Source of the DNA: Verrucomicrobiota bacterium
GTDB lineage: Bacteria; Verrucomicrobiota; Verrucomicrobiia; Methylacidiphilales; Verrucolacustridaceae
Length of the DNA: 64,000 nt
Direction: 5' to 3'
Assembly: GCA_049324635.1 (NCBI GenBank)
Contig: JBMONL010000035.1
Coordinates: 20,584-84,583 of the forward strand
Position numbers and translations under genes: made by a program. Positions 1-64,000 of this stretch are shown piece after piece (positions within the stretch are counted from its first letter, which is position 1; every line of letters begins with the position of its first letter). The notes beneath the pieces are model-generated. The model was not told the DNA's origin, did not search any database, and saw only the letters and a list, made by a program, of their open reading frames with translations.

Positions 1-863
1 ACAATTTCGTGTCCGTCTTTATCCAGCGCGCCGCGCCGCAACGCCGGGCCCAATGAGATGCTGGCAATTTGCTCTAAAAGAATCGGGCGTCCTTGATCGT
101 ATCCGACGGGAATTTTTTTAAGATCATCCACTTTTTTCACAAGCGCCAATCCGCGCACGGTGTATTCGCGCCCGTTGACCTCCATATTGCCGCCGCCGAC
201 ATTTTGATTGCTCATGGTTACGGCTTGGAGAACTTCGCGCAATTTTAATTGATGCGCGCGTAGTTGATTGGGATTAACGTCGATTTGATACTGCCGCACA
301 AAACCGCCGATGCCGGCCACTTCCGCCACGCCCGGCACGGAGTTGAGTTGATAGCGCACAAACCAATCTTGCAAACTGCGCAGTTCGCCCAAGTCAAGAG
401 GCTTTCCCATCGCGCGCGCTTGCGAATCATCGAGATAATATTGATAAATCCAACCCAAACTCGTTGCGTCGGGGCCCAGCGACGGCGTCACATCTTCCGG
501 AAGCGCAAACGGCAACGAATTCAATCGCTCCAGCACTCGCGCGCGCGCAAAATAAATATCCACTTTGTCCTCAAAAACAATCGTGAGCATGCTGAATCCA
601 AACGCCGATTGCGCGCGCACTTCGCGTACGCCTGCCAAGCCTTGCATACTCGCCGAGAGTGGATAGGTGATTTGATCTTCCACTTCCTGCGCCGAACGTC
701 CTTCCCACTCAGTGAAAACAATGACTTGATTTTCGCTCAAATCGGGAATCGCATCGATCGGCGTTTGATAAATTGAATAAATTCCAAGTCCGCAAACAAT
801 CAAATAAATCGCCAGCACCAATCCGCGATTTTTCAAACACCACTCAATGATCTTGGAAATCAT
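1..863 (-). CDS. cusA: CusA/CzcA-family heavy-metal efflux RND permease, N-terminal ~287 codons (gene runs off the window start)
   Basis: Not in the ORF track because it has no stop in the window. Hand translation of the minus strand from the ATG at 863-861 gives MISKIIEWCLKNRGLVLAIYLIVCGLGIYSIYQTPIDAIPDLSENQVIVFTEWEGRSAQEVEDQITYPL..., a typical CusA/CzcA N-terminus. The frame stays open to position 1. Confidence 0.9.
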   Translation of the reverse strand, partial: MISKIIEWCLKNRGLVLAIYLIVCGLGIYSIYQTPIDAIPDLSENQVIVFTEWEGRSAQEVEDQITYPLSASMQGLAGVREVRAQSAFGFSMLTIVFEDKVDIYFARARVLERLNSLPFALPEDVTPSLGPDATSLGWIYQYYLDDSQARAMGKPLDLGELRSLQDWFVRYQLNSVPGVAEVAGIGGFVRQYQIDVNPNQLRAHQLKLREVLQAVTMSNQNVGGGNMEVNGREYTVRGLALVKKVDDLKKIPVGYDQGRPILLEQIASISLGPALRRGALDKDGHEI

Positions 864-955
864 ATACGGAAATCTATTAGATTTTTGATAAGACCTTTAA
901 AAATTTTGACAACTTCCAATAAGTTTCAAAAAAAAATGACCATGACTGAATCATA

Positions 956-2227
956 TCAATGTTGATGTGCCGACGTTCCCAATCCTTTGAGTTGAGCTTC
1001 TGCGTCGATGAGAAATGCGCCATTCACAACAACGTTTTCATTTTCTTGCAATCCTGAAGTCACTGTAACATATCGTTCGGAGTCTTCTTCGATATTTCCT
1101 TCCATCGAAGTTTGAATTTCTCTTTGCTCGTAAGCGGATGGAGCGATTTCGACATAAACAATTTTGCGCATGCCTGTATCAATCACCGCAGAAAGCGGAA
1201 TTACAAGCGCATCGTTTTCTTCCATCTCCACGCGCGCGACAGAGGACATCATCGGCAAAAGTTTGTTTCCTGCATTCATCACCTCAAAACGCGCTTTCAT
1301 GCTACGTTTCACCGGATCCACTCCGCGATCCAAATAAACCAATTTTCCATGAAATGCTTGTTCCGGATTTGCCTGAGAATAAATCATCGCGTGTTGCCCC
1401 ACTTTCAGCGCGGAAATATCTTTTTCATACACGTCGGCGATCAACCAAACTTTTTCGATCGGCGAGATGGAGAAAAGCATTTTGTCTTTTTCAAATCGCT
1501 CGCCGACTTTGGGTAACCCGCCCACAATCGATCCGTTCACCGGCGCGCGAATGACAAAATCGCTCATCACTTTACGATCTTCGGTCAACGCTTCCAAATC
1601 CGCATCGCTCATTCCAGTGTGTTGCAATCGGCTCTTGACCGCATTCAAGCGCGCTGTCAAGACATCGCGCTCGTAAAACGTCGAGAGCCATCGTTCGCGC
1701 AAAATTTCCAAATAAGCTTCCTGATCCGCCAATGCCTCCTCGGAAAACACCTCAAAAAGCGGCTCGCCTTTTTTAACTTCCGTCGTGTTGGAATCTACCA
1801 ATAATTTCTGAACGCGTCCGCCGTAATACCACGTGTAAACGACGGCGTTGTCTTGAATCGGCGCAATTTCTCCGAAAAATTCTATTTTTCTCGTCATTGA
1901 GCTTCGTCGCACTGCAGTCGCTCGAATACTGCTCACCGAATTTTGCGCGGAGGTGAGGTGAACGACGATTCCCTTGGATTCAGAAGCGCTCTCATGTTTT
2001 TTGTGAGAGGAATCTGCAGGCGCTTCTTGGACAGGAATCAAATCCATGCCGCAAAAAGGACATCGCCCCGGCTCTTCTTGTCGCACTTGCGGGTGCATCG
2101 AGCATGTATAAAGCGTTTTCTTTTGTTCTATTTTTGGAGCCGAAGTTTTTTGCTGATGTTCGTTGTGTTGTTGAGAACACGCCATAAGCGCGAAGGAAAT
2201 CAAAAACAAAAGCGCGATTTTTTTCAT
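956..2227 (-). CDS. cusB: CusB-like RND periplasmic adaptor (membrane fusion protein) with N-terminal heavy-metal-binding Cys motif
   Basis: 423-aa ORF with a lipoprotein-like signal (ALMAC). It carries the YTCSMHPQV...CPFCGMDL metal-binding motif and an HlyD/MFP-like body. It lies directly upstream of cusA. Confidence 0.85.
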   Translation of the reverse strand: MKKIALLFLISFALMACSQQHNEHQQKTSAPKIEQKKTLYTCSMHPQVRQEEPGRCPFCGMDLIPVQEAPADSSHKKHESASESKGIVVHLTSAQNSVSSIRATAVRRSSMTRKIEFFGEIAPIQDNAVVYTWYYGGRVQKLLVDSNTTEVKKGEPLFEVFSEEALADQEAYLEILRERWLSTFYERDVLTARLNAVKSRLQHTGMSDADLEALTEDRKVMSDFVIRAPVNGSIVGGLPKVGERFEKDKMLFSISPIEKVWLIADVYEKDISALKVGQHAMIYSQANPEQAFHGKLVYLDRGVDPVKRSMKARFEVMNAGNKLLPMMSSVARVEMEENDALVIPLSAVIDTGMRKIVYVEIAPSAYEQREIQTSMEGNIEEDSERYVTVTSGLQENENVVVNGAFLIDAEAQLKGLGTSAHQH

Positions 2228-2230
2228 AAA

Positions 2231-2884
2231 CTAAAATGCAAATTGCAACATCGTGCCTACGACCGGACCGTCACGATGCATTCCATCCGCCATCCATACA
2301 CTTTGCCACATACCGTATATCTCTATCATGCAAGATGGAAGAATCTCATAGTTTATTCCACCATAAAAGCGATTTTCGGAAAGAAATTCTTCCTCGATGT
2401 CATAAAACCATTCGTCGGCGATAAAGGGGCGAATACGTTGTAGCCATGCGTTATCGTATTCCACGCGCGTGAGTTGACGAAACATCCACGTAAATTGATC
2501 TTCGAGCGAGCCGAATTGAAAACGTTGCCGGCTCGAAAATTTCCACTCTTTGACTGGTAATTTTACCGTTCCCGCCAGAATTGCTTCGTGCCAAGAATGA
2601 TTATCCTGCGCCTCGTGCATCTCCGTCCACATGTAACCAACGGCAAAATCATACCGCGGCGAATAATGCCACACCAAACTCGGCTCAAGAAAGAATTCCT
2701 TCCACGTGGGCTCGTCATCCTGCCACTTATTTTCGTATTCAACCATTGCTTCCAGTGCGTAATCCAAGCGCTGTCCCAAATTCAATGTCAGCCAGTTTTG
2801 AAAAGGTTGCTCCGCATGCGCCAAAAACGAAAAAAAACACACCCACAATACGGCAATGAACTTTTCCCCATTCATTTCCGACAA
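2231..2884 (-). CDS. Putative small outer-membrane beta-barrel protein (DUF2490-like?)
   Basis: 217-aa ORF with an N-terminal signal peptide (FLAHA-EQ). It is rich in aromatic residues in a beta-strand-like alternation and ends in the aromatic ...MLQFAF, as OMPs do. It sits 3 nt from the cusB start. The family assignment is from memory only. Confidence 0.45.
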   Translation of the reverse strand: MSEMNGEKFIAVLWVCFFSFLAHAEQPFQNWLTLNLGQRLDYALEAMVEYENKWQDDEPTWKEFFLEPSLVWHYSPRYDFAVGYMWTEMHEAQDNHSWHEAILAGTVKLPVKEWKFSSRQRFQFGSLEDQFTWMFRQLTRVEYDNAWLQRIRPFIADEWFYDIEEEFLSENRFYGGINYEILPSCMIEIYGMWQSVWMADGMHRDGPVVGTMLQFAF

Positions 2885-2906
2885 TTTAGGTTAATCTTAG
2901 AGCGAG

Positions 2907-3617
2907 TCAATACGCCCTAATTGCGTGAAAAAGCATCAATAACCCCAGCAACGTTACCAAAGCCGAACTTAAAATCGGTAGCCATTGTGACCATTTTTCG
3001 ATTCCAAGTTTGGACTGGAATAAATCGATGCCCTTGCAAACTGCAATTCCAATTCCCACCAGCGTTAGCGCCAATCCTAAACTAAAAATCACCACCGTAA
3101 TCACGCCCAACGTTGCCTGTCCCGTGCCCACCGAGAGCACAAAAATCGCCAACGCCGGAGGGCAGGGGATCAAACCTCCCGCCATGCCAAATGAAATTAG
3201 TTGCTTCGCGGAAAGACGTTCGCCGGTTGCGGGCAAAGGCACATGATGATGCGAGTGATGATGATTGTGCTCGATGCCGCGTTCGTGATCGCGCGCATGT
3301 CGCCATCCATGAATTCTCGATTGCAGAAGCCAGCCTCCCATCAGAAAAACCAATATCGCGCTGACCAACTCCAAAGAATGTTGAATTTTTTCGAGCGGAA
3401 AAAAATCATGCGCCACGAGAACTCCCAGCGCCAATAAGAAAATCACTATCGTATGCGTGAGCGTAATCGTCAGACCCAACCACAACGCGTCGCTTGCTTT
3501 ACCTTTGATGCTGATGAGATACGAAGCCATCACCGTTTTGCTATGCCCCGGCTCCAGCGCGTGCAACATCCCCAAAACAAATGCCGTCGGCAGATAAATC
3601 CAAGAAAGCGTTTCCAT
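2907..3617 (-). CDS. rcnA: RcnA-type Ni/Co efflux permease (NicO family) with His-rich loop
   Basis: 236 aa. GMLHALEPGHSKTVMASYLISIKG and GGLIPCPPALAIFVL match the E. coli RcnA signature motifs. The central loop is His-rich (HARDHERGIEHNHHHSHHH). Confidence 0.85.
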   Translation of the reverse strand: METLSWIYLPTAFVLGMLHALEPGHSKTVMASYLISIKGKASDALWLGLTITLTHTIVIFLLALGVLVAHDFFPLEKIQHSLELVSAILVFLMGGWLLQSRIHGWRHARDHERGIEHNHHHSHHHVPLPATGERLSAKQLISFGMAGGLIPCPPALAIFVLSVGTGQATLGVITVVIFSLGLALTLVGIGIAVCKGIDLFQSKLGIEKWSQWLPILSSALVTLLGLLMLFHAIRAY

Positions 3618-3683
3618 CTTTTGATTATATTCGCAAAAGAAAAGAATTGCCTAGGCGTTTTTTCAGTGAAAACATAATCCTTT

Positions 3684-4280
3684 ATGAAAAATATCTATTT
3701 TATTTTCTTAACTTTATTTTTTTTAACAAACGCATGGGCGCAAAAAGCGCCTTTTATCATGGCGGATGAATACAGCGTAGAAATGATTTCTCAAGCGCAA
3801 GGGAAACAAATGCGCAATAAAATGTTTGTCGCGCCGCAAAAAGTCCGCGTGGAATCCAACGTGGAAGGGCAACAAATGATTATGATTTCGCGCGTGGATC
3901 GCCATGTCGCCTATCACGTCATGCCCGCTCAAGGCATGTATATGGAAATGGCTTTGCCCAAAGAAGCGATGCGGCAAACCGGCAAAGTTCCCGACGATGC
4001 CGTTTGGAAGCATATCGGTTCGGAAAAAATCAACGGGCAGGATTGCGATAAATATGAGGTTGTTTTTGCGGAAGCGGGAAAAAATTTCAAAACTTTTTAT
4101 TGGATCGGCAAGGATTCGCATTACCCGGTTAGGCTCTCCTCCGAAGGTTATGTCACTGATTGGGTCAATTTCAAACCCGCCACGCAACCCAATCATTTAT
4201 TCGAACCGCCCCCCGGCATGAAAAAAATGTCCATGGGAAATATGATGAATATGATGCAACAAGGCATGGATAATCATTAG
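3684..4280 (+). CDS. Secreted protein of unknown function with Met-rich C-terminal tail (possibly LolA-like/DUF4412)
   Basis: 198 aa with a signal peptide (LTNAWA-QK). The C-terminus is PPPGMKKMSMGNMMNMMQQGMDNH, with 8 Met in the 17 residues MKKMSMGNMMNMMQQGM. It is divergent from the metal-efflux cluster. Confidence 0.6.
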   Translation: MKNIYFIFLTLFFLTNAWAQKAPFIMADEYSVEMISQAQGKQMRNKMFVAPQKVRVESNVEGQQMIMISRVDRHVAYHVMPAQGMYMEMALPKEAMRQTGKVPDDAVWKHIGSEKINGQDCDKYEVVFAEAGKNFKTFYWIGKDSHYPVRLSSEGYVTDWVNFKPATQPNHLFEPPPGMKKMSMGNMMNMMQQGMDNH

Positions 4281-4289
4281 GAGAAAATT

Positions 4290-5540
4290 ATGTCAACCAC
4301 TACACAACCCAGCGTGCCGCCGCCGCTCGTTTCGCGCGGCAAAGAAAAATCTTCGTCCGGACGCATCGTCATGATTATTCTCGGAATTCTCATCGGAGGC
4401 TTCGTATGCTTGATCGGATTGGGTCTCATTGGCGCCGGCGTCTATTTCGCTGTGCAAAAAAGCGGCAATTCTACCTCCGAAATGTCCAAAAATGCTTTCG
4501 ATTATCCCTCTTGGCGCAACTTAATGATGGCGGGATCAAGAAATCCAGCATCCATGTTTGACAAGGAAAGCGAACCTCAGAAAAAAATCGGATTTTTCGC
4601 CAAGTGGATGAATCTGCCCAATGATTCGGCCATTCAATCGGTCTTGAAAAATCAACTTCCCGAAGGCGTGAAATTAAAAAGCTTCGAGCCTGTCTCCTTC
4701 GAAAAATCCGACGACGAAATCGCCGTTACGTATGCCGTCAAATTGCAATGCCGCCAGCCGCTTTTTGTCATCAATGCCGCTTCTTTTGTTCCAGAAAACA
4801 AAAAAGACGCGCGCCTGCAACGCATCGCAAAATATCTCATTCTAACCAACGATTTGCCCGCGGGATATGCCTATGTGGATGATTCGGAAAAACTCGTCGT
4901 TCCCGAAGGCAAAACCATCGAGTTGGATTGGCGCATCAAACGCGCAACCAAAACCGATGGAACGTGGCACATTCTCAGCGCCGAACCTTTGATGTTTCAA
5001 AAAAATGCCGCTTTCGAGTCTAGATGGATCAAGGAAACTTCTTCGCCCGCTTTTATTCGCTCTGGCGATGATTTGGAACTCGCCGCTTCCAAAAAAGAAG
5101 CCGCTTTGAATGAACTCAATTCCAAAATCGGACAAATTAAAATGCAAGTGGATCAATTTCGCGATCAAGCCATGTCCGACGTGCCGGGTGCTCCTCGCGA
5201 TCGCAAAGGCGGTTCCGGTAGCGGCACTCCAACGAAAGCCGGCATGGGGGCTTTGGCTGGAGCAGGCGCGGGCGCGGGACTCGGCGCCGCCGCAGGAGGC
5301 GGAGACGGCGCGGCAATCGGCGCAGGTGCGGGTGCTGTAGCGGGACTCATCGGAGGTTATTTGTGGGGACGTTCCGACGAAGAAGACGAGCTTCAAAAGA
5401 AACGCGCCGCTCGCAATCGCGCCAAACGTGACGCCCAACGCCGCGTGGACGCTTTCGAATCCCAGCTCTGGGCCGAACTCGAACAAGACCTCGCCTTCAA
5501 AGCCAAAGAGCACAACGCGCATCTAGAAGCGGGACTCTAA
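4290..5540 (+). CDS. Membrane-anchored hypothetical protein with coiled-coil and glycine-zipper segment
   Basis: 416 aa with an N-terminal TM helix (IVMIILGILIGGFVCLIGLGLIGAGVYF). It has a Gly/Ala zipper (GALAGAGAGAGLGAAAGGGDGAAIGAGAGAVAGLIGGYLWG) and a charged helical C-terminus. It starts 9 nt after the previous gene. Confidence 0.6.
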   Translation: MSTTTQPSVPPPLVSRGKEKSSSGRIVMIILGILIGGFVCLIGLGLIGAGVYFAVQKSGNSTSEMSKNAFDYPSWRNLMMAGSRNPASMFDKESEPQKKIGFFAKWMNLPNDSAIQSVLKNQLPEGVKLKSFEPVSFEKSDDEIAVTYAVKLQCRQPLFVINAASFVPENKKDARLQRIAKYLILTNDLPAGYAYVDDSEKLVVPEGKTIELDWRIKRATKTDGTWHILSAEPLMFQKNAAFESRWIKETSSPAFIRSGDDLELAASKKEAALNELNSKIGQIKMQVDQFRDQAMSDVPGAPRDRKGGSGSGTPTKAGMGALAGAGAGAGLGAAAGGGDGAAIGAGAGAVAGLIGGYLWGRSDEEDELQKKRAARNRAKRDAQRRVDAFESQLWAELEQDLAFKAKEHNAHLEAGL

Positions 5541-6928
5541 CCGGTTAATGCTTTGATTAATTTTTGATGAATATTGTCGAATCCGCCGTTGGAAAAGACG
5601 GCCACGACGTCGCCTTTTTTGAGTTGAGGAACGAGTTTTTGAACAATCGCGTCTGCGGTAGGTTCATAATAAGCGGGTTTTCCTGCCGTCTTGATATCCG
5701 CGATGACTTTTTCCGGATTCAATCTTTGATTTTCCGGCAATTGTTCCAATCGCGCCACTTGGCTCACAAAAACACCGTCTGCCAAGGCAAGCGCGGCGGG
5801 CAATTCCTTTTGAAAAACATTTCTGCGCGTCGTATTCGATCGCGGCTCGAATAACGCCCAGATTTTTACGCCGGAAAATTTTGCGCGCAAGGCTGTCATC
5901 GTCTCGCGCAAGGCAGTCGGATGATGTCCGAAATCGTCCACAATTGTAATGCCTTTCACTTCCGCGCGAATTTCCATACGACGTTTGATGCCTTTGAAAT
6001 TTTTCAGCGCCTCTGCGACTTTTTCGAGCGGAATCTGATAAAAATGCGCCGCGGCGATGGCCATCGCCGCATTGGCGATATTATGTTTCCCGAAAAGCGG
6101 CAGAAAAAAATCTTTTCCTAAGAAATGAAAATGCGAACCGGAAGCATCCATTCGATGTTGCGTAACACGCACGGCCGCGTTTTCCGAAAATCCGACTTCC
6201 AGAATTTGCGATTGAGCATTGGCGGCGACTTCGCGCGCGTTGGCATCGTCTGCATTGATGAGCAACATGCCGTCGCGCGGAATAATATTCACCAATTGCC
6301 GGAAAGAATTTTTGATGGCGTCCAGCGACGCATAAATATCCGCGTGATCAAATTCAATGTTGTTGATGATCACTAATTCCGGCAGGTAATGCAAAAATTT
6401 ACTTCGTTTGTCGAAAAACGCGGTGTCGTATTCATCGCCTTCTAAAATCCAATAATGTCCGGCTTGCCGTCGACATCCTTGATTGAAATTTAATGGAATG
6501 CCTCCAATCAAGTAACTTGGTTTTAATTCCGCATGTTCAAAAATCCATGCCAATAGAGAAGTTGTCGTCGTTTTTCCGTGGGTGCCGGTGACGACTAAAT
6601 TGTGCGTCTTGCGCAAAAAAAATGTTTTGAGCGTTTCAGGAAGCGACAAATAATAAAATCGCTCGTCCAAAACTTCTTCCAATTCCAAATTCCCGCGCGA
6701 AATGGCATTGCCCACCACCACCAAATCCGGTTTGAGCGCCAAATTTTCCGGCGAATATCCCGCCTGCAATACAATGTCTTTTTCCTGCAAAAACGTGGAC
6801 ATCGGCGGATAAACATTTTCATCCGAACCGCTCACATCGTAGCCGTCATCCTTCATCATCGCGGCAACCGCGCCCATCGCCGTCCCGCAAATTCCCATAA
6901 AATGTACTTTGCGAATGTCAGCATTCAT
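5537..6928 (-). CDS. mpl: UDP-N-acetylmuramate:L-Ala-gamma-D-Glu-meso-DAP ligase (murein peptide ligase)
   Basis: Mur ligase motifs are present: HFMGICGTAMG and VVTGTHGKTTTTSL. I place the start at MNADIRKVH (ATG complement of 6926-6928). The 67-codon extension in the ORF track runs through a palindromic repeat. Confidence 0.85.
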   Translation of the reverse strand: MNADIRKVHFMGICGTAMGAVAAMMKDDGYDVSGSDENVYPPMSTFLQEKDIVLQAGYSPENLALKPDLVVVGNAISRGNLELEEVLDERFYYLSLPETLKTFFLRKTHNLVVTGTHGKTTTTSLLAWIFEHAELKPSYLIGGIPLNFNQGCRRQAGHYWILEGDEYDTAFFDKRSKFLHYLPELVIINNIEFDHADIYASLDAIKNSFRQLVNIIPRDGMLLINADDANAREVAANAQSQILEVGFSENAAVRVTQHRMDASGSHFHFLGKDFFLPLFGKHNIANAAMAIAAAHFYQIPLEKVAEALKNFKGIKRRMEIRAEVKGITIVDDFGHHPTALRETMTALRAKFSGVKIWALFEPRSNTTRRNVFQKELPAALALADGVFVSQVARLEQLPENQRLNPEKVIADIKTAGKPAYYEPTADAIVQKLVPQLKKGDVVAVFSNGGFDNIHQKLIKALTG

Positions 6929-6940
6929 ATTGAAAATAAT

Positions 6941-7047
6941 TTTTTGACAGAATGAACAAAATTTACTCTGCACCCTTTTACCCCTTTCAAGGGAAAGGGG
7001 GTACGGAGTAATTTTGCAGACATTCTGTTCATTCTGTCTAAAAAAAA
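6941..7047. repeat. Long palindromic intergenic element, copy 1 (T6...A8-flanked)
   Basis: TTTTTTGACAGAATGAACAAAATTTACTCTGCACCCTTTTACCCCTTTC-aa-GGGAAAGGGGGTACGGAGTAATTTTGCAGACATTCTGTTCATTCTGTCTAAAAAAAA. The arms are imperfect reverse complements. It shares GACAGAAT.AACA, CCCTTTTACCC and GGGAAAGGGGTACGGAGTAAT blocks with 50251-50446. Confidence 0.8.
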
Positions 7048-7049
7048 CT

Positions 7050-8495
7050 TTACACCACAGGTTTTTGTTTCCACCAATCGTGCGCTTGCTCGTACTGATG
7101 AGCCGCGCGCAGAAGAGTCGGCTCGCCAAAATGCGATCCGATGAGTTGGAGCCCGATAGGGAGTTTCGTTTGCGCCGTAAAACCGCACGGCAACGAAATC
7201 GCGCACACTTCCGCCAGATTCACCGCAATCGTGAAAATATCCGCCAAGTACATCTGCAACGGGTCGTCGGTTTTTTCTCCAATCTTAAACGCCGGCGTCG
7301 GCGAAGTCGGCGTCAAAATCACGTCGCATTTTTTAAACGCTTCGACAAAATCCTGCCGCAACAACTGCCGCACTTTTTGCGCGCGATTGTAGTACGCGTC
7401 GTAATATCCCGAACTGAGCACGTACGTACCCAGAATAATTCTGCGCTTCACCTCGGAGCCAAATCCGTTTGCGCGCGTGCGTTTGTACAAATCCAGAATA
7501 TCTTTTGCGTCGTTCACGCGCGCGCCGTAGCGAATGCCGTCAAATCGCGCCAGATTCGCCGAAGCCTCCGCCGTTGCAATAATGTAATACGTTGCAATCG
7601 CCGCGTGCGTGTGCGGCAAAGAAATCTCCACCAATTCCGCGCCGTTTTGTTTGAACCATTGCACGGCAGAACTGATAGCTTTCGAAACCTCTGCGTCCAT
7701 GCCCGGCGCCTCGTATTCTTTTGGAAAACCGATTTTGAGTCCCTTGACGTTTTTTTTCAAATCCGCGGTGTAATCCGGCACAGGCACATTCCTGCTGGTA
7801 TTTTCCATCGCGTCATAACCCGCAATCACATTCAAAATCATCGCCGCGTCTTCCACAGTCTGCGCAATCGGTCCAATTTGATCCAGCGACGACGCAAACG
7901 CCACCAAGCCGTATCGTGAAACTCTGCCATACGTCGGTTTCAATCCCACGCATCCGCACAACGCCGCAGGCTGACGAATCGATCCGCCCGTATCCGACCC
8001 CAATGCCGCCACGGCACTCCCCGAAGCCACTGCCGCCGCCGAACCGCCGCTACTGCCTCCGGGAATTCGCTTCAAATCCCACGGATTTTTAGTCAATGCC
8101 AAAGCTGAATTTTCCGTGGACGACCCCATTGCAAACTCATCCATATTCGTCTGCCCAAGAATAATTGCGCCAGCTTTTTTGAGTTTCGCAATCACCGTGG
8201 CATCGTACGGCGCGGTATAACCTTTCAAAATTTTCGAAGCGCACGCGCACGGTTGCCCCTTGATATTCATGTTGTCCTTGATCGCGATCGGCACTCCGCC
8301 CAGAGGCAACTTCACATCGGCTTTTTCCGCCTGCTCCAAAGCCATTTTTTCATCCACGCGCAAATAAGCGCTAATTTTTCCATCGATGGCTTGAATGCGA
8401 TCCAAGACCGTCTTCACAGCCTCCTTGGGCGAAATTTTTTTCGAAGAAAGTTCGCGGCGTAATTCTGCAAGAGTGACCATATTTTTATTCCACAA
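7050..8495 (-). CDS. gatA: Glutamyl-tRNA(Gln) amidotransferase subunit A
   Basis: 481 aa with the amidase signature GGSSGGSAAAVA. It overlaps the gatC stop by 11 nt. Confidence 0.95.
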   Translation of the reverse strand: MWNKNMVTLAELRRELSSKKISPKEAVKTVLDRIQAIDGKISAYLRVDEKMALEQAEKADVKLPLGGVPIAIKDNMNIKGQPCACASKILKGYTAPYDATVIAKLKKAGAIILGQTNMDEFAMGSSTENSALALTKNPWDLKRIPGGSSGGSAAAVASGSAVAALGSDTGGSIRQPAALCGCVGLKPTYGRVSRYGLVAFASSLDQIGPIAQTVEDAAMILNVIAGYDAMENTSRNVPVPDYTADLKKNVKGLKIGFPKEYEAPGMDAEVSKAISSAVQWFKQNGAELVEISLPHTHAAIATYYIIATAEASANLARFDGIRYGARVNDAKDILDLYKRTRANGFGSEVKRRIILGTYVLSSGYYDAYYNRAQKVRQLLRQDFVEAFKKCDVILTPTSPTPAFKIGEKTDDPLQMYLADIFTIAVNLAEVCAISLPCGFTAQTKLPIGLQLIGSHFGEPTLLRAAHQYEQAHDWWKQKPVV

Positions 8496-8775
8496 TCTTC
8501 GGGGTTGAAATCAAATCGTTCGCCCTCGCGGGGGCATTCAAAAGCGCGTCTTCGCGGCTCAAGCTCTCGCTCAATTTATCCAAACGCAGGGCATTGGTCG
8601 GTAAATTCGGATCAATCGCGTGATCCGGCACCTTGCTCACATCCACCTGCTGAATCTGCCTCACATAATCCAAAATATCCCCCAATTGCTTCTGAAATTT
8701 TGCCGTCTCCTCCGGCGACAACTGCAATCGCGCCAAATCCGCCACATACCCCACATCAATCATATCCGTTTGCAT
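8485..8775 (-). CDS. gatC: Glutamyl-tRNA(Gln) amidotransferase subunit C
   Basis: 96 aa with typical GatC length and sequence (VGYVADLARLQLSPEE...). It lies directly upstream of gatA. Confidence 0.9.
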   Translation of the reverse strand: MQTDMIDVGYVADLARLQLSPEETAKFQKQLGDILDYVRQIQQVDVSKVPDHAIDPNLPTNALRLDKLSESLSREDALLNAPARANDLISTPKIVE

Positions 8776-8804
8776 CCTTCTGTAATAGCGCAGAGGATTT
8801 AGGG

Positions 8805-8855
8805 GTCAACTCTTCAAAATTTCAAAATATGATTTTGAAATTTTGAAGAGTTGAC
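8805..8855. repeat. Perfect 24-bp-arm palindrome (3-nt centre) between cysK stop and gatC start
   Basis: GTCAACTCTTCAAAATTTCAAAAT-atg-ATTTTGAAATTTTGAAGAGTTGAC. I checked the arms base by base. Confidence 0.9.
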
Positions 8856-8871
8856 TCCACTTTTTTTCATT

Positions 8872-9861
8872 TCATTTCATTTTCCCTTTGCGGATTTCTT
8901 CTGTGAGGGCGGTGCTGAGATAACGTTCGCCGGTGCTGGCGGCAATCGTGACGATGAGTTTATCTTTATTTTCGGGACGCCGTGCCAATTCCATCGCCGC
9001 AAACACATTCGCGCCCGTCGAAATGCCCACGAGCAAACCTTCTTCTTTTGCCATGCGTTGCGCCATCTGGATGGCTTGTTCATCGGTCACTTGAATCACT
9101 TCGTCCAGAATACTCAAATTCAAATTCCCCGGAATAAATCCGGCGCCGATGCCTTGAATTTTATGCGGGGCAGGGGATACATTCTCTCCTTTTAAAGTTT
9201 GCGTGATGATCGGCGAACTCTTTGGCTCAACAGCAATGATTTTTGCGTCAGGTTTCCGATTTTTTAAAACTTCTCCCACGCCGGAAATGGTTCCGCCGGT
9301 GCCAACGCCCGCGACAAAAATATCGACTTTCCCTTCAGTATCTTTCCAAATTTCCTCCGCAGTAGTTTCGCGATGGATTTTCGGATTTGCGGGATTGGAA
9401 AATTGCTGAGGAATCCATCCTTTGGGAATGCTCATTTGCAATGATTCCGCCATGGCAATAGCCCCTTTCATGCCGTCGGAAGCGGGAGTCAAAATCAACT
9501 CCGCGCCCAACATCGCCAAAAGTGTGCGGCGTTCCTCGCTCATACTTTCGGGCATGGTGAGCATCACTCGATATCCGCACACGGCGCCCGCAAAAGCCAG
9601 CGCGATCCCCGTATTGCCGGAAGTCGGCTCAATGATGACGGTGTCGGGGGTAAGAACCCCTTCTTTTTCCGCCGCTTCGATCATGGCGATGCCGATGCGA
9701 TCCTTCACACTGCCGAGCGGATTGAAAAATTCGCATTTTACAGCAATCGTCGCCTGCAATCCTTGAGAAATGCGGTTGAGTTTTACCAACGGCGTGTGTC
9801 CAACAGTCTCGATAAGATTATTGTAGATTGCCATAAGAGGCGCGTGCTTTATATAATTCAT
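8872..9861 (-). CDS. cysK: Cysteine synthase (O-acetylserine sulfhydrylase)
   Basis: PLP-lysine motif GSVKDRIG and the [10 protein letters not shown] loop are present. The true start is probably the internal Met (MAIYNN..., 9834), because 9861 lies 2 nt from the divergent ORF. Confidence 0.9.
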
Positions 9862-9863
9862 AA

Positions 9864-10595
9864 ATGGATTTTAAAAGAATGGAAGTGAAAAAGGCGGTCA
9901 TTCTCGCCGCGGGAAAGGGGACTCGCATGAAAGATTTGACCAAGGATATGCCCAAACCGATGGCGCTTGTGCGCGGCAAGCCGATCCTAGAATATATTCT
10001 TACCGGACTGCGCGATTTTGCCGGCGTGAAAGATTTTTTTATCGTCACCGGTCACTGCGCCGAAGTCGTCGAAAATTATTTCAAAAATGGAAACGATTGG
10101 AATGTTTCAATTACTTACGGCAGGCAAGAAATTCCCGACGGCACCGGCAAAGCGCCAGAATTGGCGAAACATTGGGCGTGTCATGATTCTTTTTGGCTCA
10201 TTTACGGCGACATTCTCATCGATCCCTCCGAATACGGCGAAATGCTCGCCTCGTTAAAAAATGAAGCGCTCATTTCCGCGCGCCGAGGAGAAAACGTCAA
10301 ATTCGGCGGCGCTGTGGTATTCGATGAAAATTTCTTATTGAAAGATTTAATCGAAAAATCCGATAAACCTATTTCTCCTTGGTACAACGCAGGCATTTAT
10401 ATTTTTCCTCCTGAGATTTTCAATTATACGAGTCGCTTGCAAAAATCCGCGCGCGGAGAATACGAGCTCACCGACGCCATCCGCGCGATGGCGCGCGGTG
10501 GAATAAAAATTCAGGGCTACGAAATCAAAAAGAGCTGGGTTGACGTTCGCGATCCGCAGGTGTTGACGAACTTGAATCAATCAGCGGTAACGTAA
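9864..10595 (+). CDS. Sugar-phosphate nucleotidyltransferase (NTP_transferase family)
   Basis: [12 protein letters not shown] (GxGTR motif) and LIYGDIL are present. The start is possibly at 9879 (MEVKK). Confidence 0.8.
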
Positions 10596-11847
10596 AATAA
10601 ATCGTCGTGCCTTTTCCTTCAAAACTCTCCGCCCAGACCATGCCGCGATGTTTATCGATGATACTTTTAACAATCGCCAATCCCAACCCCGTGCCGCCAA
10701 GCTCGCGCGACCGCGCCGGATCGACGCGGAAAAATCTGTCGAAGATATGCGCGATTTTCTCCGAAGGAATGCCGATGCCGTTGTCTTTGACGAAAAAGGT
10801 AATCGTGCGTTTTTCTTGTTCTAAAATCGCGCCGATTTCCACCATGCCGTTCGGTTTGGAATAATGCATGGCGTTTTCCAGTAAGTTGGAAAAAACTTGT
10901 TCCAGTCGCAACGGGTCTGCTTCGATCGAGGGCAACGTCGTCTTAACATTGGTCGCCAAATGCAATCCTTTTGCCTGATAAAGACGGGTCCATTCTTCGC
11001 TGATTTGTTGGAGTAAGTTGGAGGTATTGACAATGGCGGTTTCCAGATGAATTTGACCCGATTCCAAACGCGAAAGAGTCAACAAATCTTCCACCAAGGT
11101 GTTTAGGCGTTCCGAGTGACGTTGCAAAACTTGAGACATGCGTTGCGCCTCAGGCGACAATTCGTTTGGACGGCTGAGCATGGTTTCCAAATAACTTTTA
11201 AAAATCGCTAACGGTGTACGCAATTCATGCGAGACATTCGAGATAAAATCCCGGCGCATATCGTCGAGCGCTCGAATCGATGTAATATCGTGAAACGTGA
11301 CCACCGCGCCGGTGCAATGCGTATCGATAATATCCATAAGAGGCACGGCATTGACTTCAAAGATGCGTTTTCCCGATGGTCCTTCAATCGTCATTTCCTG
11401 CGAAGTTTTTTTGCTTTGGCTGATCGTGTGCGAAATAATGGTTTGAGCATCTTTGTTTTTCAGCGCATCGGCAACGGTTTTTTCCACGGGACTGTGCTCA
11501 AGATTGAAAAGTTTCATCAATTCGTCGTTAACCAACTTAATCCGGTACGCGCTATTGACCACCATCACGCCCTCAACGATGCTCGCCAGTACGGCATGAA
11601 GATTGAGTTTTTCTGTCGAAACGTGATAACCCAGCCGCACGATGCGCGCATCAATGCGTTCGAGATTTTTAATCAGGCTGTCGAGTCCCAATGCGCCTTG
11701 AATCGTGACATTCGATCGATCTTTGCCCTCGGCCAGCGCTTCCGTCAAATCTCTGACACGTTTGAGAGGGAGATATATGTAAATGTAAAAAAAGACCAAA
11801 ATTTCCAACAATAAAAGAAGTAATAATCCCCAAACAACGTACTGCAT
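10525..11847 (-). CDS. PhoR-like sensor histidine kinase (TM-PAS-HisKA-HATPase)
   Basis: 440 aa with H-box FISNVSHELRTPL, N/G boxes VKDNGIGI and GGTGLGLAIV, and an N-terminal TM helix. Its 3' end overlaps the convergent gene by 71 nt. Confidence 0.85.
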   Translation of the reverse strand: MQYVVWGLLLLLLLEILVFFYIYIYLPLKRVRDLTEALAEGKDRSNVTIQGALGLDSLIKNLERIDARIVRLGYHVSTEKLNLHAVLASIVEGVMVVNSAYRIKLVNDELMKLFNLEHSPVEKTVADALKNKDAQTIISHTISQSKKTSQEMTIEGPSGKRIFEVNAVPLMDIIDTHCTGAVVTFHDITSIRALDDMRRDFISNVSHELRTPLAIFKSYLETMLSRPNELSPEAQRMSQVLQRHSERLNTLVEDLLTLSRLESGQIHLETAIVNTSNLLQQISEEWTRLYQAKGLHLATNVKTTLPSIEADPLRLEQVFSNLLENAMHYSKPNGMVEIGAILEQEKRTITFFVKDNGIGIPSEKIAHIFDRFFRVDPARSRELGGTGLGLAIVKSIIDKHRGMVWAESFEGKGTTIYFTLPLIDSSSSTPADRERQPSSF

Positions 11848-12042
11848 GCGCTTCGCATGTTAATTCACTCGTCGAAAACCTGCAATACAAAGAAAAAGAT
11901 CAGGAGTTTCCCCGCTTTTTTTGATACAGGACAAAGGGGATAAGAAATTTAAAATCCCAAATTCAAAACAAATTCCAAATATGTTTTGATATTTTGTCAA
12001 AGACATCCTTCTCATTCACGGAAAAGTGGAGAATAAGCCGTT

Positions 12043-12080
12043 TGAAAAATAAGCGCCTCGTCTTCCAAGACGAGGCGCTT
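12043..12080 (-). terminator. Rho-independent terminator of the EF-hand gene
   Basis: AAGCGCCTCGTC-ttccaa-GACGAGGCGCTT forms a 12-bp GC-rich stem. On the minus strand it is followed by ATTTTTC. It lies 11 nt after the stop codon. Confidence 0.75.
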
Positions 12081-12091
12081 GTGTTTAGCAG

Positions 12092-13384
12092 TTATCTGTT
12101 ACCGCCAAAACGCATGCCTCGGGGCGGTCTTTGAGGCTCCGGGCATGACGTGTGTGCGGTCTCCTTTTCGCTTTCACTAAGGACGCCGTCACCGTCGGCG
12201 TCAAATTTGGCAAGAATTGCGTCATCGATTGTCTTTTTCGCGGCTTCTTTTTCAGTGTCGCTGAGCGTGCCGTCGTCGTCTGTATCGAATAAATCGAGAA
12301 TCTCGGCATTTTTGGCTTCTCGCGCCGTTTTTCTTTCCGTATTGCTGAGCGTACCGTCGCCATCGGCATCGTACGAAGCCAATAGGGTTGCATCCATCGC
12401 GGTTTTTGCGGCGCTTCTTTCGGTTTCGCTCAATGTGCCGTCGCCATCCGTATCATAAGTCGTCAGCATTTGAATATTCATGTACGCGCGTCCAATCATC
12501 TCAACGTCTCTCGCTGTTTGCATGGCGGTTTTTTCAGTGTCACTGAGCGTTCCGTCGCTATCCGAATCGAAGCGCGATATATCTCCGCCGCCGAAACCAC
12601 ATCTCGGAGGAGGACGATGTCCGCCGCCTAATGCTCGCAAAGCCGCTTCCGCAGTGGCTTTTTCAGTATCGCTGAGCACGCCATCGCTATCGGCGTCATA
12701 TTTGGACAAAAGCGCGGCATCGATAGCCGTTTGAATGGTTTCTATTTCGCTTTCGCTAATGATACCGTCCTCATCCGTGTCGAACAAATCGAGTAACTCC
12801 GTTTCTCTGGCGGCTCGGAAAGTTTCTCTCTCGGTCTCGCTGAGCACGCCGTCGCTGTCCGCATCGTATGCCGCTAATATAATAGCTTCCTTTGCGGCTT
12901 TAGCGGTTGCTTTTTCCGTGCTACTGAGCGCGCCGTCGCTGTCCGCGTCATACGTAATCAAGGTTTGCACATCTTGATAGACTCGAAAAACTCGCTCTGC
13001 TTCCATAACGATTTTTGCGGCTTCTTTTTCAGTGTCGCTCAATGTGCCGTCTCCATCCGTATCGAAGCGCTCCATATTGCCGCCGCCAAAATCCCCACAT
13101 CCCGGAGGAGGACGATTGCCGCCAAAATCGCCGCATCCCGGTGGCGGTCGAAGCCCGTTACCGCTAGCGCCCGAGGCTAAGGATTGCAAGGTTTCGGACA
13201 AAGAGGTGATTTCATCAGCGCTAAGCGTGCCGTCGCCGTCTGTATCAATATTCGACCAGTCAAAAGATGAGATGGATGACGAATAAATTATATCATAGAA
13301 ACTTTCTTCTTGAGCGCAGGTAATCGCCGCCATGGCGAGAAAACACGCGCTCAGAACCACTGAGAGTTGATAGATTGTTTTCAT
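12092..13384 (-). CDS. Secreted multi-EF-hand calcium-binding repeat protein (11 DxDxDGxLSxxE loops)
   Basis: 430 aa with a signal peptide (AAITCA-QEE). It has 11 canonical 12-residue EF-hand loops (e.g. DTDGDGTLSDTE) and RPPPGCGDFGG-type linkers. Confidence 0.8.
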   Translation of the reverse strand: MKTIYQLSVVLSACFLAMAAITCAQEESFYDIIYSSSISSFDWSNIDTDGDGTLSADEITSLSETLQSLASGASGNGLRPPPGCGDFGGNRPPPGCGDFGGGNMERFDTDGDGTLSDTEKEAAKIVMEAERVFRVYQDVQTLITYDADSDGALSSTEKATAKAAKEAIILAAYDADSDGVLSETERETFRAARETELLDLFDTDEDGIISESEIETIQTAIDAALLSKYDADSDGVLSDTEKATAEAALRALGGGHRPPPRCGFGGGDISRFDSDSDGTLSDTEKTAMQTARDVEMIGRAYMNIQMLTTYDTDGDGTLSETERSAAKTAMDATLLASYDADGDGTLSNTERKTAREAKNAEILDLFDTDDDGTLSDTEKEAAKKTIDDAILAKFDADGDGVLSESEKETAHTSCPEPQRPPRGMRFGGNR

Positions 13385-13452
13385 TCTACTCTTTCAATGT
13401 GTGATGAACTCGAATGCGTAAAGGAATTTTTAGAAAATAAAAAAAATAAATC

Positions 13453-13481
13453 TGCGCAACTTTTCGCCGGCTTCTTCGTCT
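13453..13481 (+). promoter_or_regulatory. ECF-type promoter motif P1 (GCGCAACTTTT-N12-CGTCT)
   Basis: The AAC at 13458-13460 and CGTC at 13477-13480 are separated by 16 nt. This matches the generic ECF -35 (G)AAC / -10 CGTC architecture. Confidence 0.5.
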
Positions 13482-13510
13482 CGCCAACGTCCATTAAAAT
13501 TTAGCGTTTC

Positions 13511-13539
13511 CGCGCAACTTTTTGGCCTTATACTCGTCT
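13511..13539 (+). promoter_or_regulatory. ECF-type promoter motif P2 (GCGCAACTTTT-N12-CGTCT)
   Basis: The AAC at 13516-13518 and CGTC at 13535-13538 are separated by 16 nt. It lies immediately upstream of the sigma factor gene. Confidence 0.55.
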
Positions 13540-13592
13540 AGCCTTATAAAGCCTTGAATAACATTTTAGAAACAGAGGGAGATTTGGAAGAC

Positions 13593-14117
13593 ATGATTCG
13601 GCGTTCTCAGCGTAACGACTTGGAGGCTCAAGAGTGGATCATCAAACGTTACCAATCGCGCGTCGCAGGCTTTGTTTTTTCGATGACCGGCCGCCAAGAT
13701 AACATCGAAGATTTAACCCAAACGGTTTTTATTAAGATGTTGAAAGCTCTGCCCTCGTTAAAACAAATCGAGCGTTTTCAATCGTGGCTCTTCCGCATCG
13801 CTCGAAATGCCTGTCTGGATCATCTGCGCCTGCAACGTTGGACTCAACTCTTTACTCGTTTTACTCGCGATCACGAACAAATCCCGGCGGCTTCTACACA
13901 ACAATTTTCCGACGATATCGGCTGGTTGGCGCACGAACTTCAAGCTTTGCCGCCCCATCAACGCGAAGTCATCGTCTTAATGCAAAACGACGCTTTAAGC
14001 TATCAGGAAATGGCCGACATTTTACATTGTAGCGTGGAATCGGTTAAATCGCGCATCTTTCGCGCCCGCTCCACCCTCAACGAAAGGAGAAAAAAATATG
14101 AACGCTCAACCTCATGA
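13593..14117 (+). CDS. ECF (sigma-70 family, group 4) RNA polymerase sigma factor
   Basis: Region 2 (DLTQTVFIKMLKAL...FQSWLFRIARNACLDHLR) and region 4 (REVIVLMQNDALSYQEMADILHCSVESVKSRIFRAR) are both present. I prefer the ATG at 13593, which follows GAGGGAG. The track ORF starts at a TTG at 13554. Confidence 0.85.
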   Translation: MIRRSQRNDLEAQEWIIKRYQSRVAGFVFSMTGRQDNIEDLTQTVFIKMLKALPSLKQIERFQSWLFRIARNACLDHLRLQRWTQLFTRFTRDHEQIPAASTQQFSDDIGWLAHELQALPPHQREVIVLMQNDALSYQEMADILHCSVESVKSRIFRARSTLNERRKKYERSTS

Positions 14118-14367
14118 ACCTTGGGATCGCATGGAATCTTTCGCCAATCAAAAATTATCCAACAATTTTGCCGCCACTGTCGTGCGGCACGCTCAACAAC
14201 AACGATACGCCGCCCGTCGCCGCAAAACCATGCTCGTCGTTTATGGAATATGCATGTTGGGCGCTTGGGGAACTTCGTATTGGCATCAAAGCCGCGAAAC
14301 TCTCCAGAACGCAGAACAATGGCAATATTTATATGTGGAAAATGAAATTATGAGGACATCGATATGA
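14098..14367 (+). CDS. Putative single-pass anti-sigma factor
   Basis: 89 aa with one TM helix (MLVVYGICMLGAWGTSYW). It overlaps the sigma gene stop by 20 nt and the next gene by 4 nt. The functional call rests on position only. Confidence 0.45.
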   Translation: MNAQPHEPWDRMESFANQKLSNNFAATVVRHAQQQRYAARRRKTMLVVYGICMLGAWGTSYWHQSRETLQNAEQWQYLYVENEIMRTSI

Positions 14368-15029
14368 AAGACCAAATCAAAGTTGCTATCATTACTATTC
14401 TAATCTTTATTTCTGGACTTGTGATCGGTATTTGGACTCAACGAGGACAACAGATTCCTCCGCCTCCTCCCTTTGGCCCTATGGCGGAATGGGAGCATGG
14501 TGGGCCCGGTGGGCCGGACTTTGGGCATCCTGAGCGCAGAGAATCTTTTGATCGCGGTCATCTTCCTCCTCCCATGCCGCCGGAGCACATGAAAGCCATG
14601 CGAGCCAAGATGGAGCAAATGAAACCTCAAATGGAAGAGTTTCAAAAAAAATTGGAAGCCATTCGAGAAAATAATAAAAATAAAATGCTCGAAATTCTTC
14701 GCGAAGATCAAAAAACTAAATTTAATGAGATTCAAAATCGTCGCGATCAAATGGTAGATCGCACCATGAAAGGAAAATTACAGATGCCTTTTGGCAAGGG
14801 CGGGATGTCCCCCATGGTGAAACATTTCGAGTTTCTCAGCACCATCATTTATAAACCTCTTTTGGATAGAATGAGCGAAGAACTCAATCTCGACGATGCT
14901 CAAAAGAAAACCTTTGAACATATTCTTGTCCAACGCCGCCAAGACGTGCTCAATCTTATCGATACTATGCCGCTTCCTTCCATGGAAGCTTGGGATAACA
15001 AACCTCCTCCACCTCCTGTGCATCGATAA
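14364..15029 (+). CDS. Spy/CpxP-like periplasmic protein (LTxxQ-type motifs), Pro-rich N-region
   Basis: 221 aa with an N-terminal TM/signal anchor. It has the LTxxQ-like motifs LREDQKTKF and LDDAQKKTF. It is the third gene of the ECF operon. Confidence 0.55.
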   Translation: MKDQIKVAIITILIFISGLVIGIWTQRGQQIPPPPPFGPMAEWEHGGPGGPDFGHPERRESFDRGHLPPPMPPEHMKAMRAKMEQMKPQMEEFQKKLEAIRENNKNKMLEILREDQKTKFNEIQNRRDQMVDRTMKGKLQMPFGKGGMSPMVKHFEFLSTIIYKPLLDRMSEELNLDDAQKKTFEHILVQRRQDVLNLIDTMPLPSMEAWDNKPPPPPVHR

Positions 15030-15109
15030 ATTTTTCTACCCCATGACAAGCGAATAGAGATCAGAGGTAGGTATCACAAAAGCCACACCCCATGCGTGGC
15101 TTTTGTGCA

Positions 15110-17482
15110 TTAATCACAGACCGGTTGAGAAACTTTGGCGAGCGCGGCCAACAAAACTTTTTTTGTTACAGGCTTGGAAAGATAAGCATTCATGTTTTCC
15201 AAAAGTTGATCTTTGTCTTCAGACATGACGCTTGCGGTCAGCGCAATGATATAAATAGACGCTTTTTTTTCCGGCAAAGACCGGATGGCGTGAGTCGCTT
15301 GAATGCCATCCATTTCAGGCATGTGAATGTCCATGAGAATCACGTCAAAATCATTGTTCTTCACGGCCTCCACAGCTTCGATCCCATTCGTCGCTTGAAA
15401 TACCTGATGGCCTTCTTTTTGTAGCATGGCTTGTACGACCATTCGATTTACGGGATTGTCTTCCACCAATAAAATCCGCAAAGATGCCGTATTTTTACTC
15501 ACAAAAGAATCTTTTTGTTCCATTTCTTGAGCGCGAATTTGTTCAGTAGTGGCAATCGGAAAATGACCTTGAATCCAAAAAGAACTTCCGTGTCCATACA
15601 CACTGTTGACACCCAATTCTGCGTTCATCAGGCGCGTAATTTTTTTACAAATCGCCAATCCAAGTCCTGTGCCTCCAAAACGTCGCGTAATTGACGAATC
15701 CGCCTGCTGAAATTCTTGAAAAAGATGCTCTTTTGCGCTCTCCTCGATCCCTATACCCGTATCATGAACAGTAAATCGCAAGACAGCGATCGAATCGCAA
15801 ACATTTACGCAGTTTACTTCAATGGAGACTTTTCCTTTTTCAGTGAATTTAATCGCATTGTTTACAAAATTCAAAAGTACTTGTTTGAGTCTCAATGGAT
15901 CTCCAATGACCGTTTGAGGAAGTCCGGAATCAATCGAAGTTTGTAACAAAAGCCCTTTTTCCTCGCTCTTGAGAGACATGAGACGTAGGACGTCGTCAAT
16001 CATCTTTTTCGGCTCAAATGGAATGCTTTCCAATTCCAGTTTACCGGATTCCAGTTTGGAATAATCCAGAATATCATCGATAATACCCAAAAGAATTTCT
16101 CCGGAATTATGAATCACCTGAACATATTCTTTTTGTTTTTCGTTCAATGGAGTTTCCATCAAAACTTGTGTCATTCCCAACACGCCGTTCATGGGCGTGC
16201 GGATCTCGTGCGACATGGTCGCTAAAAACGAACTTTTAGCCTGATTCGCCAATGTGGCCTCCAGCGCATGTTGATTGGCTTGTTCCACGGCGGCGGCTAG
16301 CTGGAGATTAAGATTTTCCAATTCATTTTTATGCGCCTCAATTTCGGTCAGCGCCTTTTGAAGCTTTTCTTCCGTGTGTTTGATTTCGCTGATATCCACA
16401 AATGTTTCCATTAAATACGGCTTCCCATTGAGATGAATCGCCATTGCGGTTTTTAATAACGGTTTGGCGGCGTTGTTAAAAAAACATTCTCGTTGTTGAA
16501 GAGGTTGAGATTCTTTTACGAAGGGATAAATGCAAGCATCCCCTGAACATATAGTATCGGTACATTTGCGCCCCACCATCTGATCTCGAGTAAGACCTGT
16601 AAGCGCTTCCGCTTCAGGATTGACTTCCATTATAGTATGCGAAAGTGGATCAATAATAATAATCCCCGCAGGCAAGGCGTTCAAAATGGATTTGAATTTC
16701 TCTTCGCTATAACACAAAGCCTCGTCCTTTATGTGGCTCTCATGCACGTCAAAGCAGTAGCCAACATAACCTTGAAAAGCTTGTTCTATATCATAAAACG
16801 GCCTGCCCACATCGATAATCCATCGATATTCTCCCGTATGATGCCGTAGTCTGTATTCCGTCCTAAAAAAACGCTTTTCTTGTAGTGCTTCATGATAATA
16901 TTTTTGATAAGATTCGCGATCCTCGGGATGAATATTTTCCATCCAACCGTTGCCGGTTTCCTGTTCCAACGATTTTCCCGTAAACGCCAGCCACGTTGCA
17001 TTAAAATAATGACGTTGCCCGTCCGGATCGGCTTTCCATATCAATACCGGCGCATCGTCCAAAATTCTCAAATAAAAATCATTCATGCGATGCGCATAGT
17101 CAGCACTTTTCTTCAACGTATCGATATCTGTTAAAGTCGCGATAAATCCATCTTCTGATTTTACTCCAGCGACTTTGATCCAATGTTTTTTTCCAGCAGT
17201 GATTCGTAAATGCTCCGCTTCGATTTGTTCTTCATCAGTCATTAATCTGATATACTGTTCGAATCCTCCGTTTGTTGACACTTCGGGAAAAATTTTAAAA
17301 AAAGTGTGCTGATGCAATTCTTCTTCGCTGGTATCGAACAATCTTGCGGCGGCTGAGTTGGCAAAAACGCATTGAAAATCTCGAATGCCTCCCTCTTCGT
17401 TGCGGATGGCTTGAAATATCATAGTCGCATGAGGAATAGCTCGTAGGACTTCAGTTAAATCGCTGTTTGAGAATAAGTTCAT
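15110..17482 (-). CDS. Hybrid sensor histidine kinase (multiple PAS, HisKA, HATPase, C-terminal receiver)
   Basis: 790 aa with H-box FLATMSHEIRTPMNG, G-box GGTGLGLAICKKI, and a receiver domain (ILLVEDNPVNR...DVILMDIHMPEMDG). Confidence 0.9.
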   Translation of the reverse strand: MNLFSNSDLTEVLRAIPHATMIFQAIRNEEGGIRDFQCVFANSAAARLFDTSEEELHQHTFFKIFPEVSTNGGFEQYIRLMTDEEQIEAEHLRITAGKKHWIKVAGVKSEDGFIATLTDIDTLKKSADYAHRMNDFYLRILDDAPVLIWKADPDGQRHYFNATWLAFTGKSLEQETGNGWMENIHPEDRESYQKYYHEALQEKRFFRTEYRLRHHTGEYRWIIDVGRPFYDIEQAFQGYVGYCFDVHESHIKDEALCYSEEKFKSILNALPAGIIIIDPLSHTIMEVNPEAEALTGLTRDQMVGRKCTDTICSGDACIYPFVKESQPLQQRECFFNNAAKPLLKTAMAIHLNGKPYLMETFVDISEIKHTEEKLQKALTEIEAHKNELENLNLQLAAAVEQANQHALEATLANQAKSSFLATMSHEIRTPMNGVLGMTQVLMETPLNEKQKEYVQVIHNSGEILLGIIDDILDYSKLESGKLELESIPFEPKKMIDDVLRLMSLKSEEKGLLLQTSIDSGLPQTVIGDPLRLKQVLLNFVNNAIKFTEKGKVSIEVNCVNVCDSIAVLRFTVHDTGIGIEESAKEHLFQEFQQADSSITRRFGGTGLGLAICKKITRLMNAELGVNSVYGHGSSFWIQGHFPIATTEQIRAQEMEQKDSFVSKNTASLRILLVEDNPVNRMVVQAMLQKEGHQVFQATNGIEAVEAVKNNDFDVILMDIHMPEMDGIQATHAIRSLPEKKASIYIIALTASVMSEDKDQLLENMNAYLSKPVTKKVLLAALAKVSQPVCD

Positions 17483-17519
17483 TGGAAATGAAATGCGTAT
17501 GGATACGACATTTCCAATG
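17480..17519 (-). promoter_or_regulatory. Hairpin that sequesters the hybrid-kinase start codon
   Basis: In mRNA sense the sequence is CAUUGGAAAUG-N18-CAUUUCCAAUG. This is an 11-bp stem whose last three nucleotides are the AUG at 17482-17480. Confidence 0.5.
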
Positions 17520-17679
17520 AAGATTTATCGCTGTTTTGCCGACTTGTAACGTCGGTTAATTTCTGACAATAGACTCGTCAAGGGGTCATGGTTGCACATG
17601 CACAGTTTCTGTGAATATGCAAACTTGACCCCGACCTTGTGACGTAGCTGTGCAAACTGACCCCGCCAATAGGGTAATA

Positions 17680-18396
17680 TCAAACGTATGGTTTTCCCAG
17701 AAATCGCGTCAGATTAGAAAACGCGAATGCTTTTTCTTTTAGCGTCTCGAAAATGCGCGGCACAGCCTGCGCGGTTTGAAGATGCAAATCATGCAATAAT
17801 ATAATAGAGCCGGGAGTCGTGGCATTGATTACGCGCGACGCAATCGCATCCGCTCCGGGTTTTTTCCAATCCTGCGGATCCACTGACCAATAAACAATGC
17901 CCAGTCCCTTGTCGCGCGCGATAGGTCCGTGTTTGGCTTTGTCAAACGCCCCATAAGGCGGACGAAACCAAATCGGCGTTTTCCCAGTGGCTTTAAAAAT
18001 AGCATCCTGCGTCTTTTGAATCTCATACTCCACTTGCGCCAACGGCAAACGGGTCAACATCGGGTGCCCATAAGAATGATTGGCAACTTCATGTCCCGCA
18101 TCCGCCACTTGCTTCGCCAAAGAAGGCGCGTGTTCCACATTTTTCCCAATCATGAAAAACGTGGCGCGTAAATCGTGCTTTCTCAATTCCTCTAAAATCG
18201 GCTCAGTGACCCCCGGCGTCGGCCCGTCATCAAAAGTAATCGCAATCCTATTCCCAAATCCGTTTCCTCGCGTCACAAAGCTCGGATTGATGTTATACTC
18301 TCCCTCTGTCACCGCGACTTCCGCAAACGCCATGCGCGAAAGCGCCAAATATCCCCCCACAGCCGCAAGGGCTTTCAAAAATTCACGACGCGTCAT
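17680..18396 (-). CDS. Polysaccharide deacetylase (NodB homology domain), Tat-type signal
   Basis: ITFDDGP and HSYGHP motifs are present. MTRREFLKALAAVGG is a twin-arginine-like leader, so I moved the start to that Met. Confidence 0.85.
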   Translation of the reverse strand: MTRREFLKALAAVGGYLALSRMAFAEVAVTEGEYNINPSFVTRGNGFGNRIAITFDDGPTPGVTEPILEELRKHDLRATFFMIGKNVEHAPSLAKQVADAGHEVANHSYGHPMLTRLPLAQVEYEIQKTQDAIFKATGKTPIWFRPPYGAFDKAKHGPIARDKGLGIVYWSVDPQDWKKPGADAIASRVINATTPGSIILLHDLHLQTAQAVPRIFETLKEKAFAFSNLTRFLGKPYV

Positions 18397-18659
18397 GCGC
18401 CACAACCTAGCACAGTTTCTCAAAACCGCTAGTTCTCATTTTTTTTAGTTTTTTCAACACTCTGCTAAAGTTCAAAATCCCAAACGCCTCTCTTTACTCT
18501 CTTTGAGCCAACGCCTTGTATCGGGCAATACACATTCATTTTGCCTTGCGTTAGCAGGGCATACGTCCGTGTAATCCGTGGTCAAAAACGGGCAAAAACG
18601 TAAACAGCCTCGTAAACAAGCTTGTCAAGCGAGCGATTGGACGCTATCATATTCGGCTT

Positions 18660-19772
18660 ATGACTGATTCTCGTTTAGCACGGCAGACTGCCGAAAGGCT
18701 CATTGGTTCGAGGGCTCAATTACTAAAATTTAATTCTTTATTGGGATTCGACGGGTTTGTCGACACAATTTTTCAGGTCGTTGATCAACGCCAAACGCCC
18801 ACTAAGTACACGCCTTTTGGAACCATTAAACAATTTTCAAAAAGAATCAGCGACGCCGCCGGCAAGAGCACCAATTTCGAAATCGTCGCCACAACGGAAA
18901 AAATCGGCGGCAACGGCCCCATCATGGGTTTTGCAATGGCGACTCTCGGCGCGCCGGTGGATTACGTGGGCATGTTGGGTTTTCCTAACATTCATCCGGT
19001 GTTTGCGGAATTTGCCAAGCGTTCGCGTGTGTATAGTGTCGCCAATCCCGGCTACACCTCCGCGTTCGAATTTGCCGACGGCAAATTGATGTTCGGTCAA
19101 AACACTACCGTGCAGGAAGTCACGTGGGAAAACGTCAAAAAGCGCGTGAGCGAAAAAGTGTTCAAAAACCTATGGGCAAACGCGCATTTTATCGGAATGG
19201 TGAATTGGACTTGTCTTCCTCACATGTCCGCTCTTTGGAAAAAATTGCTTACCGAGCTTAAGCCTTCCAAACAAGACAAACGCAAGTTGATGTTTTTCGA
19301 TTTGGCGGATCCGGCAAAGCGTATCGACGCGGATTTGATCGCCGCGCTCAAAATTATCGGCGAATTTCAAGCGCTTCACGACGTGGTGTTGGGGTTGAAC
19401 GAGCAGGAAGCGCTTCATGTCGCACGCGTGCTTCGTTTGAAAGGTTCGACCAAATCGCCGAAAGATTGCGCAGGGCTCGCAGGCGGCATTCGGGAAAAAC
19501 TTGCGTTGAGCAACGTGGTGATTCATCCGCTTGAATACGCATGCGGCGCGGACGAATCAGGAGAAGTTTTTGTGCAAGGTCCTTATACGTCCAAACCCAA
19601 AATCAGCACTGGCGCGGGGGATCATTTCAACGCCGGATTTGTCCTCGGTAAACTTCTTGGCTTAAGTATGGCGCATTCGCTCCAACTCGCAGTCGCCGCC
19701 TCCGGTTTTTATGTGCGTCACGCGACTAGCCCCAATCGCGAACAACTCGTCCGCTTTTTGCAGACATTATAA
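18660..19772 (+). CDS. PfkB-family carbohydrate/nucleoside kinase-like protein
   Basis: 370 aa with the C-terminal ISTGAGDHFNAGF motif (PfkB GAGD signature). The substrate is unknown. Confidence 0.7.
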   Translation: MTDSRLARQTAERLIGSRAQLLKFNSLLGFDGFVDTIFQVVDQRQTPTKYTPFGTIKQFSKRISDAAGKSTNFEIVATTEKIGGNGPIMGFAMATLGAPVDYVGMLGFPNIHPVFAEFAKRSRVYSVANPGYTSAFEFADGKLMFGQNTTVQEVTWENVKKRVSEKVFKNLWANAHFIGMVNWTCLPHMSALWKKLLTELKPSKQDKRKLMFFDLADPAKRIDADLIAALKIIGEFQALHDVVLGLNEQEALHVARVLRLKGSTKSPKDCAGLAGGIREKLALSNVVIHPLEYACGADESGEVFVQGPYTSKPKISTGAGDHFNAGFVLGKLLGLSMAHSLQLAVAASGFYVRHATSPNREQLVRFLQTL

Positions 19773-19803
19773 TTGAGTTTGAGCATTCAGATTGGTACAA
19801 CCA

Positions 19804-19953
19804 ATGCCATTCATGAAATCCATCTTCTTTGTGGGATTGTTAAGTCTGCTTTTGTTTGGATGCGCTTCTTCCAAAAAATATCAATCCGTCGAAGATCAAG
19901 AGAGAAAACTTTATCTTGCGCCTAATATGCTTTGGTTAAGCGATGCTGAATAA
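19804..19953 (+). CDS. Possible small lipoprotein (49 aa)
   Basis: Hand-translated: MPFMKSIFFVGLLSLLLFGCASSKKYQSVEDQERKLYLAPNMLWLSDAE, with lipobox LLFGC. It is below the ORF-track size cutoff. Confidence 0.4.
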   Translation: MPFMKSIFFVGLLSLLLFGCASSKKYQSVEDQERKLYLAPNMLWLSDAE

Positions 19954-20238
19954 ATCTCGTCGTTTCAGTTCGCTAACTGCAACTTCTCACCAACAATCTG
20001 CCCGCGCTTGCTGTGTCGATCGTCGGTCGAGTGTCGTCATGACACACTCCCTCTGTCCTCCCTGCAATCGCGGGCATCTCGTTGGCGATAAGTTGCAGGC
20101 GGCACAGAATTTCTTCAAAACACTCTGACAGAGTTTTACCTTTCATGGTGAGAAATTCGGGCTAACCCAAATTTCTTACCACACGAGGTAAAAGTTGTAC
20201 AAAGTGTATGAGAGAAATTCTGTATCGCAGGCTAAGCA

Positions 20239-21105
20239 TCACTCCGGAATGCTCATGCCCGCGATGACTTTTTCAGTCTCTACTAAAATCGCCGGCAATT
20301 TATTCATAAACATTTCTTCCGTGTAGCCGTGCGCCAACAGAATCTTTTCATCGAGTTCCGTTTTGAATCCTTCTTCACCCACGCCTAAGCCTAGTTGAAT
20401 CGCCAAGTGTTTCGCCGCATGAATGTGAACGACCAAGTCGATGCTTTCCGGGCCGGCGAGCGCCGGACGCGAATAATAACATGCCACTTGCACCAAATTC
20501 GCCGGACACGCCCATGATTGCAATAATGCGCCGCCGATATCGCAGTGATCGTATCCCAATAAGGTGTGCTCCGACTCGCGCCAACTGCATCCGGTTTGTT
20601 CTTGATATTGCCGGATGGTTTCAAATTGATCAGAGCAAGCATACGCAAGCGCGAGCTTGCCGACGTCGTGCAATAACCCCGCCGTATAAGCAAGTTCAGG
20701 TTTAATTTTTTTCGATTCCTTCGCTAAAATTTCCGAAGCTACTGCCACGCACAAGGAATGCTTGGATAAATCTCCCGGCTCCCATCCGTAGCCGCCGGTA
20801 ACCGCATTTGAAAGCCATCGGGTGGCGATCGATCCTGTCGCCATACGGTACAATCCGGCAAATCCAAGCCGCAAAATAGCATCGTTGAGCGATTCGCATT
20901 GCATTGCTCCGGCAAAATACGCGGAATTCGCCATCTTCAGCGTGGCCGCCGCCAATCCGGGATCTTTCAAAATTAAATCTTCCACATCGCGCGCGTTTGA
21001 GGTTGAGCTGTCCAAAAGCTTCACGAGCTTCGGCAATAACCATGGCGAACAGGGAAGATTGCGAGCCATCTCGCATACCATTTGCATCGGCAATACTTCA
21101 TTCAT
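20239..21105 (-). CDS. HDOD domain signalling protein
   Basis: 288 aa with HD-related motifs (LLHDVGKLAL and H..D). Its start overlaps the cheD stop (ATGA). Confidence 0.8.
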   Translation of the reverse strand: MNEVLPMQMVCEMARNLPCSPWLLPKLVKLLDSSTSNARDVEDLILKDPGLAAATLKMANSAYFAGAMQCESLNDAILRLGFAGLYRMATGSIATRWLSNAVTGGYGWEPGDLSKHSLCVAVASEILAKESKKIKPELAYTAGLLHDVGKLALAYACSDQFETIRQYQEQTGCSWRESEHTLLGYDHCDIGGALLQSWACPANLVQVACYYSRPALAGPESIDLVVHIHAAKHLAIQLGLGVGEEGFKTELDEKILLAHGYTEEMFMNKLPAILVETEKVIAGMSIPE

Positions 21106-21593
21106 CGGTAGAACTCCTGTTGATTGGGCATTTTGACTTTGACGCGACCGGAACTAATCTGGAGTTTAATCGTGCGATTGAGATTTCCGCCGACCTCAAG
21201 CGCCCGCACATTAAGCCCAAGACGACTGACAATTTCGTTAAACGCCTCGACGTTTTTGACTCCAATACGAAAAAAATGATCGGCTTCCAATACTTTCGCT
21301 CCACCGAAAACTTTGAATTCAAGCGTTGCAACGTTGGCGCCGGCGGCTTGCATATCCGCGAGCAAATCTTCCATGCCGGTATCTACAAACATCGCGTGAC
21401 GATTTTTTTCCCGATCCGCCGCACGCGAACTCGGCAACATGGCATGTAATAATCCGCCAATTTTGTGTTCAGGATCAAAGGCTGTAATGCCTAAACACGA
21501 TCCTAGCGCGTATGTGGTCAAAATAATGTTGGGATCAGCTGATACTTTACAATCGCCTACGCCTACAACGATTTCTTTGCCTAAAACGTTCAT
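21102..21593 (-). CDS. cheD: Chemoreceptor glutamine deamidase CheD
   Basis: 163 aa with the CheD motifs TYALGSCLGITAFDP and GGLLHAMLP. Confidence 0.85.
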   Translation of the reverse strand: MNVLGKEIVVGVGDCKVSADPNIILTTYALGSCLGITAFDPEHKIGGLLHAMLPSSRAADREKNRHAMFVDTGMEDLLADMQAAGANVATLEFKVFGGAKVLEADHFFRIGVKNVEAFNEIVSRLGLNVRALEVGGNLNRTIKLQISSGRVKVKMPNQQEFYR

Positions 21594-21648
21594 ATCATAA
21601 TGGCCTAACGGGTGGTTTTTTCAACCTGTCAAGGGTTGTCGGCACAAA

Positions 21649-22320
21649 TCATTGCAAATTTAAGTCAGATTGTTCTGCTGGTGTAGAAAAAAAAGGAACC
21701 GTGGCAGACGAAATTGTCGGGTCATCTGTAGTTGAAGAAGTGGCGGAAGATGTTGGTGTGACGTTGGGATTTAAGCGGCCTGTTTCCAATGCCTTATGCA
21801 TAAGCGTATCTTCCCTAAAAAGAAGAATTTGCCGCTCTTGCTCGGATACAAGTCCTTTAAGTTCTTGCACTTGCTGTTCCAACTTTGCATTCGAAGTGCG
21901 CATTTCCTGATTCCATGTATCTACGCTTTCCAACTTCTTTGTTGCCTCGTTGACCTTGCGTTCTTGCTGAGAAACTTTTTCCGATAAAAGAGAAACTTTT
22001 TCCAAACTCTCTTCGCGCTCTTTCTTCAAAATCTCTTTTTCCAAATCCAACATCTTTTCAAATTCGCTTAACTTTTGACTTTGATCCAATAAATCTTCGC
22101 TCAATGTCCGAATCGAGGTTTCACGCAAAGCAATTTGTTCCGCTTGAGATGTGATTTGATTGCCCAAACTTTTTCGCGCGTTTTCTAATTGTGCTCGTAA
22201 ATCGCGCAAATTTTTTTGCTGTTGCCAAGCACTCGTCACCACAAATCCCGTAAGCGCGACAATAATTAAAATTAAAGGAATAATCGCTTTTGCTTTTCCG
22301 TTGGTTCCGTTTTTTACCAT
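21649..22320 (-). CDS. Membrane-anchored coiled-coil protein, unknown function
   Basis: One TM helix (IIPLILIIVALTGFVVT) is followed by a long heptad-rich region and an S/T-rich tail. I prefer the ATG at 22320 over the TTG at 22362. Confidence 0.6.
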   Translation of the reverse strand: MVKNGTNGKAKAIIPLILIIVALTGFVVTSAWQQQKNLRDLRAQLENARKSLGNQITSQAEQIALRETSIRTLSEDLLDQSQKLSEFEKMLDLEKEILKKEREESLEKVSLLSEKVSQQERKVNEATKKLESVDTWNQEMRTSNAKLEQQVQELKGLVSEQERQILLFREDTLMHKALETGRLNPNVTPTSSATSSTTDDPTISSATVPFFSTPAEQSDLNLQ

Positions 22321-22435
22321 GTAAAATTTAATAAAGCACAAATCATCAACAGTCGAGTTCAATTATGCATTTCCGATTTTTTTTGTGAAAATAAGTAAAA
22401 ACAATTTTGCATACCTGAGGGCGTGCGAATACGCA

Positions 22436-23314
22436 CTAAAATATTTGCGGCATGCCTTCGATGAGGAAGCGAATTTTTGGAAAAAGTCCGGCTTGAATCG
22501 CCGCTTTCATGAGGCGTTGCGGCGGCTCGTAGAGGGCCTCATAGCTCAATCGATACGTGCCCCAGTGCATCGGCACAAAAACTTTGGATTTCAATTCTAC
22601 AAAAGCTTTCAGCGCTTCTTCCGGCGACATGTGATGCTCGCGGAATGAAATCGGCTTGTAGGCGCCGATGGGCAAGAGCGCAATTTCCGGCGACAAACGT
22701 TCGCCGATTTCTTTGAAACCTTCAAAATAAGCCGAGTCTCCGCAGTGAAATATGGTTCGTTTTCCCAATTTGATCACATATCCGCCATAACCGCGCTGAC
22801 GATCCGTCAGCACGCGCGCGCCCCAATGTTTCACAGGCGTAAATGTGACATGGATACCGGGAAATTTAATCTCTTCCCACCATTGCATCTCATGGATTTT
22901 TTTGAATCCAAGATCATAAACCAAATTGCCGACGCCGTGCGGCACGACGATGGGTTGATGCGCCGAGACTTTACGCAAACTTCCGCGACTCAAATGATCA
23001 AAGTGCGCATGCGTGATGAGCACGAGATCAATATTCGGTAAATGATCGTGCAAGATGCCCGCGTGTTTGAGCCGGCGCACCATCAGGAGCCAATTTGCCC
23101 AATTCGGATCGACTAAAATATTGTGAGCGGGAGATTGAATCAAAAACGAGGCGTGCCCGATCCACGTAACGCAAATTTGCCCGGAGCGCAGTTGAGGGAA
23201 TATCGGCGCCTCATGAGGTTTTGCGCCTTTTTTACGCTGAAACCACGAGGGCAACAGCACCTCAGTGATAAAGTTTCTCTGACTCCAGTGCGGGTTCTTT
23301 GTTTTTGTTGTCAC
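22436..23314 (-). CDS. MBL-fold metallo-hydrolase (NAPE-PLD-like)
   Basis: 292 aa with the HAHFDH zinc motif and a downstream conserved His/Asp pattern. Confidence 0.8.
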   Translation of the reverse strand: MTTKTKNPHWSQRNFITEVLLPSWFQRKKGAKPHEAPIFPQLRSGQICVTWIGHASFLIQSPAHNILVDPNWANWLLMVRRLKHAGILHDHLPNIDLVLITHAHFDHLSRGSLRKVSAHQPIVVPHGVGNLVYDLGFKKIHEMQWWEEIKFPGIHVTFTPVKHWGARVLTDRQRGYGGYVIKLGKRTIFHCGDSAYFEGFKEIGERLSPEIALLPIGAYKPISFREHHMSPEEALKAFVELKSKVFVPMHWGTYRLSYEALYEPPQRLMKAAIQAGLFPKIRFLIEGMPQIF

Positions 23315-23376
23315 ATGGATATTTTACCTTAAAAACCACTCTCGCCTAATTTATTTTTTCGCTTTATTTTTCTTCA

Positions 23377-23958
23377 ATGACCAAAGAAGAGCTTCGCCAA
23401 CAAGCGCGCGCGCGCTTAAAGATGTTGACGCCGACTCAGCGTTTCGAAGCGGCCGTGTCTGCGGCGAATCATTTGATTCGTTCGGAACGTTGGTCGTCTG
23501 CGCGCGTGCTCATGCTCTATGCCGCGCTTCCTTCGGAACTGGATACGTTTCCTTTGCTCGAAGCCGCGTGGCATGCTGGGAAATCGGTTTGTTTGCCTCG
23601 TTTGACAGAAATGAAAAGCGAAATGGAAATTCGTTTTCTCACGACGATCAATCATCTCAAAGCTAATAAAATCGGCATTATGGAACCGGATCCGGATTTT
23701 TGCCCCATTATGGAACTCAATCAACTCGATCTTATCATTGTTCCCGGTCTCGCTTTTGATCGTCTCGGCAATCGTCTAGGAAAAGGCGCAGGATATTACG
23801 ACCATTTCCTCGCGCTTCCTCAACGCCATGCTCCCGCCATCGGTTACTTCTTCTCCTGCCAGGAATTCTCTTCCATTCCCATCACCGAAAACGATCAACC
23901 TCTGGATGATATCATCACTGAAAATGAAATAATTGGTTTGAAGAATTCCGTGCTTTAG
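23377..23958 (+). CDS. 5-formyltetrahydrofolate cyclo-ligase
   Basis: 193 aa with the VPGLAFDRLGNRLGKGAGYYD motif typical of MTHFS/YgfA. Confidence 0.85.
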   Translation: MTKEELRQQARARLKMLTPTQRFEAAVSAANHLIRSERWSSARVLMLYAALPSELDTFPLLEAAWHAGKSVCLPRLTEMKSEMEIRFLTTINHLKANKIGIMEPDPDFCPIMELNQLDLIIVPGLAFDRLGNRLGKGAGYYDHFLALPQRHAPAIGYFFSCQEFSSIPITENDQPLDDIITENEIIGLKNSVL

Positions 23959-23993
23959 CGGAGATGTAAAGGGGCAGAGCCTCTTTAACAACC

Positions 23994-25442
23994 TTAAGAC
24001 AAATCAATTTTAATTTTTTTGGAGATACCGAATTTTTCGATGCGTTTGCGGAGAGTGGAGCGGGTGATGCCAAGGAGTTTGGCGGCTTGGACGAGATTGC
24101 CGTTGGTTTCTTCAAGAGCGTAAGCGACGAATTCGCGCTCCATGGAGGGCAGGAGAGGGAATTTCGGATTTTTGCGCGCGTGATCGAAGATTGCGCGAAT
24201 GGCTTCGCTCAAATCAATAGCGCCGGATTTTTTTGTTTCCTCGGATTTGGAAATTTGATGCGGCGTGCCGGCGCGAATTTCCACGGGTAAATGCGAGGGA
24301 TGAATGGAATCGCCGGAACTCAACACCAACGCGCGCTGAACGCAATTTTCCAACTCGCGCACGTTTCCATGCCAAGCATAATCCTGCAGACATTGCATGG
24401 CTTCCGCGGAAACCGAAATTTTTTTGCTCTCCGTTTTTTTTGCTCTCCATTTTTTGACGAAATACGCCGTCAAAACCGGAATATCTTCTCTGCGATCGCG
24501 TAGAGGAGGCATGGGAATCGTGACGACGTTTAATCGGTAATACAAATCTTCGCGAAATTCTTTTTTCTTCACTGCTTGGAGCAAATCGTGATTGGTGGCG
24601 GCGATGATGCGCACATTCGTGCGAATCGGTGCGTTGCTTCCCACGCGAAAAATTTCTCCGTCTTGCAAAACGCGCAATAATTTTGCCTGCAATCCGATCG
24701 GCATGTCTCCGATTTCGTCCAAAAATAATGTGCCGCCGTCGCATTGTTCGAATTTTCCGATGCGTTGCATCGCCGCGCCGGTGAATGCGCCTCTTTCGTG
24801 GCCGAATAATTCGCTTTCGAGTAAATTTTCCGGAATCGCCGCACAATTGATCGCCATATAAGTCTTATTCGCGCGTCCGCTATTGGAATAAATCGCGCGC
24901 GCGACAAGTTCCTTGCCCGTGCCGCTCTCACCAGCGATCAACACCGTGGCTTCCGTCGGCGCGACTTGCCCGATAAGTTTATAAACCGTCTGCATTCCTC
25001 GCGCGTGCCCGACAATTCCCGCTCCGCTTTCGGAAACCTCGGCGGTGTCCAAAACTTTGACTTTTTCGCGCATGGCTTGCGCCGCGATGAGCGCGCGCCG
25101 CAATAATTCATGCAGGTGTTCAATATCAAAAGGCTTTAAAATATAATCAAACGCGCCGAGCTTCATCGCTTCAATTGCGGTTTGCGACGTGCCGTACGCC
25201 GTCATCATAATCACAATTTGCTTCGGGTCGAACCGTCGTAATTCCCTCAACGTATCCAACCCGCTCTCCGTCCCCATCCGAATATCCATCACCACCACAT
25301 CCGGCTTTTCTTTTTTGACAATTTTTAATCCTTCGCCGCCGCTATTCGCCGAAATCACCTCGAACGGCTCCTTCTCAAGCAACCGCTTGAACGAATAATG
25401 CACGTCCGTTTCGTCATCAATAATCAATATTTTTTGCTTCAT
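23994..25442 (-). CDS. Sigma-54-dependent response regulator (NtrC family: REC-AAA+-HTH)
   Basis: 482 aa with a receiver domain (ILIIDDE...VVMDIRMG), Walker A GESGTGKE, the GAFTGA motif, and a C-terminal Fis-type HTH. Confidence 0.92.
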   Translation of the reverse strand: MKQKILIIDDETDVHYSFKRLLEKEPFEVISANSGGEGLKIVKKEKPDVVVMDIRMGTESGLDTLRELRRFDPKQIVIMMTAYGTSQTAIEAMKLGAFDYILKPFDIEHLHELLRRALIAAQAMREKVKVLDTAEVSESGAGIVGHARGMQTVYKLIGQVAPTEATVLIAGESGTGKELVARAIYSNSGRANKTYMAINCAAIPENLLESELFGHERGAFTGAAMQRIGKFEQCDGGTLFLDEIGDMPIGLQAKLLRVLQDGEIFRVGSNAPIRTNVRIIAATNHDLLQAVKKKEFREDLYYRLNVVTIPMPPLRDRREDIPVLTAYFVKKWRAKKTESKKISVSAEAMQCLQDYAWHGNVRELENCVQRALVLSSGDSIHPSHLPVEIRAGTPHQISKSEETKKSGAIDLSEAIRAIFDHARKNPKFPLLPSMEREFVAYALEETNGNLVQAAKLLGITRSTLRKRIEKFGISKKIKIDLS

Positions 25443-25444
25443 GA

Positions 25445-25615
25445 TAGAATTTAGGAGCTTTGCTCCTAAAACCTCACTTAAGGACTACCGTCCTTAAGAA
25501 TCCTTCATAGGTGCGGGAATTTTTGCTCGCCTTTGGCGAAGCAAAAATTCCCGCACCTACGGAAGGTTCTTAGGATGGTAATCCTAAGCGGGGTTATAGG
25601 GGCAGAGCCCCTATG
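25445..25615. repeat. Array of five consecutive hairpin-forming short repeats
   Basis: The five hairpins are TTAGGAGC-ttt-GCTCCTAA; CTTAAGGAC-tacc-GTCCTTAAG; a ~24-35-bp stem TAGGTGCGGGAATTTTTGCT..AGCAAAAATTCCCGCACCTA; CTTAGGAT-ggta-ATCCTAAG; ATAGGGGC-aga-GCCCCTAT. Confidence 0.8.
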
Positions 25616-26629
25616 CTACCTATTCAAAAGTTGAAGGAAAGGCTGGATTTGTTGATTGAGTTTGGTGAAGGCATTGAAATCGACCTGCTGTTGACCGTCG
25701 CTCATGGCGGCGGTGGGGCTGGGGTGGACTTCCACGAGCAAGCCGTCCGCGCCGATGGCAACAGAGGCTTTGCACAAATCAATCACCATGTCCGCGCGTC
25801 CGCAACCTTGGCTCGGATCAACCACTACGGGCAGATGAGTTTCTTTTTTTGCAATCGCAACCGCGCCCAAATCGAGCGTATTGCGCGTGTAGGTTTCGAA
25901 AGTTCGAATCCCGCGTTCGCACAAAATCACATTGGGGTTTCCATTGGAAAGAATGTATTCCGCCGCGAGAAACCATTCCTCAATTTTCATCGACATGCCG
26001 CGTTTGAGCAAAATCGGTTTGCCTGTTTTTGCCGCGGCGGTCAGGAGCGCGAAATTCTGCGCGTTGCGCGCGCCGATCTGCAAAATATCGGCGTGCTCGG
26101 CGACCAAATCCACGTCTTTTTCCGCAAGCAACTCCGTGATAATTCCGAGGCCGGTTTCCTCTTTTGCTTTGGAAAGAAGCGATAAACCTTTTGCGCCTAA
26201 TCCTTGGAATTCGTACGGCGACGTGCGCGGTTTGAAGGCGCCGCCTCGGAGAAACGTCGCGCCTTGCTGTTTCACAAAATGCGCCGTTTCCAAAATTTGT
26301 TTTTCCGATTCCACCGAGCAAGGTCCCGCCATCATGCAAAATTTTTGACCTTCGCCGATTTGTATGCCGTTCGCCGTTACGATGGTCGGCTTCGGATGCC
26401 CTTCGCGGCTGACAAGCTTGAAGCGCTTTTGCACGCGCAAAACCGCTTCCACTTGCGGCCACGACATCAAGGTCTCGAGCGATTGATTCTTTCGCTCGTC
26501 GCCGATGGCGGCCACAACGGTTTGGATTTTGCCGACGATCGTTCTCGGCACATAGCCGAGGCGCTCCACCTCTTGGATGATTTTTTGAATGTCGGATTTG
26601 GATGTATGGGGTCTAAGTACTACTATCAT
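25616..26629 (-). CDS. 3-deoxy-7-phosphoheptulonate (DAHP) synthase, class I-beta with N-terminal regulatory domain
   Basis: 337 aa with the GPCSVES motif and a KdsA/AroG-type TIM barrel. It has an N-terminal ~70-aa ferredoxin-like extension, as in Thermotoga-type DAHPS. Confidence 0.85.
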   Translation of the reverse strand: MIVVLRPHTSKSDIQKIIQEVERLGYVPRTIVGKIQTVVAAIGDERKNQSLETLMSWPQVEAVLRVQKRFKLVSREGHPKPTIVTANGIQIGEGQKFCMMAGPCSVESEKQILETAHFVKQQGATFLRGGAFKPRTSPYEFQGLGAKGLSLLSKAKEETGLGIITELLAEKDVDLVAEHADILQIGARNAQNFALLTAAAKTGKPILLKRGMSMKIEEWFLAAEYILSNGNPNVILCERGIRTFETYTRNTLDLGAVAIAKKETHLPVVVDPSQGCGRADMVIDLCKASVAIGADGLLVEVHPSPTAAMSDGQQQVDFNAFTKLNQQIQPFLQLLNR

Positions 26630-26937
26630 GGGGAACTGCCTTTCTGGAATTGATTAAGAGGCCGATTCCCGTTTAGATCATTTGCCAATAGGCAAAAAAT
26701 CGAAACGAGGAAGGCTTAAAATAAGAAGAAACAACCATGGATGTTTGCGTCTGCAAACTCACCTGCTGTGTAAGCGATGTATGGAGTTGTTTCATGTTGT
26801 TAAGGACACACCTTAGCACAAATTCTTTTTTTTCCAATGAAAATTTTAAACAAACATAAACAAAATTATAAAAAGCGCTTGCGCGCTGTTGTGCGATGAG
26901 GCTTGACGTTATGAAAACATCAGAGAAGTTTTTGAAG

Positions 26938-27531
26938 ATGCAAGAAAAGGAGGAGTTTATTTTGGCGTCGGCATCTCCGAGGCGAAAAGCGCTTTTGGAG
27001 GAGGCAGGGTTGGTTTTTTGCATGGAGACGTCGGATATTGATGAAGTCAACGGAGGCGAGGGGATGAATCCGAAAGAAATCGTTCTTTTAAACGCCCAAC
27101 GTAAGGCGTATGCAGTGTCGGCGCGTCATGCAGGAAAAAATATTTTATCGGCGGATACGATGGTGGTTTGCGATGGAAAAATCATAGGTAAACCGGCTGA
27201 TTTGAATGAAGCGAAAAGTATATTGAATCATTTAAGCGGAAAAATGCATGAAGTATTGACGGCGGTTGTATGGCTCGCTCCGAAAAAACAAGCTTCATTT
27301 AAAGAGATCGCTTGCACAAAAGTTTTTTTTCTCCGTTTAACCGATCATCTGATTGAGGATTATCTAAATAAGGTCAATGTGCTAGATAAAGCAGGGGCAT
27401 ACGCTCTGCAAGAACACGGCGAAATGTTGATAGAAAAAATCGAAGGATCTCTAACCAACGTCATTGGATTGCCGATGGAAATAGTAGGGAAATTTTTGAA
27501 GATAGAACTTCCTTCATCGTATAATTCTTGA
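26938..27531 (+). CDS. maf: Maf-like nucleoside triphosphate pyrophosphatase
   Basis: ILASASPRRKALLEEAG and GAYALQ motifs are present. I moved the start to MQEKEEF. Confidence 0.85.
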   Translation: MQEKEEFILASASPRRKALLEEAGLVFCMETSDIDEVNGGEGMNPKEIVLLNAQRKAYAVSARHAGKNILSADTMVVCDGKIIGKPADLNEAKSILNHLSGKMHEVLTAVVWLAPKKQASFKEIACTKVFFLRLTDHLIEDYLNKVNVLDKAGAYALQEHGEMLIEKIEGSLTNVIGLPMEIVGKFLKIELPSSYNS

Positions 27532-27585
27532 CGCCAGTGTTCAAAAAAAGAAAATCTTAGATCGTTGTTCAAATAGCCCAACCAC

Positions 27586-27656
27586 GCGGGTGTGGTTCAA
27601 TGGTAGAACGTGGGCTTCCCAAGCCTGAAACGAGGGTTCGATTCCCTTCACCCGCT
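27586..27656 (+). tRNA. tRNA-Gly (anticodon CCC)
   Basis: Hand-folded cloverleaf: acceptor GCGGGTG/CACCCGC, anticodon loop TTCCCAA, T-loop GGTTCGATTCC. No CCA is encoded. Confidence 0.9.
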
Positions 27657-27668
27657 GGATGACTTCTC

Positions 27669-28103
27669 ATGAAATGGAAGATTTTTACGATTGGTAAACC
27701 TAAACTCTCTTATGCGCGCGCCGGCGCAGAAGAATATTTGGAACGTTTAGGCGAGGCGGTAGAAATCATTTCTCTTAAAGCCAGTCATTCCGAACGCGAA
27801 GCGCTTTTGATGTTGGAGAAAAGCGAGAATGCTTATCGCGTTGCGCTCGATGAAAAAGGAGAACAAATTTCCAGCGCGCAACTCGCGCAAAAAATTCAGC
27901 AATGGGAAAATCAAAATATCAAAACCGTCGCACTCTTTATTGGCGGCGCCGACGGACTTTCCGATATGCTCAAAAATGAATGCGATTGGATGTGGTCATT
28001 GGGTAAACTTACACTTCAACACGAACTCGCGCTGGTTGTGGCGTTGGAGCAAATTTATCGGGCATACGCCATTCAAAAAAACCATCCTTATCATAGAGAA
28101 TAA
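27669..28103 (+). CDS. rlmH: 23S rRNA (pseudouridine1915-N3)-methyltransferase RlmH
   Basis: 144 aa of SPOUT/YbeA family sequence (MKWKIFTIGKPK...FIGGADG...LSLGKLTLQHEL). The stop codon abuts the 3' end of the convergent tRNA-Pro. Confidence 0.85.
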   Translation: MKWKIFTIGKPKLSYARAGAEEYLERLGEAVEIISLKASHSEREALLMLEKSENAYRVALDEKGEQISSAQLAQKIQQWENQNIKTVALFIGGADGLSDMLKNECDWMWSLGKLTLQHELALVVALEQIYRAYAIQKNHPYHRE

Positions 28104-28180
28104 TGGTCGGGCTGCCGGGATTTGAACCCGGGATCTCTTCGTCCCGAACGAAGCGCGATACCAAGCTTCGCTACAGCCCG
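28104..28180 (-). tRNA. tRNA-Pro (anticodon CGG), CCA encoded
   Basis: The reverse complement is CGGGCTGTAGCGAAGCTTGGTATCGCGCTTCGTTCGGGACGAAGAGATCCCGGGTTCAAATCCCGGCAGCCCGACCA. It folds with anticodon stem CTTCG/CGAAG and loop TTCGGGA. Confidence 0.9.
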
Positions 28181-28260
28181 TGTTTTGTGGGAGAAAGAGA
28201 ATATCATTTCTTAGACTTGAGAGCAAGTGATCAAATCAAGTTCTGGTGGTTAACTTTTAA

Positions 28261-28944
28261 TTGAGCGTATGGTATAACTCTATTGTGAATTGGAAACGGA
28301 TATTTAGCACACCTAAAAGGCGCGGAACAATTATTCTAATCGCGCTTGTTTTGTGGCTAGCATTTCCTTTTGTTCAAACATATTACGAACTAGAAATGCG
28401 TGAACGATGGATTGAGTCGAAAGAAAAAATAGACAATGTTTCTTTTGTTGATGATGATGGAAATATTAGACTCATTTCGGATGGTGATACTCCGGCGATT
28501 CCTTTTTTTTATGCGGTTGTCACGGATTTGATCTACTTGCCATTTTTAATTTTCTTTTTTTGGTTTTCGCTAAGAAACTATCAAGGAATTACTCCTTTAT
28601 TTATCGGAGATAAATCGCGGTTATGGAGGAGCATCTTGCTGACCATTCTTTTTGGAGGAATTGCTGCTCTATTATTTTATTGGGCAATTTTTAGATTCAT
28701 CATCAATCGAGTGCCGATTTATGGATTATTTTGGCTGGGTTGGACGTATTTATTTTTGTGTCTTCGAGCTGTTCTAATTTCTCGTCCATTTCGCCTGATG
28801 CCCGTTTACATCTGCGTTCTCTTAATGTTTTTGATCGTGTTATATTGTAGCACAGAAGCCAAAAAAGCCGACGAAGAACGTCGCCAATATAGACGCACCC
28901 ACAACGATTTGGGTAATATTCACGACCAACCCATGCAACAATGA
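28261..28944 (+). CDS. Multi-pass membrane protein, unknown family (candidate immunity protein)
   Basis: 227 aa with about 5 hydrophobic helices. It probably uses a non-ATG start (TTG at 28261 or a downstream GTG). It is low in GC and ends 8 nt from the stop of the convergent ColM-like gene. Confidence 0.6.
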   Translation: MSVWYNSIVNWKRIFSTPKRRGTIILIALVLWLAFPFVQTYYELEMRERWIESKEKIDNVSFVDDDGNIRLISDGDTPAIPFFYAVVTDLIYLPFLIFFFWFSLRNYQGITPLFIGDKSRLWRSILLTILFGGIAALLFYWAIFRFIINRVPIYGLFWLGWTYLFLCLRAVLISRPFRLMPVYICVLLMFLIVLYCSTEAKKADEERRQYRRTHNDLGNIHDQPMQQ

Positions 28945-28952
28945 AGTTGATG

Positions 28953-29339
28953 TCATTCGTTCAAATACTGTGCGCCTCGGATTCTGATTTTATAGGTTTT
29001 TGCTTTCGTGGCTTTTCCAATGACTCGCATAGTAGCGGTTGCAGTTTCATCATCAAGATTTCTAAAATTTGATTTTTCATAATCATTTTCATCCGGCATA
29101 GCGGAAATATATCCGTCATATTTCGGTTTCCCGTCGCTATCGAAATATAGAGTTCCCTGCAGGGACAAAACGATATGCCCTAAATAAGTTTTTCTCCATC
29201 CAGATGTATGAATGCCTATATGCGTATTGTTAAAATCAATTTTTTTTGCACTTGGATTCTGCTTAAGAAATTCTTTTACATCTGGAGAATCGGCGATGTC
29301 TCTACCAGATATTTTTACTTCTTTGATATCAATATCCAA
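28953..29339 (-). CDS. Stand-alone colicin M-like (lipid II-targeting bacteriocin) catalytic-domain homologue
   Basis: 128 aa. A hand alignment to the remembered E. coli colicin M C-terminal domain is gapless over ~45 residues: YLGHIVLSLQGTLYFDSDGKPKYDGYISAMPDENDYEKSNFR vs YLGNITLKTEGTLTISANGSWTYNGVVRSYDDKYDFNASTHR. The C-terminal K.Y.I...G is also shared. Confidence 0.5.
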   Translation of the reverse strand: MDIDIKEVKISGRDIADSPDVKEFLKQNPSAKKIDFNNTHIGIHTSGWRKTYLGHIVLSLQGTLYFDSDGKPKYDGYISAMPDENDYEKSNFRNLDDETATATMRVIGKATKAKTYKIRIRGAQYLNE

Positions 29340-29532
29340 TGGAGAACCTGTTCCTTCTATGTAATGTGCATTTGTCTTTACAGGAGCTAAAACATTATCT
29401 CTTAGCGTGTTCTTTTCCTTTTGGGTCTGGTCATTGCAAAAACGATGGGATTTTCGCTACCATTTTTCAAATGACTCGAGTCTTCTTCCTCTCAATGTCA
29501 ATGTGGCGTTCGGCGGGGAATGTAAAGGGTTG

Positions 29533-30405
29533 TTATCTCAAAAAAGCGTCTTTTTTGCCGGAAATAACCTTCAAGGAAGGAGAAGGTTTTACAGGCGTTG
29601 TTTCTTGAGGCTTTATTTTTTCGATGACCTGCTTCGTTCTCAAATAGGCTTTCTCAATTCTGTCTCTTAATCCCCCTTTAATTTCCCTATCTATAGCGAT
29701 TCTTTTGTCAAAAATTTTCACAAGGTCTTTCTTTCCGATAATTTGCATAACATCTTGAACCACTTGTTCAAAACATTCCGGAGATGCCTCTGTAGAAAAA
29801 GTTTCTATAATTGGAGGTAGCATAAATGCGAAATGATAATTTTCATTTTTTTCTCTTTTTGTTTTTTGGTGATCTTTTTCTAATGGTAAAAAAGGCGCAT
29901 TCCAACCTTTGGTTTTAACCAGTTCTCTTAAGCATGCTTTTGTCCAATCGCGCGCAAATTTTTCGTATGTACTTTGTTCTTGAATACCCTCTAGATTCCG
30001 GGCACGTGCCAAAGCGTATTTCACATTATAATGTAGAGGGACTAAACTTTTGTCTGTATGGTAACTGCCAAAAACAAATGCTTCTCCAAACATTATAGGA
30101 GAACCGTGTTGATAATAATCATGCCCTTGAATCATCGCCGACGCCATAACGCCTAAAAACTCGTCGGATGGAATGATTCCTCGAGAGAGACAAAGACCAA
30201 TGACCGACCCCGGAAAATGTTCAGAAACCGGAATTATTTGTTTCCCTGCTTCCAGTTTACAATATCCTTTGCTAATGGCTTCTTTTTGTAATTCGCAATA
30301 TGCCTTTACATTAGCTTGAGTGACCATAGCTAGTATTTGTGCCTCATCAAAGTAAACTCGATTGTTTACATACCTAATGTTCATAAATACAAATGTGCCG
30401 TTCAT
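29533..30405 (-). CDS. Hypothetical protein (290 aa), no recognisable motif
   Basis: A long ORF in the low-GC islet, upstream of and co-directional with the ColM-like gene (193-nt gap). It has a Lys-rich C-terminal third. Confidence 0.55.
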   Translation of the reverse strand: MNGTFVFMNIRYVNNRVYFDEAQILAMVTQANVKAYCELQKEAISKGYCKLEAGKQIIPVSEHFPGSVIGLCLSRGIIPSDEFLGVMASAMIQGHDYYQHGSPIMFGEAFVFGSYHTDKSLVPLHYNVKYALARARNLEGIQEQSTYEKFARDWTKACLRELVKTKGWNAPFLPLEKDHQKTKREKNENYHFAFMLPPIIETFSTEASPECFEQVVQDVMQIIGKKDLVKIFDKRIAIDREIKGGLRDRIEKAYLRTKQVIEKIKPQETTPVKPSPSLKVISGKKDAFLR

Positions 30406-30574
30406 TCAGAAAGGTCAAATTTTGGGTAGCATGGAGGGGCAAAATGGCACATTAGGAATGTGAGGGGTGAGCTTTTTTGGCGCAGGAAGCGTGGAGCGAT
30501 TTTTGTAACCCATTGATTATAAGCGATCAAAAAACATCGTTGAGATGGCACATTGATTGCATAGGAGATTTTAT

Positions 30575-32512
30575 ATGGCAAAAGTTTTAGGCATTGATTT
30601 AGGAACGACGAATTCATGTATGGCTATTATGGAAGGTGGCCGTCCCGTTGTTTTAGAAAACTCTGAGGGCGGGCGCACGACTCCTTCCATTGTTGCGTTC
30701 ACAAAAAACGGCGAGCGGCTCGTGGGGCAGGCGGCGAAGCGTCAGGCGGTGACTAATTCGCGCAATACGGTTTTTTCGGTGAAGCGGCTCATGGGGCGCA
30801 AATTTGCCGAAGTTCAGGAAGAAATTAAGCGTTTGCCTTATGCGGTTGTCGAAGCCAAGAACGGCGACGCGCATGTGCAAGTGGAAATGAATGGCGAGAA
30901 GCAAACATTTTCGCCGGAGGAAATTTCTTCGTTTATTTTGTCGAAATTGCGAGCGGACGCCGAAGCGAAGTTGGGCGAAAAAATCACGCAGGCGGTGATT
31001 ACAGTGCCGGCGTATTTTAACGACAGCCAACGTCATGCGACCAAAGACGCGGGCAGAATCGCAGGACTGGAAGTGTTGCGCATTATTAATGAGCCGACGG
31101 CGGCTTCGCTGGCATATGGTTTGGACAAAAAGAAGGATGAAAAAATCGCCGTGTACGATTTGGGCGGCGGCACGTTTGATATTTCGATTTTGGAAATCGG
31201 CGACGGAGTTTTTGAAGTGCGCGCGACCAATGGCGACACGCATTTGGGCGGCGACGACTGGGATTCGGCGATCATGGAGATGATTATCGGGCAATTTAAG
31301 AGCGATTCCGGGATTGATTTGCACGGACAACCCGACGCGATGCAGAGAATTAAAGAAGAAGCGGAAAAAGCAAAAATCGCGCTGTCTTCGGCGATGGAAT
31401 ACGACATCAATTTGCCGTTTATTACCGCAGATCAGAGCGGACCGAAACATATTCAGTTGAAAATTTCGCGTTCGAAGATGGAGCAAATTTGCGATCAGTT
31501 GTTTCAAAGAACGATTGAGCCGGTCAAAAATTGCATTCGCGACGCGAAGTTGAGCACGGGCGAAATCGACGAACTGGTGCTTGTCGGCGGCATGACCAGA
31601 ATGCCGAAGGTGATTGAAACCGCGCATGGTTTGGTGAATAAAGAACCGCACAAGGGCGTGAATCCGGATGAAGTGGTGGCGGTGGGCGCGGCGATTCAAG
31701 GCGGCGTGCTTAAGGGCGATGTTCAAGATATTCTTTTGCTCGACGTGACGCCGCTCACGCTCGCGATTGAAACCGCGGGCGGCGTGGCGACTCCGATGAT
31801 TCCGCGCAATACAACGATTCCGACGAAAAAAACGCAAATTTTCAGCACGTATTCGGATAATCAACCCGGTGTGGAAATCAAAGCGCTTCAGGGCGAGCGT
31901 CCGCTTTCGCGCGACAATAAACTTTTAGGAAATTTCCATCTCGATGGCATTCCTCCGGCGCCGCGCGGCGTGCCGCAGATTGAAGTGACTTTTGATATTG
32001 ATGCGAATGGAATTTTGCACATTTCGGCGAAAGATTTGGGCACCGGACGCGAACAAAAAATTTCGATTACCGGCTCGAGCGGGCTTTCGAAGGATGAGGT
32101 TGAAAAACTCACCAAGGAAGCGGAGTTGCACGCGGAGGAAGACAAAAAATCGCGCGAAAAAATTGAGATTCGCAATATGGGCGATTCCACGGCGTACGCG
32201 GCGGAAAAAATGCTTCGCGAATACGCTGACAAAGTCAATGACGCGAAGAAAAAAGAAATCGAAAAGGCGATTGAGAAAGTTCGCGAGGAACTCAAAGCCG
32301 ACGACGCCGATAAAATCAAGGCGGCAACGGAAGAATTGAATAAATTGATTCAGGAAGTCTCGACGGAAATGTACCGCGCGGCTTCGGAAAAATCTTCACA
32401 AACAAGTGACGCGGCGCAGAACACAGAGTCCGCCTCCAAACCCACGGAGGAAAAAAAGGATGACGTGATCGACGCCGATTACGAAATGGTTGATAAGGAC
32501 AAGGACAAATAA
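30575..32512 (+). CDS. dnaK: Chaperone DnaK (Hsp70)
   Basis: [17 protein letters not shown]..., DLGGGTFD, and an acidic C-terminal tail. GGAG lies 7 nt upstream of the ATG at 30575. Confidence 0.97.
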
Positions 32513-32595
32513 AAGTTCGGCAACCAGCGCGCGCTTTTAGCAAGCGAGCGTGTGTCCGTGAACAATATAAACCCCAAATAAGGAGAATATATATT

Positions 32596-32892
32596 ATGGC
32601 AAACCCAGGCATTAAGCCTCTCAACGACCGGGTGCTCGTGCAACCGCTCGAAGAGAAGGAAACCAAAAAAGGCGGCATCATTATACCCGATTCCGCAAAA
32701 GAGAAACCACAGGAAGGCAAAGTGCTCGCCGTCGGCGACGGTCGCGTCGATGAGAGCGGCAAGCGCATAGCGCTTTCCGTGAAAAAAGGCGATCGCGTGC
32801 TCTATAGCAAATATGGCGGCACCGAAATCACCATTGAAGACGAAAAATACATGATCATGCGCGAAGACGACATTCTCGGCGTGATGGAATAA
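32596..32892 (+). CDS. groES: Co-chaperonin GroES
   Basis: 98 aa: [42 protein letters not shown]. Confidence 0.97.
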
Positions 32893-32907
32893 AGAAGGAG
32901 AAAAATT

Positions 32908-34539
32908 ATGTCAGCAAAACAACTTTTATTTGATCAGGAAGCCCGTCAGAAAATTCTGATCGGCGTGGAAAAATTGGCTAAGACCGTAAAAGCGACTCTC
33001 GGGCCTGCAGGACGCAACGTCGTTCTCGATAAAAAATTCGGAAGCCCGACGATTACTAAAGACGGCGTGACCGTGGCGAAAGAAATTGAACTGGAAGACC
33101 CGTTTGAAAATATCGGAGCGCAACTCGTTCGCGAAGTCGCCAGCAAAACCAGCGACGTCGCCGGCGACGGCACAACGACCGCGACGGTTCTTGCGGAAGC
33201 CATCTACAAAGAAGGCTTGAAGAACGTCACCGCGGGCGCGAATCCGATGGATTTGAAACGCGGCATCGACAAAGCAGTCGAGGCGATTGTCGAAGAACTC
33301 GGCAAGATCAGCAAAAAAGTCAAAGATAAGGAAGAGATCAAGCAAGTCGCAACCGTTTCCGCCAACTGGGATCACACCATTGGCGAAATCATTGCCGATG
33401 CGCTCGACAAAGTCGGCAAAGACGGCACCGTGACAGTCGAAGAAGCAAAAACCATTGAGACGACACTCGAAGTTGTCGAAGGTATGCAATTCGACAAAGG
33501 CTATATTTCGCCTTACTTCGTGACCAATGCCGAAGACCAAGACGCTATTTTGGAAAACGCGTACATTCTCATCAACGAAAAGAAAATTTCAAATCTGAAA
33601 GACATGCTTCCGTTGTTGGAAAAAGTTGCGAAATCCGGCAAGCCGCTGTTGATCATCGCCGAAGACGTGGAAGGCGAAGCGCTCGCCACGCTGGTGGTGA
33701 ATAAATTGCGCGGCACGCTCCAAGTGTGCGCCGTCAAGGCGCCCGGATTCGGCGATCGCAGAAAAGCGATGCTCGAAGACATTGCCGTCCTCACCGGCGG
33801 TCAGATGCTCAGCGAAGACCTCGGCGTGAAGTTGGAAAATGTCCAACTCGACGACCTCGGCAAAGCCAAACGCATCGTCATCGACAAAGAAAATACGACG
33901 ATTATCGAAGGCGCGGGCAAAAATAGCGACATTCAAGGCAGAATTGCTCAAATCAAAAAGCAAATCGACGATACCACCAGCGATTATGATCGCGAGAAGC
34001 TCCAAGAGCGCCTCGCCAAACTCGCAGGCGGTGTGGCTGTCATCAATGTCGGCGCCGCGACCGAAACCGAATTGAAGGAAAAGAAGGCTCGCGTCGAAGA
34101 CGCTCTGCACGCCACGCGCGCGGCTGTCGAAGAAGGCATCGTCGCCGGAGGCGGCGTCGCTCTGATTCGCGGACAAAAAGCGATTGAGGAATTGAAACTC
34201 AAAGGCGACGAAAAAATCGGCGCTCAGATTGTCTATCGCGCGATCGAAATGCCCTTGCGCACATTGGCGGACAACGCCGGCGTAGAAGGCAGTATCGTTG
34301 TGCAAGATGTAAAATCCAAAAAAGGCGCTGAAGGTTACAACGTAGCCACGGGCGAATACGTCGACTTAATCAAAGCCGGCGTGGTCGATCCCACCAAAGT
34401 CACGCGTAGCGCGCTTCAGAATTCTGCATCCATCGCCGGATTGCTTCTCACCACCGAAGCCATTGTGGCGGAAATTCCCGAAAAGGAAAAATCCGCTCCG
34501 ATGCCTCACGGCGGCGGCATGGGCGGAATGGATTACTAA
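32908..34539 (+). CDS. groEL: Chaperonin GroEL
   Basis: 543 aa with [12 protein letters not shown] and a C-terminal GGMGGM tail. Confidence 0.97.
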
Positions 34540-34566
34540 TCCGCGACTCAAAATCGCAAACCAACC

Positions 34567-34598
34567 AAGGGCGGACGCAAGTCCGCCCTTGTTATTAT
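34567..34598 (+). terminator. groESL terminator hairpin
   Basis: AAGGGCGGAC-gcaa-GTCCGCCCTT followed by GTTATTAT. It lies 28 nt after the stop codon. Confidence 0.7.
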
Positions 34599-34649
34599 CC
34601 ACAAAAGTTTCATGAGCAACTACACAAAAATGAAAAGCGAAAGCTAAAA

Positions 34650-35110
34650 TTCCTCTCCCCGCTGCAAGCAGGCGGGGTATCACGGAATTTTTCGCTTCGC
34701 GAATCGCTTTCGCTCTTTCATTGCGAGCCGTCGCGACTTGGTCGCACGGCGTGGCAATCTATCTTTATTCTGTGCATGGCCTTCTTTTGCGCGATTCATC
34801 CCCGATGCAAGCATCGAGGTATTCTCGCGTCACAAGATAAATCGACAAACCTCGCTGTCGTTTCAATGATGGTCGAGCGAAGCGAGGTTATCTACTTCTA
34901 CTTTATCACATCGGTGTCATTGCGAGGAATCTCGCGCTTTGCGCGAATGACGCGGCAACCTTCACGCGATAAATTTTTCGCAACGGTTTGAATTCACGCC
35001 GTTTTTGTGCAAGATTTTTTGTGGAAAAATTAACTCAAAAGATTATTTTAATCCGTGAAGGTTGCTTCGTTGCGCGCTCAACACTCGCGCGCGCCTCGCA
35101 ATGACACGTT
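34650..35110. repeat. Cluster of short dispersed repeats/hairpins (GTGTCATTGCGAGG family and CCCCG.TGCAAGCA..GGGGTAT hairpins)
   Basis: 34914-34967 and 35054-35107 are inverted copies (GTGTCATTGCGAGG-N~30-GCAACCTTCACG). A related copy lies at ~34718-34760. Related hairpins lie at 34656-34680 and 34797-34822. Confidence 0.75.
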
Positions 35111-35232
35111 TTTGATGAAAGTAAAAATAATAGCCTCGCTTACGCTCGATCATTGCCACCACAACATTGAGTTTATTTATGCACAGTTATTCATCAGCTT
35201 GACGTTTTTCTTTCTCTCTTCATAACTCATAG

Positions 35233-35907
35233 ATGATCGAAACGACAAAGAACGCTCTCAAAAACGAAAAGAATATTTCTTCTGATATATCATCCGCTCC
35301 GGTGACGTTGCGGGATAAGTTGCGTTTGTTGCGCGAGGAAAGAATTACGGCGCCGATTGCTTCGGTTTTGGGTTTGTCCGGGCATATTGCGTTGATGGGT
35401 TCTGCGGCGGCGGCGGAATCGCAATCGTTTTTTCGCGGGCTTGCGGCGATATTTTATTTAAGCAGTCATTTCGGAAATCTGCTTCATCCTGCGATTCGGC
35501 GTTGGTTTTCCGAATCCCTCAAAAATCAAAATCATCTCCTTGCAAAAATCATCAACGACTATATCCGGTATCCTTTCAAATATTTCGGGATTCTCGGAGG
35601 CGTGGGAGGAGTGTTGCAGATTATTTCAGGCATTTTGAAAAAACAACCCACCGAAATCGCGATGGCGAGTTGCGCGACGGTGGGGAATTTTGTTTTGGCG
35701 TTTCATTTTTCCAATCCGCAAAACGCCGTTCAACGCTTCATCAACAAGCATTCTTTCAAAGTCACCGGCGTTGTTTTCAATATCGGCTCGCTCTGCGCTA
35801 TCGCCAACGGTTGGATTTACAAAGACCTCTTCATGCTTACCGCCGGCTTCCTCTACACCGCATGCAATATCGTCATCGGTATCACCAAAAGAAAACATGC
35901 CATTTGA
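35233..35907 (+). CDS. Multi-pass membrane protein, unknown family, paralogue 1
   Basis: 224 aa with about 6 hydrophobic segments. The motifs ITAPI(A/S)S, YPFKYF and GIT.RK are shared with the next gene. Confidence 0.7.
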   Translation: MIETTKNALKNEKNISSDISSAPVTLRDKLRLLREERITAPIASVLGLSGHIALMGSAAAAESQSFFRGLAAIFYLSSHFGNLLHPAIRRWFSESLKNQNHLLAKIINDYIRYPFKYFGILGGVGGVLQIISGILKKQPTEIAMASCATVGNFVLAFHFSNPQNAVQRFINKHSFKVTGVVFNIGSLCAIANGWIYKDLFMLTAGFLYTACNIVIGITKRKHAI

Positions 35908-35948
35908 GCCGATTTGACGTTTTTATCCGAACGACACATGGGGAATGG

Positions 35949-36764
35949 ATGGAACAAAGTGGAAATACGGATGCAAATTCTCACGCGCGCGTTGTTTTTA
36001 AAAAATCATGGTCGCGCGCGATAGACGTGCGCTTAAGCAATGGTTTTGAGCGCATTCGCCAAGAAAAATACACCGCGCCGATTTCATCCCTCGTTGGTTT
36101 TGCTGGACATGCCGCGCTTATGTGGTCGGCGACTGATTCTGAAGCAAGTTCACTTTTTCGAGGATTAGGGGCGGGTTTATATATAGGGAGCCAAGCGCTT
36201 AATTTAGGGCATCCTATAGTTTCAAAATTGCATGCGTCTTTTGCTACAAACAACTCTTCAGCAATTCAGAGAGATTCGAGTTATCCTCGACGATACCTGC
36301 GCGAAACGTTTTATGATTACCTTAACTATCCTTTCAAATATTTTGCCAAACTTGGAATAGGGGGTTCTACGTCTATGCTGATGGATGGATTGATCAAGAG
36401 CAATGAAGGAGTCATCACGATGTCATTGGCTGGATTGGTGGGGAACAAAGTTCTGAATATGAAGCAAAGCCCAGTTCAGGAAACGGCTCACTCATTCAAG
36501 AAATATTATCGGCGTGGGCGTAATTTTATCGCAAAGCATCAATTCAAAATTACATGCGGCATGTTTCAAATCGGCGCGATTTCCGGCGCTATCAAAGGTT
36601 ATCTTAGCGGCGATGCCGGCTTGTTTACCGCGTGCGCTTGTTATGCAGTATCCAATACGATGATTGGAATTACCCAAAGAAAAACCATACCCAGTATGGA
36701 TGCTTACAGTGCGTCTGCGACAACGGTGCATCGTAAAAATGAAAAAGAAGTAAGGACGTGTTAA
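35949..36764 (+). CDS. Multi-pass membrane protein, unknown family, paralogue 2
   Basis: 271 aa from MEQSGNTD.... It is collinear with paralogue 1 (YTAPISSLVGFAGHAALMWSA, YPFKYFAKLG, IGITQRK). The 5' part of the track ORF 35502..36764 is an out-of-frame overlap with paralogue 1. Confidence 0.7.
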   Translation: MEQSGNTDANSHARVVFKKSWSRAIDVRLSNGFERIRQEKYTAPISSLVGFAGHAALMWSATDSEASSLFRGLGAGLYIGSQALNLGHPIVSKLHASFATNNSSAIQRDSSYPRRYLRETFYDYLNYPFKYFAKLGIGGSTSMLMDGLIKSNEGVITMSLAGLVGNKVLNMKQSPVQETAHSFKKYYRRGRNFIAKHQFKITCGMFQIGAISGAIKGYLSGDAGLFTACACYAVSNTMIGITQRKTIPSMDAYSASATTVHRKNEKEVRTC

Positions 36765-36938
36765 CACTACCGGAAGGATGTCGACGCTAAAGACCTGAAG
36801 ATGAACGTCTTAGATTGGTGAGCGAAACTGTATATTGCATTTAACTTTATATTTTAAAAAAAATCTTCTTTTTTCTCTTCACGCCACGCGCTGAACGACA
36901 CATGAATAATAAAACAAACAGTAAGATAGGAGAAAAAT

Positions 36939-37130
36939 ATGAATAGAGTCAGCGGTATGGGAACAGGTAGTATTATAGGAACAGGACTTTGTAGGCATGA
37001 TAATCCCAAACAGCCATCGCAAACGTCTGAAGAATCCGAAAAAATATTTCCATCAATAGAAGATAATAAAAAGAGTCCATGCGGGCTTTGCGATTCGCCG
37101 ACTCCCGAATGCAAGCGTCAAAGAGACTAA
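36939..37130 (+). CDS. Possible small Cys-containing protein (63 aa)
   Basis: It has a strong SD (TAGGAGAAAAAT-ATG) and four Cys residues (C18, C48, C51, C58; CGLCDSPTPEC). It sits in an AT-rich patch, and its stop abuts the convergent RND gene stop. Confidence 0.35.
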   Translation: MNRVSGMGTGSIIGTGLCRHDNPKQPSQTSEESEKIFPSIEDNKKSPCGLCDSPTPECKRQRD

Positions 37131-40100
37131 TCAAGACTTCACAGGTTTGTAGTGTTCCAATTTTGAAAATAAACTGTAGGCGCACGGCACGACGAAAAGC
37201 GTGAAAAGCGTGGAAATGAGCACGCCTCCGATAACGGTGACCGACATGGGGATGCGGCTTTCCGCGCCGGGGCCAAAAGCGAGCGCGGGGGGGAGCGCGG
37301 CGGCAATCGTAGCGCACGATGTCATCAAAATCGGACGCAATCGAATCGGCGCGGCGGTCAATAACGCTTCGCGCAGAGGCATGCCGTCTTCAAAACGTTT
37401 TTTGTTGGTAAATTCGACAAGCAAAATGGAATTTTTCTTTACGATGCCCATGAGCAAAATAATGCCGATCATGCTGTAGAGATTGAGGGATTGCCGCGAG
37501 ATTAACAGAGCGAGAAACGCGCCGCTGATACTAAACGGCAACGCCAGCAGTACCGTGACCGGATGCAGGAAGCTGTTGAATTGAGCGCCGAGCACCATGT
37601 AAGCGACGATCACACCCATCGCCAGAGCGAAACCAAGACTGCCGAATGATTCTTTGAATGTTCGCGCGCCTCCGCCGAGCACTAGATGATAACCTTCCGG
37701 AAGAACTTCCTTTCCGATGCGTTCGGCGGCGTCGAGCGCGGAAGCTTGGGATTTTCCGGGTGCGACGTTGGCAAAAATAGAAATGGAACGTTCGCGATCG
37801 CGTCGCGTGATGGTTTGTAATGTTGAAGCTGTTTCGATGCGCGCCAAATCGCCGAGGTTGAGCAATTCGCCGTAGGCTGTGCGCACTTGAAGCGAGGCGA
37901 TACTTTCCGGAGTGGCGCGTTCTTTCGCATCCAAACGTATGCGCACGTCGTAACGACGTCCGCCGTTGGTGAATTTTCCTTCGCGTATTCCTCCGATGGC
38001 GGCGTTGATGGTTTTGCCGATTTCATTCATATCCACGCCGGACGCCGCGCATTTTTCGCGATCGGGATACACGCGCACTTCGGGTTGGCCGAGGCGATAA
38101 TCGGTATCGAGATCGATGACCAGTCCGGTTTCATTCATGCGTTTAATAATTTCCTGGCTGAGTTTATTGAGTTCATTCCATTCCGGTCCGCGAATATTAA
38201 ATTCCACAGGAAAACCGCGTTGAGCGGTGAACCCTCGCAAGGAAAGGTCTTGCGCGAAAAATTTCATATCGGAAAGTTGCTTCACTTCCTTTCGGAAAAA
38301 ATCCATGAACTCCGCTTGACTCATCTCGCGCTCGGATTTTGGTTTTAAGGTGATAAAAATCATGCCGGTATTGACTTCGCCGCCGCCGAATCCTCCGACG
38401 GACATAAAATAACGCTTCACGTCCGGGCGCGTCGCGAGCCACGCTTCCACGGGTTTGATTTTTTCGCTCGTGGCAGTGAGCGACGTGCCCACCGGCGCTT
38501 GAAAACGCGCCAAAAACATGCTCTGGTCTTGCGCGGGAATAAATTCTTTGTTCACAAAATACGCCAGCGTGAGCGATAACGCGAAAAGTCCCAAAGACGC
38601 GCACACCACCGTCCATCTCCAATTCAAACTCAAGTCCAGTAATCGGCGGTATACTCCGGCGACGCGTTCAAAAAGAATCGATGAATTTTCCTCCAATTTG
38701 GAGGGTTGAGCGCGGCGTTGGAGCAGTTGCGAACAGCGCATCGGCGTGAGCGTGATTGCTTCCAAGAGCGAGAGCGCCACCGCCGCGGAAATCGTCACGC
38801 CGAATTGGAAAAAGAATTTTCCGATAATTCCTTTCATAAACGCAACGGGTAGAAAAATCGCGATCACCGCCACCGATGCGGCGATGGCGGCGAATGTGAT
38901 TTCGCGCGCGCCGTCGGTCGAAGCGTTGACGCGATCCTTGCCCATTTGAAAATGCCGCACGATATTTTCGAGCACCATGATGGCGTCGTCCACCACAATG
39001 CCGATCGCCAGCGCAAGCCCAAGGAGCGTAAACATATTGAGCGTGAATCCCATGAAATATAAAACCATGAAACTTCCGATGACCGACGTCGGAATGGACA
39101 AAAGCACGTTGAGCGTGGAATCCCATGTTCCTAAAAATAAAAAACACACCAGCGCTGTCACGATGGCCGATAAAATCAGCGCGAATTGAGTTTCGGAAAT
39201 CGAATCTTTAATGAATGTTGTGCTGTCAAAATTGACGCCGATGCGAATGTCGTCCGGCAGGCGCTTGTTGATTTCATCCATGCGTTGCTTGACGCGCCTG
39301 CCGACTTCCACGGCATTTTCGCCGCGTTGTTTTTTAATTCCAAGACCGAGACCTGTTTGTCCTTGAATGCGCGCCAGTCGCCGGATGTCATTGAGTCCGT
39401 CTTCCACGCGCGCGATGTCTTTGATATGAATGGTCGTGTCGTAAATGGTTTTTCCGCCGCGTTGATCGATCAGAATATCGCCGATTTGTTCCGGCGTCAT
39501 GCCTTCGCCCATACTGCGTAAATTCATTTCCTGTTGATTATTTTCGATCACACCCGCGGCGGTTTCGATGTGTTGAGCGGCGACGGCGTTTTGCACGTCC
39601 AAAATGGTTAGTTCATATTTTTTGAGTTTCTCATTGTCCACCCAAATGCGCAAATTCCTCTCTGAAAATCCGCCGAGCATGACTTCGCCCACGCCGGGCA
39701 CAATTTGAAATTGATCCCGCAAATACAAATCCGCGTACACCACCAAATCATGAATCGACCGCGTGCTGGAAACGCCGAGCCACATAATCGGCTGATCATC
39801 CGGATTGGTTTTGCGAATCGTCGGAGGATCGACGTCTTCCGGCAATTTCACGGAACTAATCGCGGATTGAACCTCTTGCAATGCCGCATCGATGTTGCGA
39901 TCAATGTCGAATTCCATCGTGATATTCGCGCTACCTTGGCGAATGCTCGAAGAAATTTCACGGATGCCTTGCACCGAAATAATTTCTTGCTCCAAGCGAT
40001 CCACGATCTCCGCTTCCATCACTTCCGGCGCGGCGCCCGCCCATGTCACGCTGATATTGAGAACAGGAAAATCATAATCCGGCATCTGGCTGATTCCGAG

Positions 40101-40193
40101 GCGCGTCATCGATATCCATCCGAACGCAATCAATCCGCACATCAGCATCCACGCGAATACCGGACGCTTGATCGATAAATCCGAAAGCGTCAC
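37131..40193 (-). CDS. RND multidrug efflux permease (AcrB/HAE1-like)
   Basis: About 1020 aa with 12-TM RND architecture (LSIKRPVFAWMLM...). I prefer the GTG start at 40193, which overlaps the upstream stop as GTGA. The ATG at 40280 would overlap the OMF gene by 91 nt. Confidence 0.9.
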   Translation of the reverse strand: MTLSDLSIKRPVFAWMLMCGLIAFGWISMTRLGISQMPDYDFPVLNISVTWAGAAPEVMEAEIVDRLEQEIISVQGIREISSSIRQGSANITMEFDIDRNIDAALQEVQSAISSVKLPEDVDPPTIRKTNPDDQPIMWLGVSSTRSIHDLVVYADLYLRDQFQIVPGVGEVMLGGFSERNLRIWVDNEKLKKYELTILDVQNAVAAQHIETAAGVIENNQQEMNLRSMGEGMTPEQIGDILIDQRGGKTIYDTTIHIKDIARVEDGLNDIRRLARIQGQTGLGLGIKKQRGENAVEVGRRVKQRMDEINKRLPDDIRIGVNFDSTTFIKDSISETQFALILSAIVTALVCFLFLGTWDSTLNVLLSIPTSVIGSFMVLYFMGFTLNMFTLLGLALAIGIVVDDAIMVLENIVRHFQMGKDRVNASTDGAREITFAAIAASVAVIAIFLPVAFMKGIIGKFFFQFGVTISAAVALSLLEAITLTPMRCSQLLQRRAQPSKLEENSSILFERVAGVYRRLLDLSLNWRWTVVCASLGLFALSLTLAYFVNKEFIPAQDQSMFLARFQAPVGTSLTATSEKIKPVEAWLATRPDVKRYFMSVGGFGGGEVNTGMIFITLKPKSEREMSQAEFMDFFRKEVKQLSDMKFFAQDLSLRGFTAQRGFPVEFNIRGPEWNELNKLSQEIIKRMNETGLVIDLDTDYRLGQPEVRVYPDREKCAASGVDMNEIGKTINAAIGGIREGKFTNGGRRYDVRIRLDAKERATPESIASLQVRTAYGELLNLGDLARIETASTLQTITRRDRERSISIFANVAPGKSQASALDAAERIGKEVLPEGYHLVLGGGARTFKESFGSLGFALAMGVIVAYMVLGAQFNSFLHPVTVLLALPFSISGAFLALLISRQSLNLYSMIGIILLMGIVKKNSILLVEFTNKKRFEDGMPLREALLTAAPIRLRPILMTSCATIAAALPPALAFGPGAESRIPMSVTVIGGVLISTLFTLFVVPCAYSLFSKLEHYKPVKS

Positions 40194-41476
40194 GGTTTTT
40201 CTCCTTGCGGTTGTTGAGAAATTCCCGAAGACACGATCAATTGCACCCAGTCGCGTTTGGCGAAAAGCCGCGCTTCCCATTCGTCGCGTTGCGCGTTGTA
40301 GAGCGAGCGCATGGCATTCAACACATCCAAATTATTCGCCATGCCGCGCGTGTAATCTTTCTTTTGTTCTCCCAGATTTTCCTCCGCCACGTTTTTGAGT
40401 TCGCTGAATCGCGCGAACTCCGCGGCAGACGCGATAAAATTATTATACGAAACCAAAATTTCTTTTTCCGCCGAGCGTTGAAGGCTGGAGAGATTTAATT
40501 CCTGTTGCCGCATGAGGGCTTCTTTTTCCCGAACTTTCGCTTCCGTCAAGCCGCCTTCAAAAATCGGCACGTCCACCGTCACGGCGACATTCCAATCCTT
40601 GTCGCTGTCCGGATCATTATAGAGAAAATAATTTCCCTCCAAATTCACCGACGGCCAATGCTCGCCTTTCGTCGCCGAGAGCAGGCCGCGCGCGGCGCGC
40701 AATTTTTGAATTTGCGCCAATACATCCGGTCGCTCGCCGGTGTGCGTCAGATACGTCTCGATATTTTCAACGCTCGGGAAAGCGTTTTTGTCTTCGAGTT
40801 TCCATTGTTCCGAAGGCAGATCGATTAAAAACGCAAGAAGTTCTTTCGATGCATTGCGCAATTTTTTTGTGCTTTCGATTACAGCGCGCGCGCCGGCCAA
40901 ATCGGTGCGGGCGCTCAAAAGTTCGCTTTTGCGCGATTTTCCCAACTCCACGCGCTTTTCAAGTTCGGCAACGCGCTCCTGCAAAGCAGAATCCAGTTCC
41001 TGCAAAATTTTCAAATCTCCCTCGTATGCGAGCGTCTGATAAAATGCGTCGGCTACGTCGAGATAAAGCAACTGCCGCGCGCGTTGAAGCGAATAAAGCC
41101 CCGCTTCTTTATTCGCCGAAGCCGCCTGCGCCGCCGCGAATTCACGGAATCCATTAAAAATCGGTTGTTTGACATTGACGTAACTTTCCACCGTATCTTG
41201 ATCGCCGAACATCCCGCGCTTGGAGTGCGATAAAATTTCATCCGAAAAAGTATCCGTGCCCTTGACGTGAATTTTTGGAAATAATCCGCTCACAGCCTGC
41301 CAGTATTGCGCTTCGGCGACGCGCACATCCTGTTCGCGCAATCCCAACGTCTCGCTCTTCGCGCTCGAAAGCTGGTAGCAATCATGCAAACTAAGCGTTT
41401 GGATGTCTTGCGCGGCGACAGCGCACGTCATCGCAGCAAAAAAAAGCATCATCATTTTAGGATAGACGTTCATCAT
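40190..41476 (-). CDS. TolC-family outer membrane efflux protein
   Basis: 428 aa with a signal peptide and two OEP-type repeats (LSLHDCYQLSSAKSETLGL...). Confidence 0.85.
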   Translation of the reverse strand: MMNVYPKMMMLFFAAMTCAVAAQDIQTLSLHDCYQLSSAKSETLGLREQDVRVAEAQYWQAVSGLFPKIHVKGTDTFSDEILSHSKRGMFGDQDTVESYVNVKQPIFNGFREFAAAQAASANKEAGLYSLQRARQLLYLDVADAFYQTLAYEGDLKILQELDSALQERVAELEKRVELGKSRKSELLSARTDLAGARAVIESTKKLRNASKELLAFLIDLPSEQWKLEDKNAFPSVENIETYLTHTGERPDVLAQIQKLRAARGLLSATKGEHWPSVNLEGNYFLYNDPDSDKDWNVAVTVDVPIFEGGLTEAKVREKEALMRQQELNLSSLQRSAEKEILVSYNNFIASAAEFARFSELKNVAEENLGEQKKDYTRGMANNLDVLNAMRSLYNAQRDEWEARLFAKRDWVQLIVSSGISQQPQGEKP

Positions 41477-41479
41477 GGC

Positions 41480-42064
41480 TTATTGTTTCGCGCCGTTGAG
41501 AAAAATTTCCACAATTTCTTCGGCTCGTAGGCGAGGGGGGAGCACCGAGGGATTCAGCATTTGCATCAACCCGTAAAAAAGCAGTTGTCCGTGCAACGCC
41601 GCCGCCAACATGCGCACATCCGTGTCCTTACGAAAAAATTCCTCCTTTACGCCCTGCTTTATAAAAGACTGAAACGCTTCAATGAGACGGCGACCTCTTT
41701 TTTGCAATTGAATGCCGCGAGGCGCTTCTTCTTTCGGAGCAAATGCCGCATGAAACGTCACCTTGCACAAATCTTGCCGTTTCTGCGCCATGCACAGCAC
41801 CGCATCCACCATCTTCACCAATCGCTCCCGCCAATCCGCCGGCGCGGAAAATGCCTCACGTATGAGACGCATGCGTTCCTCAAATCCATACGACAAAATC
41901 GCCAAATAAAGCCCTTCTTTGTTCTTGAAATAATAATACAACACCGGCTTCGACGCTCCCGCTTTGCGCGCGATTTCATTCACCGACGCGCCGGCGTACC
42001 CCTTTTGCGCAAAAACTTTCGTTCCCGCTTCCATTAAGCGCTCGCGCAATGAACACGATTTCAT
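41480..42064 (-). CDS. TetR/AcrR-family transcriptional regulator
   Basis: 194 aa with an N-terminal HTH (GYAGASVNEIARKAGASKPVLYYYFKNKEGL). Confidence 0.9.
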   Translation of the reverse strand: MKSCSLRERLMEAGTKVFAQKGYAGASVNEIARKAGASKPVLYYYFKNKEGLYLAILSYGFEERMRLIREAFSAPADWRERLVKMVDAVLCMAQKRQDLCKVTFHAAFAPKEEAPRGIQLQKRGRRLIEAFQSFIKQGVKEEFFRKDTDVRMLAAALHGQLLFYGLMQMLNPSVLPPRLRAEEIVEIFLNGAKQ

Positions 42065-42107
42065 TGTGCCATTATGAGCGTCTTTCGTTTTTCGTCAATT
42101 TAAAATT

Positions 42108-42449
42108 CTACCGAACGGTAGAATTGCGATGAAAAGTCGCATCGAGGAAATCTTTTTTTACATCGGCAGTTATTTTTCGCGCGAAAAATCCCCCCATCAG
42201 TAATACCATTAAAAATGCAAGTAGAGCGGCGGCGGCGACGTTTTTACACGAAATTTCAGCCTCAAAAGCATATTGAATGAGTTGTCGCGAGGCTTGTTCG
42301 GGAGTGTATTGAGAAAGATCGACGGCGGCGCGGCGAAAAACTTCGCTTTGTTCGTAAATATGATGCGCGCCAAATATGCCCACCGTAAGTATTAGAATCG
42401 CACAAATGAAAAATCCTATCCAAAGAAGAAAAAAAGGTTTATGAATCAT
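42108..42449 (-). CDS. Small two-TM membrane protein, unknown function
   Basis: 113 aa with two hydrophobic helices. Its start overlaps the upstream stop (ATGA). Confidence 0.5.
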   Translation of the reverse strand: MIHKPFFLLWIGFFICAILILTVGIFGAHHIYEQSEVFRRAAVDLSQYTPEQASRQLIQYAFEAEISCKNVAAAALLAFLMVLLMGGFFARKITADVKKDFLDATFHRNSTVR

Positions 42450-42721
42450 TTTTTAGATTTCGAACGGTAAAATTTGGAAATCAAGTTTTGAAGACCTGAG
42501 CGAATATTCTTAAGTTGTGTCGTAAAGTTGGTTTCCCGATACATGGCGTAATCCATGCCTTCTTTTTGACAATATTGCTTGCGCGCTTCAATAGCGTGAA
42601 GTTGGCGCGTCACATATTCGACGGGAGATAGAGAGAGTTGTTCGCACACTTTGTCGAGCGTGTCGCGCATCTTTGGATCAAGATCGGAAATAATTTTTTG
42701 TGCTTTTACTTCGAAATTCAT
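42446..42721 (-). CDS. Small soluble helical protein, unknown function
   Basis: About 91 aa from MNFEVKAQKII.... It is translationally coupled to the next gene. Confidence 0.45.
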   Translation of the reverse strand: MNFEVKAQKIISDLDPKMRDTLDKVCEQLSLSPVEYVTRQLHAIEARKQYCQKEGMDYAMYRETNFTTQLKNIRSGLQNLISKFYRSKSKK

Positions 42722-42789
42722 GCTCCAATAGCATGAGCAACTTGTTCGCATTGTGCAAGCGTATCCGAGTCGATAACTATCCCAATGGA

Positions 42790-43500
42790 TAAGCCTCCGC
42801 TTTGAGCGGAGGAATCACGAAGTTTTACATTTTCTTGAGATTTCCTGAAAAAGCTTGTGAGACAAAGCAGTTGCCGTGAATTCATCAGAGACGTATCGCA
42901 AGTCGGCGGATCGAGCGAATGCTCTCTCCTTTACCTTCACATCCACCCAACGTGTCCTCACGAGCCGGGCGGCGTGGTGATCTTGTTTGCCACAGCGCAA
43001 GAGTACGCGCTCGCGGGGACGCGAGCTGACGCAGGAGGTTAAATTTTCAAAAAGCATCCACCCATCCAATCAAAATTTTTTTATCGCCATGAAGGATTCA
43101 TCTACTCAGCCGCTCGCGTCCCCGCGAGCATGAAGCGTGAGGATGCGGCAGGCAAGGTCGCCACAGGTTGATGCCCATCACCCCTCCTCCATGCCATTTG
43201 CGCTCCGCGCATTTTTATGTTCGCTGTCGCGAAAACGCATTCCGCTTCGCGATGACACGTTGGGTGGGTGTGCTATTGAATGGCTCGCTAACGCTCGGCG
43301 AATCCGAATCAAAAACCTGTTGAACAGGTAAGAAGTAACCCAAACCGCTTTGAGCGGTTCTCCTTCAACCTCCCAGCTCTGCTGGGAGTAATTGATTTTG
43401 TGTTTTGACACTTTTTGAAGCGCCAACGGCGCGTGATAGATACAGCTAGGGCGAAGCCCTAGGTAAAAGAAAGAAATTCTTGAGCGCTGAAAGCGCGTGA
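42790..43500. repeat. Non-coding region packed with short hairpins and inverted dispersed repeats
   Basis: Hairpins include CCTCCGC-tttga-GCGGAGG, AACCGC-tttga-GCGGTT, CTCCCAGC-tct-GCTGGGAG, GCGCC-aac-GGCGC, CTAGGGC-gaa-GCCCTAG and AGCGC-tgaa-AGCGC. Inverted pairs are CCACCCAACGTGTC (42944) / GACACGTTGGGTGG (43254) and GCTCGCGGGGACGCGAGC (43009) / GCTCGCGTCCCCGCGAGC (43111). Confidence 0.8.
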
Positions 43501-43521
43501 TAGAAATATCATTTAAAAATA

Positions 43522-43886
43522 TTAAGGGGACTTCTTAAATATTCGCGTGAGGGCGCGTTGCGGATTGATTTTTGTCGCGAGCAAGGCGCGACAAGGGAGA
43601 ATATTGAAATTAAATATTTGACCGAGGAGCAACACAGCTCGCGACAAAAATCAACGCAACCCTTCGGGCAACAAAGGCATAGCCTTTTTCTGCGTGCTTC
43701 GCACCTGAAGTGGAGAGATGTTTCATCCGCGCGAAGCGCAAGGAAAGCGACAGCGTCGCTGGCGGCGTTACTCGCTTGTCGGATATTTAATTTCAATATC
43801 CGACTGCGCTCGCGCCTTGCCATCCTCCGCAACTCCCTGTTGCGCGCCCCACTGGAATATTTAAGAAGTCCCCTTAAGTTATTTCA
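43522..43886. mobile_element. MITE-like non-autonomous element with perfect 23-bp terminal inverted repeats
   Basis: TTAAGGGGACTTCTTAAATATTC at 43522-43544 is the exact reverse complement of 43864-43886. The arms continue imperfectly to a second perfect IR, ATATTGAAATTAAATAT (43601-43617 / 43783-43799). No ORF with a coding signature lies inside. Confidence 0.6.
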
Positions 43887-43892
43887 CTATAA

Positions 43893-44219
43893 TTACGCCC
43901 ATGCTCGAAATGTGACAGTTGATTTTGATTGGAGAAGAGAAACCATACCGCTGGAAGCGTAGAGGTAACCCATCACATCGATGCCGCTAGCTTGTCCTGA
44001 CATGAGAGCCGCGAAAAGATTTGCGACGTTACTTTGTGAAGTGCCATCCCAAGTGTCTTCTTCGATTTCGGTAAAGGCATCGGGATTGGCTTGAACAAGA
44101 GCGGCTGTCGTCATCGCACTGTAAACAAGGCTGGCGGAGCTAGTTTCGAAAAAACCCGAACCACCTTTGGCGTACAAGCTTTTCTTCGAAGTCAACAGCG
44201 ATGAAACTGCATCCAACAT
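43893..44219 (-). CDS. Hypothetical protein (108 aa)
   Basis: The ORF has an S/A/T-rich sequence and no recognisable motif. Its stop lies 7 nt from the MITE-like element. Confidence 0.3.
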   Translation of the reverse strand: MLDAVSSLLTSKKSLYAKGGSGFFETSSASLVYSAMTTAALVQANPDAFTEIEEDTWDGTSQSNVANLFAALMSGQASGIDVMGYLYASSGMVSLLQSKSTVTFRAWA

Positions 44220-44473
44220 AAGCCAACTCTCTATTATTTATATCGGCATACTTTTGTTGTTTTTAATAAAAAGAATAATTTTTAAATGCTTGCAATCAGG
44301 TAAATTACGATTTTTCTGCGAAGAAACTGTCGAGGCAAGTTTACACATTCACAGAAACTGTGCCTCTGCAATCATGACTTCGACAATTCTCACATCAGGT
44401 TGGGGATGGACGAGAAAAATTGGACAAGCCATGCTCGTTATTGAAGAACCCACGTCCGTCAAAGCGTGGAGTT

Positions 44474-45466
44474 TCAGAAATGCGCATTTTTGACGAGATA
44501 ATAGGCGCATGCGGAGAGGATTGCGGAGCAGGGGATGGTGAGAATCCACGCCCAGACGATTCTACCGGCGACGCCCCATTTAACGGCGCTGAAGCGTTTG
44601 ATGGAGCCGACGCCCACGATGGAGCCGGTAATGGTGTGCGTGGTGCTGACCGGAATGCCGAATGCGGAAGACATGAAGAGCGTTATCGAAGCACCGAGTT
44701 CGGCGCAAAAACCGTCGATAGGTTTGAGTTTGGTGACTTTTTGCCCCATGGTTTTCACAATACGCCAACCGCCGCACATAGTGCCCACCGCAATCGCGGC
44801 GTGACACGAAATCACAACCCAAAACGGCACATAAAATGTCTTTCCTAATAACCCTGCGCTGAAAAGCAAACTCGCGATAATGCCCATCGTTTTTTGCGCG
44901 TCGTTGCCTCCGTGACCAAGGCTATAGAGCGCCGCCGAGATGAGTTGTCCTTTACGAAAAAGATGCTCAACCTTGGACGGTGTGCTTTTTCTGAAAAGTC
45001 CGTACACAACCAATCCTAAAATCAAACCCAACGAAAGCCCCACGATGGGCGATACGAAAATAAATATCAGCGTTTTAAAAATTCCTTTCCACACGAGCGG
45101 AGCCGTGCCGGCTTTTGCAAGTGCGGCGCCAATCATGCCGCCGATGAGCGCATGCGAAGAACTTGTGGGCAAGCCAAAGTACCATGTGATGAGATTCCAA
45201 CCGCATGCGCCCACGAGCACGCCGAAAATCACCATTTGATCCACGACGGCGATATCGATGATGCCTTTGCCGATGGTGTTGGCCACGTGAAGCCCGAAAA
45301 AAAGAAACGCCACAAAATTAAAAAACGCCGCCCAGAGCACCGCATAACGCGGCGAGAGCACGCGCGTGGAAACGGTCGTGGCAATCGAATTTGCCGCGTC
45401 GTGAAATCCGTTCAAAAAATCAAACGTCAACGCCAAAAGAATTAAAAAAATAATCCCTATTGTCAT
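44474..45466 (-). CDS. pit: Inorganic phosphate transporter, PiT family
   Basis: 330 aa with GFHDAANSIAT and GGNDAQKTMG motifs. Confidence 0.9.
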   Translation of the reverse strand: MTIGIIFLILLALTFDFLNGFHDAANSIATTVSTRVLSPRYAVLWAAFFNFVAFLFFGLHVANTIGKGIIDIAVVDQMVIFGVLVGACGWNLITWYFGLPTSSSHALIGGMIGAALAKAGTAPLVWKGIFKTLIFIFVSPIVGLSLGLILGLVVYGLFRKSTPSKVEHLFRKGQLISAALYSLGHGGNDAQKTMGIIASLLFSAGLLGKTFYVPFWVVISCHAAIAVGTMCGGWRIVKTMGQKVTKLKPIDGFCAELGASITLFMSSAFGIPVSTTHTITGSIVGVGSIKRFSAVKWGVAGRIVWAWILTIPCSAILSACAYYLVKNAHF

Positions 45467-45469
45467 AGG

Positions 45470-46102
45470 TTAAGACTGTTTAACCAAAATCGATTCCACC
45501 AGATGCGCGACGTCTTCGCAAATATCGGTCACTTCTTCGGCGTCGATGTAAATGTCTTTCCACTTAATGACTTCGATGGGGTCTTTGACAGTTTCAAATA
45601 GTTCCGCCAGAACGCCGTCGCGCATGTCGTCGCCGATATTCTCCAAGCGATTGACTTCCACAAAAGCTTCCATCACCGAATCCGAATTTTTCATCGCGCG
45701 CAAGCCTTTCATCGTCGCCGCTACGGCAATCACGGATTGCTCGATGATCCCAGCAAATTGAATGAGATTTTTGTTGCCGCCTGAAATGCGATACACTTTG
45801 AGACGATTCACAATGGAGTCGATCATATCCACGATGTTGTCCAGTTCTTTGGTCAGCGCGTAAATATCCTCGCGATCAAACGGCGTGATAAACGTTTTAT
45901 TGAGTTGCGCGATAATCGAGTGCGTCACTTTATCGGCGCGATGCTCAATGTCCTCGATTTCGCGGTAAGAAGCTTCTGTGAGCAGTCCTTCGGTTGCGGC
46001 AATTTCTTTGAATTTTTTAGCGGCTTCGAGCGCGAAACCGACTTGTTGCTCAAACAAATTAAAAAAATCAAATTCCTTAGGCAAAAATTTGGAAAGTAAC
46101 AT
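45470..46102 (-). CDS. DUF47/PhoU-like Pit accessory protein
   Basis: 210 aa: MLLSKFLPKEFDFFNLFEQQ.... This is the classical pairing upstream of pit. Confidence 0.85.
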   Translation of the reverse strand: MLLSKFLPKEFDFFNLFEQQVGFALEAAKKFKEIAATEGLLTEASYREIEDIEHRADKVTHSIIAQLNKTFITPFDREDIYALTKELDNIVDMIDSIVNRLKVYRISGGNKNLIQFAGIIEQSVIAVAATMKGLRAMKNSDSVMEAFVEVNRLENIGDDMRDGVLAELFETVKDPIEVIKWKDIYIDAEEVTDICEDVAHLVESILVKQS

Positions 46103-46147
46103 AGTTCTTCCTTATGACAGACTCATGAAAAATTACAAAAAGAAAAA

Positions 46148-46972
46148 TCAGGGACGAGTAGGGTGATGCAAAAAGTCCAAGGCGGTATGCCAGTATTCCG
46201 TGTTGGGCGAAAAATCAAAGCCGTCGTGATCAATATCGGGAACGATATGCAGTTTTTTTATTCCGTCATATTTTTCGTAGAGTCTTTTTCCAAGAATAGG
46301 GGGGGAAGTGACATCGTTACCGGCAAGCAGAAAGAAAACATGTCCTCGATATTTTGCCAAAGCGAGATAAGAATCATAGCGTTCGACGATTAGCGATTTA
46401 ATCGGGAAAAGCGGATAGTGGTAAAAAGCAGCGTCGCCGAGGGTATCGAAGGGCGCAACCATCAAAAGTCCGGCGATATTATCAGGAAAATGCGCGCAGA
46501 TTTGAGCCCCCACAGCGGCACCCAGGGATTCACCAATAATAAAAATCGGAAGATTGTTTTGCTTTAAAAGATTTGCGCTTTCAAGAGCGGCGGCGGTGAT
46601 CGTTTTTTCGTGAGGCTTGCCTTTTCTTGCGCCGAAACCGGGATATTCCAAAAGATACGTATTGGCTTTACCGTTGTGAAATTTTTCGAGCAGAGGAACA
46701 AAATAAGTGCGGTCGAGCGTCATGCCGAAACGTCCCGGCAAAATCAGATAAGAGCATTCTGCTTGGTTATTTTCGCGTTTCCATCCGATGAGTTCGTTTT
46801 TTTCGTTTTTCCACGCGGAAAAACCGCTCAACGAAGCACGGGCTTCCAAGCGACTGAGACTTTCCCATCGCGGCTGATATAAAAATTTGCCCGGAGTAAA
46901 CGCCAGACAGGAAAACATCACAAGATATGCCGCAACAGCGCAGGCAATGATAATGAATAAAAAAGTATTCAT
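46148..46972 (-). CDS. Alpha/beta hydrolase
   Basis: 274 aa with an N-terminal TM/signal, the nucleophile elbow GESLGA, and a C-terminal HD. Confidence 0.75.
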   Translation of the reverse strand: MNTFLFIIIACAVAAYLVMFSCLAFTPGKFLYQPRWESLSRLEARASLSGFSAWKNEKNELIGWKRENNQAECSYLILPGRFGMTLDRTYFVPLLEKFHNGKANTYLLEYPGFGARKGKPHEKTITAAALESANLLKQNNLPIFIIGESLGAAVGAQICAHFPDNIAGLLMVAPFDTLGDAAFYHYPLFPIKSLIVERYDSYLALAKYRGHVFFLLAGNDVTSPPILGKRLYEKYDGIKKLHIVPDIDHDGFDFSPNTEYWHTALDFLHHPTRP

Positions 46973-46982
46973 TGAAAAAAAC

Positions 46983-47064
<82 letters not shown>

Positions 47065-47211
47065 GTGTAAGGGAGTAATTAAATCAAACTGTACGAAAGC
47101 GTCAAGATTTGACCCCAATTTTTAATAGAAAACATTAAATTCACTTTTAGATATGTATCTATTCTCCAAATCAACATTGACCCGTATGGTTTTTTATCTT
47201 TTGCTATAGCG

Positions 47212-48126
47212 ATGCGAAAAAATAATTCTTCGGTTTTAGTTTTAGGGAGTATGGCGATCGACGACGTTGCGACGCCGTCGGTTCAAAAGAAAAATCTGCT
47301 GGGAGGCTCGTCGTCGTTTGCCTCCGTGGCGGCGAGTTTTTTTATCGAACCGCGCTTGGTGGGAATTGTCGGCAACGATTTTCCAAAAAAATACATCGAG
47401 TTATTCAAAAAGAGAAAAGTGGATTTGCGGGGATTGGAAATTGCAGACGGACTGACATTTCGTTGGTCGGGGATTTATGAGAAAAACATGAATAATCGCA
47501 GAACGCTGTCGATTGCGCTCAATGTGTTTGAACATTTTAATCCAAAATTGCCGACGACGTATCGCGAAACGCCTTATGTGTTGCTGGGGAATATCGCGCC
47601 GTCGCTTCAATTGCGTGTTTTGGAGCAAATGAAAAAACCGGCATTTATCGCCGCCGATACCATGGATTTGTGGATCGATACCGCGCGCGCCGATTTAATG
47701 AAATTATTGCGAAAAATCGATCTGTTGATTCTGAACGACAGCGAAGCGCTCTCGCTCTCCGGCGAACCGAATCTTGTTCGCGCCGCACGTTGGCTAAAAA
47801 AACAAGGGCCGCGTTATGTCGCCATCAAAAAAGGCGAGCACGGTTGTTTTCTTTCGGGGAGTAACGAGCATTTTGCTGTGCCTGCGATTCCTCTGGAAAA
47901 AGTCGTCGATCCCACCGGCGCGGGGGATACCTTTGCCGGCGCGCTTGTGGGATATTTGGCTTCGACGGGTAAAACCGATTTCAACTCGCTCAAAAAAGCC
48001 GTCGTCGAAGGCACGATCATGGCTTCTTTTACAGTCGAAGATTTTAGCCTCAATCGCCTTCCTCATCTCTCTCGCTCCGAACACGCCAAACGCAAAAACC
48101 TCCTCCGAAAATTAACGCAATATTGA
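47212..48126 (+). CDS. PfkB-family sugar/nucleoside kinase
   Basis: 304 aa with the DPTGAGDTFAGA motif and an N-terminal GG dipeptide region. Confidence 0.8.
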   Translation: MRKNNSSVLVLGSMAIDDVATPSVQKKNLLGGSSSFASVAASFFIEPRLVGIVGNDFPKKYIELFKKRKVDLRGLEIADGLTFRWSGIYEKNMNNRRTLSIALNVFEHFNPKLPTTYRETPYVLLGNIAPSLQLRVLEQMKKPAFIAADTMDLWIDTARADLMKLLRKIDLLILNDSEALSLSGEPNLVRAARWLKKQGPRYVAIKKGEHGCFLSGSNEHFAVPAIPLEKVVDPTGAGDTFAGALVGYLASTGKTDFNSLKKAVVEGTIMASFTVEDFSLNRLPHLSRSEHAKRKNLLRKLTQY

Positions 48127-48244
48127 GGACGAGGCGGGCGAGTTTTCGCAACGCGCGTAAAGAACGACAAAAGATTGAATATAAGCTGGCAAGGAAGTGG
48201 CGGATCATCTAATTTCTATTGTCGATTCTCGCTTTTCTTTTTGA

Positions 48245-48326
48245 GGGCCTGTGGCGAAATTGGCAGACGCGACAGACTTAGGATCTGTTGGGGTAACCCA
48301 TGGAGGTTCGAGTCCTCTCAGGCCCA
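48245..48326 (+). tRNA. tRNA-Leu (anticodon TAG)
   Basis: Acceptor GGGCCTG/CAGGCCC, anticodon stem-loop ACAGA-CTTAGGA-TCTGT, a long variable arm, and T-loop GGTTCGAGTCC. Confidence 0.9.
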
Positions 48327-48386
48327 CATTTAAAAACGCAAAAAGGTTGCTTCTCTGGCCAGATGCAGTAAGAAAGATAATCTTTC

Positions 48387-49253
48387 ATGAGTACACCGGA
48401 AGCATCCCGCCAAGCCGCGGAAATGATTATCGAACAATCCAAAGACATGGTGGCCGCGCCGCCGGTGGTGTTCAAATTGATGGGATTACTCAAAAGACCC
48501 AATGTTCACAACCAAGATGTAATCGATATCATTCGTTATGACGAAAATCTCACCGCTAAACTTCTGAAACTTTGTAACACTGCATTTTTTCGCGCTTCCG
48601 TGCCGGTGGATTCTGTGGATCAGGCGATTTTGCGTCTCGGTAATTCCAACATCTTGGGCATTGTTGCCGCGTTGAGCATCGATGCAAAAAGCAAAAACAA
48701 GCAAGCCTCCTACATGAATCCCTACGCGATTTGGCGTCAATCCGTCACGGCCTCCATCGCCGCCAAGCATCTTTCCGAGCAATGTAGAAACTCGCAAGTC
48801 CCCACAGATTTGGCTTTCACGGCCGGTCTTTTACACAATATCGGCATGGTCGTTCTCAACGCATGTCCCTCAGAGGACATCGCCAAAATTATCCCGCTTG
48901 CCCAAGAGAAAAAAATTTCGCTGATCGAAGCTGAACGCGAGCTTCTTCAAACCGATCACGCCGAAATTGGCGGTCTATTAGTGGAGCGATGGCAGTTGCC
49001 TAGCAACATTGTCGAAGCCGTCAAATATCAGCACATTCCCGACCAATCCCAAAATCCTCTCGCCAGTCTCTGTCATCTCGCATCGATCTGCGCGCATGTT
49101 AGCATTGGCACGTATCCGAGCGAACAACTCATGGATTTTGTGTATCCTTCTGTTCTATCTACTCTGGGCATCGATGAAACCAGTATTCGCGCCACGCTTC
49201 AAACCATCCAAGACGAGTCTTCGCGTATCGAAGCCTTTATGATGGTGGCGTGA
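48387..49253 (+). CDS. HDOD domain signalling protein (second copy)
   Basis: 288 aa: PPVVFKLMGLLKRP..., GLLHNIGMVVL, DHAEIGGLL. Confidence 0.8.
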   Translation: MSTPEASRQAAEMIIEQSKDMVAAPPVVFKLMGLLKRPNVHNQDVIDIIRYDENLTAKLLKLCNTAFFRASVPVDSVDQAILRLGNSNILGIVAALSIDAKSKNKQASYMNPYAIWRQSVTASIAAKHLSEQCRNSQVPTDLAFTAGLLHNIGMVVLNACPSEDIAKIIPLAQEKKISLIEAERELLQTDHAEIGGLLVERWQLPSNIVEAVKYQHIPDQSQNPLASLCHLASICAHVSIGTYPSEQLMDFVYPSVLSTLGIDETSIRATLQTIQDESSRIEAFMMVA

Positions 49254-49257
49254 TTGT

Positions 49258-50244
49258 TCACGGAACGGGAACACCTTGGAGCAATAAAGTCACCAGATTT
49301 TCCGTCGTCATATTCTCCACTTCGGCTTCATAAGACAAAATCAAACGATGGCGGAGCACGTCGGGAGCCACGGCTTTGACATCTTCAGGTGTGACATAGC
49401 CGCGTTTATTTAAAAAAGCATAAGCTTTTGAAGCGAGCGCCAGATTGATCGTTGCGCGTGGCGAAGCGCCGTAGCGCAAGTAACTTTTGAGATTGCCTCC
49501 GGGCGAACGCGTCGTTCGAACGAGCTGAATAATGTAACGTTTAATATGTGGATCGATGTAAATTTTTTCCACCAATTGGCGCAGAGAAGCGATTTTTTCG
49601 AGCGGCATCACGGATGAACGCGTCGACGGTCGCCCCACGTGTCCAACCAAATCGAGTATCTCCTCTTCTTCATTCGCGCTGGGATACGTCACCATCACTT
49701 TGAGCATGAAACGATCGACTTGCGCTTCCGCCAAAGGATACGTGCCGTGTTGCTCAATCGGATTTTCCGTCGCAAAAACAATAAACGGTTCCGGCAAGGG
49801 CAGGGTGGTGTCGCCGATGGTGACCTGCGCCTCTTGCATGGCTTCCAGCAGAGCACTCTGAACTTTTGCCGGCGCGCGATTGATTTCATCCGCCAAAACA
49901 AAATGTGCGAAAATAGGTCCTTGGCGAATGCTGTATGAATTTTCTTTCGGATTATAAATCATCGTGCCCACGATATCCGACGGCAATAAATCCGGTGTAA
50001 ATTGAATGCGCTGAAATTGCGCGGAAAAACATCCGGCAAGCGCTTTCACCACAGAAGTTTTTGCCAACCCCGGCACGCCTTCCACAAGTACATGTCCGCC
50101 CGTGAGAATTCCAATCAGCATGCGATCAATGAGATACGCTTGCCCAATAATACTTTTGCCGATTTCAGTTTTGAGATCGTCGATGCCGATATTCACCGCG
50201 CGCACTTCGGCGTTCAACTGCTCGACATTGGGAGGAATGATCAT
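49258..50244 (-). CDS. MoxR-family AAA+ ATPase
   Basis: 328 aa with Walker A GVPGLAKT and Walker B/sensor VLADEINRAPAKVQSALLEAMQE. Confidence 0.9.
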   Translation of the reverse strand: MIIPPNVEQLNAEVRAVNIGIDDLKTEIGKSIIGQAYLIDRMLIGILTGGHVLVEGVPGLAKTSVVKALAGCFSAQFQRIQFTPDLLPSDIVGTMIYNPKENSYSIRQGPIFAHFVLADEINRAPAKVQSALLEAMQEAQVTIGDTTLPLPEPFIVFATENPIEQHGTYPLAEAQVDRFMLKVMVTYPSANEEEEILDLVGHVGRPSTRSSVMPLEKIASLRQLVEKIYIDPHIKRYIIQLVRTTRSPGGNLKSYLRYGASPRATINLALASKAYAFLNKRGYVTPEDVKAVAPDVLRHRLILSYEAEVENMTTENLVTLLLQGVPVP

Positions 50245-50250
50245 TTAAAT

Positions 50251-50446
50251 TTTTTTAGACAGAATTAACAGAATTTCTACAGAATTATTGCTCCGCGCCC
50301 TTTTACCCATTTAACCACGGAAAACACTGATTTTTTGCCCCGACTTTGTCGGGGCTAAATATCCGTGATATCCGTGTCATCTGTGGTTAAAAAGGGAAAG
50401 GGGTACGGAGTAATCCTTTTCATTCTGTTAATTCTGTCAAAAAAAA
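50251..50446. repeat. Long palindromic intergenic element, copy 2 (with nested inner palindrome)
   Basis: TTTTTTAGACAGAATTAACAGAAT...CCCTTTTACCC...[TTAACCACGG...GCCCCGAC-tttg-TCGGGGC...CTGTGGTTAA]...GGGAAAGGGGTACGGAGTAAT...CATTCTGTTAATTCTGTCAAAAAAAA. Confidence 0.8.
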
Positions 50447-50447
50447 T

Positions 50448-51467
50448 TTATAATTTCATCAATTCTTCCGCGATTTGGACGGCATTCCACGCCGCGCCTT
50501 TGAGCAATTGATCGCCGCTGACAAATAACGCCAGCGTTTTCGGATCGTTCAAATCCTGACGGATGCGCCCAACCAGCACTTCGAGTTTGCCGGTGGCTTC
50601 CAGAGGCATGGGAAAATGCCCGGCTTTTACATCGTCCACCACAATCACTCCCTGTGCTTTCTCCAAAATTTTTCGCGCTTCATCCGCGGTGATTTCGCGC
50701 TCGAATTGAATCACTATCGACTCACTGTGCGCGCGCAAGACTGGCACGCGGACGCATGTAGGCAAAATATCCAGTTCAGGCTCATGAAACATTTTGCGCG
50801 TTTCTTCGACGACTTTATTTTCTTCCTCATTGTAGCCGTTGGCGCCGACAGGCGTGTTGTGCGAAAAAACATTAAAGGCAATTTGATGCGGAAAGACTTT
50901 TTTTGTAATCGGTTTTCCTTCCGCAAATTCTTTGACCTGATCCTCCAATTCGCGCATGGCTTTTGCGCCTGCGCCGCTGGCGGATTGATACGTGGAAACA
51001 ACGATTTTTTTTATTTTTGCGGCTTTGTGCAATGGGTACAGCGGCACGCCGAGAATGGCGGCGGTGCAATTGGGATTGGCGATAACGCCTTGGTGTTTGA
51101 GCAAATCCTCGCGATTGATTTCCGGCACCACGAGAGGAACTTCCGGCATCATGCGAAACGCCGAGGAATTATCCACCACGATCGCCCCCGCTCGCACGGC
51201 AAGTGGCACAAATTCACGCGAACGCCCAGCTCCCGCGCTGAAAAATGCAACGTCGATACCTTCAAAACTATCCGCTTTGAGTTCCTGTACCTCGTGCGCC
51301 TTGCCTTTAAATTCTAACTTTTTCCCAACCGAACGCGCCGATGCCAGCAAACGCAATTTTCCTACAGGAAAATTGCGCCGCTCCATCACTCTCAAAATCT
51401 CAATGCCCACCGCCCCCGTCGCCCCCACAATCGCAACGCTCAAATTCTCTTTTTTCAAACCTTTCAT
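50448..51467 (-). CDS. asd: Aspartate-semialdehyde dehydrogenase
   Basis: 339 aa: VAIVGATGAVG, IANPNCTAA, SGAG. Confidence 0.93.
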   Translation of the reverse strand: MKGLKKENLSVAIVGATGAVGIEILRVMERRNFPVGKLRLLASARSVGKKLEFKGKAHEVQELKADSFEGIDVAFFSAGAGRSREFVPLAVRAGAIVVDNSSAFRMMPEVPLVVPEINREDLLKHQGVIANPNCTAAILGVPLYPLHKAAKIKKIVVSTYQSASGAGAKAMRELEDQVKEFAEGKPITKKVFPHQIAFNVFSHNTPVGANGYNEEENKVVEETRKMFHEPELDILPTCVRVPVLRAHSESIVIQFEREITADEARKILEKAQGVIVVDDVKAGHFPMPLEATGKLEVLVGRIRQDLNDPKTLALFVSGDQLLKGAAWNAVQIAEELMKL

Positions 51468-51556
51468 TGAACCTAAAAGCCTAATTAAAGATTATTTTCT
51501 TTCAAGTTTCTTGTATTTGACATTTTAAATGCCACATGGTACATTTAAATGGTATT

Positions 51557-51826
51557 ATGAAAGTTTTAACCTCTTCCGTTAACGTGGATAAGGCAGGACG
51601 CATTGTGTTGCCTAAAAAAATCCGCGATCTTTTTAATTGGACTCAGGGCTCATCTTTGGAAATCACCATTCGGGATCACTCTCTTTTGCTTTCGACCGCT
51701 GAGGCATCCACTCCTCTAAAACAAAAAGACAAATTATGGATTCATCAGGGCAAACCGACTCAAGATATTCTCAAAGCGGTGGAGCAACAGAGAATTAAAA
51801 GAATGCGTCACGTCGCCGGATTGTGA
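51557..51826 (+). CDS. vapB: AbrB/SpoVT-family antitoxin (VapB-like)
   Basis: VDKAGRIVLPKKIRDLF is a swapped-hairpin DNA-binding motif. Its stop lies 1 nt before the PIN gene start. Confidence 0.75.
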   Translation: MKVLTSSVNVDKAGRIVLPKKIRDLFNWTQGSSLEITIRDHSLLLSTAEASTPLKQKDKLWIHQGKPTQDILKAVEQQRIKRMRHVAGL

Positions 51827-51827
51827 T

Positions 51828-52262
51828 ATGCGTGTTTTTTTTGATACTTCCGTGTTGGTTGCCGCATCGATTCAAAAGCACCCTCATTTTCCAAGGGCTT
51901 TTGGCGCTATGAAGCAAGTGGCTCAAAAGCGCGCTCAGGGTTTTGTTTCGGCGCATAGTTTGGCTGAAACGTATTCCACCTTGACCGCGTTGCCTTTGGC
52001 TCCTCGGATTCATCCCATGGAAGCCAAGCGCATCATTGTTGAAAATATTCTAAAATATTTTCGCGTGATTTCTCTTTCTTCCAGAGATTATCGAAGCGTG
52101 ATTTCATATCTTGCGCAGCAAGGTTTCACAAGTGGCGCTATTTACGATGCTTTATTGATTCGATGTGCGGAAAAGAAATCGTGCGCGTACGTTTACACTT
52201 TTAATGTGGAACATTTTCAAAGAATCGCGCCTGCGCTAAGCGAAAAAATTGTCGCGCCTTAG
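51828..52262 (+). CDS. vapC: PIN-domain ribonuclease toxin (VapC-like)
   Basis: 144 aa: MRVFFDTSVLVAA..., with a conserved acidic-residue pattern (D6, E, D). Confidence 0.75.
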   Translation: MRVFFDTSVLVAASIQKHPHFPRAFGAMKQVAQKRAQGFVSAHSLAETYSTLTALPLAPRIHPMEAKRIIVENILKYFRVISLSSRDYRSVISYLAQQGFTSGAIYDALLIRCAEKKSCAYVYTFNVEHFQRIAPALSEKIVAP

Positions 52263-52371
52263 CCGTTTTTCAACAGACTGTTAGGCTGGAAAATAATCCA
52301 AAGCAACAGGGCGATTTCTTTGAATTTGATGAATGGTTTTTCACTCTGAAAATCTCGTGCCTAATACGGTA

Positions 52372-52767
52372 TTATACACTGTTTGCACATCCTGGCGAAG
52401 TTTCTTGAGCGGTTAATTGTACAAAGCCCGGATGCATCACAATAATGGGGGCACGCAAATGTCGGGCAAATTTGAATGCTTCCGCAAGCAAGAGGGATGA
52501 TTGGACTGAATTCCTTTCGCAGGGATTAAAACCGTGTCCTCCATGCGGCGCGTGAATCACTAACATGGTGCCGGCTTTTCCAATCTTTTGTAGGCATGTT
52601 TTTAATTGCCAAGCGATCGTAGGAATGTCATCGGCAAATAATCGATGAACGCCCAATTCCAAATAATTAGTCGATTCCAAAAAATGCGGCAACAAGGCAA
52701 ATTCTCCATGCTTCACGAGTGTTTTGCCGCCGATGTGCAGAATGCGTTGTTGGTGGCATGCTTTCAT
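52372..52767 (-). pseudogene. Probable truncated xylose-isomerase-like TIM-barrel (sugar phosphate isomerase/endonuclease IV-like) gene
   Basis: The 131 aa resemble only the N-terminal half of that fold (...LVIHAPHG..., ...APIIVMHPG). They stop where full-length members (~260-280 aa) continue. Confidence 0.35.
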
Positions 52768-52777
52768 GGAGCATGGA

Positions 52778-53125
52778 TCAAGAATCGTATGTTAATTGGC
52801 GCAAAAACTTGGTGTAATCTTGCTGATTTTCGAAGGAAAATCTTTTGACGATCTCTCCTTGTGAATTTGCGAAATAGATGCCTTGATCTCCCTGATTGAT
52901 CCGCTCATGAATAATAGGACCTTGATAATAGGAGCACTGCTGTCCGGCGATGAGGTCTTCCAGTTCCAAGGAGATAGCATTTCCATCGCTCGATGAAATG
53001 ACAATTTCCTCGGATGCTGTTTTTTTCTCGATGGTGTTTCCTACGAAAGAGACGCTTCCCAAGGATTTTCCTGATTTATTCAAAGCCATGCTGACTTTTA
53101 CCCCGTTGATTGAATCGACGTTCAT
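52778..53125 (-). CDS. Hypothetical protein (115 aa)
   Basis: The ORF has no recognisable motif. It lies downstream of the sigma-54 regulator on the same strand. Confidence 0.4.
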   Translation of the reverse strand: MNVDSINGVKVSMALNKSGKSLGSVSFVGNTIEKKTASEEIVISSSDGNAISLELEDLIAGQQCSYYQGPIIHERINQGDQGIYFANSQGEIVKRFSFENQQDYTKFLRQLTYDS

Positions 53126-53231
53126 ATTTAATCAATGGGAGATACCTCCAAACCGTCAAGGGGATTTGCTTAATTATTACTTATTGATAATAAGTAATTT
53201 GCATCTCAACCTAGATTCAATAAACGTATTT

Positions 53232-54590
53232 TCAGTCTTTTACGCCGTACTCATTAAGTTTGCGGTGAAGGGTGCGGCGGGAGATGCCGAGGAGTTTGGC
53301 GGCGTCGGTGCGGTTGTTGTTGGATTTTTCGAGGGCGCGGAAGATGAGATTTTTTTCCACGTCGTCGAGTTTGAAAGTATCGCTCCAAGCGGCTTTGCCG
53401 TGGCCATCAAATCCGCGCAAGGCGGGCGGCAAATCTTTGAGCGCTACAATTTCTCCTTTGCTCAAAACGACGCCGTGTTCCACGGCGGTACGAAGTTCGC
53501 GGACATTGCCGGGCCAATCGTAATTTAAAAATATTTTTTCCACTTGCGGCTCAAGCGTCATCGAAGGCTTGCCGTTTTCTTTGCAGAATTCTTTCAAGAA
53601 CGCCTGCGTCAAAAGCGGAATGTCCTCGCGGCGTTCGCGCAAAGGCGGCATGGAAATTTTGACCACGTGGATACGGTAAAATAAATCTTCGCGAAATTTT
53701 TCTTCTTTGACCATGGTTTCCAGATTTTTATTCGTAGCGGCGATCAAGCGCGCATCGACTTCGATTTGCTGGTTGCCGCCGACTCGCTCGAATTTGCGTT
53801 CGCCGAGCACGCGCAAAAGTTTGACTTGCACGGAAGCATCGATCTCGCCGATTTCGTCGAGAAAAATCGTTCCTTTGTCGGCTTGTTCGAAACGCCCGAT
53901 GCGCCGTTCCATCGCGCCGGTGAAAGCGCCTTTTTCGTGGCCGAAAAGTTCGCTTTCGAGAAGTTGCGGCGAAAGCGCGGCACAGTGCACCGCCACAAAC
54001 GCTTTATTTTTGCGCGGACTCAATTGATGAATGGCTTTTGCGACAAGTTCCTTGCCTGTGCCGCTTTCGCCTTCGATGAGAACAGTGGCGCGCGAATCGG
54101 CGACCTGACGAATGACATCAAAAATTTCCATCATGCGAGGCGAACTGCCGATGAGATTTTCCAGCCCGAATTTTTTGTCCAATTCTTCGCGCAGGTTTTT
54201 ATTTTCCTGTTCGGTGTTTTTACTTTTGACGGCGCGCAGAAGCAACATTTCCAGTTTGTCTATATTTAGAGGTTTGGTGACGTAATCGTACGCGCCGCGC
54301 CGCATGGCTTGAACGGCCGTATCGACCGCGCCGTACGCCGTCATCATCACGCACACCGGCGGCTTGCTTAAGCCTTGGCATTTTTCGAGCAATTTCATGC
54401 CGTCGTCGCCGCCCGGCATGCGCAAATCGGTCAACACCACGTCGATAGATTCGACATCCAATACATTCAACGCACCCTCGACGCTTTCCGCCAAGTACAC
54501 CTCAAAATGATTTTCCATCGCCCGGCGCAATCCATCGCGCGTAGGCTTTTCATCATCCACTATTAATAAAGTTGGTTTTTCCTGCTTCAT
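53232..54590 (-). CDS. Sigma-54-dependent response regulator (NtrC family)
   Basis: 452 aa with a receiver domain (LLIVDDE...VVLTDLRMPG), GESGTGKE, GAFTGA, and a C-terminal HTH (AAKLLGISRRTLHRKL). Confidence 0.92.
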   Translation of the reverse strand: MKQEKPTLLIVDDEKPTRDGLRRAMENHFEVYLAESVEGALNVLDVESIDVVLTDLRMPGGDDGMKLLEKCQGLSKPPVCVMMTAYGAVDTAVQAMRRGAYDYVTKPLNIDKLEMLLLRAVKSKNTEQENKNLREELDKKFGLENLIGSSPRMMEIFDVIRQVADSRATVLIEGESGTGKELVAKAIHQLSPRKNKAFVAVHCAALSPQLLESELFGHEKGAFTGAMERRIGRFEQADKGTIFLDEIGEIDASVQVKLLRVLGERKFERVGGNQQIEVDARLIAATNKNLETMVKEEKFREDLFYRIHVVKISMPPLRERREDIPLLTQAFLKEFCKENGKPSMTLEPQVEKIFLNYDWPGNVRELRTAVEHGVVLSKGEIVALKDLPPALRGFDGHGKAAWSDTFKLDDVEKNLIFRALEKSNNNRTDAAKLLGISRRTLHRKLNEYGVKD

Positions 54591-54680
54591 GAGTGGGACA
54601 ATTTAGCGCAAGAGAGACGTTTTGGCAATACCGCCATAATTTCATGGATTTTTTGAATTTTTTAGGTAATCTTTCCGTTT

Positions 54681-55139
54681 ATGCCAGCCAAGACGATTCA
54701 AAAGATGAGGGATGACCCCGTGAAACAATTCTCCCTTTTCCTCGAAAACCGAGTCGGAAAATTTTTGGATATCATCAGCCTGCTCAAAAAACACGAAACT
54801 CACGTGCTGGCGGTCAATGTGGTTGATACCAGCGACAGTTCGATTGTCAGACTTGTTTTGGATGACCCCGATCGCGGCCGCGCGCTTTTTCAGGAACATT
54901 ATATTCCGTTTATCGAATCCGATATGCTCGTGGTGGAAATGGACGCCATTACCGATTTCGAAACCATTCTCAATGTGCTCCTGCAAGCCGAAATCAACAT
55001 CATGTATACCTACTCTTTCCTTGGCCGCCCCAAAGGCAAGCCGGCTCTTGCCTTTAGCATGGATGATCCCGAATGCGCCGTTCACGCGCTTCTTCAGCAT
55101 CACTTCAAAATCCTTCATCAACGCGATATCTCGCGATAA
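54681..55139 (+). CDS. Tandem ACT-domain protein
   Basis: 152 aa with two ACT-like beta-alpha-beta-beta-alpha-beta units (QFSLFLENRVGKFLDIISLL...; MLVVEMDAITDFETILNVL...). Confidence 0.6.
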   Translation: MPAKTIQKMRDDPVKQFSLFLENRVGKFLDIISLLKKHETHVLAVNVVDTSDSSIVRLVLDDPDRGRALFQEHYIPFIESDMLVVEMDAITDFETILNVLLQAEINIMYTYSFLGRPKGKPALAFSMDDPECAVHALLQHHFKILHQRDISR

Positions 55140-55205
55140 ATCTTGAGGCATTGTTTTTATTCATTGCTTGGCGATGAAAATGAAAAGCGTTAGGATGCCG
55201 ACTTC

Positions 55206-57476
55206 ATGCCATTGATCATAGGTATTGGATTGTTGTTTTTCGCGTTGTCGCCGGCGTTGGCTCAACAGGAAAATACGGCGGAGGTAACGCTCACGGGATT
55301 GAGGCCGTCCGAAGAAGATTTATTCCAGCAAGCAGTCGAACAGCAACGTTGGGCAAAATACGCTTTGGCCATTCAATTATTCACAGACCTCTTGCGTTTT
55401 TATCCCGAAGGCAAAAACACTGAGGAAGCGATTTATTGCGTGGCGGAATCGTATCGCGCTTTGGGGCGATTCGACGACGCTTTTGCGGCGCTCAAGTTAA
55501 TGCGCGAAAAATTTCCGCAAGGCGTTTGGACGGAGCCGTCATGGCTTTTGGAGGGAGAAATTTTGGCCGCAGACCAAAAATGGGAAGCCTCCATGCAAGC
55601 TCTGAAAAAAGTTTTACCGTCTTCAAAAGCCGCTCTCCAAGTGCGCGCGCTTTATTTGATGATTTTGGCGAAAGATAATTTGGGAACTTTATCCAGCGCC
55701 CGGCCCGAGCTGGAAAAATTGTCGTCGATGGCCAAGGATAATCCGTTTTTGGATTTTGCAAAAATGAAAATGGGAGTTTTGGAAGCCGAAGCGGGGCATG
55801 CCGACGCGGCGTTGGCGCTTTTTAAAGAAACTTTGGGGCATACTAACGACGCTTTGTTGCGCGCCGAAGCCGCGGTGCGCGCGGGGAATTTGTCTTACGC
55901 ACAAAATCAATATAAGAAGGCGTTAGGATTTTACGAAGTAGTGCGTCATATCGATGCGCCGGATTTTTGGAAGGAATTGACGCATCTGGGTTTGTTGCAG
56001 ACAAATTTCAGTTTGGGCGATTACGAAGCCGTAGTCAAAATTTTCAATGAAGTGCGCCCTCAATTTCCTCCCAAGGCTCGGGCGCAGGTGTTTTTCTTGG
56101 CGGCGGAATCGTATCGCTTGCTCAAAAAAAATAAAGAAGCGTTGGAGACTTACGAATTTCTTCTGAAAGAATTTCCCGAATCGGAAACTGCGGAGCCTAG
56201 CGCGTGGGCGCGGTTGCTTTTGCTGGAAAAAGACCCGAGGCTTTTGGACGCTACCGCCGCCTTTATCGCGAAATACCCTCAATCGGAGCGCTTGCCTTAT
56301 GCACAACTCATGCGCGCCGACGCTTTTTTTGCCAAAGAACAATATGCCACGTGCGCGCCAATGTACGCTCTGGCGGCGGAACATTCTGCGATTCAAAAAC
56401 TCGATCCGTTGATTTATTCCATGATGTTATTTCGTTGGGGATATTCGGCGTATTTTTCCAAAAATTTCACCAAGGCGGCGGAAATCTTAAAAAAATTTCT
56501 AGAGCAAAAAGCGCAACATTTGCTGACCACGACCGCGTTGTGGCTTTTGAGTCAAAGCTTGCAGGCGACTCAAGAAAATGCCGAAGCGCAAAATGTTTTA
56601 GAAAAATTACTGCGGAAGGAAGAAGCATTTCCTCAGCGCGAGCAGGCTTTGTGGCAATCCTCCATGCTGGCGATCCACACAAAAGATTTCGCGCTCGCGC
56701 AAACGCGTTTGGAATCGTTATTGAAGCAATATCCCGAGACCGCGCATGTGGCCGAGGCGCATTATTGGCTCGCGCATGCCTTGTGCCAACAAAAATGCGA
56801 TGCGGATTCCGTCGCACATTGGCAAAAAGCGCGCGTACTCAAACCGGATGTGTATTCCGAATCCTCTTCGCAACAGCTCATTCGCGTTTTTTTGGAATCT
56901 AAAGATTTGACCAATCTCACGGAAGAAGTGCGGCGTTACGACGACTGGCGCGCGCGGCACGCGAACGCTTCGCCCGTGGCGCTCGATGTCATCGAATGGA
57001 TCGCGCAAAATTTGGCGCAGACCTTGCATCCCTCGCAGGCGGAAACTTATTTTCGACGCGTTTTGGCAGAAAGCGAAGACACTTCTCAGCGCCAGCGCGC
57101 GCAATTGGGGTTGGCCATGCTTTTGTCGAAAGTGCAAAATTGGGGCGGCGCGATTCGCGAATGGAAAATTTATCGCGTCAATTTTCCCACGGAAGCCAAT
57201 CGTAGCGCCATCTTGGAATATTTGGCGCAAGCCTATATCGGCGCGGCGGAATTTAACGAAGCTCAAACGCTCGCGGAACAAATCTTACAACAGAATCCCG
57301 AGGGAGAATTTAATGCGCGCGCCCGTATGCTTTTGGGCGAAATCGCTTTTGCCAAACATAACTACGACGAAGCCGCAAAAATCTTTTCCGCCGTGGCGCT
57401 CTTGATTCAACATCCTGAAATCACTCCGCGCGCGCAACAACGCGCCGCAGATGCGCAAAAAGCAGGCAAACGTTAA
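55206..57476 (+). CDS. Secreted TPR-repeat protein
   Basis: 756 aa with a signal peptide (SPALA-QQ) and many TPR-like A..Y/F..A..L..G repeats. Confidence 0.75.
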   Translation: MPLIIGIGLLFFALSPALAQQENTAEVTLTGLRPSEEDLFQQAVEQQRWAKYALAIQLFTDLLRFYPEGKNTEEAIYCVAESYRALGRFDDAFAALKLMREKFPQGVWTEPSWLLEGEILAADQKWEASMQALKKVLPSSKAALQVRALYLMILAKDNLGTLSSARPELEKLSSMAKDNPFLDFAKMKMGVLEAEAGHADAALALFKETLGHTNDALLRAEAAVRAGNLSYAQNQYKKALGFYEVVRHIDAPDFWKELTHLGLLQTNFSLGDYEAVVKIFNEVRPQFPPKARAQVFFLAAESYRLLKKNKEALETYEFLLKEFPESETAEPSAWARLLLLEKDPRLLDATAAFIAKYPQSERLPYAQLMRADAFFAKEQYATCAPMYALAAEHSAIQKLDPLIYSMMLFRWGYSAYFSKNFTKAAEILKKFLEQKAQHLLTTTALWLLSQSLQATQENAEAQNVLEKLLRKEEAFPQREQALWQSSMLAIHTKDFALAQTRLESLLKQYPETAHVAEAHYWLAHALCQQKCDADSVAHWQKARVLKPDVYSESSSQQLIRVFLESKDLTNLTEEVRRYDDWRARHANASPVALDVIEWIAQNLAQTLHPSQAETYFRRVLAESEDTSQRQRAQLGLAMLLSKVQNWGGAIREWKIYRVNFPTEANRSAILEYLAQAYIGAAEFNEAQTLAEQILQQNPEGEFNARARMLLGEIAFAKHNYDEAAKIFSAVALLIQHPEITPRAQQRAADAQKAGKR

Positions 57477-59125
57477 TCATGAATAGTCTCTACTTCAAAG
57501 GCGGTGAATTGAGCATTCTCAAATACTCTGCGAGTGTGCCCAAAATTTTTGAGCGATTCTTCAAAAGGTTGAGGACGTCGCGTGTGAAAAATAATCAAAA
57601 AAGATTTTCCTCCCATTTCCGGAGCCAGTGTGCCGTCTTGAAAAAATGCTACGAGTTCTCGAGTGCGCTGATCAACATTAGGCGAGGTGTAAGTGTGTGC
57701 TTTCCATGAACGATAAGGGGTATAAGCGGTGGTATAATAGGTGATGCGGTCGTCTTCGCAGATAAGAATCTCCCCGTTGGAAGAACGTTGCGCCAGCCAA
57801 TCGATCAGTTGTTTTTCCGTGGGCATCCAAAAAAAACCGTGTACTTCGTAAGAACTTGCGGAAGAAAGCACCATCGCGCGAAATGAATTCAGAGAAATCC
57901 AAAGCAGGTTATCCGATAAGAATAGCACAGAAAAAGGAATCCATAAAAATTTTTGCCACGATGTATGTTTGTGAAAATAGTTTAATAAAGCCACAAGAGA
58001 TTCCGCGCCCAAGAGAAAAAGCGAACTCCATATATACCCGCGCGCAAAATGAATCGGTTGATGCGGCGCAACGAAAAGTTCATGTTTGGCCAACGCAAAA
58101 GAAACTAAAAACCAGATGAAGAAAAGTCGGTTGTGCGTTTTTTGAAAAAATGTTTGCGCCAATTTGATGTTGCGAACGGAATAAAAAGCCAAACTTCCAA
58201 CCAAAATATATGCCGGAATGAATGCTTTGGCCTCAAGTAGCCAATCCAGTGTCCATTGCCGGTAAATCGCGCGATGTTCTTCGAATTGATTGAGAAAAAA
58301 TAAATAGTAAAAAAGATGCGCCGCTAGCAGACATGCAAGAAATGTTACATAATAAGAAGAGACAATCCGACGTTTGACGACAAGGCGTTCCATGATTCCC
58401 CAAGCAAATAAAATACAAATCAATTGCAGTCCGCTGAATGGTTGACTCATGGATAAGAGAGTGGTGGTCGCCGCCGACCACCAAATTTTATTGCGAAGGA
58501 TCAATAGAATCGTTCCAAAAAATAATAAGTGATAATAGGCTTCCGTCGGGAAGATTAAATTTCTTCCCAAATTCAAAAACCACCATCCTAGGGCGGGTTC
58601 GTGCTCAAAAATCTTCCCCCACGCTTCGGCGAAAGTCTGCCCTATGAAAATATTTTGAAAAAAACCGCAAATCGCCAGTAATCCGCCGCCCCATATAAAA
58701 AGAAGGAAACCCAGATTTTGAGCAAAAGAGCCAAAGCCAATGATTTTTTCATATAGAGCGATATAGATGCGCACACAAACTACCGCGCTGACAAACCCAA
58801 ATAAAAGATAAGTTGTTCCCGGAGCAAAAGGCAGAAATTGATGCAAAATGCCCAATAAAAAAATATGAGGCTGAAAATATATATGCGGCGCATCGGCGTC
58901 GACGCTAAAGGGATTGTTATAAAAAAGATGGAATCCTTCGTCAAAATGCTGACGTCCAAAGGCCATGTAAGAGAGTTGATCGTATTGAATGAAGCCGGTG
59001 GAATAAAATCCTAATTTAGTTGGAATATAAAAATGCGCAAAATAAAACAAAAAAATCGGTAGCAAACATGCGATGCTCCATAGCCACCGCTTCCATTCCG
59101 GATGGATATCTTTAAGTCGGATCAT
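57473..59125 (-). CDS. Large polytopic membrane protein (possibly GT-C-like glycosyltransferase)
   Basis: 550 aa with more than 10 hydrophobic segments and low GC. The function is not supported beyond topology. Confidence 0.6.
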   Translation of the reverse strand: MIRLKDIHPEWKRWLWSIACLLPIFLFYFAHFYIPTKLGFYSTGFIQYDQLSYMAFGRQHFDEGFHLFYNNPFSVDADAPHIYFQPHIFLLGILHQFLPFAPGTTYLLFGFVSAVVCVRIYIALYEKIIGFGSFAQNLGFLLFIWGGGLLAICGFFQNIFIGQTFAEAWGKIFEHEPALGWWFLNLGRNLIFPTEAYYHLLFFGTILLILRNKIWWSAATTTLLSMSQPFSGLQLICILFAWGIMERLVVKRRIVSSYYVTFLACLLAAHLFYYLFFLNQFEEHRAIYRQWTLDWLLEAKAFIPAYILVGSLAFYSVRNIKLAQTFFQKTHNRLFFIWFLVSFALAKHELFVAPHQPIHFARGYIWSSLFLLGAESLVALLNYFHKHTSWQKFLWIPFSVLFLSDNLLWISLNSFRAMVLSSASSYEVHGFFWMPTEKQLIDWLAQRSSNGEILICEDDRITYYTTAYTPYRSWKAHTYTSPNVDQRTRELVAFFQDGTLAPEMGGKSFLIIFHTRRPQPFEESLKNFGHTRRVFENAQFTAFEVETIHD

Positions 59126-59196
59126 AGATATTTTTTAGAGGGATGATTGACAGAACGTTGAGTTTGAATATATAACAATAAAAAGGTTTTTATCAA

Positions 59197-59376
59197 ATGA
59201 ATCAATTGCTCAGAGCAGGAATGGTGTTCGCATTAGTGTGGTCGGGGATTTCGGCATTTCGCGCGGCGCTGAATCGTATCGAAGAAGAAGAATTGGCTCG
59301 TCACGGGGCAGGGGAATCCGATTATCAGCGTCAGCACGTCGAAAAATCCAAAAAAATCGCCGCACAAGGCGATTGA
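59197..59376 (+). CDS. Possible small membrane protein (59 aa)
   Basis: Hand-translated: MNQLLRAGMVFALVWSGISAFRAALNRIEEEELARHGAGESDYQRQHVEKSKKIAAQGD. It ends 5 nt before the next gene. Confidence 0.3.
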   Translation: MNQLLRAGMVFALVWSGISAFRAALNRIEEEELARHGAGESDYQRQHVEKSKKIAAQGD

Positions 59377-59381
59377 AGCTT

Positions 59382-59810
59382 ATGCGTATCGGCGTTTTGG
59401 CCGATAGTCACGACCATTTGCCGAAAAAGGTCGCGGAGGCTTTTGCCGATGTCGATGAAATATGGCATTTGGGCGATGTTTGCTCGTCGGCGATTTTAGC
59501 CCACTTTGACAACATACCTGTTTTGGTTGTACGCGGGAATTGCGATTCCGAGGCGTGGCCTCTAAGTTTAAAGCTCGAACGAGAGGGAATGCGTTTTTTG
59601 CTCATGCATGTCGAACCGATGGAAATTCCGGAAGATGTGAATGTGATTTTGCACGGTCATACACATGTGCCTCGGGACGAAACAATTCAAGGTGTCAGAA
59701 TTCTTAATCCCGGCGCAGTCTCCAAGCCGAGACATGGAACAACTTCAAGTGTGGCTTTGCTCGAAATTGAGAATGGCACAGTCAAGCATTGGCATTCGAT
59801 TAAACTTTAA
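59382..59810 (+). CDS. YfcE/MJ0936-family metallophosphoesterase
   Basis: MRIGVLADSHDH, HLGD, GNCD and GHTHVP motifs are present. The track ORF start at 59238 is an upstream extension. Confidence 0.85.
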   Translation: MRIGVLADSHDHLPKKVAEAFADVDEIWHLGDVCSSAILAHFDNIPVLVVRGNCDSEAWPLSLKLEREGMRFLLMHVEPMEIPEDVNVILHGHTHVPRDETIQGVRILNPGAVSKPRHGTTSSVALLEIENGTVKHWHSIKL

Positions 59811-59943
59811 TGCGTGATTTTTTATCGAGATGCCTTATAAGAAGAATCTGACTTTAAAATCGTATTTTTTCCGACGAATTCAAGATCGAGAAACTTAGTA
59901 ATCTGCTTCGGCTTAATGAGAATAAAAAACAAGGAGAGCGCTT

Positions 59944-62001
59944 ATGAACTTGTGGCAAAATGCAAATTTGAAGAAAAAAATGATTCTTAGTTTTATTGGT
60001 GTTGCGGTCATTACACTGATTGTTGGGATTGTAGGTTTTGTAAACAGTTCAAGATTGGGAGGGCGTGTTGTAGAGGTTGGAGAAGTTCATCTGCCAGGGA
60101 TGGAACAGTTATTAACAATGGAAAGTTCTTTAGAATCTTTACGGGTCGCGCAACGTACGCTTCTGAATCCGGCGCTGAATGCAAAAGATCGAAACCGTCA
60201 ATGGTCTAACATTGAGAAATGTAAAAAACAACGCAACGAGGTGGAGGCGGCTTACGAAAAATTTATTCAATCAGACATCGAAAAAGAAAAATGGGAAAAA
60301 TTTAAAAGCGGGTTAGCGCAGTGGAAGAACAAGAATGAAGAGTTTTTTGCATCGGCGAAGGAGTTGGAAAAACTCGGCATATTGAATCCTCAGGAATTAT
60401 TGAGAAATGTAGAGGGCTTTAGAGGCGATCATTATGCCGCCATGGTCAAGGCTGTTCAGCAGATTAATGGTGGTAAAACTTATACAGGCGGAACCGATGC
60501 CGCTTTGTGTCAATATGGAAAATGGACGAGCGCTCCAGATACCACAAATCCGGTAATTCATCAGGTGATTCAAGACGCCAAAAAAGCGCACGAAAATTTT
60601 CATGCGTCTGTTGAAAAAATTCAGAGGCATTTGAGTCAAGGAGCCAAGCAGGATGCGGAAAAGGTTTTTAGAGAAAATATGCTCTCCGAGGGAGAAGAAG
60701 TGATGGGATCGTTTGGTAAGATTATTGGAGAGGCCGAACGCGCGGCAGATTTGTATTCAAAGATGATTCAACTGGCCATGGTGGATTGCGTAGAAAAACA
60801 AAAAGTGGCTTTGGAATCCTTACAGGATTTGATTCAATATAAAAAAAACTTGGCTGGTTCTGCACTGCATTCAGCGGCGACCGATGCAGTCGCCAGCAAA
60901 AGTATTTCGATGGGAGGAATGATCGTAGGAACAGGATTAGCACTTCTCATGGGAATTATGTTTGGGAATTCAATCAGTCGAAAATTGAAATCCATTTCAG
61001 ATCGGCTTGTGGCAGGAGCGGCCCAAGCGGCCACGGCTTCGGGGCAAGTATCTTCAGCTAGTCAATCCTTGGCAGAAGGCGCAAGCGAGCAAGCGGCTTC
61101 ACTCGAAGAAACAAGTTCTTCGCTTGAAGAGATGTCGGGCATGACCAAGAGAAATTCGGACAATGCTCAAGCGGCTAAAGATTTGGCGAGCGAAGCTAAA
61201 TTAGCCGCAAATGAAGGAACTTCAGATATGGAATTAATGATTTCAGCCATGGAGGAAATCAAAAGTTCCAGCGATGACGTTTCAAAGATTATTAAAACCA
61301 TCGATGAAATTGCCTTTCAGACCAATATCTTGGCTCTTAATGCGGCGGTCGAAGCCGCGCGCGCCGGCGAAGCCGGAATGGGATTTGCCGTAGTGGCCGA
61401 TGAAGTTCGCGCGCTTGCACAACGTAGCGCTTCTGCGGCGAAAGAAACGGCGGAAAAAATTCAAGACGCAGTTTTCAAAAGCGAGCAAGGCGTGCAAATT
61501 AGTGCAAAAGTCAAAGAGAGTTTTCAAGGTATCACTGAAAAAGTGAGGAAAGTCGATGAACTTGTCGCCGAAATTTCTTTAGCTTCCCAAGAACAAAACC
61601 AAGGGATCGGTCAGATCAATACGGCTATTAATCAAATGGATAAGGTCACCCAAAGCAACGCCGCCAATGCCGAAGAAACAGCCAGCGCCGCAGAAGAATT
61701 AAGCGCTCAAGCCGAAGAACTCAAAATGACCGTTGAAGATCTTTTGCAAATGATTGAAGGCGCTCATCATCATGGAAAAATTTCTAACGGTTTTTTGAGC
61801 GCAATGAAACGGCCGATTTTACAGCGTGCGGCCACGAAAAAGACCGCCTCCACGCAAAAAGAGGTTCCTACCGTTGCTACTTCAATCAAGACCTCTCGAG
61901 AAACGCCTCTTCTTACAGCAAGTAGCGCTTCACAAAAGTTAGAAATCAAACGTCGCGCTAAAGAATTCATTCCCATGGAGAGTGATTTTAAGGATTTTTA
62001 A
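59944..62001 (+). CDS. Methyl-accepting chemotaxis protein with large N-terminal sensor region containing a CZB-like motif
   Basis: 685 aa with two TM helices and the signalling hairpin [43 protein letters not shown]. The C-terminus is ...[10 protein letters not shown]. Confidence 0.92.
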
Positions 62002-62209
62002 AACACAGATCATGTAGATTGTGATGCATTGCGCGGGTCAATAACTCGCGCAGATGTCGGGAGCTATTTTTAAGAAAAAATGTGTTTACTCTGGACATTA
62101 TAGAAATCTGTTCTAAAGGTTTCATTGGTATGATTTGATGAAAATTCGACATTGGATGAGGTTGGCCCCTTATCGGTGATGCTGAGTTTATCATTAAAAA
62201 CCGGAAGTC

Positions 62210-63856
62210 ATGCTTATGAATATTCGTCATTGGAGCTTAGCCAAAAAAATCGGCGCTAGTTTTGCTCTTATTATTATCTTTCAACTCATCGATGTGTGCG
62301 TGAATTTTTATGACACGCATGTCTTAATCAGTCTTTCAGAACAAGTCGATACAGTGAACAGAGTGTTGACTTCATGGGCGAATGTTCGCCGTCATGAGAA
62401 GAATTATATCTTTCGTAAAGACAACCAATATCTTGATAAAATCAAAGAGAATATCGAAATATCTCGCAAAGAAGTCGCATATCTCCAGCCCTTGCTAGCG
62501 CAACGCGATCATCAAGAGCGTCTGGCGGATTTTTTAAGCGCGGTCAATGAATATGAACAAGCATGGGATCCTTATGTTGAATTGGAAAAACGGCGAATCT
62601 TGGGCGAGGTCGGATTGGATGATGAAATTAATAAATTGCTAGGAGAAAACGAAAAATTGGTGCAGTTTGCGCGCAAAGCAGAATCGGAAATGATAAAAAT
62701 TAAGCACGCGGTCTTGGATCAACGCGATGCGCAAGAAGTTTATAATCAAAATATTTTATTGGTCGAGGGAGGCATAGGAATGGCTTTTGGGGCATTATTA
62801 GCATTCTTTTTGTCCACTTCGATTTCGAAATCTATTCGTCACGTGGCTGAGCAATTGGAATCAGGGTCTGAGCAAACAGCTTCGGCATCCGGCGAAGTCT
62901 CCACCGCAAGCCAATCGCTCGCCGAAGGCGCAAGCGAACAGGCCGCTTCCTTGCAACAAACCAGTTCTTCTCTCGAAGAAATGTCCAGCATGACGCGCCA
63001 CAATGCGGAACATGCTCAACGCGCTAAGGAATTAGCGGATGCCACTCGTATGGCGGCTGATTCTGGGGCGTCCGAGATGGAAGGCATGAAGCAAGCCATG
63101 AACGAAATCAAAAGTTCCAGCGATGACATTTCAAAGATTATTAAAACCATCGATGAAATTGCCTTTCAGACCAATATCTTGGCTCTTAATGCGGCGGTCG
63201 AAGCCGCGCGCGCCGGCGAAGCCGGAATGGGATTTGCCGTAGTGGCCGATGAAGTTCGCGCGCTTGCACAACGTAGCGCTTCTGCGGCGAAAGAAACGGC
63301 GGAAAAAATTCAAGATGCGGTTTCCAAAAGTGAGCAAGGCGTGCAGATCAGCGCGCGCGTAGGACAAAGCTTACAAGAAATTGTCGAAAAAGCCCGCCAA
63401 GTAGACGAACTTGTCGCAGAAATTGCCAGTGCTTCCAAAGAACAAAATCAAGGCATTACTCAAATTAATATGGCAGTGAGTCAAATGGATAAAGTCACTC
63501 AAGACAATGCCGCCAATGCCGAAGAAACAGCCAGTGCCGCAGAAGAATTAAATTCGCAGGCCGCAGAATTAAAATCTTTGGTGTATTCTTTAATGGCGGT
63601 TGTTGCGGGTGAAAACGATCAAAAAACTGATGTGTTTGCAAAAACGTTGCGTTCGGAGACTGCCCCTATCGAAAAGAAAGAACCTTCCCCTCTGATTAAG
63701 CCGTTGTCTAAAGAAAAGAAAACGGTCGCCGCATCGTTGCCGACGCTTACATCCGGTCAACCTGCCGGCAAAACCTTGACGGTGCCGTCCAAAGCGGAAC
63801 GCGTGCGCCGCGCAAGAGAAGTGATTCCCATGGAAGACGATTTTCAGGATTTTTAG
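62210..63856 (+). CDS. Methyl-accepting chemotaxis protein (short 4-helix-bundle-type sensor)
   Basis: 548 aa with the same signalling hairpin. The C-terminus is ...[10 protein letters not shown]. Confidence 0.92.
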
Positions 63857-64000
63857 CTCTCACTGCCCGCTAAATAGTGTCGTGACGACACTTCCTTACA
63901 TAGTTTGCTGTAAAAAATTTCGCTTTTCATTTTTTCTGGCGCATTCGGCGGGAGCTTGGTAAGAAAACACTGTGTTTGAAATTATTTTTAAGCCGATCAG

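Follow-up and report, generated by a model that had tools for sequence, protein, structure and literature searches.

The locus examined here raises the question of whether a short open reading frame (ORF) in a Verrucomicrobiota genome encodes a minimal, stand-alone toxin of the colicin M (ColM) family. The ORF lies on the minus strand of a 64,000-nucleotide stretch of DNA (hereafter, the window; Table 1). According to the original prediction, its 128-aa product corresponds in size to roughly the catalytic domain of ColM and might represent a new delivery-independent or two-component form of a lipid II-degrading toxin. Below, we address the homology and extent of the encoded domain, the start of the gene, its membrane-protein partner, and the competing explanations of the locus.

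Table 1 Features of the ColM-like locus and of the paralogous module of the same genome (window coordinates unless a contig is named)
Feature	Coordinates	Strand	Remarks
tRNA-Pro(CGG)	28104..28180	minus	Left edge of the low-GC islet
227-aa integral membrane protein, candidate immunity protein	28261..28944	plus	About 5 hydrophobic helices, 4 of them conserved (hydropathy)
Open frame with ColM-type catalytic domain	28953..29456	minus	167 codons and stop; domain ~28971-29435
128-aa ORF	28953..29339	minus	TTG start; ~ColM 144-271, without the first domain helix
Active-site motif D-E-N-D-Y-E-K-S-N-F-R	29061..29093	minus	Counterpart of ColM D226-K-Y-D-F-N-A-S-T-H-R236
AxxH(Y/F/W)..G.G motif, first domain helix	29343..29381	minus	Encodes VKTNAHYIEGTGS; 5' of the TTG
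Short out-of-frame ORF, MTRPKRKRTR and stop	29402..29434	minus	ATG-ACC-AGA-CCC-AAA-AGG..., 10 codons; one base off the ColM frame
290-aa orphan ORF	29533..30405	minus	Frame differs from that of ColM; Pro-rich C-terminal tail (KPQETTPVKPSPS)
ColM-like paralogue ACOY3I_04705	L084 256-1140	plus	294 aa in the Logan call, 254 aa in NCBI; apparently intact
Convergent partner of ACOY3I_04705	L084 1160-1666	minus	168 aa, four hydrophobic helices

Homology and extent of the ColM-type domain

The similarity of the ORF to the ColM family is real and far above chance. The 128-aa product scores 49.9 bits (E = 3.2e-13) with the Pfam Colicin_M profile (PF14859), whose curated gathering cut-off is 27 bits, and its aa 31-123 are matched to profile positions 180-272 out of 281; there is a match to a PHROG family, too (E = 3e-17), and a phmmer comparison of the ORF with PDB sequences retrieves colicin M chains (E = 3e-5). 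The alignment to colicin M that had been proposed is reproduced by HMMER, including the 4-residue insertion before AKTYKIRIRG, and the proposed lack of a signal peptide agrees with the lack of any hydrophobic signal-like segment.

The domain, however, is longer than the ORF. Upstream of the TTG codon, the ColM frame remains open for 39 further codons, back to a TAG at 29457-29459, and the stretch in between encodes ...NVLAPVKTNAHYIEGTGSP, followed by the TTG. When the 167-aa translation (28956-29456) is used as the query, the Pfam match rises to 65.3 bits (E = 6.4e-18; aa 8-162 against profile positions 118-272), and phmmer produces matches to ColM, PaeM, pectocins M1 and M2, and syringacin M, with residues 17-164 pairing with ColM 121-264 and AHYIEGTGSP standing opposite ColM AHYLWGNGAE. 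The homology to ColM reaches 23-32 codons 5' of the TTG, in frame, and 13 of the 15 homologues compared by tblastn align beyond 29339, the furthest to 29423. This upstream portion contains the A-x-x-H-(Y/F/W)..G.G motif, which is kept in ColM (ALAHYLWGNGA) and in most of the recovered homologues. Given that truncation experiments place the minimal active ColM domain at residues 122-271 (reviewed in PMC8469651) and that the homology extends upstream of the TTG, the 128-aa ORF is a truncated call of a longer domain, and its apparent correspondence in size to the ColM catalytic domain does not hold.

The predicted structure points to the same family. The AlphaFold2 model of the 167-aa translation, built from a 14-sequence alignment, has a mean pLDDT of 81.6 and a pTM of 0.70, and includes a helix (residues 25-34) that is encoded wholly 5' of the TTG, which corresponds to residue 40. 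A Foldseek search of the PDB with this model yielded 14 significant matches (E 2e-8 to 8e-6), all to ColM-family bacteriocins, namely, pectocins M1 and M2, PaeM, syringacin M, and colicin M, with about 150 aligned columns, a probability of 1.00, TMq of 0.50-0.61, and ~22-27% sequence identity to the solved structures; the next match had E = 0.34. Thus, by profile, sequence, and predicted fold, the ORF is a member of the ColM domain family, as had been proposed.

The active site is diverged, as had also been suspected. The signature of ColM is DxYDx5HR, and each of the substitutions D226A, Y228A, D229A, H235A, and R236A leaves less than 2% of the activity and abolishes killing (PMC8469651, PMC5821083). 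The window motif has the form DxNDx5FR, that is, three of the five essential residues are retained (the equivalents of D226, D229, and R236) and two are substituted (Tyr228 by Asn and His235 by Phe), and the alignment bears out these residue calls of the original prediction. The three retained residues (D122, D125, and R132 in the 167-aa frame) are invariant across the alignment. Of the 18 aligned sequences, only the window protein has Asn in place of Tyr228; the Phe that replaces His235 is found also in P0015 and P0006, and three other sequences have a deletion there. Because further members of the family (P0015, P0006, P0002, P0010, and P0016) lack His235 as well, the loss of this His alone is no proof of inactivity. 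Judging from the motif, catalytic activity of the ORF product appears doubtful.

The start of the toxin frame

No in-frame ATG, GTG, TTG, CTG, ATT, or ATC codon is present between the TAG at 29457-29459 and the TTG at 29339. The sole start-like codon in frame upstream of the TTG is an ATA at 29360, already past the conserved His-Tyr. The complete minimal domain is therefore untranslatable from any canonical start, the only one available being the TTG that yields the truncated form, and this result, together with the absence of the first 23-32 domain residues from that form, runs counter to the idea of a new delivery-independent or two-component minimal toxin. An AAGGA sequence is located 17 nt upstream of the TTG, a greater distance than the -12/-13 found at the dnaK, groEL, and HDOD genes, and a truncated product may be made from this codon.

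The nearest ATG, at 29434, opens the short out-of-frame ORF. This ORF contains an A4 run at 29419-29422, and when one A is added to the run in silico, a clean 160-aa ORF that starts with the ATG is obtained (MTRPKKEKNTLRDNVLAPVKTNAHY...). No Shine-Dalgarno (SD)-like motif precedes this ATG. Programmed frameshifting from the ATG was considered and judged unlikely because no slippery heptamer occurs in register and the A-run does not exceed 4 nt. By a codon log-odds score that was trained on the low-GC genes of the module, the ColM frame is positive from ~29440, and no frame is positive from ~29530 to 29441.

An independent Logan assembly (run SRR32167788) is 100% identical to the window over 6556 bp (28103-34658), so that an isolated assembly error does not account for the absent start. 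In NCBI, the membrane protein has the locus tag ACOY3I_03810 (MFZ5806316.1) and the 290-aa ORF has the tag ACOY3I_03820 (MFZ5806317.1): the protein accessions are consecutive, yet the tag ACOY3I_03815 is skipped. The 128-aa protein is a Logan gene call only and has no NCBI protein entry. An RNA gene as the cause of the skipped tag was rejected, as an Rfam scan found none at this position. The simplest reading of the numbering is that PGAP treated the ColM-like ORF as a pseudogene.

The chance of a 167-codon frame without an internal stop in DNA of 38% GC is estimated at ~1e-5, which implies that either the inactivation is recent or the gene is somehow still expressed. Our searches produced no close relative with an intact start that would show the ancestral state, and a genome scan with the 167-aa toxin gave no match.

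The membrane-protein partner and the genomic setting

The gene for the 227-aa integral membrane protein is arranged tail to tail with the toxin frame, the two stop codons being 9 nt apart. The protein has no match in Pfam, NCBIfam, PHROG, or PADLOC, and a homologue search with it recovered only the protein itself. A counterpart is nevertheless encoded in the same MAG, on another contig (L084). There, one of the 20 hits of the exhaustive search for relatives of the toxin domain (P0006, ACOY3I_04705) is likewise adjoined by a convergent membrane-protein gene, whose 168-aa product shows 36% identity to the 227-aa protein over 165 aa (E = 3e-29); the toxin domains of the two loci are 32% identical. 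Two diverged toxins, each accompanied by a homologous, diverged partner in the same position, present the pattern expected of toxin-immunity pairs. A metagenome scan with the two-member alignment (227/168 aa) found no relatives.

Multi-pass immunity proteins are known for the ColM family, including PmiA with 4, BmiA with 3, and PmiC with 6 transmembrane helices (PMC5821083, PMC5277000), and the PmiC gene is located downstream of its toxin gene, on the opposite strand (PMC5821083). Compared on the basis of their descriptions only, the 227-aa protein resembles all three in being multi-pass and toxin-adjacent, and PmiC also in its position downstream on the opposite strand; it differs from them in belonging to no Pfam family and having no relatives in our searches beyond the paralogous partner. 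Even within a single genome, the two copies of the membrane partner are poorly conserved in sequence (the 36% above). By analogy with these systems, the 227-aa protein is likely to be an immunity protein, and the window locus would then be a toxin-immunity module of the known PmiA/PmiC type.

Several details of the two modules deserve mention. The NCBI call of the window membrane protein is 182 aa long, starts at an internal ATG, and drops the conserved first helix. The 227-aa form initiated at TTG is more likely to be correct, because the alignment with the partner starts at residue 12 of this form and takes in the first transmembrane helix. A terminator-like hairpin with a T-run is present at 28869-28883 on the minus strand, ~70 nt past the ColM stop and inside the 3' end of the membrane-protein gene; overall, the promoter and terminator scan gave counts at the chance level. 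The ACOY3I_04705 toxin scores 18.8 bits, under the Pfam cut-off, and its motif contains an insertion of 5-6 residues (DDVYDFNLTNAEGEVFRN); the N-terminal ~150 residues begin with MAHWVTINGNHVLIDDD and continue with a poly-acidic run, and no known domain is matched by this region. A tRNA D-arm-like sequence (TAGCTCAGTGGTAGAGC) is found at both ends (1-25 and 2010-2028) of the 2-kb contig L084, and ARAGORN detects no complete tRNA on it; the paralogous module may also lie beside tRNA genes, like the window module beside tRNA-Pro.

The ColM gene resides in a low-GC islet of ~2.3 kb (~28200-30500), with a GC content of 0.35-0.40 compared to ~0.50 in the flanks, between tRNA-Pro(CGG) and dnaK. The encoded DnaK is at most 75% identical to those of Chthoniobacterales and Spartobacteria MAGs, and none of the 80 related dnaK loci contains the islet genes, or rlmH nearby. 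The low GC content and the absence of the islet genes from these loci suggest that the islet was horizontally acquired. At its ends, the search for att-like repeats detected chance-level repeats only. PADLOC and NCBIfam produced no match for the islet proteins; the other window ORFs that were scanned are housekeeping genes, with no Rhs, type VI secretion system (T6SS), or phage functions among them. As for dnaK itself, the mechanically called ORF starts at TTG 30557; the ATG at 30575 is more likely to be the start, because AGGAG is found 12 nt before it and the alignment to the profile sets in at residue 7.

Relatives and competing explanations of the locus

The exhaustive search yielded nearest relatives that are 28-40% identical to the window domain and fall into three groups: Rhs proteins with a C-terminal ColM tip and DPxGL junctions (P0002, P0005, P0007, P0008, P0012, P0018, and P0019); classic ColM-like bacteriocins of ~270 aa; and a few short proteins, mostly on contigs of 1-2 kb, most of which may be fragments. 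Three hits (P0003, P0011, and P0020), repeat-rich proteins that matched over short repeated stretches, were treated as spurious. The Rhs tips P0005, P0007, P0008, P0012, and P0019 share a short common tail that follows the ColM domain and ends in K-K-x-W-R-x-Y or similar; this type of tail is missing in the window protein and in the classic bacteriocins. A further contig, L082 (30 kb), contains two 175-aa ColM-domain genes that start with ATG and are each followed by a gene for a ~200-aa single-anchor protein, a third copy of which is encoded upstream; these partners bear no relation to the 227-aa protein. ColM domains are thus encoded by stand-alone genes in nature, and this is no peculiarity of the window.

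The window gene shares a homologous catalytic domain with colicin M, pyocin M/PaeM, syringacin M, pectocins M1 and M2, and the burkhocins and, as in the ColM systems with cmi and pmiC, is adjoined by a convergent membrane-protein gene (PMC5821083). It differs from these bacteriocins in that it has no N-terminal translocation or receptor region and no TonB box, is found in Verrucomicrobiota as opposed to gamma- and beta-proteobacteria, carries DxNDx5FR in place of DxYDx5HR, and has a domain without a start codon. In sequence, it is closest to the Rhs tips and the L082 stand-alone genes. Unlike in the Rhs proteins, there is no Rhs core upstream here, nor a DPxGL junction or a parent toxin gene in any frame, and when the seven Rhs-ColM homologues were used as tblastn queries, only the ColM domain of the window was matched. 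The presence of such a domain outside modular bacteriocins is not in itself new: besides the Rhs tips and the ~175-aa genes, ColM is already regarded as a polymorphic toxin module (PMC5821083), DUF3289 is a ColM-fold, T6SS-associated family whose immunity protein is DUF943 (PMC11148199), and ColM-fold domains occur in further polymorphic toxin architectures (PMC12419801).

The explanation that we consider best, with a probability of roughly 60%, is that the locus is a recently inactivated ColM toxin gene with its immunity gene retained. It would represent a small, low-GC, horizontally acquired ColM-family toxin-immunity module, in which a ColM-type domain of ~150 residues, whose characterised relatives cleave the peptidoglycan precursor lipid II at the periplasmic face of the inner membrane, would be paired with a convergent multi-pass inner-membrane protein that protects the producer by analogy with PmiA, BmiA, and PmiC. 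The start of the toxin gene would have been lost, and deletion of a single A from the A-run would explain why the ATG at 29434 is one base off. A locus that provides only immunity could still guard against related toxins of neighbouring cells. Degenerate toxin modules with retained immunity genes are a general pattern in bacteriocin, CDI, and Rhs loci. The window locus resembles such orphan modules in having a start-less toxin sequence beside an intact cognate immunity-type gene; it differs from the orphan cassettes of arrays in that no full-length parent toxin gene is present upstream, so it is not a displaced cassette.

Could the toxin still be made? A functional stand-alone protein of ~160 aa translated from the ATG at 29434 would imply an A5 allele in the population, a 1-nt consensus error, or a ribosomal frameshift within ATG-ACC-AGA-CCC-AAA-AGG. 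That a single added A gives a clean ATG-initiated ORF, that the frame is fully open and coding-like from ~29440, and that the L082 genes of ~175 aa have their own ATG and adjacent partners are all consistent with this possibility, and the intact, conserved immunity-like gene argues for a module in use. We regard it as unlikely, all the same, because the two assemblies agree exactly, slippage typically needs a longer run than A4 and no heptamer of the form X XXY YYZ occurs in register, the ATG lacks an SD-like motif, the Tyr228 and His235 equivalents are substituted, and there is apparently no NCBI protein call at this position. That the 128-aa product of the TTG is itself a functional minimal ColM-like toxin, as the original prediction had it, is very improbable. 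This form lacks the conserved first helix and ~22 residues of the minimal active domain 122-271 (PMC8469651), two essential residues are substituted, and the in-frame sequence upstream is clearly homologous to the family, which is unexpected for an untranslated leader; set against this are the selection of the ORF by a gene caller, the AAGGA upstream of the TTG, and the retained equivalents of D226, D229, and R236.

A quite unlikely alternative involves the upstream 290-aa ORF, which together with the ColM domain would be the remains of a broken modular bacteriocin or would encode a separate delivery partner. The parent postulated under the first variant would have been ~450-480 aa long and have consisted of an N-terminal uptake region, a Pro-rich linker, and the toxin domain. 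The two ORFs are located on the same strand, 75-190 nt apart, within the same low-GC islet; the tail of the 290-aa protein is linker-like, and P, S, N, and T are likewise abundant in the open stretch that comes next in the ColM frame (DNNPLHSPPNATLT); the intact paralogue, moreover, carries ~150 additional N-terminal residues ahead of its ColM domain. Fusion of the two by a single frameshift was rejected as impossible, because stop codons are present in all three frames between 29533 and 29457, so that at least two lesions would be needed, and no frame is coding-like from ~29530 to 29441. Upstream of the ColM domain, no more than 11 codons are open, and no N-terminal translocation (TonB box) or receptor-binding region fused to the domain was found at the locus. 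A search of 5.8 billion proteins with the 290-aa ORF returned only itself, with no family match, and comparisons with the N-termini of ColM proteins and the N-terminal 150 residues of the paralogue showed no similarity. The single-sequence AlphaFold2 model of the ORF (pLDDT 52.9) is unusable, and a fold search with it produced no match below E = 0.1. A link between the 290-aa ORF and the toxin is thus speculation, and the two-component form of the original prediction finds nothing here that would tie this ORF to delivery.

With the inactivated module as the preferred reading, the window ColM gene opens no new mechanism. It serves as a cautionary case, in which a mechanically called ORF seemed to be a 'minimal' toxin only because the gene start was lost. 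At the same time, the analysis places ColM-type modules, the presumptive target of which is lipid II, in Verrucomicrobiota, where a single genome carries two diverged copies; the literature consulted describes ColM modules mainly in gamma- and beta-proteobacteria. It also indicates that the multi-pass membrane partners make up a family not named before, in line with the ColM pattern of many unrelated immunity proteins having been recruited.

We see a small chance that the stand-alone ColM proteins of ~160-175 aa, which lack signal peptides and uptake domains, constitute a class of minimal lipid II toxins that has yet to be described. Their export or delivery would follow a novel route, in which the 290-aa protein might be a partner at the present locus, and they would be guarded against by a new Verrucomicrobiota-specific immunity family with 4-5 transmembrane helices. 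Candidates for such a class are the window gene, provided that an in-frame allele is expressed, and the tandem L082 pairs. The latter form tandem cassettes at L082 3951-6026 and 9114-10237, with three copies of the partner, which carries an N-terminal anchor, and two of the toxin, and a ParE/RelB pair lies between the cassettes. The two L082 toxins are 79% identical overall; by eye, their N-termini are nearly identical and their C-terminal halves are diverged.
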